Virus record (IMG/VR): IMGVR_UViG_3300022747_000014
Source: a virus
Lineage: Duplodnaviria; Heunggongvirae; Uroviricota; Caudoviricetes
Direction: 5' to 3' (one strand)
DNA length: 10,431 nucleotides
Part shown: positions 1 through 10,431 of the stretch, piece by piece
Numbering within the stretch: the stretch's first letter is position 1
How the letters are laid out: the number at the start of each line of letters is the position of its first letter
Position numbers and translations under genes: made by a program
Notes under the pieces: generated by a model
Database searches by the model: none
What the model saw: the letters and a program-made list of their open reading frames with translations, nothing else
What the model was told of the DNA's origin: nothing

Positions 1-2
1 AT

Positions 3-2015
3 AAGCCATGGCCATTGTTGCAACTGGTTAAGCGCAATACTGACATTGGCTATTACACAAAAGAATTACTAGAGAATTATACAGAAGACGAGATCAATCA
101 AATGGACTCGTATATCAAGCACGAGCGTGATGAAACATTTACCTATGTGGCCATGGAGCAATGGCGCGGTAAGTATCTTGTACAAAACCGTGTTACTAAC
201 GAAATATTTGAAACTCCGCAAGTGGCATACATGATGATTGCTGCAACACTGTTTATGGCCTATCCAAAAGAAACACGTATGCAATGGATCAAGGATTACT
301 ATGACGGTATCAGCAATTTTGACATTAGTTTGCCCACACCTATTATGGCTGGTTTGCGTACTCCTCAAAAGCAATTCAGCTCGTGTGTACTCATTGAGTC
401 AGACGATAGCTTAGACAGCATTAATGCCACTGCATCTTCAATTGTCAAGTACGTAAGTCAAAAGGCCGGTATCGGAATCGGCACAGGTCGTATTCGTGCC
501 CTTGGAAGTCCCATTCGTTCAGGTGACGCATACCACACTGGTGTTACGCCATTCTTAAAGCTATTCCAAGCAGCTACACGTAGTTGCAGCCAAGGCGGCG
601 TGCGTAACGGCGCAGCCACAGCATACTATCCAATTTGGCATTTAGAAGTAGAAGATCTGTTGGTATTAAAGAACAACAAAGGCACAGAGGATAACAGAGT
701 ACGCCAGATGGATTACGGCGTCCAATTTAACAAATTAATGTACGAAAGACTCATTCAAGGCGGCGATATTACCCTGTTTAGCCCCCACGATGTGCCGGAA
801 ATGTACGAAGCTTTCTTCAACAACCAAGAGCGCTTTAAAGAACTTTACGAACGTGCAGAACGCAATACCAAACTACGCAAGAAAACATTTAAAGCAGCGG
901 ATTTGTTTGCCAAGTTTATGCAAGAGCGCAAAGACACAGGTCGTATCTATTTAATGAACGTGGATCATGCAAATACGCATAGTCCTTTTAAAGAAGAATT
1001 ACATCCTATCAAAATGAGTAACTTGTGTACTGAAATCGACTTGCCCACTAAACCATTAAATGACATTAATGATGAAATGGGTCGTATTGCTTTGTGTACA
1101 TTGAGTGCACAAAACTGGGGCAACGTTAAGAAGCCACAAGATTTTGAACGTATGTGTACATTGGCAGTGCGTGGATTAGATGCATTGTTGAGCTATCAGA
1201 ACTATCCAGTTAAAGCAGCAGAACTTGCCACTAAAGAGTTCCGTCCAATTGGTAACGGTATTATCAACTTTGCCTACTTCTTGGCCAAGCATGATGTATC
1301 TTACAGTGATCCAGCGGCATTGGCACTAGTCGACGAATATGCAGAAGCATGGAGCTACTACTTGATCAAAGCCAGTGCAGACTTGGCCAAGGAACAAGGT
1401 CCGTGTGAACTATGGCAAGAGTTAAAGTATGCAGATGGCATCCTTCCAATTGACACACGTAAGAAAGAAGTTGACGAACTAGTAGAACACAAAGAGCGTA
1501 TGCCATGGCGTGCCCTCCGTGAACAAATTTTAACTTATGGTATCCGCAATGCAACACTAATGGCTCTAATGCCGGCAGAAACAAGTGCACAGATCAGTAA
1601 TGCCACAAACGGTATTGAATCTCCGCGCAGTTATGTATCAGTGAAGCAAAGCAAGCATGGCGTATTAAAACAGGTTGTACCTGAATTTAAGAAACTCAAG
1701 AACAAGTATCAATTGTTATGGGACCAAGAATCTCCTGAAGGCTACTTAAAACTTTGTGCAGTATTACAGAAATATATTGATCAAGGCATTAGTGTCAACA
1801 CTTCGTATAATCCCAAGTTCTACGAAGACGAAAAGATTCCAATGAGTGAGATGCTCCAGCACCTGATCATGTGCTACAAATACGGAACTAAACAACTTTA
1901 CTATTTCAACACCAACGACGGCCAGGGCGAAATTGACGTTGATAAAATGTCTACAGCCCTGCAAATGCCAACCGACATTGACGATGACGCAAACTGCGAT
2001 AGCTGTGTGATATGA
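3..2015 (+). CDS. nrdA: Ribonucleoside-diphosphate reductase class Ia, alpha subunit (5'-truncated by the window edge)
   Basis: Frame is open from base 3 (KPWPLLQLVKRN...), so the TTG at 15 is not the true start. By comparison with E. coli-type NrdA, about 90-100 N-terminal residues are missing. Catalytic motifs: FSSCVLI (C225 equivalent), SNLCTEI (N437/C439/E441), ALCTLS (C462), LYYFN (Y730/Y731) and a C-terminal shuttle Cys pair CDSC. Confidence 0.99.
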   Translation, partial: KPWPLLQLVKRNTDIGYYTKELLENYTEDEINQMDSYIKHERDETFTYVAMEQWRGKYLVQNRVTNEIFETPQVAYMMIAATLFMAYPKETRMQWIKDYYDGISNFDISLPTPIMAGLRTPQKQFSSCVLIESDDSLDSINATASSIVKYVSQKAGIGIGTGRIRALGSPIRSGDAYHTGVTPFLKLFQAATRSCSQGGVRNGAATAYYPIWHLEVEDLLVLKNNKGTEDNRVRQMDYGVQFNKLMYERLIQGGDITLFSPHDVPEMYEAFFNNQERFKELYERAERNTKLRKKTFKAADLFAKFMQERKDTGRIYLMNVDHANTHSPFKEELHPIKMSNLCTEIDLPTKPLNDINDEMGRIALCTLSAQNWGNVKKPQDFERMCTLAVRGLDALLSYQNYPVKAAELATKEFRPIGNGIINFAYFLAKHDVSYSDPAALALVDEYAEAWSYYLIKASADLAKEQGPCELWQELKYADGILPIDTRKKEVDELVEHKERMPWRALREQILTYGIRNATLMALMPAETSAQISNATNGIESPRSYVSVKQSKHGVLKQVVPEFKKLKNKYQLLWDQESPEGYLKLCAVLQKYIDQGISVNTSYNPKFYEDEKIPMSEMLQHLIMCYKYGTKQLYYFNTNDGQGEIDVDKMSTALQMPTDIDDDANCDSCVI

Positions 2016-2803
2016 AGCCCAGTGTACTGATTGCAGCAGGATGCAGTTGGGTAGCAGCAAAAGCTATCGACGTTGATCCTGCTGCGACTACATTAAATTT
2101 TGATCATGTTGAGGATCCTACGGTAGTCGAAACATTGAGTTTTGCAGGACTACTTAGGCAGCAATTGGGACTAGATCAATTGGTCTTACTTGCTGCACAT
2201 GGTTCTAATAATGAAAGGCAATTGCAGGGACTAGTGGATTTTATTGAATCAAATAAAAATAATTATTCTAAGGTTTATGTTATATGGGGATTGACTAGCA
2301 TTTATCGATGGGACCTGTACATTGACTCCATTGGCAAGGTAGAGAATTGCACAATGACCGGATATATGAGACACCCTGATCTTAAAGATACAGTTAAACA
2401 TTATTTTTCCAACCATTGGAACAAAGATTACGAGTTAAAGAAACTTGGAAAGAACATTACATTATTAAACGGATACTTGAATAATTTGAGCATAGATCAC
2501 TTGTTTTTCAACAGCTTTCAAAGTTATAATGCAAAGGATCTTTTCTCTAACATAGAGTCAAAGTATTTTTATAGAGTTGAAGAACAGAATAATGATATGT
2601 TAAGTTTGCTATGCAGTGTAAATAATATTCCAGCACCGAATAATTCTGTGCCATGGCTAAATCTACTAGGTGCATATTCGCATAACTCAGTAAAGCAATT
2701 GCAGCAAATTGGCCAGCTGGATCGAGCTACTGCCCATCCTACTGCGGCTGCACATGCAACTATAGCAGAAGAATTGCATAGATATATAAAGGAACAACAA
2801 TGA
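2012..2803 (+). CDS. SGNH/GDSL-like hydrolase-fold protein 1 (GCS variant), function unknown
   Basis: LIAAGCSW (block I-like, GDS changed to GCS), AAHGSNN (block II-like), YVIWGLTS after the central strand, and C-terminal DRATAHPT (block V His-Pro). ATGA overlaps with both the nrdA stop and the nrdB start. No signal peptide. Confidence 0.75.
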   Translation: MKPSVLIAAGCSWVAAKAIDVDPAATTLNFDHVEDPTVVETLSFAGLLRQQLGLDQLVLLAAHGSNNERQLQGLVDFIESNKNNYSKVYVIWGLTSIYRWDLYIDSIGKVENCTMTGYMRHPDLKDTVKHYFSNHWNKDYELKKLGKNITLLNGYLNNLSIDHLFFNSFQSYNAKDLFSNIESKYFYRVEEQNNDMLSLLCSVNNIPAPNNSVPWLNLLGAYSHNSVKQLQQIGQLDRATAHPTAAAHATIAEELHRYIKEQQ

Positions 2804-3927
2804 GCGTATTCAATTTAAACGATAAGAAAAAACACACTGAAAAATTGGCGTTCTTAGATAGCGCAGGTCCCACTGCGGTCCAGCGTTACGAGACACTAAA
2901 GTACAGACAATTTGACAAGTTAACAGACAAACAATTGGGATTCTTCTGGAGACCCGAAGAAGTTGATGTTATGCGAGATGCCAAAGACTTCAAGGAACTA
3001 ACAGATTTTGAACAACATATTTTTACAAGCAATCTCAAACGACAAATTCTTTTGGACAGTGTCCAGGGTCGTAGCCCCAATCTTGCTTTTTTACCTTTAT
3101 GCAGTTTACCTGAACTTGAAACATGGGTACAAACTTGGGCATTCAATGAAACGATCCACAGTCGTTCTTACACCCATATCATTCGTAACGTTTACAGTGA
3201 TCCTGGCAGAGTCTTTGATGAACTATTAACCATTGAGCCCATTGTTAATTGTGCCAATGACATTAGCAAGTATTATGATGATGTCATTGAATACAGTACT
3301 TGGCATCGTGCATTGGGTGTCGGCAAACACGTTATCAATGGCAAGGAAATTGTTGTTGACGAATATGAGTTAAAAAAGAAGTTGTGGTTGTGTATCAACA
3401 GCGTCAACGCACTAGAAGGTATTCGCTTCTATGTTAGCTTTGCATGTAGTTGGGCGTTTGCTGAACTTAAGAAGATGGAAGGCAACGCCAAGATTATTAA
3501 ATTGATCTGTCGCGACGAAAACGTACACTTGGCCGGCACACAGTTGTTGATCAAGTTGTTACCAACAGATGATCCGGATTTTGCAAAAATCAAGGAAGAA
3601 TGTCGTGCAGAATGTACTGCCATGTTCTTAAGTGCGGCGCAGCAAGAAAAGACCTGGGCAGAATATCTGTTTAAAGATGGTTCAATGATTGGTCTTAACA
3701 CTCAGTTGTTGTGCCAATACATTGATTGGCTAACTTGCAAGCGTATGAACACATCTGGATTAGACTGTGGTATCAAACCGGGATCGAACCCACTACCGTG
3801 GACACAAAAGTGGATCGCAGGTAGCGAAGTGCAAGTGGCACCACAAGAAACTGAAATTTCTAGTTATGTAGTTGGCGGCACCAAGCAGGACGTTGATAGC
3901 AACACGTTCAAAGGCTTTAGTTTGTGA
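2800..3927 (+). CDS. nrdB: Ribonucleoside-diphosphate reductase class Ia, beta subunit
   Basis: FFWRPEEV (W48 equivalent), LLDSVQ (D84), NETIHSRSY (E115/H118/radical Y122), LEGIRFY (E204), RDENVH (E238/H241), C-terminal APQETEISSY (Y356). AAGGA Shine-Dalgarno at 2789-2793. Confidence 0.99.
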   Translation: MSVFNLNDKKKHTEKLAFLDSAGPTAVQRYETLKYRQFDKLTDKQLGFFWRPEEVDVMRDAKDFKELTDFEQHIFTSNLKRQILLDSVQGRSPNLAFLPLCSLPELETWVQTWAFNETIHSRSYTHIIRNVYSDPGRVFDELLTIEPIVNCANDISKYYDDVIEYSTWHRALGVGKHVINGKEIVVDEYELKKKLWLCINSVNALEGIRFYVSFACSWAFAELKKMEGNAKIIKLICRDENVHLAGTQLLIKLLPTDDPDFAKIKEECRAECTAMFLSAAQQEKTWAEYLFKDGSMIGLNTQLLCQYIDWLTCKRMNTSGLDCGIKPGSNPLPWTQKWIAGSEVQVAPQETEISSYVVGGTKQDVDSNTFKGFSL

Positions 3928-4637
3928 AGATACTCGTTGCAGGGTGTAGCTTTGCAACTGAGTTAACTGACATTATTAAACAAAAGATTCCCGGCTCCAC
4001 TGTTACTAACGTTTCGCATTGTGGTGTTGGGAATCGGTTTATATCTGATAGTGTAGTTGTTGCTACTTCCAAAGAAAAGTTTGATTTAATCTATGTTAGT
4101 TGGACTGGCCTTAGTCGGCACGATGTTCTAATAGATTCAGCTAACTACAGATTGTTTGATGATTGGGTCAACCGAGCAAGTATCTACAACCTGAAATATA
4201 TTTCCACTGGGGGTGTAGGTAGTTGGGACCAATTGGAACATAGTTTTGCTGACATGTTGTTTGGTGGATATCATAGATTTGTTGACCAAGAACAGTTACA
4301 GTTCAACAGTCTAACAGAGATGATAAAGATACAAAGCTACCTTGGGTCATTGAATGTTCCGCATTATTTTACATCAATGATTAATCAGCTAGATGCAAGT
4401 CCCGACATTATGTATGAGAAAACATGCGAATACGGCGCACGTAGATATCCTGCTAATGCTTGCTTAGTAAATGCAATAGATCGCCAACGTTGGATATTAG
4501 ACAACAACCAAGGCATGCACGAAACTACCAAGCAACTTGATCTTTTAGGTCCTGATGATTTTCACCCTAGCGAACTAGGATATAAATATTGGATAGATTT
4601 GTTTGTTGACCGACTACACAAAGATAAAATAATATAA
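3924..4637 (+). CDS. SGNH/GDSL-like hydrolase-fold protein 2 (GCS variant), function unknown
   Basis: GTG start overlapping the nrdB TGA (GTGA). Motifs ILVAGCSF, SHCGVGN, YVSWTGLS and a canonical D-x-x-H-P (DDFHPS). Shares motif order with 2012..2803. Confidence 0.78.
   Translation: MKILVAGCSFATELTDIIKQKIPGSTVTNVSHCGVGNRFISDSVVVATSKEKFDLIYVSWTGLSRHDVLIDSANYRLFDDWVNRASIYNLKYISTGGVGSWDQLEHSFADMLFGGYHRFVDQEQLQFNSLTEMIKIQSYLGSLNVPHYFTSMINQLDASPDIMYEKTCEYGARRYPANACLVNAIDRQRWILDNNQGMHETTKQLDLLGPDDFHPSELGYKYWIDLFVDRLHKDKII
4581..4588 (+). promoter_or_regulatory. Candidate T4-type late promoter (TATAAATA) inside the 3' end of SGNH-2, upstream of glutaredoxin
   Basis: Exact match to the T4 gp55-dependent late consensus, 58 nt before the grx start. 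In AT-rich DNA about one chance hit per 10 kb is expected, so this is weak alone. Confidence 0.35.
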
Positions 4638-4646
4638 AGGAATAAA

Positions 4647-4889
4647 ATGTTAACAGTATATTCAAAAAGCAACTGCCCATTCTGCGACCGAGCAAAAGCT
4701 CTATTAGAGAGCAAAGGTGTGGAATACAAAACAGTTAGTATCGAAGAAGATCAAGATGCACGTCAGCACCTTTTAGACATGGGACTACGCAGTGTTCCGC
4801 AAATCTTCAACGGCACAACATTGATTCAAGGCGGATACCAAGGCATTGCTGGCAAAGGCGAAGAGTTCTGGACTGAACTAAAACAATGA
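4647..4889 (+). CDS. grx: Glutaredoxin (dithiol, CPFC), probable electron donor for NrdAB
   Basis: TVYSKSNCPFC active site, RSVPQIF cis-Pro motif, GG motif, AAGGA RBS at 4637-4641, located in the RNR cluster. Confidence 0.96.
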   Translation: MLTVYSKSNCPFCDRAKALLESKGVEYKTVSIEEDQDARQHLLDMGLRSVPQIFNGTTLIQGGYQGIAGKGEEFWTELKQ

Positions 4890-5176
4890 GATTGCATCTA
4901 TATTATCAGCACCTAGAGGATAGAAATGATCAAGCCCGTGCAGAAGAACAGGCTGTATTGTTAGACCGTGGGCTGACATTTGAGGACGATTACATAGAAG
5001 AGCATCGCAGTCTTTACGACCACAACGATCCAACTCTTCATCCTGGCTACGCAAATCCAGGAGAAACATGTTTTTGTGAATTACCTGGGATGGACGGACC
5101 GTTGTGGCCCAAGCTATACAAAGATTATGTATTAGTGGCATCCGGGTGGGATAGTATTCGATCGATAAAGTTATAA
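4886..5176 (+). CDS. Hypothetical 96-aa protein, possibly a degenerate glutaredoxin-fold protein lacking CxxC
   Basis: ATGA overlap with the grx stop. The first 40 aa align by eye to the upstream Grx (see findings). Confidence 0.7.
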   Translation: MRLHLYYQHLEDRNDQARAEEQAVLLDRGLTFEDDYIEEHRSLYDHNDPTLHPGYANPGETCFCELPGMDGPLWPKLYKDYVLVASGWDSIRSIKL

Positions 5177-5195
5177 CCATTCAATTAAGGAAAAT

Positions 5196-5507
5196 ATGTT
5201 AATAGCAAAACAAAAAGATTACGAAGCAGGTGACATCCTGTGTTTCAAGTTACTCAATGGTGACGAAATTGTGGCAAAACTTGTGGAAGTGGATGCTGCT
5301 AAGTTTGTATTAAGCAAACCGTGCACGGTTATTCCAAGCCAACAAGGACTAGGGCTGATGCAAAGCCTAATGTGCGGTGATATAAATAGTAATATAACTG
5401 TCTCAAAGCAACACGTGATGATGCATAGCCCTGTTATCGCAGATATTGAATCTCACTATATCCGTACTACAACAGGCATTGAGGTCAGCAAAGGAATAAT
5501 TAAGTAA
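5196..5507 (+). CDS. Conserved-looking phage protein with Sm/LSm-like fold signature
   Basis: TAAGGAA RBS upstream. GDILCFKLLNGDEIVAKLVEVD...FVLSKP resembles the Sm1 motif (hydrophobic strand-L-x-N-G-x-E-h-x-x-x-L-x-x-x-D). Confidence 0.6.
   Translation: MLIAKQKDYEAGDILCFKLLNGDEIVAKLVEVDAAKFVLSKPCTVIPSQQGLGLMQSLMCGDINSNITVSKQHVMMHSPVIADIESHYIRTTTGIEVSKGIIK
5381..5388 (+). promoter_or_regulatory. Candidate T4-type late promoter (TATAAATA) upstream of the PAAR and 610-aa structural genes
   Basis: Exact consensus, 118 nt before the PAAR start. Same GATATAAATA 10-mer as at 4579-4588. Confidence 0.4.
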
Positions 5508-5836
5508 TGCCATTTCCAGCCGCAGTAGTAGGTTTACCAGCTTCAGTAACAGGATTTCCTGTACCTCCGTTAGGGCCCGGGACAATCACAATGGGCGCAG
5601 TAAAAACGTTCATCAATGGTATGCCGGTAGCAACTATTGCATCCACAGTTAGTCCGCACGGTAACCCTGTTAATCCCAAGCAGCCGGGATTTAATCCAGC
5701 ATGCGCTGCTTCGGTAATTGCAACAGGTATTCCCAACATTCTAGTAGAGTTTAAACCTATTGCCTATGTTGGCTCAGTGTGCACTTGTGGACAACACAAA
5801 GTGACGTTGGGCATTCCCAATGTGTTGGTAGGATAA
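5507..5836 (+). CDS. PAAR-repeat spike-tip protein (T4 gp5.4-like)
   Basis: Three PAAR-like repeats (PAAVVG, FINGMPVAT, LVEFKPIAYVG), PHG and CTCGQH putative metal ligands, and terminal G-x-PNVLVG. TAATG overlap with the upstream gene. Confidence 0.85.
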   Translation: MPFPAAVVGLPASVTGFPVPPLGPGTITMGAVKTFINGMPVATIASTVSPHGNPVNPKQPGFNPACAASVIATGIPNILVEFKPIAYVGSVCTCGQHKVTLGIPNVLVG

Positions 5837-5837
5837 T

Positions 5838-7670
5838 ATGGCAACGGCGTTAGAGTTAAATGCACAAAGCACACTGATCAACGGACAAGGTCTATCTACC
5901 AGTCCCGACGTTCTTTCTGCAATATCGTCATTTAGTAACTTGTCGACTGTAAAAACAGTGGGCAGCATTTATACACATGCTGGTGCTATTTCCGGTAATG
6001 CCGGTGCTGTGCTGATCCCTGCATTGGAGCAATTGGGATCCGGGGTTACTACCGGACGTTGGTTAATTGATTTGTATCCAGCCAACATCTCTGCGGTATC
6101 GTCATCTTCTGTATATCTATATTCTACCAACGTTCCTAGTGTAATACATACTGTCAGTAATCAAGCAAACTTGCCATTTACTTACGGAGTTGCTGGATTT
6201 GCCAACGTATTTTCATCTGCATATGGTTTTGCATCTGGTGGATTTGACACCATTGGCTCTATACATATCTTAGAGAACAAAACATACGCAGGGTCCGGTG
6301 TAGGATACAATGGTATTGCTGACTTGGTTACAAATGGCATTGGATCCAACGGCCCGTTGTTGGGCAACACTGTGGCCAATTGGGGCACAATGTACAATAT
6401 CAATAACATGAACTTGATAGGCGACCCTTATGTATTTGGGCAAAACCTACTAGATCAAGGCCTTGGCTCATACGGAAATCTTGCTGTTAACTTAACAGCA
6501 GCCGGCCTGGATATTGCAGACATTACAAAAATTCCGGTATCCACTACATCCACAACTCAATTAGATAGTTCTGTAACCAATAACACCATTGTTGGCCAGG
6601 TTGAATTGCCTACCCTTAACTCTGTGTCGAGCACTACTTTGGTGACTGGCAGCAGCCCTGAAGTTGTAATGAACATTTACCGTCAAGTAACTGGTGACGA
6701 CTTACAGGCCATTGTTACTGCCACAGGAATTGTCGCTGATACTACCAAGTTAAAAACACTAGCAGACTATTTGGATTTTTCTAAAGTAGTTGCAATAGGA
6801 TTACAACCTGCTTTGGCTGCATTAAATGTTCGCACATTCAACGACTTTGGTAGCTATCTACACAACAAGATCGGTCAAGGATCTTTTATAAACTGGGCCG
6901 CAGTGTCTAAGTTTTTGAAATCAATTGTGGTGCCAGTGTTGTCTAACACTACAACCTCTGCCAATGCTCCTATATTGTCGGCTAGTACAATTAATACATT
7001 ACGATCTGCCAATGGCACAGGATCCGGGGAATTGGGCAATCCTATCATGACTGACTACTTTGGTGCTGCTGCCGGAATGCCTTACACTGACAAGATTAAT
7101 TCCATGGTGTCTAACTATACCAAGGTTGCTCCGACAGCAGTTGCATCGGCTTTGACTACATTAGACCAAGCCGTGGTAACATGGGTCAGTGGATACTCTC
7201 CCGGTGATGAATTCACACCCGAGGTCATTCCGTCTGTGACTCCTGTAACTAATGCAGTCACCGCGGTTAACTCTGCACTAAACGCATTGCCAAACTCCCA
7301 AGCTCTATTGGACGGCCAAACAGCACAGTATCAAATTTTAAATAAATTGTCAGTTGAAGTGTCTGCGGTCAGTTCAGCTGGATTGAAATTTTTGCCCACT
7401 AGTTCTAGTATGTTGAAAACTTTTGCCACTAGTTTCATTGGGTATGCAACCGACACTGATCGCTTTCAGAGCGCTCAATTGTTGGCAAATCTTGTCACTA
7501 AAGATGCAGCAGGTGACACTCTCAGGGCCGCCGTTTCGGAGAATACCAACATCAGATTGTTATCTTCGGTGGGAATTACATCACACAATGATGCCAGTCC
7601 AGACAACGCTTTGTACCAGGCAAAGGCCCAAAATCTACCATTAAGTACCTACTTATCCCAGAATAAGTAA
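5838..7670 (+). CDS. Large hypothetical protein, probable virion structural (tail/baseplate-associated) protein
   Basis: 610-aa ORF with AGGA RBS at 5830-5833 and a 1-nt gap after PAAR. Rich in S/T/A/G/N/V/L, no Cys, few charged residues. No recognisable catalytic motif. The structural role is inferred from composition and position. Confidence 0.6.
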   Translation: MATALELNAQSTLINGQGLSTSPDVLSAISSFSNLSTVKTVGSIYTHAGAISGNAGAVLIPALEQLGSGVTTGRWLIDLYPANISAVSSSSVYLYSTNVPSVIHTVSNQANLPFTYGVAGFANVFSSAYGFASGGFDTIGSIHILENKTYAGSGVGYNGIADLVTNGIGSNGPLLGNTVANWGTMYNINNMNLIGDPYVFGQNLLDQGLGSYGNLAVNLTAAGLDIADITKIPVSTTSTTQLDSSVTNNTIVGQVELPTLNSVSSTTLVTGSSPEVVMNIYRQVTGDDLQAIVTATGIVADTTKLKTLADYLDFSKVVAIGLQPALAALNVRTFNDFGSYLHNKIGQGSFINWAAVSKFLKSIVVPVLSNTTTSANAPILSASTINTLRSANGTGSGELGNPIMTDYFGAAAGMPYTDKINSMVSNYTKVAPTAVASALTTLDQAVVTWVSGYSPGDEFTPEVIPSVTPVTNAVTAVNSALNALPNSQALLDGQTAQYQILNKLSVEVSAVSSAGLKFLPTSSSMLKTFATSFIGYATDTDRFQSAQLLANLVTKDAAGDTLRAAVSENTNIRLLSSVGITSHNDASPDNALYQAKAQNLPLSTYLSQNK

Positions 7671-7707
7671 GCCGTTAATGGCATGATTTTGTATTTACTT
7701 GATTACT

Positions 7708-7739
7708 GTTAAACTTATCTGCTAGTTTAACTGGTAGAT
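7708..7739 (+). other. Intergenic overlapping inverted repeats (two alternative hairpins)
   Basis: GTTAAACT(7708-7715)/AGTTTAAC(7724-7731) is a perfect 8-bp stem. ATCTGCTAG(7717-7725)/CTGGTAGAT(7731-7739) is a 9-bp stem with two G-U pairs. The two stems share bases. Confidence 0.45.
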
Positions 7740-7745
7740 TCTCGC

Positions 7746-7776
7746 CTTAAATATTCTTACGAAAAATAAAAGGAGG
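7746..7776 (+). promoter_or_regulatory. Late-promoter-like TAAATA core (7748-7753) and strong RBS AGGAGG (7771-7776) for the cell-wall hydrolase
   Basis: CTTAAATA in the 112-nt intergenic gap. AGGAGG lies 6 nt before the ATG at 7783. The RBS is clear; the promoter is tentative. Confidence 0.55.
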
Positions 7777-7782
7777 ACGAAA

Positions 7783-8343
7783 ATGAAAAAAATGATTTCG
7801 ATCATCGTATCAATAATCGCCCTGGCAATGCCAAGCATTGCCTTTGCAGCCAACTCAGAACTTGACTGTTTGGCTCGAAATATCTATCACGAAAGTGCAG
7901 GCCAACCTGAGGAAGGAATGGTCGCTGTTGGAGTAGTAACTCTCAACAGAGTTGGTGATAGTAGATTTAGCTCATCAGTATGTGGTGTAGTTAATCAACG
8001 TGTGACTAAATCAGTTTCACGCACAGTACTAACTACCAAGGAAGTTAGTCGCCGTTGGGTCGGCACACAAACAGTTACAGTTGAACAAACAATCTGGAAC
8101 AAGATCAACATCTGCCAATTTAGTTGGAAGTGCCAAAATGTAAAGGCTCCTAAAAAGGATGACAGTAAGTGGGAAGAAAGTTTACGAATCGCTAAAGAAC
8201 TATTATCAGGCGGGTATGAGGAGCTAAGGGTTAAATACTCTGATGCCTTGTTTTTTCATGCACGTCAAGTTCGTCCATCCTGGGCCCCACAGAAGCGTAG
8301 AATTGAACGTATAGGCGGACATATATTTTACGCAGATATCTAA
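7783..8343 (+). CDS. SleB-like cell wall hydrolase (Hydrolase_2 type) with Sec signal peptide
   Basis: CLARNIYHES (catalytic Glu37), AVGVVTLNRV, VCGVV, CQFSW, ALFFH, PSWA and IGGHIFY motifs. N-terminus MKK + hydrophobic core + AFA cleavage site. Confidence 0.92.
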   Translation: MKKMISIIVSIIALAMPSIAFAANSELDCLARNIYHESAGQPEEGMVAVGVVTLNRVGDSRFSSSVCGVVNQRVTKSVSRTVLTTKEVSRRWVGTQTVTVEQTIWNKINICQFSWKCQNVKAPKKDDSKWEESLRIAKELLSGGYEELRVKYSDALFFHARQVRPSWAPQKRRIERIGGHIFYADI

Positions 8344-8916
8344 ATGTTTTTTGAAACTTATTACCGGTTGCTAGATGTAGGAGACTACTATCAAGCGAAA
8401 AATTGTAATCTAGCAGCTAGTGAGATAACCCAAATAATCCGTAGACAGTTTTCTGCTACGGATTATTCTTTTTCAACTTTAAGATCCAGTGAAGTATCCA
8501 AGGATACAATTTGTGTTAGTGGATTCTACGACAATGGGGAGATTGAGCTGGTGCTCTATTACAACCCGCAGCAGAGAATCTTTAAGAGCAAAAACATAGA
8601 CTGGCAACGATTGGTGTTTGATGTTGCAGAAGTGCTAACACACGAACTTATACACGACTACCAGGACCGAACAAAACAAAAGTTTAAGAAATACAAAAGT
8701 GATCAATTTGATCAAAGCTATCTAGGCGACGAGTCTGAGATTGATGCATATGCATTTAGCATATGTGCTGAAAGTTTAGTGTACAATAGACATTACAAGA
8801 AATGCTCTATGTACCAAGTGTATCGAAAGACTTTTGACAAAGACCGTTCAGTGATAGTAAAATTAGAAAAAGAAATACTTAAATATTTAAATAGACTGGA
8901 GCAAAACAATGACTAA
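8344..8916 (+). CDS. Putative zinc metallopeptidase (HExxH, gluzincin-like)
   Basis: THELIH (H100-E101-H104) plus downstream EIDAY (E132, probable third ligand). ATG directly follows the hydrolase TAA. Confidence 0.7.
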   Translation: MFFETYYRLLDVGDYYQAKNCNLAASEITQIIRRQFSATDYSFSTLRSSEVSKDTICVSGFYDNGEIELVLYYNPQQRIFKSKNIDWQRLVFDVAEVLTHELIHDYQDRTKQKFKKYKSDQFDQSYLGDESEIDAYAFSICAESLVYNRHYKKCSMYQVYRKTFDKDRSVIVKLEKEILKYLNRLEQNND

Positions 8917-9133
8917 GCCTGCCACAGAAGTAGAACTAGCATTTGACGAAGCATACGATGCAGACATTGCAGACGACGATTATGTATTTGTTATTGGGCC
9001 CAATGGTGAGCTTAAACAGGTTATTCTCCCGGATGACCTTCCATTTGAATCTCCTAAGAATGTATCCAAAATACTAAAAATGTTTAAAATTTGGGACATT
9101 GAACTACTTGACGGAAATGACACAATCCATTAA
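8909..9133 (+). CDS. Small acidic hypothetical protein (74 aa)
   Basis: 8-nt overlap with the upstream gene, GGAG RBS-like sequence upstream, 17 Asp/Glu versus 6 Lys. Confidence 0.8.
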   Translation: MTKPATEVELAFDEAYDADIADDDYVFVIGPNGELKQVILPDDLPFESPKNVSKILKMFKIWDIELLDGNDTIH

Positions 9134-9138
9134 CCAAA

Positions 9139-9152
9139 TTTGTGCTACAATA
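9139..9152 (+). promoter_or_regulatory. Sigma70-type extended -10 promoter (TGTGCTACAAT), probably leaderless transcript
   Basis: TGn-TACAAT at 9143-9151. The ATG at 9158 lies 7 nt downstream. No canonical -35. Confidence 0.65.
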
Positions 9153-9157
9153 GTGGC

Positions 9158-9283
9158 ATGACTTTTAAAGAATGGCTTAGATCACTAGAACCCCCACGTA
9201 AGCAAACCGCTGGCGAAGATTTTGCGGACTCCATTGGACTAATAGTTCTAATGGGACTGGTTTGCCTGGTTGTTTTTATCTAA
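9158..9283 (+). CDS. 41-aa small membrane protein (not in the ORF track)
   Basis: Translated by hand: MTFKEWLRSLEPPRKQTAGEDFADSIGLIVLMGLVCLVVFI*. C-terminal 16 residues are hydrophobic. Fills the gap between two promoters. Confidence 0.65.
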   Translation: MTFKEWLRSLEPPRKQTAGEDFADSIGLIVLMGLVCLVVFI

Positions 9284-9284
9284 C

Positions 9285-9302
9285 TGTTGTATTTTTACAA
9301 CA
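9285..9302. promoter_or_regulatory. Perfect palindrome TGTTGTA-TTTT-TACAACA, operator-like
   Basis: 7-bp arms with a 4-bp spacer, ending 2 bp before the -35 hexamer of the next promoter. Confidence 0.55.
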
Positions 9303-9304
9303 CA

Positions 9305-9334
9305 TTGTACTGGCTCGAGCTTTGTGCTATAATA
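9305..9334 (+). promoter_or_regulatory. Sigma70-type promoter: -35 TTGTAC, 17-bp spacer, extended -10 TGTGCTATAAT
   Basis: TTGTAC 9305-9310, TG 9325-9326, perfect TATAAT 9328-9333. Confidence 0.8.
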
Positions 9335-9364
9335 TAGCTATTGCAACAAACTGGAACTTCAAAA

Positions 9365-9706
9365 ATGCGTAAACTCAATACAACACTGCACACAGATGGC
9401 TGCGGTTACTGGACCGAAGTTGCTAAAGCTGTTAAGATCGTTGGCATGGATTTGGCCTACATCAGTGACTGCGAAAAGTTTGGCGAACTGCGTGTCTATT
9501 TTGACACTAAATCGTGGAACGTAAACAAAGATAGTTTGATCTACACTGATCGCCAATTTGAAAAGGAATTAAAAGCCTACCTGACCAGCATTGGCCTAGT
9601 TGGCAAAGATGTCAGCTACAGCGAGCAAGGTATGCAAGGCCTTAACTATGTGAGCCTGGATGTAGGCAAGCACTTTATTAAAAGCTATGAGCGACACATT
9701 GCCTGA
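9365..9706 (+). CDS. Hypothetical phage protein (113 aa from ATG 9365; the track uses TTG 9341)
   Basis: ATG preferred over TTG because it has a weak GGA RBS at 9353-9355, whereas the TTG lies at the predicted transcription start. Motif-like segments DGCGYW, FGELRVYF, LIYTD and YSEQGMQG. Function unknown. Confidence 0.8.
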   Translation: MRKLNTTLHTDGCGYWTEVAKAVKIVGMDLAYISDCEKFGELRVYFDTKSWNVNKDSLIYTDRQFEKELKAYLTSIGLVGKDVSYSEQGMQGLNYVSLDVGKHFIKSYERHIA

Positions 9707-10085
9707 CTACAAAGACAGCAATGTCTTTTTGATTTTCTGGGACTGCCATGGGCTTGAATCCTGCATCGACATTACAGAGGATATGTCACGTGGTAACGAG
9801 TTTGACCGCGACAGCATTTTTGAGCGTATCAAGAATCCAGAAAAAGAACCACATAACGAGCATGTGCATCGAGTTAATCATATGATCAATTCAATGAGTA
9901 TGCGGGCCCGTTTCAATCCACAGCGTAATTATGAGCTTTACTTTATTCACACTGTAAAGTCAATTACACAAGATCAATTTGAAACAATGTTTGAACAAGA
10001 TCCGCAATCGGCAGTTGAGTTGATTCGTGAACGTGGACAAAAATTGTTTAGCCACCGTAGTACAACCGAAAGGGTAATATCATGA
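9687..10085 (+). CDS. Hypothetical phage protein (132 aa)
   Basis: 20-nt overlap with the upstream gene. Motif-like segments WDCHGLE, MRARFNPQRNYELY and PQ..V.LIRERG.KLFS resemble a conserved hypothetical family of large phages (recognition only). Confidence 0.8.
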   Translation: MSDTLPDYKDSNVFLIFWDCHGLESCIDITEDMSRGNEFDRDSIFERIKNPEKEPHNEHVHRVNHMINSMSMRARFNPQRNYELYFIHTVKSITQDQFETMFEQDPQSAVELIRERGQKLFSHRSTTERVIS

Positions 10086-10222
10086 ATAAAGAACAACTAT
10101 ACACTATGCACTGGACACAGATCTACACCGAATGGTGTGATTATGTAGACCAAGAGATTCTCGAAATTTCGGACTTTGCAGAAGCCAAACAAGTCATTGC
10201 TGACATTAAGGCCAAGCGGTGA
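10082..10222 (+). CDS. 46-aa hypothetical protein (not in the ORF track)
   Basis: MNKEQLYTMHWTQIYTEWCDYVDQEILEISDFAEAKQVIADIKAKR*. ATGA overlap with the upstream stop and GTGA overlap with the next ORF. Confidence 0.7.
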   Translation: MNKEQLYTMHWTQIYTEWCDYVDQEILEISDFAEAKQVIADIKAKR

Positions 10223-10431
10223 GCGAACTTAAGGATCTCATACTCGATGTTTATCACGGAAGAATTTCCATTGACGAGTTGACTGACGAAGAGTATGACG
10301 CTGTAGTAGAAGGCTTTAAGCAAGTTGCAGAAGAACTAGTCAAGATGTCTGAAACTAGCCAAGCTGGCCAGTTAATACTTGATGCCATTGCAACCGCAGA
10401 AGCTGACCCATTTGAACAAGAAATTCAAGCT
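10219..10431 (+). CDS. Acidic hypothetical protein, 3'-truncated (not in the ORF track)
   Basis: GTG start overlapping TGA, AAGG upstream, 71 open codons to the window end: MSELKDLILDVYHGRISIDELTDEEYDAVVEGFKQVAEELVKMSETSQAGQLILDAIATAEADPFEQEIQA... Confidence 0.7.
   Translation, partial: MSELKDLILDVYHGRISIDELTDEEYDAVVEGFKQVAEELVKMSETSQAGQLILDAIATAEADPFEQEIQA

Follow-up and report, generated by a model that had tools for sequence, protein, structure and literature searches.

SG1 and SG2, two genes that interrupt the nrdA-nrdB-grx operon of a freshwater phage, are probably remote members of a phage-only, multicopy family of GCS-type SGNH-fold proteins and occupy two exchange hot spots of this operon as accessory cargo. 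The pair is best read as cargo that rides on the operon for its expression and stands outside the deoxynucleoside triphosphate (dNTP) machinery. The content of both slots changes quickly among close relatives, with many unrelated genes as users, and SG1 and SG2 are under purifying selection and have retained the Ser, His, and Asp residues. The DNA analyzed, referred to here as the window, is a stretch of 10,431 nucleotides (IMG/VR record IMGVR_UViG_3300022747_000014); complete relatives of the phage have genomes of 316 to 374 kb. The nrdA|nrdB junction is termed slot 1 and the nrdB|grx junction slot 2. The relevant features are the following.

3..2015, plus strand: nrdA, class Ia ribonucleotide reductase (RNR) large subunit (Pfam Ribonuc_red_lgC, 5e-128, and lgN, 4e-16; PHROG 84)
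2012..2803, plus strand: SG1, predicted hydrolase of the GCS-type SGNH fold (DUF6071-like), probable slot 1 cargo (263 aa)
2012..2015, plus strand: ATGA overlap of the nrdA stop and the SG1 start, read from the sequence; the T4 nrdA/mobE junction is arranged alike (PMC2988022)
2787..2803, plus strand: nrdB ribosome binding site (RBS; AAGGA at 2789-2793) and ATGA overlap (2800-2803) inside the SG1 3' end
2800..3927, plus strand: nrdB, class Ia RNR small subunit (375 aa; Pfam Ribonuc_red_sm, 1e-40; PHROG 86, 7e-141)
3924..4637, plus strand: SG2, predicted hydrolase of the GCS-type SGNH fold, probable slot 2 cargo (237 aa; GTG start)
4647..4889, plus strand: grx, glutaredoxin (80 aa; Pfam Glutaredoxin, 9e-19)

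Operon layout and translation signals

A preliminary description of this DNA had reported the gene order nrdA-SG1-nrdB-SG2-grx with exact stop/start overlaps, and we recovered both, with ATGA at 2012-2015 and 2800-2803 and GTGA at 3924-3927, where the GTG start of SG2 overlaps the nrdB stop. A spacer of 9 nt (4638-4646), within which an AAGGA is found, separates SG2 from grx. The 5' start of nrdA lies 285 nt upstream of the window, and the full-length gene in the contig encodes 766 aa. NrdA, NrdB, and Grx were assigned by Pfam with E-values of 1e-16 to 1e-128. The operon has the domains of a class Ia system. NrdA has the lgN and barrel domains, and an ATP-cone is present in the full-length NrdA of relatives; NrdB is a ferritin-like small chain, and Grx contains a CPFC motif, corresponding to the CPxC glutaredoxin of such operons.

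The cargo genes carry little or no translation signal of their own. No purine-rich Shine-Dalgarno sequence was found in the 15 nt upstream of the SG1 ATG, in agreement with the earlier remark that SG1 lacks a clear RBS, and the candidate of SG2 (AAAGG at 3910-3914) is weak; the earlier view that these genes make use of the expression signals of the operon was also correct. In T4, the nrdA|nrdB junction is occupied by mobE, a free-standing HNH homing endonuclease gene whose start overlaps the nrdA stop without a translation initiation region (PMC2988022) and whose expression relies on upstream promoters (PMC2988022; PMC2790892). We infer that transcription of the cargo starts at the operon promoter and that translation of SG1 may be coupled to that of nrdA by termination-reinitiation, as has been proposed for T4 mobE. 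In a consensus scan of positions 1-5600, promoter and terminator sites were no more common than in shuffled sequence, and no plus-strand terminator was detected inside the operon; the scan speaks neither for nor against internal signals. Contigs from RNA libraries of two further studies span all four junctions; these may include carried-over DNA and prove neither transcription nor a single transcript. One 26-kb RNA-library contig (run X1) probably corresponds to DNA or to the source sample.

Fold, active-site motifs, and family of SG1 and SG2

The AF2 models of SG1 and SG2 (pLDDT 90) predict a three-layer alpha/beta/alpha fold with a five-stranded parallel sheet that takes up the entire length of each protein, and the initial assignment to the SGNH fold was right for both. 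A number of sequence features accompany this fold. (i) The nucleophile Ser (S12 in SG1 and S9 in SG2) is invariant and lies in a G-C-S motif directly past strand 1, where the block I Asp of the GDS motif is replaced in both families by an invariant Cys. (ii) The His of the HP motif is invariant in both families, and the catalytic Asp is invariant in the SG1 family and at least 90% conserved in the SG2 family. Block V reads D211-x-x-H214-P in SG2 and D237-x4-H242-P in SG1, the latter being a spacing variant of D-x-x-H. (iii) A G-N pair past strand 2 (G64/N67 in SG1, G36 N37 in SG2) is invariant. (iv) Past strand 3, both families have W-(G/S)-x-x-S-R where the canonical block III has GxND. SG1 and SG2 thus have in common with the known SGNH/GDSL hydrolases (Escherichia coli TesA, which is thioesterase I; CE2/CE3 carbohydrate esterases; PF00657) the N-terminal nucleophile Ser on the loop past strand 1 and the C-terminal Asp/His pair, but they differ from them in the GCS, G-N, and W-(G/S)-x-x-S-R motifs, in the D-x4-H spacing of SG1, and in insertions of 60 to 80 residues; sequence identity to solved structures is just 7 to 17%. 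SG1 scored 26.0 bits against PF00657, above the gathering cut-off of 23.6 bits, whereas SG2 scored 12.6 bits and is therefore invisible to Pfam; this profile matched 6 of the 38 SG1 homologues and 1 of the 23 SG2 homologues. We predict that both proteins are active cytoplasmic esterases or thioesterases. Their substrate would tentatively be a small molecule, a lipid, or a glycan precursor of the host, acted upon in early or middle infection; action on RNR or on nucleotides is not expected.

The preliminary description had noted no HNH, GIY-YIG, or LAGLIDADG motif in either protein, and searches of Pfam, PHROGs, and NCBIfam likewise returned none of these and no other nuclease domain. This absence argues against SG1 and SG2 as free-standing homing endonucleases.

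The two proteins had been described as paralogs. BLASTP found no significant match between them (E 0.22), and the profile-profile comparison gave an E-value of 0.008 and a probability of 5%, yet the alignment is colinear across 194 columns. Because of the shared motifs, the shared fold, and intermediate sequences, rather than direct BLASTP similarity, SG1 and SG2 are remote members of one superfamily; the kinship therefore stands in this remote sense, whereas recent duplication does not. Both are relatives, and not scored members, of DUF6071 (PF19547), an uncharacterized family for which our literature search retrieved no paper and whose clusters were exclusively viral in our data. Agreement with DUF6071 comes from 26 of the 38 SG1 homologues, which match it at an E-value of 0.01 or better (best, 3.6e-8), and from the Atlas clusters nearest to SG1 and SG2, which are DUF6071/SGNH-like and 100% viral; the SG2 model aligns with a DUF6071-labeled Atlas cluster at a TM of 0.83. 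In contrast, SG1 of the window reached 16.2 bits, under the gathering cut-off of 27 bits, and SG2 of the window had no match to DUF6071 by sequence.

The SG2 profile matched 428 clusters among 1.84 billion representatives, and among the best 150 of these, the GCS motif was present in 119, and 18 were also matched by the SG1 profile. In complete relatives, PF19547 and the SG2 profile converge on the same open reading frames (ORFs), and five complete relatives each contain several family copies, some of which are in tandem and distant from nrd. Family members were also found in marine viral contigs that carry no RNR genes, and tandem expansions of SG-type genes occur in marine islands and in slot 2 of two relatives (L055 and L059). 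In the 57-kb contig that contains the window, estimated to represent ~16% of the genome, no second close copy of SG1 or SG2 was found; a weak third SGNH-like ORF lies ~4 to 5 kb upstream of the window. PHROGs, NCBIfam, and PADLOC contained no family for SG1 or SG2, tblastn of both against GenBank phages gave no match, and megablast of the whole window against the same phages gave short nrdB matches only.

Slot occupancy and divergence among relatives

We followed the two slots in 65 relatives picked on NrdB alone. Slot 1 was empty in 50 of these loci, slot 2 was empty in 39 of 59, and most relatives with a 73 to 85% identical NrdB had neither SG1 nor SG2. At least 15 unrelated cargo families were found in the filled slots, among them GIY-YIG/NUMOD3 endonucleases, PGDYG, isocitrate lyase, and class II aldolase. 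SG genes are distributed patchily on the NrdB tree, and they switch slots: SG1 is located in slot 2 of L022, L158, and L159, and an SG2-like gene is located in slot 1 of L137. L158 and L159 have identical SG1 genes, and only one of them has isocitrate lyase in slot 1. Where slot 1 is empty, the nrdA stop is followed by 9 to 13 nt with AAGGAAA and then by ATGAGC. The cargo fits precisely into the interval from the stop codon of the preceding gene to the RBS of the following one and therefore leaves the operon undisturbed. Inspection of the cargo borders, in the window, in the relatives, and between L158 and L159, revealed no repeats or shared sequences.

These data bear on the two readings offered in the preliminary description. 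That of a functional module co-expressed with dNTP synthesis was to be given up if the slots were variably occupied by unrelated genes, and we found them mostly empty or variably filled by such genes, which refutes this reading by its own criterion. That of a gene family colonizing junctions of essential genes fared better, in that occupancy is patchy, the genes switch slots, and their synonymous divergence is discordant with that of nrdB, but mobility did not emerge as a property of the family itself; it is a property of the hot spots, because the same behavior is seen at these sites for other cargo, such as isocitrate lyase, aldolase, and PGDYG.

Every contig with sufficiently long context, with the exception of L063, has its SG1- or SG2-type orthologues of at least 45% identity within the nrd operon, and this placement spans two NrdB lineages that are just 44% identical. 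It could represent a real functional tie and, together with a natural SG1-Grx fusion ORF, counts against the cargo reading.

The SG genes diverge differently from their neighbors. Between the window and its closest relative, L008, in which slot 2 is empty, identity amounts to 92% for NrdA, 88% for NrdB, and 94% for Grx but only 55% for SG1. SG identity plateaus at ~50 to 55% over NrdB identities of 44 to 93%, and synonymous divergence of SG genes and nrdB is discordant in both directions. Young SG genes on older flanks were observed in L016/L017, where dS was 0.09 for SG1 and 1.43 for NrdB, and in L055/L059. The dN/dS ratios of SG genes (0.05 to 0.16, compared with 0.03 to 0.08 for NrdB) indicate working proteins. 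At the third codon position, the GC content (GC3) of SG1 (0.304, 4th percentile of the 81 contig genes) and SG2 (0.333, 12th percentile) is lower than that of nrdA (0.401) and nrdB (0.424), and the codon adaptation of both genes is ordinary.

Turnover would proceed by homologous recombination between co-infecting relatives, with nrdA, nrdB, and grx, whose sequences are highly conserved, as putative homology arms, and double-strand breaks made by GIY-YIG homing endonucleases resident in the operon may assist the exchange. The situation resembles the hyperplastic regions and the moron or auxiliary-gene insertions of large phages, where variable cargo of lower GC content is also found at fixed points between core genes, the translation signals of the neighbors are preserved, and cargo is exchanged among relatives. 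It differs in that the hot spots are internal to an essential operon with tight gene overlaps and in that one hydrolase superfamily recurs in the slots, tandem copies included.

Alternative explanations and significance

Other readings of SG1 and SG2 have to be weighed against this one. They could be auxiliary parts of the dNTP-supply module of the phage, kept in the operon to secure co-expression in stoichiometric amounts and serving, for example, to strip a nucleotide-related metabolite of an acyl or ester group or to act jointly with the glutaredoxin. We consider this unlikely. The tight overlaps with nrdA and nrdB, the almost constant location of close orthologues in nrd operons, the more distant NrdB lineage included, the fusion to Grx, and an invariant Cys adjoining the nucleophile Ser near the gene of a redox protein all argue for it, but most close relatives lack both genes, the same slots house metabolic genes and homing endonucleases, and family members reside elsewhere in complete genomes and in contigs without RNR genes. 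Furthermore, the nrd association is partly circular, because searches for orthologues are by their nature bound to retrieve syntenic genes. The chemistry of class Ia RNR is not known to require an esterase. A related possibility, which we regard as equally improbable, is that the GCS-type DUF6071-like family, which has hundreds of clusters confined to phages, several copies per giant-phage genome, and fast evolution under purifying selection, performs an undescribed reaction in host takeover or counter-defense. The Cys-Ser pair could then serve in thioester or acyl-transfer chemistry, and the nrd placement in two RNR lineages and the Grx fusion might reflect either a nucleotide or redox tie or a nuclease-free targeting of junctions.

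Quite unlikely, in our judgment, is a self-mobile family, in which GCS-type SGNH-like genes would be selfish elements that target junctions of essential genes by a noncanonical mechanism. SG1 shares with T4 mobE the junction, a start placed over the nrdA stop without an RBS (PMC2988022), and patchy presence in relatives, and slot switching, tandem expansion, the young SG1 of L016-L017, and low GC3 point in the same direction. However, the sporadic presence and upstream-dependent expression typical of homing genes apply equally to all other cargo of the slots, and plainly metabolic cargo comes and goes at the same sites even between contigs with identical SG1. SG1 and SG2 also differ from mobE in having no nuclease domain but an esterase fold that retains Ser, His, and Asp, in sharing their slots with metabolic genes, in their strong purifying selection, and in being far more diverged than their flanks. 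The comparison with L008 is the opposite of the near-identical element with co-converted flanks left by a recent homing sweep, and breaks could be supplied by the real GIY-YIG endonucleases of the operon. Very unlikely is a catalytically dead SGNH fold re-used as a structural or regulatory binding module, for example, in the sequestration of a host factor, with GCS and W-x-x-S-R marking the loss of the oxyanion hole. It would fit the absence of the canonical block I Asp and block III GxND, the altered Asp-His spacing of SG1, and the sub-cut-off GDSL score of SG2, but the conservation of Ser, His, Asp, and G-N in both families and the retention of GCS by most of the best 150 relatives are what one would expect of an active site under conservation.

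Taken together, the data favor accessory cargo in exchange hot spots and have several implications. (i) In giant freshwater phages, the gene junctions within an essential operon with tight overlaps can be used as cassette sites. (ii) Entire metabolic genes, such as those for isocitrate lyase and class II aldolase, are among these cassettes, which are not limited to homing endonucleases as in T4. (iii) The idea of esterase partners for class Ia RNR is removed. (iv) A large, phage-only branch of SGNH proteins with a rewired GCS motif is brought to attention, which is frequent enough to merit biochemical characterization.

Operon layout and transcription

The window corresponds to the minus strand of a 57-kb IMG/VR viral contig (positions 24250-34680) that is 16% complete according to CheckV; window and stored contig (G000:C1:24250-34680) differ at 12 positions. 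The sequencing runs containing the window are freshwater metagenomes. Every long ORF of the region is carried by the plus strand, and the operon comprises the following genes.

Genes of the nrd operon in the window
3-2015, plus strand: nrdA (Pfam, PHROGs); start 285 nt 5' of the window
2012-2803, plus strand: SG1, first SGNH-fold hydrolase-like gene
2800-3927, plus strand: nrdB (Pfam, PHROGs)
3924-4637, plus strand: SG2, second SGNH-fold hydrolase-like gene; GTG start
4647-4889, plus strand: grx (Pfam, PHROGs)

The Pfam and PHROGs matches leave no doubt about the identities of NrdA, NrdB, and Grx. The gene order and junctions (ATGA, ATGA, GTGA, and a 9-nt spacer) are those of the preliminary description, which had also noted that SG1 lacks a clear ribosome-binding site of its own; inspection of the sequence before its start revealed no Shine-Dalgarno motif. 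The coding end of SG1 contains the nrdB ribosome-binding site (AAGGA, 2789-2793), and the GTG of SG2 is preceded at 9 nt by a weak AAAGG. Genes for a PAAR protein, a 610-aa protein, and a cell-wall hydrolase follow 3' of the operon, a neighborhood common to relatives.

All four operon junctions were bridged by contigs assembled from the metatranscriptome libraries of two additional studies. These contigs are compatible with, but do not prove, transcription of the operon, including SG1 and SG2, and cannot resolve a single transcript. The depth of the RNA-library contigs drops at 8353-9048 and is nearly nil over a 190-aa ORF (8344-8916), while a DNA run is level there; this ORF may be a silent or late gene.

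SG1 and SG2 within a phage-only SGNH superfamily

The SGNH fold initially proposed for both proteins was confirmed. With 26.0 bits, SG1 exceeds the Pfam GDSL cut-off (23.6 bits); SG2 does not reach it. The alignments of both families share (i) G-C-S directly after strand 1, (ii) G-N after strand 2, (iii) W-(G/S)-x-x-S-R after strand 3, and (iv) an Asp/His-Pro pair close to the C terminus. Both families keep Ser and His without exception; Asp never varies in SG1 and is at least 90% conserved in SG2. The canonical Asp of GDS is replaced, as is the GxND block.

The two genes had been called paralogs; more precisely, they are remote members of one phage-only superfamily, as evidenced by several data: (i) the ESM-Atlas clusters nearest to either protein are viral only and DUF6071/SGNH-like; (ii) the SG2 model has a TM score of 0.83 to a DUF6071-labeled cluster; (iii) DUF6071 is matched by 26 of the 38 SG1 homologues; (iv) the SG2 profile retrieved 428 clusters among 1.84 billion representatives, and, among the best 150, 119 have GCS and 18 are also matched by the SG1 profile; and (v) PF19547 and the SG2 profile converge on the same ORFs in complete relatives. 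They are not recent duplicates, since pairwise BLASTP gave no significant match and hhalign only a weak, but colinear, one. Searches of GenBank phages, NCBIfam, and PADLOC yielded no SG1- or SG2-like sequences, and none of the papers searched mentions DUF6071.

Family members also occur away from nrd genes. Elsewhere in their genomes, complete relatives (316-374 kb) have several DUF6071-like or SG2-like genes, of which some are arranged in tandem. A 253-aa ORF on the same strand, roughly 4858-4097 nt upstream of the window, weakly matches the SG1 (E 0.03) and SG2 (E 0.14) profiles and is a weak third SGNH-like ORF of the contig. On marine viral contigs without RNR, distant SG1-like genes (22-26% identity) occur as two to four tandem copies. 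Such islands of GCS-type genes (L039:1-10802, L041, L038, and L028; L numbers denote metagenomic loci, with locus coordinates) also contain a canonical GDS SGNH-like gene, a carbamoyltransferase gene (Pfam 6e-52), and P-loop sulfotransferase-like genes, and they look like glycan or small-molecule tailoring clusters. SG1 and SG2 look like working esterases. Their substrate might, with low confidence, be a cytoplasmic ester or thioester from the host's lipid or envelope-precursor metabolism, as the fold resembles those of TesA and carbohydrate esterases and distant relatives have glycan-modifying neighbors.

Variable occupancy of the nrdA-nrdB and nrdB-grx junctions

The metagenomic contigs that yielded homologues of SG1 (45-58% identity) and SG2 (49-57%) measure up to 370 kb; NrdA, NrdB, Grx, SG1, and SG2 were mapped on 157 loci. 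Loci with SG1 are mostly nrdA-SG1-nrdB-grx with the nrdB-grx junction (slot 2) empty, and those with SG2 mostly nrdA-nrdB-SG2-grx with the nrdA-nrdB junction (slot 1) empty. Among the 157, an arrangement similar to that of the window was present only in L016 and L017, where the SG2-like gene is 27-29% identical. SG1 occupies slot 2 in L022, L023, L158, and L159, an SG2-like gene occupies slot 1 in L137, and two or three tandem SG2-type genes fill slot 2 in L055, L056, and L059. For an estimate independent of cargo, 65 distinct loci were chosen by NrdB only (73-85% identity): slot 1 was empty in 50 of 65 and slot 2 in 39 of 59. Filled and empty states are intermixed in the NrdB tree, down to very short branches.

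Across all loci, at least 15 unrelated families fill the slots. Isocitrate lyase (401-408 aa; Pfam ICL, E 1e-102) is cargo of either slot in related giant phages (L005:2346-3557, L052:3222-4427, L066:3621-4847, and L159:3593-4816); L158 and L159 have identical SG1 and differ only by this gene in slot 1. A phage-borne glyoxylate-shunt enzyme within an RNR operon may merit its own study. Slot 2 also holds a class II aldolase (Pfam 2e-26; L137:6128-6799 and L140:4543-5205), which in L140, L142, and L143 is accompanied by isocitrate lyase and a 213-aa unknown protein. A PGDYG protein is another cargo. Free-standing GIY-YIG/NUMOD3 homing endonucleases occupy slot 2 (L113:1420-2160 and L106:6129-7259), and a GIY-YIG gene divides nrdA into two ORFs (L047:2585-3349). 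A 235-aa protein in slot 1 (L048:4170-4877), without a Pfam match, starts with M-L-Y-F-F-G-D-S-W and ends in D-H-P; it seems to represent a third family of SGNH-like cargo, this one with canonical GDS. In a 4353-nt ENA contig, a natural 345-aa ORF directly 3' of nrdB (P0045) fuses an SG1-type protein to glutaredoxin, probably because the stop codon of a 4-nt overlap was lost.

An empty slot 1 consists of the nrdA stop, 9-13 nt containing AAGGAAA, and the ATGAGC of nrdB. All cargo genes of this slot fit precisely into the interval from the nrdA stop to the nrdB ribosome-binding site. Repeats were not detected at the cargo borders. This placement explains the C-terminal tail K-E-K-N-N-E-R-I, conserved in many aligned SG1 homologues (window 2787-2803): rather than a functional peptide motif, the tail is what the ribosome-binding site and start codon of nrdB encode in another frame.

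SG1 and SG2 as probable accessory cargo in recombination hot spots

The preliminary description had offered two readings. A functional module acting with dNTP synthesis is not supported, because the slots are variably filled by unrelated genes, the outcome that the description itself had set against this reading. A gene family colonizing junctions of essential genes is apt as a description and is partly supported, as a property of the hot spot; however, plainly metabolic cargo does the same, and the SG alleles predate their flanks instead of being more recent. In the closest relative, L008, in which slot 2 is empty, NrdA, NrdB, and Grx are 92%, 88%, and 94% identical to those of the window, versus only 55% for SG1, and SG identity stays at about 50-55% across pairs with NrdB identities of 44% to 93%. 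Synonymous divergence (dS) of SG genes and nrdB is discordant in both directions (SG1 0.09 versus 1.43 in L016-L017; SG2 0.29 versus 1.16 in L055-L059; SG1 2.97 versus 0.95 in L007-L010), indicating that segments are exchanged among relatives. The dN/dS values (0.05-0.16 for SG1 and SG2 versus 0.03-0.08 for NrdB) show that both genes encode working proteins, which are somewhat less constrained than NrdB. Their GC3 is low (4th and 12th percentile of the contig for SG1 and SG2, respectively), and their codon adaptation is ordinary.

Given the equal behavior of metabolic cargo, the age of the alleles, and the appearance of working esterases, we read SG1 and SG2 as accessory genes carried in two hot spots of recombination that depend on the operon for their expression. 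The T4 homing endonuclease gene mobE similarly rides on nrdA for expression (PMC2988022), and RNR genes are known targets of mobile DNA (PMC3045599, PMC3653736). The conserved nrd sequences would serve as natural homology arms for cargo exchange. By analogy with mobE, which carries its neighbor I-TevIII along (PMC2790892), GIY-YIG endonucleases of the operon could make breaks and take neighboring cargo along. The case joins two known kinds: SGNH/DUF6071-like hydrolases and the cargo of phage plasticity hot spots. Worth following up are the uncharacterized, phage-only GCS-type family and the way in which complete metabolic genes use junctions within an essential operon as cassette sites.
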